Below, in pieces: positions 1 through 40,646 of a stretch of DNA of 40,646 nt. Source of the stretch: Asterionella formosa (Eukaryota); contig NKIB01014774.1 in the NCBI GenBank assembly GCA_002256025.1, positions 1 to 40,646 of the forward strand. The letters run 5' to 3'. Position numbers and translations under genes: made by a program. The notes beneath the pieces are model-generated. The model was not told the DNA's origin. It saw only the letters and a program-made list of their open reading frames with translations, and did no database searches. Position 1 is the first letter of the stretch. Each line of letters begins with the position of its first letter.

Positions 1-384
1 TTTGCTTACACAATAACATGCATTTCGCTTCTATCTTCACTTACCACAAATTGAGGAAGTAACTGATGCATATTTCTGTAGAAGAATGTGTCAGTCGAAG
101 ATTGAATGAGAAGCAAAGTATCGATCAATAAATGGGCTCCAACACTGCTGTTTGTAACTTACAATTACTGTTTGTCTACCATTATCCTGAAAGAAGCAAC
201 ACATATGTGTCAGTTTTTCTAAAAGTTGTGGATTGATCCAAAGATGGCTGATAGGCAGCACTTACCGATTTCTTTTGTCCACAGCATTGATGCTTGGCCA
301 GTAACCAAATCGAAAAGGAGCTATTGAATCACTGAAAGGGGACGAGTCATTCCATATTTGTCATCCCAGCAATTGATCATCTTG

Positions 385-718
385 GCATTTGCTCTTGTTG
401 ACAAACCGTGATGCTATGCACAGCTTGTTGATTCCACCCTTCTCCATCATATTCACTCTTTCTTATCGTGCTGTATTGTCACTTCAGTTTTTCGCATCAT
501 GTGTTGCTTGAGATCCTTCATTTCAGGAAGTGGATGCAGCATGACAAGGAACATGAAAGGCATTTGCTCTTGACGTCTTACTATCAATTGATTCCTCCCT
601 TCTCTTCTAAGCCGCAAGTATCATTGTGCTTTATTATCACTTTCGTTTTCCGCGTCATCATCTGTGTTAATCCTTCAATTCAGGAGCAAAGTGTATGCAT
701 GACAAGTAACATGAAAAA
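385..718. repeat. Degenerate tandem duplication, two units of about 160-175 bp
   Basis: Shared blocks: GGCATTTGCTCTTG at ~385 and ~559; TTGATTCC at ~428 and ~588; ATCCTTCA(T/A)TTCAGGA...GCATGACAAG(G/T)AACATGAAA at ~513-557 and ~670-716. Confidence 0.6.
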
Positions 719-1949
719 ATGATTTCAAATGTTTCAGCCATGAATACATATATATATAGATTTGTAAGAAGTTTAAATGTATATTTAGTTGAACATTTGC
801 ATAGTTTGAAACACGCTCATTATACGGCACATCCTGTGTATACTTTCATCAATTTGATTATACATAATTCAAATATATACAATGCATGATGAGTTCATAG
901 TTTTCCACGACCTGTTGAGTTTTTTCAATTTGTGTTGTGTCAATTCTTGTACCTCCAAGTCAGTGGCTGATTTAATTAAGTCCCTTAATAAACAGGAGTC
1001 ATCACCAATTTTTCAAATGTTCGAAATCATACATTTATGTATATAGACATATTGGCCAAAATTCATATGGCCTACCGGTAGTAGTACTGTATAATTGCTG
1101 GTAATTACTTCCATCATGGAAATACCACAATAGTGCATTGTAAAACTGAATATGCTCAGGTGTTTAGGATCATTTGATCATATTTTTATGATCAATTAAT
1201 CCTGACTCTTGAAAATAAATGTTTATTGTTCATTTTCTCATCAACGACACTGTTCATCATATGATCAATATGTTATGATCAAAGTTATAGGATAAACGAA
1301 TCAAAATTCATTGATTAAAGATCATAGTTTATACCGGAGTAGTTGCTCATGCATGCAACCCCTTCCCCCCCTGTATACAGTTCGGAAGTGATAACCCCCA
1401 AGTGCAAGCTACCAAATTTTTATGTCTTGTAAGAATTGTCGCAGCATGCATGCATACATGGTGACTCCTACTGGTATATACAATGCGGAAATGATGACCA
1501 CCAGACTACCAATCCTATAGGTCCTGTAGAATTATCGCAACATGGCTGGCTGCATATCTAATGAAAGGGCGGGAGGAGTCATCCATGCACCTGTATAGTA
1601 TGAAATATTGAAATATGGAAATGATCAAATATAGCTAGTCTACACAAGGAGCAGTGCATCATATATGCCCTGCTGTTGTTATTTTAATGCTTATGAAATC
1701 TCTTGATCTGTTCTGCGCTTTTTCGCCACAAGTGTTTTCATTGGCTGTTTCACTGGACAGCATTCGAATTGATTGTGCTTCGAACGAAGCAATTATCAAA
1801 GTCCACCCCATTGTAGAATGGTGAGTCTCACAACGAAGTATCAGTTAGTTGATTAAAATTGGACTGCCTTTTGTGCACCCTTGCTTGTTGTGTTTGTACT
1901 CTACTTGGCAACTGTCAGTCAAGAGCAGCCATGGTATGCCTCCATTTAT

Positions 1950-2985
1950 TGTCTATACGAGTTTCGAATGCGTTCAGCTATGATAACTTTTGCTCCCCCT
2001 CCTAAACACTATCTCACCACGCACACTTGTCATAGATTTTTCTTTATCCTTTGGCTTCACAGGCCCAGGTTACTCAATGCCTTCATCTGCAAGTTCAGCT
2101 ACCAAGCACGTTGGCATCAAGAAAACCTCAACCCCGATTTTGCTCACATGCTCCACCCATTGACTTCTTCATTGATGAAGTCGAGGTAGCTATATTTACG
2201 ACATCAGGTGGAGCAGGCTTGTGTATAGCTAGATTGATGATGCTGAAAGCATTGCTTCCTTTTCCCGTAGGTACCTAATTGTCAACATTGTTTGGGTCAA
2301 TCTATTCTTGCTTGTTCCCGCAAGACCAGAAGTAATTATCCCTTTACTTCTCCTCCCAAGAACCTTCATTTCTCTTTCAAAATTGTCCTGATTTTTGCAG
2401 AGCATTTTTAGTTCCCTTTTGATTTTTCCACTGGTTTCGATCCCTTTTGCATTCAAGTCAAGAAACAAGCAACTCATTGAGATTTCTGGAGGGGTTTGGT
2501 CAGTGGTACCATACAGCAACAATCAACAGATCATGGTGGCTGTTCTCCATTTTCTGTAGCAAGTGACAAAGTGACATTCAAGAAGGGTCTGGGATCATTG
2601 GGGAGAAGGCCAAAATTTAGTAGGATTCTCTGTGTTTGCCTTCGCCCGTTTGGCAGCCATTCTACCATTGCTTCCTCTCAATCAATACTAGCTACTAGTA
2701 TAGCTAATGAAAACCGTAATTAGATGAAATGTGACTTCCAGTTTCTAATTTTTTACATTGTTGCACTACTGAAACTTGAATCCATAAATGGGCATTCAAC
2801 TTGTGCTTGCTTCTTGCATTTTTGCAGTGTAGACTGGCTGGTGTTCGATATGCCAAAGTGTCTTGCTTTTCATGAACATCTCCAAGGTACTAGTGCTTTT
2901 GTCGAGGTTTGTGTCTAAATCCAACTGCTGCCATCCATTGAACCATTCCAGATACATCAAAGAATACGCTCCTGTCTTCAAAGGT
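1950..2985 (-). pseudogene. Degraded IS630/Tc1-like DDE transposase relic
   Basis: Minus-strand translation across frameshifts and stops gives VGFRHKPRQKH*Y..DVHEKQDTLAYR (cf. GF...K..Y.DGHER.DV..YR), then RSKG...LREQARIDP, LDFINEE and AELADEGIE* (cf. PK.H.ELAGEGIEY.W). Boundaries are approximate. Confidence 0.55.
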
Positions 2986-3555
2986 AAGGAATTAGTACTA
3001 TGATGACAAAGGAAATCTGATGAGACATGAAAATTACGAAACCAGAATCACTCTGTTACTATAAATATACGGCACAGTCTCATGCTTCTTTGTGCATATC
3101 GCCTGCTATGCTGCGTTTCAATTCTGGATGTATTACGTTCTTGTTAGAGAGAGGATGTTCGGAGAAGTAGATTGTGCTGTTCTATAATGGATGTTGTTTA
3201 CTAGCTATGATTGAGGTTGTAACACTGACCGATGCTCCAGTGACAGACCGGCCGGAAATATTCGTCTTGTGTGATGAGCCATTTCGTTTTCATTGGATTT
3301 CTTTTCAAGCTCTTAACGGATTGCATAGTACGAACATACTGTGCAATGTAGACGATGATTCATCAAAGACATATGATGACTTGAACGACAAATGAAGATT
3401 TTATCACAAAATCTCGTTCCTCTCAACATGGCTGCTTTGTCGTTGTTGCAAGAATCAGAGCGAGGACTGGAGAGGATGATGAGCCAAACCACATTACTTT
3501 CACTGGTACATTTTCCTACCAAGAAATTTAAATAAAAGAACCTAAAAGAAACAAT

Positions 3556-3727
3556 ACATATAATGATTAAATTTCCATAGTCAAAAGGGTACTATTTAAA
3601 TTACGAGGGCATTTATCACAATTATTAGATGATATAACGAAAAATTATGATCAGATGATCATAATCCTATGATGCATCATAGGAATAGCTATGATGGTTT
3701 TTATTTGCAGACGGATGCTTCTGTTCA
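3556..3727. repeat. Copy 1 of an AT-rich direct repeat carrying a perfect 20-bp palindrome
   Basis: TCCTATGATGCATCATAGGA at 3665-3684. Flanking blocks TAGTCAA, TTACGAGGG, ATCAGATGATCATAA and TATGATGGTTTTTATTTGCAGA are shared with copy 2. Confidence 0.85.
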
Positions 3728-4004
3728 ATCAATGTATCACGACTACTAAGATGGAATTGTGATATATACTTCCAATCGTCATCTGTTGTGAGCTGTCACT
3801 CTATTATATTTGTCTTCGGATTATTGGTGATTGGTGCATCCTCGTTTCTTCCTTGAAAGGGTGGATAGAAAGGCGATATCTTCTTGTTAAAAGGAGTCGA
3901 CAGCAATGAAATAGCATTTTCGTAAGAATCAGGATCTTGATGATAAGGTCGTTCTGTTGTTTTCTGCAGATGATTTATTATTCGCATAGTCTTCATAAGC
4001 ATGA

Positions 4005-4145
4005 ATTGCATAATAATTAAATATAAGTAGTCAAGTGGGTTACTTTTAGATTTACGAGGGTACATCAGAATTATCAGATGATCATAATCCTATGATGCAT
4101 CATAGGAATATGATGGTTTTTATTTGCAGATGCAGTCTTGTTCAT
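4005..4145. repeat. Copy 2 of the AT-rich palindrome-bearing direct repeat
   Basis: The same palindrome occurs at 4088-4107, 423 bp from the first, with the same flanking blocks. Confidence 0.85.
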
Positions 4146-4820
4146 GTGGGGATAGAATGTCTTGCACGAGTCTCTGAACCTTAACTTGGAAAGGAGGGGA
4201 TGATACCACCACTACTACTGCGGAGGCTGATATGGCAGGATATTGGTTAGGCCCATCGAGTTTTCGCCAGAGACAGAGGAGAGGTAATTCTTCACCAAGA
4301 ACTTCAAGAGAGAGTGCTTTGAGTTGAGCTTGGAGCTCGTTGCGGTTCATGCGGGAAGAAGAGTATAGGAGCCAGCCACAATTGGTGGGGAGATCACTGT
4401 AGAATTGATCTTCTCTGATGTCCAGGCAGGATGCGATCTCTCGATGAGAGAGAGAGAAGAGCTGAGGTTGCTTTGCAGGTACAGAGATGGACTCTACTTT
4501 GACTATGCGGTCATCAAGGTTCCTCCAGAAGAAGGTAAGAGGAATTGTTCAAGCGAATCAAATGTTGTAGAGCAGTTTGTTTTAGACATGAAAAGTACGT
4601 GTCTGATTAGTCTGAATCAATATTATTTTTAAACCCTACCTCGAGCTAGGGGTTCAAATGCAGGAACCTCAATTGACTGTTCTACCGGTATCTATCCGAC
4701 ACTTGTTGGTTGTGACCCCTTGCAACAAAACAAAGTATTTTCGAAGCTCTCATGATAAGATTCACACTCTGAATTGCGAGTCACCATACCGGTAGCTTAT
4801 TGCTCAATGATAGTGATTCG

Positions 4821-6356
4821 ATGCGGCATTTCTTACTGCTTATCTCCTTCCTGTTAGTAAGTAAGGATTCAGTCATCGCTGTTTATCCAGCGTGGAGGGA
4901 CGCCGATCAGCATGGATTCTGGTCGAACGCATGTCACTGCCCTCGGGGAGGCTCACTACCGCTAGTAGCGCCGGATTATGCGACCACCTCAATCATAAAA
5001 GAAATCGAGTCGTCCATCGACGAAACACCGCTTTGCCATCCATCCAACATCGACGCTGCCGCTGGAGACTTCTCGCCGACTCATGGACGAACTGCATATA
5101 AATTCTTAAAGGGACTAGCATCGTCGCCGACGTTCATCAAGGAATACTGGCACAAGCAACCGCTTCTGATCCGGGGTTCCAAAGGGAATTGGATTTCCGA
5201 CGCATTTACCATTGAACGAGACCTAAAACTAGTTGATGGATCCTACATTTCTGGCCATAAGACTGCAGATATTATGCGCAATGGATCCAAGACAGATACA
5301 TGGGCGTTTGTCCCATTGAAAGCAGATCCAGCCCGGGCAACAACATGGCAAGAAGTCGCCGAAGCCATGGAGGGAGGAACTATTTACTTCAATACCGCTG
5401 GATCACTCTGGTCAGCGCTAGGGGGGCTCTGTAGACTTACGAATGCAGCATTTGGACTTCCGGCAAATGTTAACGTATACATTACACCTCCTGGTCAGAT
5501 TTTGTCAGTCTCGCCGCACACAGACCGTCAAGATGTTTTGGTCTTTCAGACCCAAGGACGTAAGCGATGGAGAGTTTATGCGCCACCAAAACGAAGCAAG
5601 GGTGTAGATCCGTTGAATCGGGGAAAGGCCGGAGACGTTCTTTCGTTTGAGGAGCTGGGCAAGCCAATGATCGATACTGTTCTGCAAAAGGGCGATCTAC
5701 TCTACGTTCCAGCAGGCTTCCCACACACGACAGATACGAGCCATTCCATTGATCTAACAAGCAACGAGGGTCAAGAAAATTCGGTGCACCTAACCATGGG
5801 ACTAGATACTCATGTGTGGGGACTTACGCTCGCTCATCTGCGATGGTCAGTGTTGCAACGATGTGGAAAAGAGCATACCATCAACATAGAAAGCGATTTG
5901 ATTTATTGGCAAGCTATGGAAACCATTCCCATTGGATTTCTTGTCAGTGGGAACAGTTGGAAGGATACCATTAATAATATTAAGGAAGGAAAAGGCGTGG
6001 ACGAAAACTATTGCAAGTTGGTTACGGACGAACTCAAGCGAATCATGGCCGTACTCGAACCCGATCGGTGGAAGGATGAAAAGCTGCCGTCGGATGGCGA
6101 CATTCACCAAGTTATTGACTATATGATCACTCAGCACCTTCAAAACCTCATGGTGGTTCAGGAGGAAATGCTGAGTGACGTCAGGCCCAATGACGACGAC
6201 AGTTTGATTAAGGCATACCAGTGTACGCAGCGACAAAATATTGTCATGGAAGAGTTTGGCGTCTTTAGCAAGAATGATGCAATGAAAGAAATGTTCCAGA
6301 AGATGAGACTTTCACGAGAAGAAAAGGCAAATAAGTTGAAACAGGACCTTGATTAA
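4821..6356 (+). CDS. JmjC/cupin-type 2OG-Fe(II) oxygenase, ribosomal oxygenase (NO66/MINA53/YcfD)-like, with predicted signal peptide
   Basis: Uninterrupted ORF with first ATG at 4821. Motifs: F..EYWHKQPLLIR, ANVNVYITPP, metal-binding PHTDRQDVLVFQTQGRKRWRVY (HxD) and LQKGDLLYVPAGFPH (distal His), SVHLTMG. Hydrophobic N-terminus MRHFLLLISFLLV. Confidence 0.88.
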   Translation: MRHFLLLISFLLVSKDSVIAVYPAWRDADQHGFWSNACHCPRGGSLPLVAPDYATTSIIKEIESSIDETPLCHPSNIDAAAGDFSPTHGRTAYKFLKGLASSPTFIKEYWHKQPLLIRGSKGNWISDAFTIERDLKLVDGSYISGHKTADIMRNGSKTDTWAFVPLKADPARATTWQEVAEAMEGGTIYFNTAGSLWSALGGLCRLTNAAFGLPANVNVYITPPGQILSVSPHTDRQDVLVFQTQGRKRWRVYAPPKRSKGVDPLNRGKAGDVLSFEELGKPMIDTVLQKGDLLYVPAGFPHTTDTSHSIDLTSNEGQENSVHLTMGLDTHVWGLTLAHLRWSVLQRCGKEHTINIESDLIYWQAMETIPIGFLVSGNSWKDTINNIKEGKGVDENYCKLVTDELKRIMAVLEPDRWKDEKLPSDGDIHQVIDYMITQHLQNLMVVQEEMLSDVRPNDDDSLIKAYQCTQRQNIVMEEFGVFSKNDAMKEMFQKMRLSREEKANKLKQDLD

Positions 6357-6988
6357 ATGGAAATGGAAAGACAGTGTGGCCTTTTCAGATGGACGAGCAT
6401 GCTTGCGAGCGGTAGAATGAGAAACTCAGATACGCATCCTTGGTCAAGACTTCATCCTTCCTTGCATAATATTTTCTTCTGTTCATCATATGCTGATTGA
6501 GATATTGTGTGTTTTTTATCATTTTGAAGAACCTTATTCCTTTAGTGCCATGCCCTAGCGGTCAATAGCATTTTTAGCAGTGGCGGGTTTGCCCAACTAG
6601 TGCTCAAGGCATGCTGCTGGTGGCTGGGGCTTCTGCTGAGCTTTTTACTGAACTATGCCAACCCTTACTAAGGTACCCTCTGAGTGTCAGAATCATTCAC
6701 ATCTGAGTTTTTGTTATGTTGCCTGTTTAATTCGACGTTTTCTTCTTTCCTAAGTGCACAGCGTAAAACATATTTGGAACTCCGCTGTTTGTTTAGACAA
6801 TGCATGTTCTATATAGTCTATCCACACTAGAGATACACATTTGCCTGCCTTTAAGACTAAAGTGCTAGTATAAAATGATATTCATTTTTATGGGCCATCT
6901 GTACTTCCCTTTTTCTGGGCACTTATTCATTGTGCAACCTGGCAATAAGATTTGTGCCTCCCAAGGTCTGTTAGGATACCCAATACAT

Positions 6989-7165
6989 CAACTTCAGCTG
7001 TGGCCAGACCCCCTTCGTAGCTAAGCACCAACTCCAGCTCTGGTCAGAACCCCTACCCAACAATCACCAACTTCAGCTCTGACCAAAACCCCTACCCAAT
7101 CACCAACTTCAGCTCCAACCACAACCCCTACCTTAGCACCAATTTCAGCCAAAACCCCTACCCAA
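6989..7165 (+). repeat. Minisatellite of ~36-40-bp units with Pro/Thr-rich coding potential (probable relic of a cell-surface protein gene)
   Basis: About five units of CCAACTTCAGCT...AACCCCTACC. One stretch reads PTSAPTTTPTLAPISAKTPTQ, but indels between units break the frame. Confidence 0.7.
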
Positions 7166-7694
7166 TGCTGGTACCTATGTGTGTTGATGCTGACACAAAT
7201 ACATACATCTATCCCTACTCAAAAATACTGCCACTGTGCCAACACAGATTCCAACCACTGCCCCTACTAGTATCATTTGTATGCTTGAAAAAACATCTTC
7301 TGAAAGCATCAAAGCAAGAACAAAGATCAAGGAATTCAGGGAAGATTTGATTTGTTTCTAAATTTCATACAGCCTAGCTATGTATGCCAAGTACTTCTAA
7401 TCCTTTGTTTACTCAGATTTGATATCATATTACATTCAATAAAGTTGCGATCATTTTGCTGAAACTGACAACATGGCACTGGACAGACATTCACTCAAAT
7501 TCTATCAAAGTCAACAGCCTTGTTTAAGAATGATTTTCTGAAAAAACCAGTTTCCTTAACCTTCCCACAGGTGTTCGATTTTGGGGTTTTTACTTCCAAT
7601 CTGAACCAACGCTACTCTCCGCCTGGCTGCCTTTTTTTTTTTTTAAAGTCGATACAGTTTTGGCTTTTCTGAACGGGTTCCAGATTCTTATGGG

Positions 7695-8567
7695 ATGGCT
7701 TCTATTCGATGGCAAATTCTAATCCTACTTGCAGGGCTTTTGCTATTGATAATAATCCAGAGCCTTAACGCAGGTTTCCAACTACAGGGGTACACGGAAG
7801 TGGAGGAGCAAGAGGCAACAACACCGGTCAATGCAGTTCCGATTGAACGAATTCCACATTCACTGTGGTTCACGTACATGCACAACATTCTCGCGACAAA
7901 GCAACCCACGCATTACTACAACAACATCGTCAAGACTATTCATGCCTATCATGATGTATGGAACAATGATACAGAAATGGAAGTCCACTTCCTGATTGAC
8001 AGTGACTGTACAGATCTCTTGAAGCAAGTGGACGAGGAACTAAATCTCAGTCTCACCAACGCCTTTCTCGGGGAATCCCACGGACAATTCAAAGCTGACT
8101 TGTGTCGCATTGCCGCATTATATTTGCATGGTGGCTACTATTTTGACATTGATATGGAGGTCGTTCAGCCCCTGTTACTAGATGACAATGTATCATTTAG
8201 CACAGCAGTAGCCACCCTGTTCCCTGTCTTTTTTCAATCCTATTTGGCCAGTATTCCGCGGCACCCTATCATTCGTCATAATCTAGATACAATGGATGAG
8301 TACTACAGAGGCGAAGGAGAATGTTGGGATCAGAGGACCGGAATTGTTGGATGTTGCACATTGATGACTGCTTGGAATCGAACACAAAGTAGGGGAACAG
8401 TCAAGATACTAGAGGAAATCTATTTGAATCATGACATTCATGATGGGGCATACAGACACGTTCCATTTAGAGGTGAACTAGACACTTGTCACTGGATTGT
8501 TCATGACCCTGATGATCTTCAAGTGTATTTCTATTCCAGAATACAAGGAAGCGACAGATGCACCTGA
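7695..8567 (+). CDS. Glycosyltransferase family 32 (OCH1/SUR1-like, DxD sugar-binding) type II membrane protein
   Basis: 290-aa ORF with N-terminal TM anchor (WQILILLAGLLLLIII), RIPHSLWFT, KADLCRIAALYLHGGYYFDID (DxD) and FQSYLASIPRHP. Confidence 0.88.
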   Translation: MASIRWQILILLAGLLLLIIIQSLNAGFQLQGYTEVEEQEATTPVNAVPIERIPHSLWFTYMHNILATKQPTHYYNNIVKTIHAYHDVWNNDTEMEVHFLIDSDCTDLLKQVDEELNLSLTNAFLGESHGQFKADLCRIAALYLHGGYYFDIDMEVVQPLLLDDNVSFSTAVATLFPVFFQSYLASIPRHPIIRHNLDTMDEYYRGEGECWDQRTGIVGCCTLMTAWNRTQSRGTVKILEEIYLNHDIHDGAYRHVPFRGELDTCHWIVHDPDDLQVYFYSRIQGSDRCT

Positions 8568-9178
8568 TGTTTTACTATTAATATTTCAACAGAGTTGCAA
8601 AAAAGTGTTGTTTCCTCCAAGGATTGGTAAATTGCATGATTGAACGTCGCAATCCATCACAGATGATGAATTCTTGGAAGCATCATCATCAAGGCAGTCG
8701 TTACATTCTTTTTTTATAATGGCACATAAGGAGGTATGTGAGGCTTGGTCCCTTCCTGTGTATATGCTAGGGACTCATTTCGTTTTGGCCTGCTGACTAA
8801 TGAACGGTATAGGTACAACTGCACGAGCTCTGCAGCCATCGAGAGGTCATTGCCTGTATTAATATAATTACAGTTCTATTTCTAATGCACAGCTAGATTA
8901 GGATTGATTGCTACACGACTGTAGGAGTCGTCCAGACATTCAGGTCGATGCCGTAAATAAATGAGGTGGCCAGCTACATTGTAGCCCGTAGCTAAGTCTA
9001 ATAATGAAAACGTCGTCAAACTGTAGAGTTTTGATCTACCTACGTGAGACTTCAGTCCGGTTACTATCTAACTTGAGCTGCCTCATTGCAGTGTTAACTA
9101 CATGTCGAGAAAACAATGGCCACGAGATTCAAGTGTACTGCTACTAGTTCGAATGGGTGACTGCTTCTAATAATGCAT

Positions 9179-9806
9179 TTAGCACTTTTCAGATATCATT
9201 CCCATAGTAATGTAAACAAAACTAGGATTGGTAGCTCCTTCAGGATAGTAGGAAAAGACCATGGAACCCTCAGGGTCCATGGTGGGCGTGGTGTAAAACT
9301 GAAGTTCATCGTACATGGTCAAGAGCCACTTGCAAAACACGGGTGCCGCACTCGTAAACGCCTTAACCTCAGGTCCAGTCACCTTGCTGTCTTCCTTGAG
9401 CTTCAGTCGGAGGGCTTTGCAATATCCTCCTAGATATTCCTTGAAATCCTTCTTGCCCATGGGGACTTCCTGCAATCCGAAGCCAAAGGTCTCATCAATG
9501 ACATTGTTCACCAACTCGCTGGCACCATCGTCGCCGCCGGCTTCATCTTCTCCTCCAAAAGCATTCCCGCATCCAATGTCGACGGAGCCGCCAGAGTCCT
9601 GTGATGCGGGAGTGTGTGAGAAATGGAACTAATCATAACTACAATGATGCCACTGCAGAAATGACATGTCGTACCTTGTTGACCTTTTCGGAATCAATCT
9701 CCATCAAGCCAGGAACTTCATTGCCCTCTTTGTCCTTGACAGGACGAGGCTTGAAGGCGTCCGAGCACATCTCATCTCCAGTCCAACGGCAGCGGTAGAT
9801 AATCAT
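9179..9806 (-). CDS. TCTP: Translationally controlled tumour protein (TCTP), 2 exons: 9806-9675 and 9598-9179, ~183 aa
   Basis: Exon 1 reads MIIYRCRWTGDEMCSDAFK...EKVNK. A phase-0 GT..AG intron spans 9674-9599 (76 nt). Exon 2 reads DSGGSVDIGCGNAFGGEDE...KKDFKEYLGGYCK...YDELQFYTTPTMDPEGSMVF...EKC, all typical TCTP motifs. Confidence 0.93.
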
Positions 9807-10617
9807 GGTAGACGGGAGGGTGAGAGAACTGGTAGGTACTATCGATATTGATTAAGTAACAGGAATTTCAACCGGTACCAGTACCACTTGTTGACGGCGG
9901 GGCGGAATGAACCTTGGCTGCTGTGCATGGTACCAGGTAGCATGAAAATAAACAAAATCCCGGTATTCATATGCATAGCTATATTCTTAGTTAGTAATAA
10001 AGACACATAAATACATACCGGAAGACTGCAGGACACAGGATTACCTGGTATTTGTGATTGGACAGGAGCGAGCAAGTTGGTAGTCCCAGTAGCAATTGGT
10101 ATGATTTCTACAAAAGAATCTGTTTAGTGGTCATTACGAATCATCCACACTTGCTTTCCACTCCTTGTCTGGTCACGTTTTTGTGGTTGTCAAAGGAGGA
10201 ATCCTGTAAGCACCCTTGGGCCAAGATTCAAATAAGAAGTAAGATTCCTGTTGTCAAAACGAATCAATCGCTTGCCACTCCCCTTTGATGATCTCTTGCT
10301 CCTTTGTGGCTGTCGTCAGCCAGGACTATAAATAGCATGCATACATAGAAAATCCCAGAGTGTGCTGGTATAGGTAATTTATTCTGTACAAGGTAATCTA
10401 CTGAAGCACTATGTACGGGTACATTAGTACCACACGTGTACGTACGAAACATTGGAGGATCAATCAAAGCAAACAGAAAACAACACATGACGATCATGAT
10501 AAAAATGAGGGCGATCTTTGAGTTTGCTTCCACATTGCTCGTTCACTCCGCACACACCATACCGGTAATTGAACCAGATAATACTGCTTGGCAAGTAAGA
10601 AAACCTTGTCTTCAACG

Positions 10618-11508
10618 ATGTCATATGAAACAGTACTGTTGCAGCTCGCAATATTGCTTATGCTGCTGTCCAGTACTCAGAGTGCCTTTTGTCCATCAAA
10701 GTCGGCGCAACCAATACTGTCGCGACCTTTCATCCGCACTGCATGTTTGGCCCTCCCTCCCTCTGCCGTGGCCGACTTGAAACATCAAGGATACTGCGTC
10801 ATTCCAAACTTTATTCCAAACGACCTGCAAGCGTCGCTTCGGGCCGACGTTGCATCGCTCCGAGGCAACTCAAACTTCAAAGTGGCCAAGATTGGTCAAG
10901 ACTCGACCAATACCTTGAATCAAGAGATTCGAGTTGCAGAAACATGTTTTCTAGGAACCTCCAAGACCAATCTGCCCTATTGTGACGCAAGAAACGACCT
11001 CTATCAACTCCTGGCGGAGATACGAATGGACTTGGCTAAGGAGTTTGGGACCAATCTGGATGCCAACCTGGATGAATTATTGTATGCCTACTATCCCAAG
11101 GGGGGCTTTTATCGCCGGCATCGAGATGCTATTCCAGGATCAGCCAGTGTGTTGCGATCCTATTCTTTGCTACTCTATTTGAATGAGGGGGTTTGGGAAG
11201 AGCGTCAAGGTGGTCAATTGAGATTGCACTTGGATGCAGGACGAGACGTTTTGCCACAGGGCGAAACCCCCAACTTTGTGGATATCTTACCACAAGGGGG
11301 AACGCTGGTGCTACTCAAATCGGATTCAATTCCACATGAAGTCTTGGATACAAATTCAGAACGAATTGCCTTGGTGGGTTGGTACAATCGGGCCGTGTCT
11401 GCAGGGGATATTTCGAATTTGGCGGGAGAGGGCGAGAAGTCGCAGCTACTTTTGCTAGCTGTAGCGGCAGCCTTGGTCACGGTGGGGTTGGTAAATATCC
11501 TCGGGTAA
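10618..11508 (+). CDS. Prolyl-4-hydroxylase-like (EGLN/PHD/SM-20-like) 2OG-Fe(II) oxygenase, probably plastid-targeted, with C-terminal TM helix
   Basis: First ATG at 10618. Signal peptide ends TQSA|FCP (ASAFAP-type). Motifs YPKGGFYRRHRD (HxD), LLYLN, GGQLRL, PHEVL and RIALVGWY. Hydrophobic tail LLLLAVAAALVTVGLVNILG. Confidence 0.87.
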   Translation: MSYETVLLQLAILLMLLSSTQSAFCPSKSAQPILSRPFIRTACLALPPSAVADLKHQGYCVIPNFIPNDLQASLRADVASLRGNSNFKVAKIGQDSTNTLNQEIRVAETCFLGTSKTNLPYCDARNDLYQLLAEIRMDLAKEFGTNLDANLDELLYAYYPKGGFYRRHRDAIPGSASVLRSYSLLLYLNEGVWEERQGGQLRLHLDAGRDVLPQGETPNFVDILPQGGTLVLLKSDSIPHEVLDTNSERIALVGWYNRAVSAGDISNLAGEGEKSQLLLLAVAAALVTVGLVNILG

Positions 11509-12724
11509 TCAGTAAGGACTATTGATTCATAGTTTGGTGTGGTTACAAGCAAACGTCAGCAAACAGATTTACCCACGAACGTTGTATATTTCTGTCGATG
11601 TTCAACACCTCGCTGTACCATGCCATTGGCGGCCATACTCCTTTAGACTATCTCGACATGAAGCAGAACTTGTCATGTCATTTCTCTTTTAGATATGATC
11701 ATGTCGGAAGGTCCGCTTTCAGGATATCTTCAGAAAGGTACGTTAGAGATTGCTTCATCATCATTAAAAACTACGTACTGGAACTTGGTCCACAACAGTC
11801 AAAATAAACTGTGGAGTCCCCGAAAAATTTGCATGCTATTTATTAAGAACATAGTAGAGAACAAATCGAATCCACTGGACCATCCTAAGTGCACTGGTCA
11901 TTACGCACTAATTAAGAACAAGAACTTGAAAGGGTTATGGTATCATTCTCCAGGCGACTAGTGATTGCCTTTCCTTGGTACTTTCGAAATGTCCAGAAAT
12001 GATTAAAGAAAAGTATTTTTGGTTACACAATTCTGCATGAGTTAGGTGAATTGTTCGATCTAAATCATAATTCGGAATGATGGTGCCTATTATTCAATTG
12101 AAGGAGATGCAATATTAGTCTCTAGACATTTAACTTGGTGGAAATAAGCATCTATCGAAAGCTCCTAAAAAGTGGCATCATATGATTCTTGAGGAAACGT
12201 CTCCTTTGATTCAAATTGGGTTGTTCGCTTTCCTGCGTTCAACTGGGATCATGGTTTTCGCAATGGAAATGGTACACTTACTAACTGCAAGGCAGTCATA
12301 TCTATTGCATCCCACCTTGAACTTTAATCTTGTAGACATCGTCAAGACTTTCGGTTGCTGGCTTCCAATTTCACGAAAAATGTCTGCCTTGCTCATATAA
12401 ACCCCCCATTTGATCCCTCATGAGTGAACATCTACAAGAAGATGCCACAGTTTTTCTTGTCGTAGTCTATTTTTTTTGATTTAGCAAAATTGTGGTTGCC
12501 TCAACCTTCATTCATTGTTTAAAAACTAAATACACTGTCTATTAAGCATGGTACTTAATGGGAAAATACATCCCTTGTAGTTGTGTTCAAACTCTAAATA
12601 ACAGCAGTCAACTTTTCCATGCCATATCGTATAAGTAGGGCATGCCAATTCGTGGTTCCGGCATTTCATTGAATGAACGCAACATGTATGTAGAGAATCT
12701 GGCCCTTATCAAGACAGCCTTTAA

Positions 12725-15700
12725 CTAAGCATGCGAAATGTTTGCCGCTGTCCTCGCGGTCTTGAAGAAGGACACATACCCCTTTCGTGATGAACCCGCT
12801 GCAAGCGTGCCGTCATTACAAATACGCACTCTAGCTCCAAGGTGGTCCTTGGCATTTCTTCCAAGCACACTACCAAGCGTTCCCCAACTCGAGTTTGTAT
12901 CAAACATACTAGAAACAAAAAGGCCCCCTTGATAATGCTTAGTGTCAGAATGAGCACTGGCACCAACTGCCACTATCTCAGCATCCCCGGAAATGGCCAT
13001 AGAAGCAACAACGAAGACGTCGAACGAGCCAGTGTCCAGAGCGTTGCGTGACAAAGTCCAATTCCCGCTGTCTTGCCGTGTCAAGACTCGAATTATAGGC
13101 GAGCTATCTTCCCATACGCTTCCTCCAATTGAAATATTATTCCCATCATTGCTCAATCCTATGTCAATGCCATCAAAGTAGGAAGAATACTCTTCGTCCA
13201 TCCATTCATCCAATTGTTCCTCGTAATCATCCGTAAGGGTTGTTTTATTAGCTCGCTTGATGGGAGGAATAATAGTTTCGGTCCAATTCTTCTTTGTTTT
13301 GTTGAATGTGTATACTTTTGCCATGAAGGTTGAGTATGATCCTGTGACTGCCAATGTGTTGCCATCAAGAGATAGGGCAATACGGACATTTTCGCCATTC
13401 ATGTCATATTGAATGGACTGGGTTAAGTCGTCTCCTTTGGATTTCCATTTGCCGTTAACATTCTCTACAACGCGGAGAAAGCTTGCTGTATAACCTGATG
13501 CGTTCGTCGCCAGGATAGACCCGTGAATGGCAACTGTACTACCGTCCGCACTTATTCGTACTTCTCTACCAACATCTTCAACCTGGGCCTTCAAATTCGA
13601 CAAACGTTTCCCTAGTTGCTTCCACTCCCCGCCCTCAAAAGCGTAGATATCTACATAGCCACTCTTTCCAGGAGGAGGTTGGTTTGCTCCGACCACCATT
13701 ATCTTGCCGTCGCTAGACAAATCCACTGATTGACCAAAACCATCCAATGGGTCATCACCAAAGAGATCTTGGCCCAATTGAGTGTATGAATGGGCATCAC
13801 AATCCCAGGCAAAAGCTCGCGCCAAACCTCTTGTTTCGGAATTATAAGAATCAATTCCAACTGCAACAATGGATGCATCCGCCGACATGGCAATTGACAG
13901 AGTATGCTCATCGGCTTGATTTGGGAGTTTGTCCAAGTCGCCGGCATGTGAGTTTGCAGTGGTATTCTGGTAAGGGGCACAAATAGTAAAAGCAGTTGTA
14001 GATGCAGCAGTTTCATTTGATGATTGAGACTTTGTGCTGTTGCCGGAAGTGTGATTGAGAGAAATTCCGTAGAGGGAAATAACGGAATCCGATCCAACTG
14101 CCGCAATAGTTCCATCCCCAGAGAGTGAGACAAAACTTCCAGGTACGCCTAGGTTCTCGCTTCTAGTCCCCTCTCCAACAACCTTCCACTTCCCATCAGA
14201 CTCGTCCTTAGAAATAATGGTCATGGCTCCGACATAATCATCCATCCAAAAGACGTTGTCATCCATGTCTAATCTACTTGCCAACGCGGCAGCCACCTGA
14301 CCATCCTTTGCGACATCCACTACAACGGTAACAGTCACATCTTTGTAATCCTTGACATACACATCCGTCGCATTCCCACTGTTGTAGTCGACAATCTTGA
14401 CAGTATTGGGAACGTCCAAACCAAAGGCAGAGAAAGCAACAAGGTTTCCAGACCCATCCGTATCGATACTGTTCACCCAATAATCATCGCTTTCCCACTT
14501 GGCAACCTTCTTTTTTCCCTGTACCCACTTATCCGTCTCGAACTGAAAGTGGTACGTATTGACTCCGAATACAGGGTCGCCCAAGGCTAACTCATTGCCG
14601 TCCTCCGACAAAATCAAAGAGGGGCTGAAAATATTATCGTCAGCATAACTGACTATGATGTTGATATCATTTCCTTTTCGGACCCATTCTTTATCATTGG
14701 AATCGTAGGAAAAAACTCGAGTAACGTAACTATTGGTACCTACAACACCTAGCACAGCCAAAGTTTCACCAATATCGCTCAAATCAATGGCGGTACCCAA
14801 ACCTGTGTAATCCATGTCAAAATCTATATTCTCCATCCGACTTCCCAGCAAGTCCCAGCGGTTGTCGTTTAAGTAATATACCTCCACAAATCCATTTCCG
14901 TCATCATATTGATCTTGAATGGCAGAAACGGCCATAACATGTCCATCACGACTTGAACTGATGGCATATCCGAACGCTTCCCCAGGGTTCGTCCCCAGCA
15001 AATCTTGTCCCAACTGATTCCACTTTTTTGCCTCACACGCCCAGGCAAAGACGCGAACAAGACCATATTGACCGTAATTGTTTCCAAAATCACTCAATCC
15101 AACAGCAATTATACTGGCTTCCTCAGAAATATCCATACTAGAAAAAGAATACTCCCATTGTTGCATGCTCTTATTGTCGTCATTTGAGTTCATGTCTGCA
15201 GTCTTCGCTTCTGGAACAATTACCAAATCGCCCATGTGGAAAATGGGCAAACCTTCGGGAACATTGACAGGAGGAGGACAAATGTCGAATGCTGGGAGTG
15301 GCGCTGTTGTTGGCCACAAATTAGGTCCACTGATGTTGGTGCTGTTCCCTATGGTTTGATTCTTTTCGTTTGCATCATCTGTTTGTGTCGGTTTCATGGT
15401 GGTGATATTGTGCCTTGCAGACACAGTATTACTATCACCGGGATTGTTCTTGCTTGGACTATCTACTTCTGAAGTTTTAGAAGTAGTTGTCCGACTCGAA
15501 ATCACAATGAGGCAAAGGACTATCGGCAAAAGCACGCTCAGAACAGCAATTATAAATCGTCGTCTCGTCTTGACTATGCGGTGTTCCATGACGTTGTCCA
15601 GTTCCATCCCCACGTAGTCTTCTGACGATCCTGAAGGCTTGATATCACACATGACGCCATCGACTGTCTCTTCTTCTTCTTCTAGTAGAAGATCATTGAA

Positions 15701-15766
15701 GCCGACTTTTTGGTACCGCTTGCTCCGCTTGTTCTGGTCGATGCTGTCCACTAGTTCGATCGACAT
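12725..15766 (-). CDS. Type II membrane protein with two tandem FG-GAP-like beta-propeller regions, function unknown
   Basis: 1013-aa intronless ORF. RRR is followed by TM FIIAVLSVLLPIVLCLIVI, then a S/T-rich stalk with N-x-S/T sites. Repeats of W.QLG..L.G....FG.S..LS.DG..AVG, with an internal duplication (GLVRVFAWACE / GLARAFAWDCD). Confidence 0.85.
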   Translation of the reverse strand: MSIELVDSIDQNKRSKRYQKVGFNDLLLEEEEETVDGVMCDIKPSGSSEDYVGMELDNVMEHRIVKTRRRFIIAVLSVLLPIVLCLIVISSRTTTSKTSEVDSPSKNNPGDSNTVSARHNITTMKPTQTDDANEKNQTIGNSTNISGPNLWPTTAPLPAFDICPPPVNVPEGLPIFHMGDLVIVPEAKTADMNSNDDNKSMQQWEYSFSSMDISEEASIIAVGLSDFGNNYGQYGLVRVFAWACEAKKWNQLGQDLLGTNPGEAFGYAISSSRDGHVMAVSAIQDQYDDGNGFVEVYYLNDNRWDLLGSRMENIDFDMDYTGLGTAIDLSDIGETLAVLGVVGTNSYVTRVFSYDSNDKEWVRKGNDINIIVSYADDNIFSPSLILSEDGNELALGDPVFGVNTYHFQFETDKWVQGKKKVAKWESDDYWVNSIDTDGSGNLVAFSAFGLDVPNTVKIVDYNSGNATDVYVKDYKDVTVTVVVDVAKDGQVAAALASRLDMDDNVFWMDDYVGAMTIISKDESDGKWKVVGEGTRSENLGVPGSFVSLSGDGTIAAVGSDSVISLYGISLNHTSGNSTKSQSSNETAASTTAFTICAPYQNTTANSHAGDLDKLPNQADEHTLSIAMSADASIVAVGIDSYNSETRGLARAFAWDCDAHSYTQLGQDLFGDDPLDGFGQSVDLSSDGKIMVVGANQPPPGKSGYVDIYAFEGGEWKQLGKRLSNLKAQVEDVGREVRISADGSTVAIHGSILATNASGYTASFLRVVENVNGKWKSKGDDLTQSIQYDMNGENVRIALSLDGNTLAVTGSYSTFMAKVYTFNKTKKNWTETIIPPIKRANKTTLTDDYEEQLDEWMDEEYSSYFDGIDIGLSNDGNNISIGGSVWEDSSPIIRVLTRQDSGNWTLSRNALDTGSFDVFVVASMAISGDAEIVAVGASAHSDTKHYQGGLFVSSMFDTNSSWGTLGSVLGRNAKDHLGARVRICNDGTLAAGSSRKGYVSFFKTARTAANISHA

Positions 15767-16749
15767 GGTGAATTAGGATAGTTCAACTGCCACTGCTGGC
15801 TGATTGATGGAATAGAGTCGAACAAAGAGCACTCTAGAAGAGTATAGAAGGGGTATAATGCAACAAGTTGTGGGGTACTCCTAGCAAAGACGATTCATAC
15901 ACGGCAGGTGAAATTTATAAATAACAACAGGGCGTTAAAACACAGATTTGGCAGGATCTCACGACTCTGGATTGAATCGCGTCGTCATTGGCGGCTGATA
16001 TGTCTCTTGCCAGTATCAATAAACCGGTATTGGAAAACAAGTTACGAGGCGCCGTAGTAAAGCAAAACCGTTTATGCCGGTATATCCGTGATGGATATTT
16101 AATATAAATATTGTAGCGCTCTATCTTGTCTACACTCGTCAAATACCGGCGACATACTGATATTGGATGACATACTGGATGTCGTCGAGGCAAGGTATCA
16201 CGGAGAAATTTCTACAAGCAAGCATCAGTTGGGTGAGGTTGCACATGACAGGGTTGGCTTGTTGAAGCAGATGTAAATGAATTTTGGGGAGCCAGTGGCC
16301 AACCAGCTGAATGTGGTCAGCGTCAACCTGGGCACATCAGATGAGCGTGATCATTGCACCACTACTAGTAGTGTGGAGAGAACAACAAGCAAGTAGCTAA
16401 TAACAACATCAGTGGGGAAAACACCTAATGGAGGTTCTTCAATGATGGTGGCAGAGGCCCACAGGCTGCAGTGATAATTTAAAATTTTGAATTGAAGACT
16501 TTCTTGGATTGTAGCTAGAACACAATGTTTGTCTTCCTTGGTCAACTGAGCTTGTCGTCTAGGTCTACAGTGTGTGCTCAGACCAGTATTAATCAGGTAT
16601 GCTTTTGGAGTGAGCAAAATTGACAAATAATGTCAAGTTAATCCTGCTAGACTGCTGGGGTATGAATTATAGTACTATTTCTGGGTGCAGGAACAGGGTT
16701 GAGCCATCGATCACTTCCCAGGCTAGCTATAATAATCCTCATCAGAATT

Positions 16750-18900
16750 TTCCTAGAAAAAATTTCTACAATCATGTACAGTAGATAGGAGTGTTGCAGA
16801 ATGTATAATAAAAATAACTTCTATACTACAACTGGGATAGAATAGAAAGAAATGGCGCCTTTGACAAAAAAATTTAGTAGAGATCATAATGCCAACAAAT
16901 GTAGTGATATCTACCTTAATGCTGCAGAGGAGAGATGGTTGAGGATACCTGATCTTGTGAGAGGAAGAAAGGCGGTAAACAAAAATTCTTGAATTGGGAA
17001 CTGGATACTGGCAAGGCTTCATGAAGAGGAACAAGCACCTGGTAACAAGCAGAAAGTTTGTCAAGTTTGACAGCAACAAACATGCAGACTGGTGCACTTA
17101 CCAAATTTTTGAAGCAATGTATGATATTGAAAATTAAGTCAATTAAATTTATATCATTTCAATATCCAATAATGAAACTTGGGACCAAATATATGGATAC
17201 AATTAGTTCCGGTTTTATTCGTCTGTTAAGTGCAACAGGACCTGTCTTTTTGTCAGCTGCATCCCCCAGAACCCTAGGGAATACATGAAAAAGACAGGGG
17301 AGAATGCAGGAATCAAACCCGCCACTGCAGAAGGTGTGCTAACCACCAAGCCATTCCCCTGAAACAATGTATACTGAGGTATACGAGGAGATGGTGAAAG
17401 GAGGAAATGCGAACAAATTTATCTCCAGTGTAAAGCTGAGCAAGAAGGGACTGATTGTAGAACACAAACTTAAGCCATTTGGGATGGACATAAAATACTA
17501 TCTGATCAGACAGGAAAAGCTGTTGTTTCTGGATGAAGTTGGATCTACCATATTCACAGACAAATGATGGAAACATTGGGTGTCAGAATTTATTGTGTAG
17601 CAAAGAGCAATGACCACAACAAAGAAGTACAACAAAGGATGCACACTTTCCTGTGCTTGGTTTCACAGCAACAAATGGCTTACCTGGTATGTGCGAAATC
17701 ACCTTTGCTGCCAAGGAATTAGAAGAGTCATTGGTACTGGGCTTCGATCCAACAGTGGAATGGAAAGGAGCTGAAGACAATATTGAGGCATACACAGGGA
17801 GAAACAAACGCTATCCAATGGACCCTTCATGTTTGTTCAATTGAATTGCAGTCCCAACCTTCTATTGCTGTTCTGAGAATGGATCGATAACAGCAGAGCT
17901 CCTTGTTGAGATGCTGAAGTGATGGAAAGACTAAACTGGTTTGACTGAACTTACAATGTGCTACCTTTCCTGATTCTGGATGGGCATGGTAACCGACTCA
18001 ATCTCCTTTTTCTTAAAAAATTGTCAATACACCAGCAAAAAAATGAATGTTTGTATCAGGTTGGTTTCCCCAGTATGGAACATCATATTGGCAAGTAGGT
18101 GAGAATGTCCAACAAAATGGTTGCTTCAAAATGGCACTGACAAGATTCAAGCAAGAGCTACTTACAAAGAAAGAAGGACGCCAAGCTGAGTTTGCAATTG
18201 AGAAAGATGACATTGTTGACCTGGTAGCCCGTGCCTGCAAAGTATCATTTGTCCAAGTTGACAACAATCTGAATGCAGCAATTGCCGAAAAGGGATGGGG
18301 ACCATTAAACTACAGAACACTTCTTCCTGGTGAAATACACCTGTCAGCAGTTTCAGCAACCCAGACAGAATTGAAAGCCGCTATCTCAACTAGTCTATCA
18401 CACCAGCAGGACTTAATCTAAATTTAGTTATCACCAGCACCCTTCTTGACAAAGTTATTGAACGCAGGAACAGAGAGGATTCAAGGAATGGCACAAATCT
18501 TGATCAGATGACTTGCCAGCGAAAGGAGTTGGCGCTATTGGCGATCGCGCAAAATAAAAGGTAAATGGCAGGACTTCATATGGTGGCCGGGCGCTTTAAA
18601 CTGGGAACGGAAGCACTGGACGATATGACTAGGAGGAGGAGAAGTAGATCGAGAAAATGAATAAGACAGCCAGTTGTGGATCTTACAACGACATTGAACA
18701 AGGTGCAAGCGATCAGAGCTCTCAACAAATAGCTACACGAGTGAACAGTGGTACAAATAAAAACAATGTTGTTGTGGTACAAACGAATTGGTGATGTGCC
18801 ATTACCTGCAACAAAAGAGCTTATTGCTGTTTGGTACATATGAACATGAAGCCTGAAGTAATTGTCAAAGTCCAATCCTCCGTCCCCCGAAAAAGGCATC
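16750..18900 (+). mobile_element. Degraded pogo/DDE_1-type transposase relic, interrupted by an insertion at 17123-17359
   Basis: Fragments GYWQGFMKRNKHLV, DWCTYQIFEAMY|TEVYEEMV, LLFLDEVG, VLGFTATNGLPGMC, FLILDGHG and PQYGTSYWQVGENVQQNGCFKM, with several stops and frameshifts. Ends not defined. Confidence 0.75.
17123..17359 (-). mobile_element. Candidate tRNA-derived SINE (237 bp) with 13-bp target-site duplication
   Basis: Flanked by TGAAGCAATGTAT (17110-17122) and TGAAACAATGTAT (17360-17372). The minus strand starts GGGGAATGGCTTGGTGGTTAGC (A-box-like) and contains GCGGG-TTTGATT-CCTGC (T-arm/B-box) followed by ATTCTCCCC. The 3' end is AT-rich. Confidence 0.7.
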
Positions 18901-19198
18901 AATACCTTACAAGCTTGCTTGGGAGCAGCCACTCTACTTTCGTTAGTGCAAGTGTCAAAAGTTTGCGGCATTGGAATGGAGAATCAAGTGAATTGCATAC
19001 TCTTTTCCAGGGGTGTAAAAGTATGTTAGGATTGACACAATTTCAATCTGAACAATAGTTAGTTCACTAAAGCTGCAAGTCTGTACCCAGAACAATGTCA
19101 GGTCCTATAGTTATATTTCGGTGGTGTAAAGAAATGCTAGTTCACAACTATCATAGGGAGTCAACCTTGCCCCTACTTAAAGAATGTTCCGAGTGAAA

Positions 19199-19900
19199 TT
19201 AACGCATAACTCCACCAGCAATTGTCCTCGTTTTACAAGGACCGGCCGATGTTGTAAATACATGGCCATTCCAAGCTCCTTCACAAGCATCGGTGGTTTT
19301 CATCCCTTCCATGCAAGCTGCAAATACTTTCTTCTTTTCTACCTGTGCTGCACTCCATGGTTGCGGAACTGGCAACCCGTGAAACGTCACGACTTCACCA
19401 ATGACGGCGTCGGCTGGCGGTTCGACAAATTCCACCAATTCACTTCCATCCTCCCTTGTCGTGGCTGCACATAATACCATACCATGCGACTTGAATCCCA
19501 CCAAATTCTTTGCCTTGAGATTACTCACAACCAACAGACGCTGACCCAACATTTGTTCCAGCGTAAAGTGCGGTCGGAGCCCGGATGCAATTTGACGAGG
19601 TACATCTTCACCAACATCAATTTCTTCACAATACAATTTATCGGCGTCCGGATGAACCCATACATTCGTAATGACGCCGACTTTAAATTCTAGTTTGCAA
19701 ATGTCCGGCAGTTCAGCGTCACCCTGAGTGACGCTGGGTTTCGTCGCAGCAAATGGCGGTTTGGCGGCTTGCTTTGATTTATTTGGCTTGATTGCTAGCT
19801 CTTTGGTACTGAGGATGGGAGCATTGGGCTCCAAGCCGAGCTTGGCCTCCAAGTCGGCAATGATTTCGTCGAGCAAGTCAATGGCGCTCATCGTGCTCAT
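19199..19900 (-). CDS. tRNA-binding OB-fold protein (EMAPII/AIMP1/Arc1p/Trbp111-like), ~233 aa
   Basis: Motifs LEFKVGVI..V..HPDADKLYCEEIDVGEDVPRQIASGL, NLKAKNLVGFKSHGMVLCA and VEPP. The N-terminal helix DLLDEIIADLEAKL is followed by a K/P/A linker. Likely start is the ATG at 19900 (or 19891) rather than 20077. Confidence 0.9.
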   Translation of the reverse strand: MSTMSAIDLLDEIIADLEAKLGLEPNAPILSTKELAIKPNKSKQAAKPPFAATKPSVTQGDAELPDICKLEFKVGVITNVWVHPDADKLYCEEIDVGEDVPRQIASGLRPHFTLEQMLGQRLLVVSNLKAKNLVGFKSHGMVLCAATTREDGSELVEFVEPPADAVIGEVVTFHGLPVPQPWSAAQVEKKKVFAACMEGMKTTDACEGAWNGHVFTTSAGPCKTRTIAGGVMR

Positions 19901-20376
19901 CGAAGCTAAATTAAAAAAAATGTTACCCGGCCCTTTTTTTGGAACTCCAACATCCGGGTGGTATGTTCCTTCCAGCAACACATTATTTGTTGCTCCGAAA
20001 TGTGTATCTGTGTTTATCGCTGCAGATACAGCGTTAAGCAACACTAATTTTTTTAGTTTAATTAAATGTGATGTCATTTTAAATTAATCAACTAAGACAC
20101 CATTTTTATCTCTAATGGCAACAACGGAAACGAATTTTTGGAGGAGGGATCAACAGCAGTTATCATTATTGCTACTCGTTCAATTACCAACAAAACTGGT
20201 CACATGGTGGAGGAATGGCAACTATCTGCTCACAACACTGCCAAGCACATTATGCTCTAACAATTTGCACGGGAAGACAAGTCGAGTCGAATTTACATTC
20301 ACTGTTGGGAAGGAATAGGACAGTCACAACAATTGTTGTTTCTGCTCGAAAGTCGGTATACGTTGTCATATACACC

Positions 20377-20697
20377 ATGCCTGACAGTGATGACATGCGT
20401 CGCTCTGTTTTTTGGCCAAGCATCCTTCGTAAGTGTTCTAATGATTTGTCCAATCGATCAAAAGAAATTTGCGCCGAATTCTTGCAGTGTCGCGAAAACG
20501 ACTTGGAAGGACATTATAGTGCAGCATTGACCCCTATTATAAGGAATCAACTGAAACAATACATGTCCAAACATCTACCACCAAACAAAGAATCCGAATT
20601 GTCAAAGGCAACTAATCATGATGGCAACCCGAAACGAAAAGATTGGGTATACAGTCGTCATTGTGAATACAAGTGGATGTTGCAGTCAAGAAAGTGA
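20377..20697 (+). CDS. Possible small hypothetical protein or gene relic
   Basis: Open frame from ATG 20377 (MPDSDDMRRSVFWP...) within a 160-codon ORF. No recognisable motif. Confidence 0.2.
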   Translation: MPDSDDMRRSVFWPSILRKCSNDLSNRSKEICAEFLQCRENDLEGHYSAALTPIIRNQLKQYMSKHLPPNKESELSKATNHDGNPKRKDWVYSRHCEYKWMLQSRK

Positions 20698-22089
20698 TAT
20701 GCGTTCAGAAGGCGGATGAACAATTCATAATTTTGTTATCTCTCATGTAATTTTTCTATAAAAGTTTTTGTTTTCTCATCCTTGTGTTTTCAAAGTTTTA
20801 TTGGAGGTGCTTTTCTTGGTACCTTGGTTATTTTTTCATGTATGGTCTTGCCTTTTTAGCTAATCTAGCTTTTTCTGTAGAAACTAAATGCTTTGTGACT
20901 TACACAATATGGGAAACAAAAATCTTGACACTATATAATGTGGCAAATCAATCCTAGCTAACTGATGGAACAGTAAAACGGAATCCCCAAGAACACAATG
21001 CTTGCTGGGGACACAGCCGCAATTCTGGGACGGCGGGCTAAGTGATACATGGAGTGGTGGATAGTAGCGTCGTCGCCTTGCTTGTTTGCTTGCTGGGGCT
21101 CAGACGATGCATTCTTGGGGTTCTAATAATAACTTCTCAGTTGAAATATTATCGCAGCAGTAAGATGTCTGGCACCATTTTAGCTTTCAACCATGGGTCC
21201 CTCGAAAATCATCATAACCTCGTTAGTTCGACTTGAAACATTGCTGGTCAGCAAATGTCGGCCATTTAGAGTTTAGTTATGGTTTCTGTTTTGCGGCGAT
21301 GAAAGCCTTTCGAATGGATTGAATGAAAGCAACAACACCAGCCAAAAGACAAGAGGCAATTGCAATAACAGAAGCTCTAATTTTCTATTGTACTAGGAGT
21401 ATAGTATGTTGAGAAGGCTGATGATTGTCGCCATTGCGATGAAAATAGTCTTTATCCTTTGTGACGTTTAATGCCAAGTAATATTAATGGCACCAAATTC
21501 GAATGCTGAGTCTGATGCACATGTTTGCGGAGACACGAAAAAACGGCTATCTGTTTTGCCGTTACTGAGTTTTTTTTGTGAAATGTATCTCTGTAAAGCA
21601 AGATTCATTTTTTAAGATACAATTTAAAAATAAAAAATTATTCGCTGTTAAGACCTGCCCTTAAGATTTGTGTATTTGATCCCCTTACACGAGGTAGGAT
21701 TAAGCAATAAAAACTTTTCATGTCTACAATAGATATGTATATCGCTACTAGGAGCTTTCACCATTGGACACCCTTTCCATACGTATGAAGCTTGCTTTGA
21801 TACAGTCATTGTGCGGGCTCTGAAATGATATAATAAATTAAAAATTTATCATATCATGTGTATCATAATTACATAAATTGTTGTACTTATAACCCCAAAA
21901 TTTGTGTTTGCTGCTTCCTCCTAAACAATTCAATCGAGTAAAATAGAAAACGGTTTTGGGTAAAACATCTATATTTATTGATTAAAAAATATGTTCTGAA
22001 GACAACGTTATGAGTCAAAATTGGAAAAATTAAATTGCTTAGCAAGATCTCCATAAATGTATGTTCTAATTCAGAACTGACGAAGATTG

Positions 22090-25000
22090 CAGCCCCGGCT
22101 TAACCCTAGTTTGGAGAAAATGTCGCTAGGGTTGTAAAAACAGTACGGAACAAGGAGTTTGCTTCTATGAACTCCCATTATCTTCACTATGTAGTCAACA
22201 GTTGATATACCTGGTAGCCCAGTAACATGAGTATGTCCTGTAAATACATAGTTTATCATAGTTATATCAGGTCGTTGGAATTATGATGCTGGCGGTTCCG
22301 AATTTCCTTTCCTAACGACTTTGAAACCATGAATTAAGAAAGGTTGTTCTCCTCACTTCGGCTGTAAAAGGGTAAAACTTTTGAGTTCGGAGGGAAAAAG
22401 CAAACTAAGCAAGATTTGCTTAGTATTGCTTACTTTTGCTTCGGGCCGCCCCTCTATTGCCCCAGTCATTTCTGTGCTTTGACGTTTCCCTGTTTTGAAA
22501 AATAAAATTAACAAAAAAGAGTCCTGAAGCGGTGATCATACCACGATTTTAGGGCCGTTCTTATCTTTTTTCATTTTCATAGGAATGTTAGCGGTGACTG
22601 GCCAGCAAAAAAATCTAAATATATCTGAGCAGTAATATGCATATGCGTACTAGCCTACATAAAAATAACCGGAATACTATGATAACAAATATATCATGTG
22701 ACGGAACCTGTGTATACATGCTACCAGTACTGGGAGATTCGTCAACATGTTGTCATCAACGCATTGACCATGACGTTGATAATCGGCCATTTCTCCATCA
22801 AAATGGCACACGAGTCGCTGCGCCTTTGAGGTCTAATATATCATTGTATGAACGATGTAATAGAGCAAGAAAATTAGATTTATCTTAAAAATTGCGTAAG
22901 AAATTACGAATCTACGATGTAGAAGAATATTCGTCAGTTTATAGGAATACAAATAGAACTATTGATTTGTTCTAGCAATGACTAAAGCTATGACTACTAA
23001 TACGAATACAATGATACTATCTTATGACATAAGGGCTTGCAAAAGTGGTGTGAGGCTAGAATTTGAATTATAAACGCCATAAGATCAATGAATTCTACCA
23101 GTGGTGTTTTCATGTTGAGCTGGGATGCTGATGTTGATTTCCCATCAACAAAATTATATAGTGTAAATAGTTGAAGCTGGCATGTTAACAGTTATTTTAT
23201 CAGTGAGAGCGGACGTGATACACAGCAATCAATGGCTGTATCACTGATACAGCATTGGTCAGGAGTCCAAAAACTGTATCAGTTATACACCCATGATACA
23301 CCGGGTGTCAAGCACATTAATGTTGAACCATGGTTACTATGTAATATTCTTCAAAAGTATTAAATGGTTTTATTGACTGCCTTAGTCAAAAATCGTGGGG
23401 AAACTACGAAAACAAGTTTTAGCTTCAATAACGACCCCGGGAAACTAGAAAAATTTACTACAGGCCTTGTTGCATGTCAGCTAGATATGGGAATAGAAAT
23501 AATCTAGTATATATCGTCAGGATATAGGATCTAGCCCAAAAGTGCAGAAAGGAACTTCGGTTTGGTTACTATGCTAAAAATACGAGAATTTACCTGGCCA
23601 ATTTGGCACAGTAAAGAAACGAAGTTCCTTTCTGAATTTCTCGCCAAAAGTTTAGTTTTGTGACAAAATTGAGTTGTCCTATGTATTTAAATCTTATTCA
23701 AATCCAGCCAATGTCCATGTTGAGAAAATTTCGTCCAAAAATTCGATGAATCGGCCTTTTCAGCGGTCTCCAAAATATCGAAATCGAAATTACTTACGAG
23801 TGCCAAAATGTCATCATCCAAATAAGTGATTCAATTTTTAGTCACACAAATCTCCCGCACAAAATATTTCACCGTAAGTGAATTACTTACCACCATTTGA
23901 TGGCCCGGTTTGTGAGGTCTTGCAAGCCCAGCACGCTGGCTACACTGAATGCACGTGTAGCATTTTCTGGTGTCTTGGCAATTAGAATATCAAAAATTAG
24001 TAGCTGATCATGACAGGACAACATTTTTATAACAATAGTCATGGCAGCCGAAAAACAAGTGGTTGATTGGTGCCTTGGAGGAATTGCTAAATTGATTCAA
24101 AGAGAGGTTTCTTTTTTTCCTAAGCCAGACCATTGAATTTCAGAAATGCTTTGCGGAGAAGGACCAGTATTATGAAAGATATTTAGGTTCTGGTATATTC
24201 AGTGGAAGGCATTCGTTGTTGGCTTTTTTAATCCTTTCAATGTTTTTGGCCATTGAAGAAACTCAGGCTGTAGTTTAATAACTCGTTATGGGAACATTTG
24301 GAAACAGCTGTAATAGTGGAATCATCATCACAGATGATTGTGGAGTAGATAACATTGTACTGAGCAACTGAACAACATCATTGCTTTCACACCGGAATCT
24401 GTTTCCATTGCCTTCGAACTACCAGTTACGTGCTGATTGTTGAGGGAAAATGCTTCTTGACTGGTTTCTTGTACTAGGTAGCTCTGTCACACACATTACA
24501 GGCCTTAGATTTCACTCGATTGTCAAATATCTCTTTCGTGTAGCCTTCAATACAAAAAGCATGTAATGCTACTACTTACAGAGTTGTACTAATTCCCGCT
24601 TTATCTCTGCTGCCAGCCAGCCCATATGTACCTAATAGTGAGTCGCGGCAAATTGAGTAGTACAGACAAGCGGTTTGTATCAGTTAGACTTCACCGCTGG
24701 AAATCATATCCTTTGTCAACTCAATCGCCTCGTTCATACACATTGAATTTCTGATAAATTTCTTCCTGACACGCCTCTTCATTGCAAGAGCTTTTATAGC
24801 GAGTTGAGCCTTTCCCACCAGTTCCTCTACAAGCCTGAAATGACCTTGCGTATAGTAGACCAAAATCAAAAGTATTTGGTAAGCTCATTGCTCATTCTGG
24901 CTTCGCGACAACCCAAAATGAACTGTTTGTTGATGGAAAAGTGTTTTGTTTCTATTTTCTTATATATCTCACCAGAGGAGCGAGTAAAACCCCCTCTGGC

Positions 25001-25695
25001 AACAATCTGGATGGAAGTTGCATGCGATTGTCTTTTCCCAATGTACCACAGAATGACTTGCCAAAAACCTTGTATGCAAGGATTCTTGCTTGACCTCCTG
25101 GTGTGACAGCATCCCCTTCAAGTTGTAGCTGAACCAATTCCGTATCCATGCTTTACTTTTCAACTAACTCTTCCATCTCATCTCATCTCATTCCATCGAC
25201 ATTGACACTCCAGGCAGGCGAAGTCTCAGCATTTGCAGAAGATGCGATTCCCGCAGTCTGCAAGTTCTGATTCAGTAATGAAAAAATCAATGCAAGTAGG
25301 ACATGGAACATGATTTTATGGTCAAGGAGATTCATCAACTGGAGATGCAACAGAATCAATGGTTGATTGTTGCATTTGCTGTTATATTGTTGCTCAAATC
25401 AGAACCTGGAATATATATGTAGAAGCATGATGATTATGTACTCCTGCTGGTACATCATGTATATGTGTTTTATGCGGGGAATAAAAATAAAATTTAAATC
25501 GATCAATGTGGATATAATATAAATGTCTTTATTTTGATTGAAATTGAACTCTATCAATCTTGCGTCAATTACTGTACAAATTAAATATTTGAAGGGCACT
25601 CAAATCATGGAAACTCACAGAAAAATTCCCTGTTTCCTGCAACATTTACAACCCTAGCGATGTTTTACTCCAAACTAGGGTTTAGCTTGGGCCGA
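22090..25695 (-). mobile_element. Decayed DNA transposon (Kolobok / 'Mutator-like' DDE family) bounded by inverted repeats
   Basis: Inverted blocks AACCCTAGTTTGGAG (22102-22116 / 25668-25682) and TCGCTAGGGTTGTAAA (22123-22138 / 25645-25660). The minus-strand relic at ~24020-25200 reads LTIRYIWAGWQQR, HAFCIEGYTKEIFDNRVKSKACNVC, GSSKAME, YSTIICDDDST and KAPINHLFFGCHDYC. Confidence 0.75.
22549..22572 (+). mobile_element. Isolated PIF/Harbinger-type terminal sequence related to the element at 39349
   Basis: TTA-GGGCCGTTCTTATCTTTTTT (TIR starts 22552) versus TTA-GGGTCGTTCTTATCATTTTTT at 39346. Confidence 0.55.
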
Positions 25696-28383
25696 AACCT
25701 TGAAATTGGCAACTACGTTTCAAAATAACGCTTTTTGGCTTTTTCAATTTTCGTGTATGGCCATCTCGAGCAAAATGTAGATGCGTGACCTTCCATCGTA
25801 AAAAAATATTGCAAACAATCTATTCGTGACTTTGTAACTGAATTTAAAAAAACAGTGGACATGATAAGGTTTCCATCGAACAGCTAACGTGAAGCATTTC
25901 TAGACCAGGATATCTTAGACCAATCAATTTCAGTTGGTTGTTGTGTTTTCGGAAATTTCGACGAAATGATTGCTAAACTCGAATCTGCAAGAAGCAACAA
26001 CACCGAAGACAACGCAAGACTCCAATGTCTAAGATAACGTTTTTGCTCGCACAAATTTCCGGTTCCAATATTTTGGCGACTGTTGAACAAAAAGCCGATC
26101 GGATCGACTTTTCGGAGGAAGATTGCTTTACATTGGCGGGGTGTAAAATATGTAGTCGTGTAAGTTGCAGTTATCCCTTGTAGGCTATTTGTTATGCATG
26201 ATAGCAGCCCCTCTTTTAGTAGTTTTGGGATGGTTATGATTTCTAGAGGAATAACTTCCACTTCTCTCCAGAAATGAGAACTTCACCAAATATTAATATA
26301 GAACATACCCTTAAGGTTTCTGCATTTGAAGCAACCCCTAGGAAAAACTTAAAATATTGCCTAGGGTTGCCGAAATTCCCAGAGACTAAGAATTTGTATG
26401 TGCAAATTTTGAATGACATGATTCCATTGAAAATTTTAAATCAGTTGAAATTTTCGTATACCTACATCGATTCCTTTTCGAATTCGCTAAGTATTTGTAT
26501 AAACATTCTACATTGTTCTCTGTATATATAGCTACCCTATACTACAATCAGCATATAGGTGTCATATGACCCGGCAGCTTTGAATGTCCATTCTTGTGCT
26601 GGTATGCACATGATTACTTCTTCGAGTTTCACCAAAATTTCAGTTGAGCCATTCAACAAACTCCTATAGTACTTTATTTTATCAAACCAGCACGACACAA
26701 TCACAAGTAATGCTTAATCAATGAATTGATCGAAACTGGTGGTGCTTTTGTTAGTGTCAGGCAAACTATAAGAATTTAATGCCAATTACTATAACACGTT
26801 TTGGGGCGCACACTTTGCTAATCTGATGGATCTGTATGCCATTTTCTAGAAAATGTGCGAGCAATGGCATTTCTATTTTTGATCTCCGGAAAATGCATCT
26901 GCGAATCGCAATTTGCCACTCTTGCATTGCTACGCACAGCTGTCATTAGAACTACTCGTTTGCTGATCTGTTGATTGTTGTGTTGCTTGAAACCTTCACC
27001 AATAGGTTCCTTGTGTGATTGCCAAAGTCTGACTTGGATGTTTCGAATTCCATTGCGCAACTTATCATTCAAATCAACCCATCATTCCTCATATCATCGT
27101 TATAGCTGCTTCCACAAGAATGAAGAAAAATGGAAAGGGACAACTGAGTGAGATTCTGGTGGACAGCATTGTGCAACAATATCTGGTCTTTTTCTTGTCA
27201 CTTACTGGTTGAAAGTTACTCTGTTTGATTGTCACATTGGGGACACTTGTGCACAATTCCCTCAGCTCCAGGAGACTGCCTAAACACTACAATCAACCTG
27301 TGAGGTGCTGCAAGATGAAAAGAAGCTATCAAGATAAATGGAGGACAAGGATCACGATTCCGGAGGTGTGAAACAATATGATTTTTATGGTGAAGTTGGA
27401 TTTTTCACTGTGCTAGCTTTACAGTGTTGTGATCACTGGGAGAACAAAGCCTTCGAAGTCTTCTATGAACAGATATATGAGAGATGAATCTACGAAATTA
27501 TCAAATCGCCGCAATTTGCGATTCTTAAGTCTGGAATGCTGCCAAGATTTGCCAAGAGATGAAGAAGTTGAAAATCGAAACAACAGCAATCGACCCCTCA
27601 TTTTGCTTCTGTCGATCAGCATCATGAAAACAATGTTAATTTAACTGAGAAAACACGACAGACTGATTAGGATTCTTTTTACAATGACTTTCCATTCCCC
27701 ATTTACTCAACGAACATTAGAAGCACTAAGGTTGCATGTGATGGGTTTGCGCTTATGATTTGTGGCATGATTTTGAATAAGATTGTAAGCTCTAAAAATA
27801 TCATCATTTTGGCAGATACAGCAAAATGTTTTTTTGTGGCAATTGAAGAGACTTCTTTACTCGAATCGAGCAAAGTTTACATTGGGTCATTGGGTCATTG
27901 CTTGATTCGAGTAAGGTTTACCGGGCTACTTTATCTGCCAAATCAAAAACATGTTGCTATATCTGCCAAAGTGATTATATTTACAATAGCAAAAGTGATG
28001 GCTTGTCAACTAGCTAACGTTGAAGTTTTAAGCCTATGTATTTTTATATTCACCTAGGTAATCAATCATTTATACATCTGACTGATGCCATGTTGCCAGT
28101 CACGCAAAATGACGGCAACTTGCAGGTCCTAAAGGCGAGAATTGATGTCGTACCGGTACTCCAAGTCAAATTTCCTCGGGAAAGAATATTGAATGATTGA
28201 AGCACTCTGCCTGCTGTATACTATTGGTTGTCATGTCCATCTGAACTCATATAAATGAACTAAAACAAATATTTAATACCAGAGCACCTGTACAAAAGAC
28301 AAACGATAGAAAGGTCGCAAAAGCCACATGTTACAAAGGTTACATCCCACTTTTGTTCCTTTGGACATATTACTATAAATAAC

Positions 28384-28810
28384 CTTGTGCATGAGGTCAT
28401 ATGACGGTTCCAATCATGAGCTTATCATTTAACAATGCAATTTTAATCTGGAATAATAGTTCTGGAGGAGCACTGATACCCTGATAATCAAATCATATTA
28501 CATTTCGGGAAAGGACATTTATGTATCTGTGCTGCAAAAGTTCAAAAGCGAATTATTGGTCATTTAAAACGATATATTCAGTATCGGGTGAAAGCGTCTT
28601 ATGACCTCATATAGCACAGGCACATAAATGTCTTTTCCCGCTGTATAATTCGGATTACGGTACCCTGGTATCAATGCTTCTCCAGAACTACGTCGGATAT
28701 TTATTTGCTCGTTGAATGATGACCTCGGTTGGATTGGTGAAAAGTAGTCTCGTATGGCCTCGTGTTAAACTGATGAAATGAAGCATTCTACATATGACCT
28801 CGTGTACAAG
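28384..28810. repeat. Foldback / MITE-like long inverted repeat (~427 bp)
   Basis: Nested inverted matches: 28384-28403 vs 28791-28810 (18/20), 28457-28480 vs 28667-28690 (22/24) and 28506-28533 vs 28613-28640 (25/28). Confidence 0.85.
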
Positions 28811-28856
28811 AGAATGTTATTCCGAATAGTCTACCGGTATTTAAACACATATTTCT

Positions 28857-29690
28857 ATGTACTTTTTGTCGCAAGGAAGTTGTCCCTTAGTGAGCGGAGG
28901 TAGCTTTTGCGACGCACTTTGTCATCAGTTGAAAAATGCTACATTGAGCAACTCGGTCAGCACAATACAACTCGTCTTCTTTCACAATTTCGCCTTCAGC
29001 GAACAGAAAAAAGCTTTAAGCAACATTATAGATCGCAGGTGGATCGGAAGAACAATCTGCTCAATAAAAGCTACCAGGAAACCAGTCATTAACAGCACGA
29101 TGACGACCACGGTGCTACATTGCCGCAATGAAGATCTAAAGGAACCAATTCAAACAACAACTACCTGCAATACCAAGAGCAAGCTTGTCGACTACACCAA
29201 ACAGCGGAGAAATGATATGGGAAGTTGTTTTTCCTTGTTCGCTGATAATGAATACAATGAGAATAAGCACACGAGCACCACGCGAACAACGAAATACCAG
29301 AAAGAATTGAAATACTTGACAGAAGAAGTATTGAGAGTACAGACATTATTAGCACGGGAAAAACTATCTTGTTGCTCATCGGGCCATGATAGTGATGAGT
29401 CGGACTATGTTGAGTTCCTCCTACCTCCACTCCGACATGCAAGTTATAGAAGAACGCCAATCCCGAGGGGGCTCATCCTCGAAACGTATAAGCGAAGCAG
29501 TCAATCAAGTCAATGCAGCAGCAACAACAACATATCAAGCAACGAAGAAGTACTGGAGAGCAGCAACTTGGTCCTACAGAAGAGAAAGAGGAAGAGTACA
29601 AGGAATTGTGATAGATCTTCATCCCTCTCCTCTACCAAGAGTAGCCAAAGCATTATATCATTCATCCTTCGAGATTTTATCAGTAAATGA
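28857..29690 (+). CDS. Hypothetical Ser/Thr-rich protein; true start may be internal (ATG 29100 or 29217)
   Basis: 277-codon ORF followed by a sharp shift to AT-rich 3' sequence. Contains a short coiled coil (QKELKYLTEEVLRVQTLL) and a basic KRKRK stretch. No known domain recognised. Confidence 0.5.
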   Translation: MYFLSQGSCPLVSGGSFCDALCHQLKNATLSNSVSTIQLVFFHNFAFSEQKKALSNIIDRRWIGRTICSIKATRKPVINSTMTTTVLHCRNEDLKEPIQTTTTCNTKSKLVDYTKQRRNDMGSCFSLFADNEYNENKHTSTTRTTKYQKELKYLTEEVLRVQTLLAREKLSCCSSGHDSDESDYVEFLLPPLRHASYRRTPIPRGLILETYKRSSQSSQCSSNNNISSNEEVLESSNLVLQKRKRKSTRNCDRSSSLSSTKSSQSIISFILRDFISK

Positions 29691-29970
29691 TCATGCTTTT
29701 GTTATTTATTAAAATACAGCAATTGACCATTTTTATTTTACTGTACTCTATTACTCTATGGATAATATTTCATAAACATTTCATAATGATAGGGATTTTT
29801 TGTTCCTTACATTTATTTTACCATCCTACCGGGATTTTTTAGTAAAGGATACGCGGATCACGATTTAAACAGCTGTTGTGCAAAATAACGACGAAGCCAA
29901 GGTGTCGCTAGACAAAAAGAAAAAGGATAACTGTTTTGTTCTTGCCAGGAACAAGGTGATCAAAGCAAGT

Positions 29971-30122
29971 TGTTGAAGGTGAAAACAGAGTAAAAAAAGT
30001 GAAAATTATTAAGAATAAGATATAGGTTAAGCCTATTCCTTGTTACGCCACGTGTGCGCCACATATGTGGTTCGGTTGACATAGTGCCAATTGATGACGT
30101 GTAAAATGTCGAGAATTAAACA
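29971..30122 (-). repeat. Putative 3' LTR of the copia relic (~152 bp)
   Basis: On the minus strand, the polypurine tract AGTGGGGGGAC (30133-30123) is immediately followed by TGTTTAA. The best matching far end is TGTTGAA at 29971, and that boundary is tentative. Confidence 0.5.
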
Positions 30123-30169
30123 GTCCCCCCACTGTTACTCGGATGATAACGAGAAACATGGCCACAACA

Positions 30170-31253
30170 TGCACTCACAACAAGCCATGTGTTTATGCGC
30201 TGTGAGACATTAAGTGAGGGATTGTGCTAGGTTGGAGACCCCTGGTTCATGATGTATTCTGAGAGCTCCTGCTGCAACACTTTCTCGAACTTTATGGTAG
30301 CATAATGCATTATGTTTCTTTTCTAGAGTTGATTCTGAGTGGCAGACATTTTGAATTTGTTGTGCCTTTGATGAAAAACCCCATCATACGAAGTTTATAT
30401 GAGGTAGCATCGTTGTTCGTCTCAGGGGCGATGCGCTAGGCAACAAATTCTAAACTAAATGTTGAAGCTTCAATAGTCTTTTGACGCTTTCAATACAATG
30501 AGATGGGGGTCCCATTAATGAAGATGACGATACCTGTGTAGATCGACGAGTGAAAAGATCTTTAGCATGTGCCACATCACAGAACATGTTAAACTGTACA
30601 TGATTAGTACCCCAGCATGGATTGGGTGCATTTGGCGGAATCTTTTCGGATGCATCTGTGTAAAATTCCTTCGAACATCCTGATGTCCACTCCATGTTAT
30701 TCTAATTTCTTTCCAGAGGATCAAACACAATTTGTGCACTGAGGCGGTTTTTTGCATAAGTACATGCCCCTATTACTGCTGCCATATGTCCTTCCCTTAG
30801 TGATGCCATTTATTTTCCAAGTGTGGCCTCAATGTGCGCAAGGTCAATCTGACCGAGTTCAATTGCCCATTACATGATACCTACTATGCAGCTTTGGTAT
30901 AGGTGAGTTCCATCATCAACTAGCATTGGTGTCTCATTGATCTCAGGGTGATATTCAAGTGCCGCTGGATTATTGAGCCTTGATTTGGAGATCAGATTTT
31001 TGAAAGAACCAAAACATTCTTCGATTATGGGCATTGCCTTCTCAAGATATGATTCTGCTGACATTTACCAAGTATTAATCTTGGATTCCTCAATTACATA
31101 TCTTCCAACCATAGCTCCCAAATATCTGGTTGGAGGCCCAATGTCTTTCAGTCCATATTTGTATGGTGGTTTGTGAAGCATATCAATTATATTCTCTGGG
31201 TTTGTTGAGATGCATAAGAGATAATCAATGTAAACAAGCAAGCACATTTTCAT
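30170..31253 (-). mobile_element. Ty1/copia (CoDi-like) retrotransposon relic: C-terminal RT and RNase H
   Basis: LLVYIDYLLCIS (decayed YVDD), PPTRYLGA, W*MSAESYL, WAIELGQIDL, FCDVAHAKDLFTRRST, KRQKTIEASTF and STLEKKHNALCYHKVRESVAAG, with multiple stops and frameshifts. Confidence 0.9.
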
Positions 31254-33589
31254 AGTACTTTATTTCCTTTGTTGCTTTACTGCCAGTCTCATCCATTCAA
31301 AAGATTTGACACTTTCACTGTAGCTGAATAATCAATAAGAATACGACTGTAACAGTAGCTAGTATGAGTAGTTTAAGCGAAAGAAGTGAAAATTGATCTT
31401 TATCAAATTAGAATTGATTGATTGATCATATTGGCAATTTATTGTGTAGTCGTGAATGCAGGTATCAGTGCCGGCAAATATGTTATTCTTTGAGCGTGGA
31501 TACCAAAGAAAAATGTGAAAGCGGAAAACAATTGAGTCGATATTGGGGACTCTTAGTTTAGTTATTTGGTGAAACAATCATAATACTATGGCCGCAAAGC
31601 AGTATTATTTCACAATTATACTGTAGCAACGGCTAGTTGGTCAGTGAATCATATTATTGCAAGCACACATAATTATTCGATAAATGAAATAAACTTTGTT
31701 TTTGAACACATAAATTCTGGTTTGACCCAAATAAATTCCGAAAAAGGTAGAATATTATTTTCGAAAAGTAGCATAAATAAGTCACTATAGATATAAATTC
31801 GAAAAGCCGTAAACGGCGTCTTAGAGGATGATGGATGCATACATTCCGGGCATCAGGGCCCTCTTGGGTATCAATGATTTCAAACCGAACATGTCAGCCA
31901 TCGTTGATATTGCGGTATTTATCGACATTTTGTCTCTGCTGAACCTCCATTTTTCCATGAGACTAATAATTCTTGGAACATGTCGTAATTGTCGTAATTG
32001 AGAATTAGCCCAGTTCTAATGGGTGGGCTATTCCAAATACTTTCCATCATATCGCCATTGTCATGGAGGTATTGTGGAGGGTGAAAGGTATCTTCTTCAG
32101 TCCTGAGAAAGTGGGCAGGTATTTAAGAGTGACAATGGCTCAACCCCGACATTAAGTTATGTAGCTACTATAGGTGAGGAATTCACTCTTCTTTTTGCGC
32201 CAATCTTTTGTTTTACCTTGCCAGGGATCAGGCTGACGAAAATCTTTGTATGATACATAGCCCGCTGCAATTACTTGATTTTTCCCCTCTAAAGCAAGTG
32301 AGGAGGACATGGCGGTTTAAAATATCGATAGTGAAGTCAGATGGCGGATCAGTGGCGGAACCAAGGCGGTCCATTACCGTCAATGCAAAAAGTGTCTGAA
32401 AATGCACAATGAGGCAGTGACTTCAGGAAATTAGTGTCAGTTGAATCTATGCGAAATTTCTAGTTACCAAAAGCACATGTCTATATGTATGTCTAAATTA
32501 ACTGCAAAATTACCTAACCGAAATATAAGCCATGACAATTAGTGTGTACATGAAACCCAGTACAAAAGTATCATATGTTGACGTATTATCTTATATTTTG
32601 AGCTGTTGTGCCGTTTCCGAGATTTCTTTTCTCAATTTTTCTCATCCATTTGTACAGTAGCTGGATAGAAAGAATCATGTAGCATAAGTTACCAAGCGAT
32701 CCACTGCTGTGGATTCAATGGTGCCTCCTCCCTTTTGGCTATATCTTTAAAACTAAGCAAACAAGGACCAAAACAGCTTCTAGCAGCGATTTCAACTTTC
32801 TGCTGTCAATACTATTGCAAAAAAATAATTATTGAACGATTCAACCATGTTAGTCTACATATACTTACGAAATAGGAATTGTTCATCATCAATATTAGTG
32901 GAGATATCCGTTCCAATTATATTGCCATCATGGTCAAGATGGATTTGCTGCCTCATCATCCCCGTACTACCACAGCAGTACAAACACACAGCCATTTACG
33001 TACTGGTAGTAGTATGCATGCCAAACATATATAGTAGACTATTTTAAATCATCGCTGTGTCATCGACAACTACCGGTACAACAAATCACTGATATGATGA
33101 GAATGACATGTCATCTTTCCCTCATTTGTTATTAAGTGGATAGAATTGAATAGTCGCTAGTGTACAGTAAATGATTTCAATTGTAGCTACTAAAATCGTT
33201 TAGATATAGAAGGTAGAGTAAAATCGGATAACCACAAGCAATGGGGCTTGACTCCACGACAACATCTAGTAGATGAATATCTCGATGCCTTGCTCATTTT
33301 CACATTCAAACACGTCTTGTTATTTGCACATATGTGTCGCCATTCTATGATGGTCTGTCATATTCCACAAGGGATTAGGCCCAAAACAATAATTGCTTTA
33401 TAATTCACCACTAGGCACATTTTATTGTTGATCATGACGATGGCTGAGTCCATAATTGCAGTTTCCCGAAGTGGAATCATGCCAATTCATCTGTAACCGT
33501 GGTGGTATGATAAAAATATTTTATGTTTTTTATTATTTTTTTGTTCTCTGACACGAAATTCAATGGGTGGATGATAGCGTTGAGGTTTT

Positions 33590-33799
33590 ACCAAAAACCG
33601 TTAGCATCATTCTTCCACCTGTCAGACTAAAACATACACCAAACAAAAATTCAGTTTATGGGTTTTGGTTTTCGTCCATGGTTAGCATTGGCCTTTTTAA
33701 GCCTTGGTTTTCTGACTGAAACCAAAACCAAACAAAAATTCGGTTTTTGGTTTTGGTTTTGGTTTTGGTTTTGGTCCACAACTCTTAGCATCGGCCTAA
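33590..33799. repeat. Tandemly duplicated putative transposon end with (GGTTTT)n array, ending TTAGCATCGGCC-TAA
   Basis: ACCAAACAAAAATTC.GTTT..GGTTTTGGTTTT..GTCCA...TTAGCAT(T/C)GGCC occurs twice, ending at 33693 and 33796. The second copy is followed by TAA, as expected for a PIF/Harbinger/Tourist end. Confidence 0.55.
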
Positions 33800-33876
33800 T
33801 GCTATTAACATTAGGTTTATCTACCGTATAATTCAGAGTATAAACTGCTGTGACTGAATTCGACTGTTTTTACCCA

Positions 33877-33999
33877 GGGGGGGGGGGGGGGGGAAAAAAA
33901 AGGTATCAATTTTGTTTAAATGATACAAAATTGATACCTTCAAGTTACCATTGCTGATACCGTGTTTTGATANNNNNNNNNNCCCCCCCACCCCCCCCC

Positions 34000-34068
<69 letters not shown>
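33877..34068. other. G17 run, 16-bp-stem hairpin, 10-N scaffold gap and poly-C run
   Basis: G run 33877-33893; AAGGTATCAATTTTGT/ACAAAATTGATACCTT at 33900-33940; N at 33973-33982; nearly pure C run 33983-34068. Confidence 0.95.
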
Positions 34069-34179
34069 ATAATGAAACGATTTCCCTAACAATTAAACTA
34101 TGTAAATTTTATCAGTTCATTAGGATGGCGCGCATTTTTCTAATAAATATTAATATGATCAATATCTCCGTAAAGTGAA

Positions 34180-35361
34180 AAATGAGAACATTCTTCAGCT
34201 TGCAAGAAAAATGCGACATCATGGGCGGACTCCCTGGCAACATCAAAGCTGTTGCACGTAAGTATGGCATCAGTGCCAACAATATTCAGCGCAGGAAAGC
34301 TAGTTATCTTTCATGATTTTGACACTCAATATACCGATGTAGAAGGTTTATTGTTGGATGAGGGTCGTTCCTTTGTTAAGAAACATATGTTTCATATGGG
34401 CTATTCACGTAGAAATAGTGCAGCTGAATTTGCTGCGATTTGTCAATTGTAGTACAATCAGCTTTGCGGTGATGGTTGCGCTTTATCCGTCATGTTGCTT
34501 GCTGAAGGGAAGGGCTGAAGTGCTTGTCGGGACATTTTGTTAGCTTGATCGTCATGCAACATCGTGTAGCTCATTGGTGCGCCTCGCAAAACATTGTATA
34601 TTGTCGTATCACCCAGTTACAAGTCGCGAAACACGCACTATGTACTAAGTGTCATGCAGGAAAATCTCCAGTACATTATCACCCAGTTTCTTGTAGGGTC
34701 ATATCATTGTCTTAAAATCGTAAAAATTGATGAAACAAATATTTATTTTCACATGGTGGGTGCTGGGCTCACGCTAAACTATCAGCTTAAGCACCAATCG
34801 CAGCATGCGTTGCACAGTGTTGTTGGGCGTTTTCATGTCTGGAGAGAAGCTTGCTCCTCTTGCTGTTTTCAAAGGAGTACCTGATGCCAGGATCCAGCGA
34901 GAATTTAACAATCAACAGTTTTTGCTTATCCCCCACAGATGGTTTATTGTTGTCAGGAAAAAGCGTGGGTGGACGAGTCGGTTTTTTCTGTGTGGATTCA
35001 CGATATTTGGAAGTCACAGACAATCAGTCACCATGGCACCCAACGATCCAACCTTCTGATGGACGAGTTCCAGGTGCATTTGATGGCAACAAGCCTCAAT
35101 GCAATTGAGGATTGTGGAAGTGCTGTGGACTTCATTTGTGGAGGATACACCTCCAAACCACAGATGTCGAACGTCGGGGTAAATAAGCCCTTTAACGGCT
35201 TTGTTAGGGATGCCTATGAGAACTGGATGGTCATTCATCCTCATGGCACGAAGGTGAAGCGTCAGGATGTCTTTCAGTGTGTCTGGACAGCATGGGAGAG
35301 GGTGTCAGAAACCACAATTTTGAACTCTTGGAATTTGGTTGGTTACATTGCAAGTGACTGA
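34180..35361 (+). mobile_element. Degraded pogo/Tigger-like (CENP-B HTH + DDE_1) transposase
   Basis: MRTFFSLQEK...IKAVARKYGI (psq-type HTH), IDETNIYF, RCTVLLGVFMSGEKLAPLAVFKG, QEKAWVDE, LLMDEFQVH and GGYTSKPQMSNVGVNKPF (last catalytic D appears as N), with frameshifts. A possible left end is TA-CCGTATAATTC at 33822. Confidence 0.85.
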
Positions 35362-37757
35362 AGACCATAGATTGCTGAAGGCAATACACGCCCGAGGTGG
35401 TCTCATGCCTGCAAGTATACATGTGTTCGAGGCTGGGTGGCACAAGCAGGTTGACTGGTGTACAAGTGGCGCCTCTGGCGCTGCAAGAAGTTCACCCTAC
35501 AAGTGCCAACCCAGCCGAGTACACATGTGTATGAGAATGCATGTAGCCACTGAGAAGGGTATTGCTGAGGCAATTCACAAACTAGCTATTTTCACACCAT
35601 TCGCTTACCTACTGCCCACTCATTGAGTGTAAATGTCAATTTTAGCTCACTATAGCCCATCATAGAAAATATACTTCGTGTATTTCCTATCTTCACATCG
35701 AAATTTGCAATGGGTCCAATATTGCCCATCATTAGAATATATTTTGTATATTTCCTATGTCCGCATTTTGGCATTACAATTTCTTGTAGCAATAGCCCCT
35801 CGATTTTCTTGCCCTGAGATTGCCGAAATTGGCAAGGGATCTACTTAAGAAAACCACCACTTTATATACTCTACAGATTTTAATAATATATATCTAGAAT
35901 TGACCTCGTTTTTGTTTGTCTCGTGAAAAGTGGACTCCAGCAATTCACCTTTCACCATGCCGATCGTCGTCCATCATGACCGGTTTGAAGCAAAATCAGT
36001 TCAGTGAGGATGCCAGTAGCGATTCGTTGTCTAACGGATGCGGTTGGTTTTTGGATTGCTTGTCTTCTTGAGGGAATCATGTAGTCGCATCGTCCATATT
36101 TCGTCAGATGAACAATGATATCGATACATCTGATGTTGGTGTCAAGTTTTTGCTCAGGTCATGCATGGTGTGATGATGCTGCCTTAACGGATATTCTACC
36201 GGTACTAGTACTAGTCATCTAGCCTACATAGTACGTACCTGGTATTAAAAACAACAATGCATGGTTTAAGCTAAACATTAACGCTTACTTTGAGCACGTT
36301 ATAATATTATCGCTGTAGACTTGGTATTATCTTTACGAGACCAAAATGTTAAATTGTATTACTTGTTCACATATTGATTGATTTTATGTACCATTCGTCC
36401 TCCTCACAATTATCCTTCTCACTCTATCCTGTCTGTCGTTGCACTCAGTTTGGGATCATAACAGGAACTTTCGACTTTCTTTTGAGCCCATCATCTGTTG
36501 TGTGTTACGCTTGTTAGAGCGGATCGGTGAGTACAACAGCCAGTGAAACACTGAATGGGATCATAGATACTAATTGTCGAATTTCCGATTTGATTGCTTC
36601 CATGGTCTGTTTTGATTGCTTCCATCGTTGTTTATTGTTCCGCACTGACGTTTTATTTCAATTGGACCTATCTACATAAGAAACAATGTATTTATCAATG
36701 ACTACTCTTTGACGATGTATTGTTGTTGATTGTATTTTGTTGATTTGTATAGGTATTTACCATGATGTCCATATTGCTGCCAAGCAACAATGATGCTTTT
36801 CTTGTACTCATGCGCTTTGCTACATTTCTAATACAAGTTTGTATCACAAGCTAAATAAATACTCAGCTAGAGGGTGTCAGTAGTGCTGGAGCTTCCTGAT
36901 GATCACGATCAATCAGAACAGATTGGAATGAAATGATCAGGGCTGCTGTGTGATGGTAGGAAGAATGACTGTGGGCAGAAGGACTGCAAGCAACTTGGGT
37001 CAGGCTACTACAGCGATGTTCATGGTTGTAGCAAGAACCAGATCATCTACGTTACATCACGATGCAGATTTCAATTGGGTTGAGCTTTTTTCTTCTTTAT
37101 CTGTTTCATTTCGCTCTTCGATGGTGTGATGGAAAGTCATTGTTGCCTGTGTAAGTGCTACAATGCATACATCTCCATTGAATCTCCTATTTTTCTTCAT
37201 TTCTAAACCAAAACAATTTTATCTATTTCTCATTTGACACATCTTATTACATCGCATTTCATACTTTGGTTGCTCCAAACATCATGTTCAATTTTCATTG
37301 ATGTTGCATGTTACAATCATTCTCGTGTGTTTTATGCTTGTTGTACCATCTCTATGCATATTACCGTTATTCTGGCTGTCATGCTAAAATCGGCAATTTT
37401 AATGCCGAAAAAATCGATGTGCCCCATATTGCCCCTAAATAAAAATTACTTAAGAAATTACTTTGAGCCTAAAAATTACTTAGAAGTACCCGAATGGCAA
37501 GACGATAGCTGGAGCGGGAATTGCCGGTATATTGAACACAGGTACTTAAATAGTTTCTGAAAATGTTTGTTGGGTGTCGTCCCTGTTAATTAAGGCCACT
37601 ACCACCAGTATTTTTTCTCGGAGTGCTACGGGTATACACTCATCATAGCATCAAGCTCGTTCTTGCTTAATCCTTGTTCATTGCGATTCATTCTACCTTC
37701 AGATCCAAGTAGAGTAGCTGCAGCGTTGCATACATATTCCAGCCAGCACAGCTGATC

Positions 37758-38280
37758 ATGAGTAGTAGCGAATTAACGTCGAGAAAGTCTTCCAATGTGA
37801 GTCCACACCAGCAGCGGCAGCTCCGAACAAGTGCCGACATGACTCCGCACAGCTGCATCTGCAACTCCTTCTGTGCGTACTTAAAGTTTCTAACAACCCC
37901 CGTCTCTTGCACTCCAGTCGCGCCTCCCCCCTGAAGTGAATCGCATTATATATGTCCGGAACCTCCCATTCACCATTACAGCAGAGGAGCTGTACGCCAT
38001 TTTCGGAAAGTATGGGGCCGTGTTTCAAATACGTCTGGGAGAGAAATCATCAGACAAACGCGGGACTGCATTTGTGGTTTACGAAGATATCTACGATGCA
38101 AAAGCAGCTGTGGATCATTTGTCAGGATTCAACGTGGGTGGGCGCTATCTCGTCATGCTCTATTATCAACCTGCGAAGTTTGAAAGGCGTCAAGAAGCTG
38201 CTGAAAAGCAACTGGAAGTGGAAGAGTTAAGGAAGCAAGTCAATCAGAAAAAGGCAGCGCTAGCGAAGCAATCTTCTTGA
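37758..38280 (+). CDS. SF3B6: Splicing factor 3B subunit 6 (SF3b14/p14), 2 exons: 37758-37796 and 37918-38280
   Basis: [13 protein letters not shown], then an intron GTGAGT...TTCTAAC...CCAG (37797-37917, 121 nt, phase 0), then [18 protein letters not shown]...FGKYG..QIRLG...[37 protein letters not shown]. Confidence 0.95.
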
Positions 38281-38323
38281 AATATATGTGTACTCAATGG
38301 GTTGTTGTTATGGAAACCAACGA

Positions 38324-38872
38324 CTAATCAAACGTGCCTACGACATCATCATCATTGCACTTGCCGAGAAAGTGCTCCCAGGAAATCCATTGCCCTAACC
38401 GAGCGTAGTATTCATCGGGAGCCGACGGTATGTAGGTATTCAAACCTTCTCCCAATGACACAAAATCTCTCCAATCTTGTTCGCAATCAAACCTGCCCGT
38501 TGCTATGGCCCACTTGCGACATTCTACATAGGGTATGAAGCGGGCTCTTGCTTTTAGAAATCTCTGTATATTCGCCTCTTCCAATTTAGCCTTGGCCACT
38601 CTCCAGTCCAAATCAGGCATAATGTGGCCTTCATCGTCTCCTTCATCAAATTCAGCGTTAAAGTAGGACGACTTGGAATCGTCATTGATCATTTGTATCA
38701 GTAGGACGCCGTGATGACGAGCATGACACCCTGGACTTGCAAACCCATCCCCACAGAAAAATAAGAACCCAAAACAGTAATAAACGACCAACACACACAC
38801 TCGTTGATTCCAATGTTTTGCTTGTCGCAACTGCAGCTGAGTTCGACCACTTATATTAGACCATGTAAGCAT
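38324..38872 (-). CDS. Small protein with a single 'phage-integrase repeat'-like unit, possibly organelle-targeted
   Basis: The C-terminus RFIPYVECRKWA...DWRDF...YIPSAPDEYY..LGQWISWEHFLG resembles the Y.EA.....EW....IPS.P...Y..W..W.DFLG repeat. A hydrophobic stretch VCVLVVYYCFGFLFFCGDG|F lies upstream. The start is uncertain because the ORF is open to 39124. Confidence 0.65.
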   Translation of the reverse strand: MLTWSNISGRTQLQLRQAKHWNQRVCVLVVYYCFGFLFFCGDGFASPGCHARHHGVLLIQMINDDSKSSYFNAEFDEGDDEGHIMPDLDWRVAKAKLEEANIQRFLKARARFIPYVECRKWAIATGRFDCEQDWRDFVSLGEGLNTYIPSAPDEYYARLGQWISWEHFLGKCNDDDVVGTFD

Positions 38873-39348
38873 ACGACTAGTAGTTCCTTTGGGTCCTCTT
38901 GCAATTAAATCCACGTTGTCATGAGCGCAAGACTCTTTTGCTTGACACCGTACGTATCCAGCATCTTCAGGACTGGAGGGACTGTCTCTTCTGGACGGCT
39001 CCGTTGTGCACATGATGGCACAAGGTAGTTTAGTAGGTATGGTAAAAACATGCATGATGATTACATCGTCATGAGAGCGAGTGTCGAAAAACAACGAACA
39101 AAACCAAGTTGGAAGGGATGACAAAGATAGAAACGAAAACTAAATAAATACCTGTATACATATATTTGCCTACGGTAAAACCAGAGACCACTGCAAAATG
39201 TATACTAAATGACAGAATACAAAGTCTTTTCGGAGTAGTCTAGTTAGTATGTAGACTATGTACCTGGTACAGGTACATGTGTCGGACTGGATTTCGCTTC
39301 CCAGGTACCATACCGGTTTGTATGTTCACGATGCAAAACTTTGTTTTA

Positions 39349-40646
39349 GGGTCGTTCTTATCATTTTTTTTCGTGTATCACGGAATTTGAATTTTTTTGA
39401 AAATGTATCAGCAACGGTAACTCGATTTGAACTGAATTTCATTCATTCCAAAAGTGTCACTGTATCACTAATTTGTGATCACATTGTATCATGGAGTAAA
39501 ATGAATCTTCAACGGCAACAGGCTGGCGAAGATCATGTGTATATCCCTCCAGAATATAATGATGGTCTTGATATCAAGCAACAACAAAATATAATTACCG
39601 GGAAACTAAATATAATATTAAAAACACACATTTGCATGAATCATGTCGTCGCCATTTGATTTACTTGATGATAATGACGATGACAGTAGTGATCTTGATT
39701 TCTTCTTCCTCTGTCATTTAACTAAGGAAGCAGAGGAAAAAGAACACTCATCCAAACGACAAAGGCGACGCTGTAAACGGCAGCTTCAGTCATCTGAACG
39801 ACGACGACAACGAAGGCACAAGTGGCACCACGAAAGAATCTCCTGGCAATCACATGTCGAGAAACTCAATCACGAGATTGCTTTCGAGAAGACATACAGA
39901 ATGTCACACAGAGCATTCAAAAAACTCACCTCCATGCTGGAAATTCAGATTGCAGGGAATTATTCCAAATGTGGCACTTCTGAGCCCATAATTCCCGAAA
40001 TTGTGGTAGCCATTGGTTTGCGATGGCTGGCTGGTGGCAGTTACATCGACATTCGTCATGCCTACGGTTGTAGCATTGCTTCACTTTATCGATGTCGTGA
40101 TTTGTTCATTGATGCTGTACTAAACTGTGAAGAACTCGAAATTATTTTTCCAAAAGAAAAAGAAGAATTTATCAAATTGGCTTCCAGCTTTGAATGCAAA
40201 AGCTCAGAGGGCGTGATGAGAGGATGTGTTGGTGCTATTGACGGCTTCCTTGCCACCATCAACCGCCCGACTATAGTTGAAAGTGGCAACAACCCTGGTT
40301 CATTTTTTTCCGGTCACTACATGACTTATGGAATCAATGTCCAGGCTGTTTGTGATGCTGACTCAAGATTTATTTATTTTGGTGTAATTGCACCGGGAAA
40401 ATGCAGTGACCAAGTAGCTTTTGAAAAAACTTCCATTTTCGATCAAGTTGCAGCATTCAACACAGGTTTTTATCTGGTCGGCGATGCAGCTTACACATTG
40501 TCTGATGTAATGCTTGTTCCCTTTGTTGGCTCACAACGTGATGATCCAACACAGGATACATTTAACTTTTTCCTTTCACAGCTAAGGATAAGAATAGAAA
40601 TGGCATTTGGTCTTCTTCAGACAAAATGGTGTGTTCTGAAAAAAAA
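39349..40646 (+). mobile_element. PIF/Harbinger DNA transposon, left part
   Basis: TTA target (39346-39348) followed by terminus GGGTCGTTCTTATC, subterminal TGTATCA repeats (~39373-39490) and the transposase ORF. Confidence 0.8.
39643..40646 (+). CDS. PIF/Harbinger (HARBI1-like, DDE_Tnp_4) transposase, uninterrupted, 3' end beyond the window
   Basis: ATG 39643 with no stop to the window end (334 codons). Motifs FEKTYRMSHRAFKKL, AIGLRWLAGGSY.DI, GCVGAIDG, FFSGHYMTYGINVQAVCD, PGKCSD, YLVGDAAY and FNFFLSQLRIRIEMAFGLLQTKW. Confidence 0.93.
   Translation, partial: MSSPFDLLDDNDDDSSDLDFFFLCHLTKEAEEKEHSSKRQRRRCKRQLQSSERRRQRRHKWHHERISWQSHVEKLNHEIAFEKTYRMSHRAFKKLTSMLEIQIAGNYSKCGTSEPIIPEIVVAIGLRWLAGGSYIDIRHAYGCSIASLYRCRDLFIDAVLNCEELEIIFPKEKEEFIKLASSFECKSSEGVMRGCVGAIDGFLATINRPTIVESGNNPGSFFSGHYMTYGINVQAVCDADSRFIYFGVIAPGKCSDQVAFEKTSIFDQVAAFNTGFYLVGDAAYTLSDVMLVPFVGSQRDDPTQDTFNFFLSQLRIRIEMAFGLLQTKWCVLKK

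Follow-up and report, generated by a model that had tools for sequence, protein, structure and literature searches.

A tRNA-headed repeat, very probably a SINE, inserted in a decayed transposase-like gene of a freshwater diatom

Introduction

The tRNA-derived SINEs of animals and plants form a textbook class of short retroposons, which Kramerov and Vassetzky are said to have reviewed in 2011. Among the stramenopiles, tRNA-like families named infSINE are mentioned for the oomycete Phytophthora infestans (PMC3522703). In diatoms this kind of element has so far only been listed by automatic annotation, as far as the excerpts of three papers go: a "putative SINE" class of 13 copies and 1,454 bp in total in Phaeodactylum tricornutum (PMC5859163), a SINE class in Cyclotella cryptica, for which 2,350 LINEs are also annotated (PMC7466962), and a SINE class named in Skeletonema costatum (PMC8147415). 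The roles of these elements are called "not well understood" in the same excerpts (PMC5859163, PMC7466962, PMC8147415). A preliminary description of the DNA studied here, made from the letters alone, had proposed that it carries a member of a SINE family and that such families are little described in diatoms, a view that fits the excerpted text of these three sources.

Here we follow up this proposal for a stretch of 40,646 nucleotides from Asterionella formosa (contig NKIB01014774.1), referred to below as the window. We show that a member of a high-copy family lies antisense within a decayed, repeated transposase-like gene, where its insertion duplicated 13 bp of target. The insert is very probably a member of a tRNA-derived SINE family, in other words a short non-coding retroposon of this freshwater diatom.

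Results

The preliminary description had placed a 237-bp insert between the two copies of a 13-bp repeat, and all of the sequence features that it claimed were found at the coordinates it had given (Table 1). The repeat copies are identical at 12 of 13 positions (92%) and are spaced 250 nt apart. Allowing at most one mismatch, a 13-mer recurs 150-400 nt downstream at 10 of 40,191 window positions, the true pair included, which corresponds to a frequency of about 2.5e-4. Excision of 17123-17372, which takes away the insert and one copy of the repeat, joins ...FEAMY to TEVYEEM... in a single frame, and this restored transposase frame, which had also been described, agrees with the consensus of nine homologues, WCTYxNFxxMYxxVYxEM, in which there is no gap. 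A profile of the family searched with nhmmer spans 17359-17125 of the window copy with an E-value of 1.9e-69. Neither BLASTN at a word size of 7 nor nhmmer with the family profile found further family copies in the window, and no Pfam or Rfam family was found over the body of the insert.

Table 1. Coordinates, strand and basis of the features of the insert and its host in the window.
Feature	Position	Strand	Description or basis
SINE copy (very probable)	17123..17359	-	237 nt, orientation opposite to the reading frame of the host; nhmmer family profile, contig depth and BLASTN
tRNA-like head	17298..17359	-	Acceptor stem with G3-U70, 3-bp D-stem, shortened anticodon arm, T-arm
A-box-like motif TGGCTTGGTGG	17343..17353	-	Read from sequence
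B-box-like motif GGTTTGATTCC	17309..17319	-	One C>T change relative to the family motif GGTTCGATTCC
T5 run, possible Pol III terminator	17288..17292	-	Six bases past the end of the head
Long hairpin immediately after the head	17241..17298	-	5' arm includes the T5 run
AT-rich 3' tail, no poly(A)	17123..17167	-	Sequence and copy alignment
Target-site duplication, left copy TGAAGCAATGTAT	17110..17122	.	Direct-repeat search, 13 nt
Target-site duplication, right copy TGAAACAATGTAT	17360..17372	.	Direct-repeat search; the empty-site contig (run X11) has a single copy
Host relic, 5'-truncated and frameshifted	16982..18897	+	tblastn of homologues P0122-P0131, matches in several frames

An empty site, for which other copies of the host transposon had been suggested as the place to look, was found in a DNA contig of 784 nt from run X11 (depth 5.8). 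This contig aligns to 16995-17109 and to 17360-17788 with nothing between them, and its joint from 17109 to 17360 skips exactly 250 bases, that is, the 237 of the insert and the 13 of one repeat copy. The site is represented by this one contig, which derives from another copy of the host element, a paralogue with about 89% identity. At the protein level, the intact homologues of the host are uninterrupted at the insertion site; one of them, P0130, is contiguous over it, with residues 302-344 on 16994-17125 and residues 340-407 on 17361-17564. The insert is thus missing both from the paralogue and from the homologous proteins, and is not common to all copies of the host transposon.

These observations bear on the idea that the insert is part of the host gene (an intron or a variable segment), or that a chance repeat happens to surround a tRNA pseudogene lying beside unrelated sequence. 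Its location inside a reading frame and the weak tRNA match of the head in the window would agree with such an origin, but the paralogous DNA without the insert and one repeat copy refutes it, as does the occurrence of head and body together in unrelated metagenome flanks (see below). In addition, GT..AG ends, as in an intron, are absent from the insert, and a chance repeat would have to be set against the frequency of ~2.5e-4 given above. We therefore regard this explanation as extremely improbable.

The host itself is the relic of a repeated gene whose protein, of 800-1000 amino acids, resembles a transposase. Its depth is 3,000-11,500, compared with ~733 in the flanks (summed contig depth). 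The best named protein homologues come from Grammatophora oceanica (58%), Kryptoperidinium (51%) and Nitzschia inconspicua (46%), together with a protein of Fragilaria crotonensis. Kryptoperidinium houses a diatom endosymbiont, and the homology to these proteins supports the earlier assignment of this DNA to a diatom. The ESM Atlas added no useful information on taxonomy. Pfam gave no family for four ORF pieces of the host at E-values up to 1 and, for seven of its homologues, only HTH_Tnp_Tc5 in one (weak, E 0.0072) and an unrelated DUF in another. The search of solved structures with a profile of the host family returned nothing relevant, and no likeness was found between the host and the DDE_1 ORF of the window. 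Reading by eye, we also see DDE-like motifs in the consensus of the host homologues.

The insert is not single-copy. As a measure of multiplicity we used summed contig depth in DNA runs, which is not itself a copy number. Over 17168-17395 this depth was 108,168-158,730 in run X1 compared with ~733 in the flanks, 1,129-1,861 compared with 18.4 in run X4, and 437-722 compared with 5.4 in run X3, giving an insert/flank ratio of ~60-220 in the three runs (again of summed contig depth). At least 56 distinct X1 contigs cover position 17232, and relatives are present in metagenomes. Dispersed copies with a common 5' end had been predicted, and many contigs do stop at the GGGGAAT terminus and then run into dissimilar flanks: the loose ends behind 17359/17360 in 12 X1 and 9 X3 contigs have an agreement of ~0.5. 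The loose ends behind 17345 extend to ...CCATTCCCC and thereafter diverge. One X3 contig covers 17077-17345 with 2 differences, which means that the insertion is also found at the same locus elsewhere. The family is thus a high-copy one, and its members have the same 5' end.

A search of metagenomes with a 21-base pattern yielded nine loci (L001-L009), of which five match the insert; the same pattern gave no match in viral contigs, and a pattern of 28 bases spanning the junction of head and body gave no metagenome locus. L004, L005, L007 and L008 have both head and body in common with the insert (BLASTN 73-79% over 161-243 nt) and sit in unrelated flanks. The marine locus L003 matches in the head only (87% over 75 nt) and continues into a different body. 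The relatives measure 239-258 nt, compared with 237 nt for the window copy. Related elements are thereby seen in other freshwater and marine samples. The remaining loci were set aside: L001, L002 and L006 have only the 21-mer in common with the insert, and none of them reaches the gathering score of an Rfam family; L009, considered as the parent tRNA, is a bacterial-type tRNA-Ser(GCT) next to a tRNA-Phe, with only a T-arm/acceptor stretch in common, which we treat as coincidence.

Among the three loci for which both flanks are available, duplications were found in two, of 11-12 bp with one indel at L007 and of 11 bp (10/11 identical) at L003, with no clear duplication at L005. Taken with the 13 bp in the window, these bear out the expectation that duplication length would vary, and they are of direct relevance to the possibility that the insert is a non-autonomous DNA transposon (MITE) or a Helitron-type element whose tRNA-like start arose by chance. 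The insert is small and non-coding, with one AT-rich end, and its surroundings are rich in transposons (the window has DDE_1 and DDE_Tnp_4 ORFs), all of which would suit an element of this type. A MITE is nevertheless contradicted by duplications that are not fixed in length and by the ends of 17123-17359, between which we detected no inverted pair and hence no terminal inverted repeats. Helitrons, for their part, produce no duplication. We give this explanation hardly any credence.

On the minus strand, the insert begins with GGGGAAT, with which ATTCTCC pairs by means of a G3-U70 wobble. The A-box-like motif is also present, as is a T-arm with a 5-bp GCGGG/CCTGC stem and a 7-nt loop, all as first described. 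We take the two boxes, assigned by eye against consensus motifs, to be A and B boxes. The family B box GGTTCGATTCC appears, with an agreement of 0.95, in the consensus built from the loose ends of 26 X1 contigs; its presence in the metagenome copies follows from the way the search pattern was designed. The claim of a tRNA head was upheld through the relatives and not by the window copy taken alone, in which ARAGORN, run on the window, found no tRNA, the best Rfam match of the head was to tRNA-Sec (16.4 bits, E 2.5, not significant) and the fold had a z-score of -0.41. The head of L004, in contrast, reaches 30.0 bits with the Rfam tRNA model RF00005, above its cut-off of 29, and folds as a cloverleaf (z -2.64); that of L005, at 28.3 bits, falls just below. 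Because these better-preserved relatives score as tRNA and are tied to the window copy by the nhmmer match described above, we call its head tRNA-like as well. In the RF00005 alignment of L004 and L005 the anticodon arm occupies 5 nt, compared with 13 in the model. The head is thus a tRNA-like unit of 61-62 nt from which the middle of the anticodon arm has been deleted.

Judged by its sequence, the parent tRNA of this head is probably tRNA-Ala. G3-U70 is present in every copy with a 5' end, and the tmRNA model, which has an Ala-type acceptor, matches the head of L003 in that part (E 0.0013). The relatives have A as their discriminator, but the window copy has C. The head presumably also resembles eukaryotic tRNA-Ala. 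The window copy is probably dead: a conserved C of its B box has become T, its head scores poorly as a tRNA, and the two copies of its duplication differ at 1 of 13 positions.

Behind the head, the order of the element is a conserved hairpin containing the T-run, a body of ~130 nt and the AT-rich tail. A T-run directly behind the head is expected to halt Pol III before the body. This caveat, raised earlier for the T5 run of the window copy, holds and extends to the family, since four of five aligned copies have a T-run of at least 4 at the same place (within ~15 nt behind the head). The hairpin has perfect arms of 11 nt (17241-17251 and 17288-17298), folds at -32 kcal/mol (z -5.11, equalled by 0 of 200 shuffles) and has a base, CCTGTC/GACAGG, that is conserved among copies. 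No compensatory change was seen at any of its 45 predicted pairs among five copies, and its conservation is therefore uninformative on selection for structure. The 3' tails of the copies align poorly, neither poly(A) nor a simple repeat is seen in the tail, and the depth of the bin 17054-17167 is only 11,538 (summed contig depth). A candidate 3'-terminal hairpin (17123-17132/17157-17166) was dropped, with a z-score of -0.55 and no recovery in three relatives.

Discussion

Copy number, the empty site, the lack of terminal inverted repeats and the varied length of the duplications all favour the SINE family proposed in the preliminary description. As a mechanism, RNA polymerase III would transcribe source copies from their internal A and B boxes, reading past the T-run, and a non-LTR (LINE) reverse transcriptase would copy the SINE RNA into staggered nicks. 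Such target-primed reverse transcription would be expected to produce duplications that vary in length and to leave the element without terminal inverted repeats.

The insert could also be a retroposon with this anatomy but a different mode of expression or mobilization, if its full-length RNA were not a plain Pol III product or if a non-LINE reverse transcriptase, for example a Penelope-like one, moved it. In the former case, RNase P would cut longer transcripts, made by Pol II or by read-through, at the tRNA-like head and so generate the exact GGGG 5' end. One point in favour is that the T-run of four of five copies, set in a strong hairpin with a conserved base, gives the arrangement of a tRNA gene followed by its terminator. 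Another is that Pfam detected no reverse transcriptase or endonuclease domain of a partner LINE in the ORFs scanned (81 scans of 77 different frames, 70 of which are among the 123 ORFs of the window that reach 70 aa). On the other side, the A and B boxes are positioned as usual, with ~6 nt between the start of the element and the A box, an arrangement also found in Pol III SINEs, and in several eukaryotes a T5 run terminates transcription weakly. On balance we consider these departures from Pol III transcription and LINE-driven mobilization unlikely.

Within the SINE interpretation, the finding that L003 has the same head on a different body leads to a further idea, which we regard as conceivable though rather doubtful: the tRNA-Ala-like head, T-run and hairpin might constitute a module used by several diatom SINE families, both marine and freshwater, whose full-length RNA would arise via regulated terminator read-through or RNase P cleavage. 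If this were true, most source copies would give only a tRNA-like RNA of ~70 nt.

The locus provides a worked example of a diatom SINE: its anatomy is complete, its empty site is exact, and the data point to about a hundred or more copies. It can serve as the seed of a curated family, useful to annotators of diatom genomes, and the presence or absence of the insertion can be scored as a marker among strains and species. It also implies that a non-LTR retrotransposition machinery is, or recently was, active in this lineage.

Among known elements, MITEs are likewise short, non-coding and high-copy, and are often found inside other elements, but they have both the terminal inverted repeats and the fixed duplication length that the diatom element does not. 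The "putative SINE" classes of diatom annotations come from the same host group and bear the same nominal class; by their description in the excerpts, however, they are outputs of automatic classifiers, for which neither a tRNA head nor a duplication nor an empty site is shown. The infSINE families, likened here by description, are tRNA-like SINEs of another stramenopile lineage that are also inserted within other transposable elements. They belong to oomycetes and the present element to a diatom and, because the lineages differ, the two are likely of independent origin. Compared with the tRNA-derived SINEs of animals and plants, the diatom element is set apart by an anticodon arm reduced to a mini-hairpin of 4 bp and 4 nt, by a conserved T-run in a strong hairpin right after the head, and by a tail without poly(A) or a simple repeat. 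It nonetheless resembles them in its size of ~240-260 nt, its 5' tRNA-like head with A and B boxes followed by an unrelated body, its duplications of variable length, its ends without inverted termini and its many dispersed copies.

Results

The 237-base insert lies in minus-strand orientation within the relic of a repeated transposase-like gene and, as the preliminary description had claimed, is flanked by a pair of 13-nt direct repeats (92% identical, spacing 250; see table), whereas our repeat search found no inverted repeat between the two ends of this copy. Only 10 of 40,191 window positions, the true pair counted, start a 13-mer that has a second copy, with no more than one mismatch, 150-400 nt downstream, so the chance of such a repeat is about 2.5e-4 for a given boundary. 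All the minus-strand features read as described, from the start and the A-box-like motif with its stem to the T-arm, the pairing with the 5' end and the T5 run, and the frame rejoined by removal of the insert (...FEAMY/TEVYEEM...) agrees with the consensus of nine homologues, which is free of gaps. A target-site duplication (TSD)-flanked insert with a tRNA-like start is therefore confirmed as an observation.

Features of the insert and its flanks (window positions)
Feature	Sequence	Position	Strand	Remarks
TSD, left copy	TGAAGCAATGTAT	17110-17122		direct-repeat search
TSD, right copy	TGAAACAATGTAT	17360-17372		direct-repeat search
Insert start	GGGGAAT		minus	sequence reading
A-box-like motif	TGGCTTGGTGG	17343-17353	minus	GCT/AGC stem behind, then short middle part
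T-arm	GCGGG-TTTGATT-CCTGC		minus	sequence reading
3' acceptor strand	ATTCTCC		minus	pairs with first seven bases, G3-U70 wobble included; sequence reading
T5 run		17288-17292	minus	sequence reading
Hairpin arms		17241-17251 / 17288-17298		directly behind head; 5' arm includes T5 run

An empty site was found when Logan contigs from four public DNA sequencing runs (X1, X3, X4 and X11) were aligned to 15800-19200 at 80% likeness. One X11 contig, of 784 nt and depth 5.8, covers 16995-17109 and then 17360-17788 without a single intervening letter; the 250 bases skipped are exactly the insert plus one repeat copy. It mismatches the window at 9 of ~115 bases in its left part and 48 of ~428 in its right part. 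Since other contigs of X11 are 99-100% identical to the window in both unique and host parts, the bridging contig is most plausibly a paralogue of the host element, from the same organism or a very close one. The filled site occurs in another sample too, as an X3 contig covers 17077-17345 and differs at 2 bases. In four homologous proteins (P0124, P0127, P0129 and P0130), the residues aligning on either side of the insert in a translated search are consecutive, and the left and right alignments have a few residues in common, those that the duplicated 13 bases encode.

Summed contig depth over 17168-17281 and 17282-17395 reached 108,168 and 158,730 in X1 (single-copy flanks ~733), 1,129 and 1,861 in X4 (flanks 18.4), and 437 and 722 in X3 (flanks 5.4); since this measure is not copy number, as the tool itself warns, we take the excess as of the order of a hundred only. 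At least 56 distinct X1 contigs cover position 17232. Behind 17359/17360, the loose ends of 12 X1 and 9 X3 contigs show a consensus agreement near 0.5 and thus unlike flanks; loose ends behind 17345 run through a variant 5' end to ...CCATTCCCC before diverging. At 17298 (26 X1 contigs, agreement 0.95), most copies have GGTTCGATTCC as against GGTTTGATTCC in the window copy.

A 21-base T-arm/acceptor pattern retrieved nine metagenome loci and a 28-base pattern across the head/body junction none. By BLASTN and nhmmer, four loci (L004, L005, L007 and L008) have both head and body in common with the insert (73-79% identity over 161-243 nt), and four others a 21-26-mer and nothing more. L004 begins 2 nt ahead of the element, L008 lacks the tail and about the first 28 element positions, and both flanks are available only at L003, L005 and L007; no alignable flanks were found among the metagenome copies. 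The L007 element (251 nt) is enclosed by AATTTCCTGTCT / AATTT-CTGTCT, while a clear TSD was looked for in both flanks of L005 and not found. The ninth locus, L003, from a marine sample, has the head alone in common (87% over 75 nt); its 250-nt element (L003:1230-1479), with a different body and a 10/11 direct repeat (GGATTTGTACT / GGATTTGTTCT), may represent a second SINE family with a common head. The predicted dispersed copies with a common 5' end and differing TSDs are thus borne out by the depth excess, the unlike flanks and the TSDs at L007 and L003.

The proposed tRNA head held for the relatives and not for the window copy, which taken alone is not a significant tRNA: its best Rfam match is tRNA-Sec (16.4 bits, E 2.5), it folds no more stably than shuffled sequence (z -0.41), and an ARAGORN scan of the window returned no tRNA. 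Against the Rfam tRNA model (cut-off 29), the heads of L004 and L005 reach 30.0 and 28.3 bits, respectively; in both, acceptor, D-arm and T-arm align, with an anticodon arm of 5 nt versus the model's 13, and the L004 head gives a cloverleaf fold (z -2.64) with a mini-arm of 4 bp and 4 nt. These matches indicate that the head is tRNA-derived. G3-U70 is kept in every copy having a 5' end, the base after ATTCTCC is A in the relatives and C in the window copy, and for the L003 head there is also a match to the tmRNA model in its Ala-type acceptor (E 0.0013). The alanine identity set consists of G3-U70 and A73, and the head presumably resembles eukaryotic cytosolic tRNA-Ala closely; we lean slightly towards tRNA-Ala as its source. 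Locus L009:25-112 is a bacterial-type tRNA-Ser(GCT) with encoded CCA that has the exact 21-base stretch in common with the head, a likeness limited to the T-arm/acceptor stretch that we discarded as coincidence.

The hairpin behind the head (-32 kcal/mol, z -5.11) was equalled in 0 of 200 shuffles, and its base CCTGTC/GACAGG is present in all five aligned copies, with no compensatory change in its pairs among them. The caveat raised over the T5 run stands, as a T-run of at least four occupies this place in four of the five copies, the exception being L007. The tail is AT-rich, aligns poorly between copies and lacks poly(A); a terminal hairpin in that of the window copy was rejected as neither significant nor conserved.

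The frames around the insert form a frameshifted, 5'-truncated relic (~16982-18897, plus strand) of a family of 780-999-aa proteins that includes one from Fragilaria crotonensis. Pfam gave no domain for this family bar a weak match of a single member to HTH_Tnp_Tc5; its consensus motifs (LxFVDEVG, LLLDGHGSRF and PYGTSYWQVGDS) look, on our reading, like those of a pogo-type DDE transposase of divergent sequence. Another stretch of very high copy number, 18308-18877 (X1 summed depth 58,000-177,000 versus ~733 in the flanks), overlies the C-terminal part of the gene family. In three runs, contigs connect 17041 directly to 18595; these joints, which leave out 1553 bases, suggest that the host element has non-autonomous derivatives with internal deletions. 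DNA-transposon remains are abundant in the window, with a DDE_1 domain in ORF 34909-35358 (plus strand, E 2e-14) and a Harbinger-type DDE_Tnp_4 domain in ORF 39640-40644 (plus strand, E 2.9e-23); a run of 10 N at 33973-33982 marks an assembly gap.

Relatives of the JmjC-type ORF 4773-6356 without organism name reach 75%, and the best named ones are from Grammatophora oceanica (58%), Kryptoperidinium foliaceum (51%), a dinoflagellate housing a diatom endosymbiont, and Nitzschia inconspicua (46%), versus 34-35% for brown algae. Together with the F. crotonensis homologue and the runs containing window sequence, for the most part freshwater metagenomes, they make a freshwater diatom a well-supported source.

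Discussion

Our analysis supports the interpretation of the insert as a member of a tRNA-derived SINE family of the textbook kind, given its high copy number, the 5' end that its copies have in common, the 13-bp duplication with its exact empty site, the variable TSD lengths, the lack of inverted termini and the tRNA-derived head. Such an element would be transcribed by Pol III from its internal boxes, and a non-LTR element's reverse transcriptase would then copy the transcript into the genome; Pfam revealed no reverse transcriptase or endonuclease domain in 77 different frames (81 scans), 70 of which are among the 123 ORFs of 70 aa or longer in the window. The T-run poses a genuine problem for any simple model of Pol III transcription. 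It also speaks for another reading, in our view improbable, in which longer transcripts would be processed by RNase P at the tRNA-like fold and mobilised by a non-LINE reverse transcriptase. Under Pol III transcription, the T-run might be passed by read-through of a weak terminator. This conserved terminator-like run, set in the hairpin that follows the head, and the occurrence of the same head before a different body in the marine sample are the most unusual traits of the element. The window copy itself looks inactive, since it carries a mutated B box, a head that is poor as a tRNA and a discriminator changed to C from A, and since its TSD copies differ at 1 of 13 positions.

The preliminary description held SINEs to be little described in diatoms. 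According to the excerpts available, P. tricornutum yielded 13 copies of "putative SINE" type, 1,454 bp in total, reported as a first for diatoms (PMC5859163), SINEs were reported from Cyclotella cryptica, their roles being called poorly understood (PMC7466962), another study counts only two other diatom species with previous reports (PMC8147415), and a further one names SINEs as a repeat class (PMC12803021). Our literature searches yielded no paper describing the head, TSDs or partner of a diatom SINE, and the supplementary tables may contain consensus sequences. Judged by this literature, the element is of a known kind in a group where SINEs remain uncharacterised; tRNA-like SINEs, the infSINEs, are also present in the oomycete Phytophthora infestans (PMC3522703).
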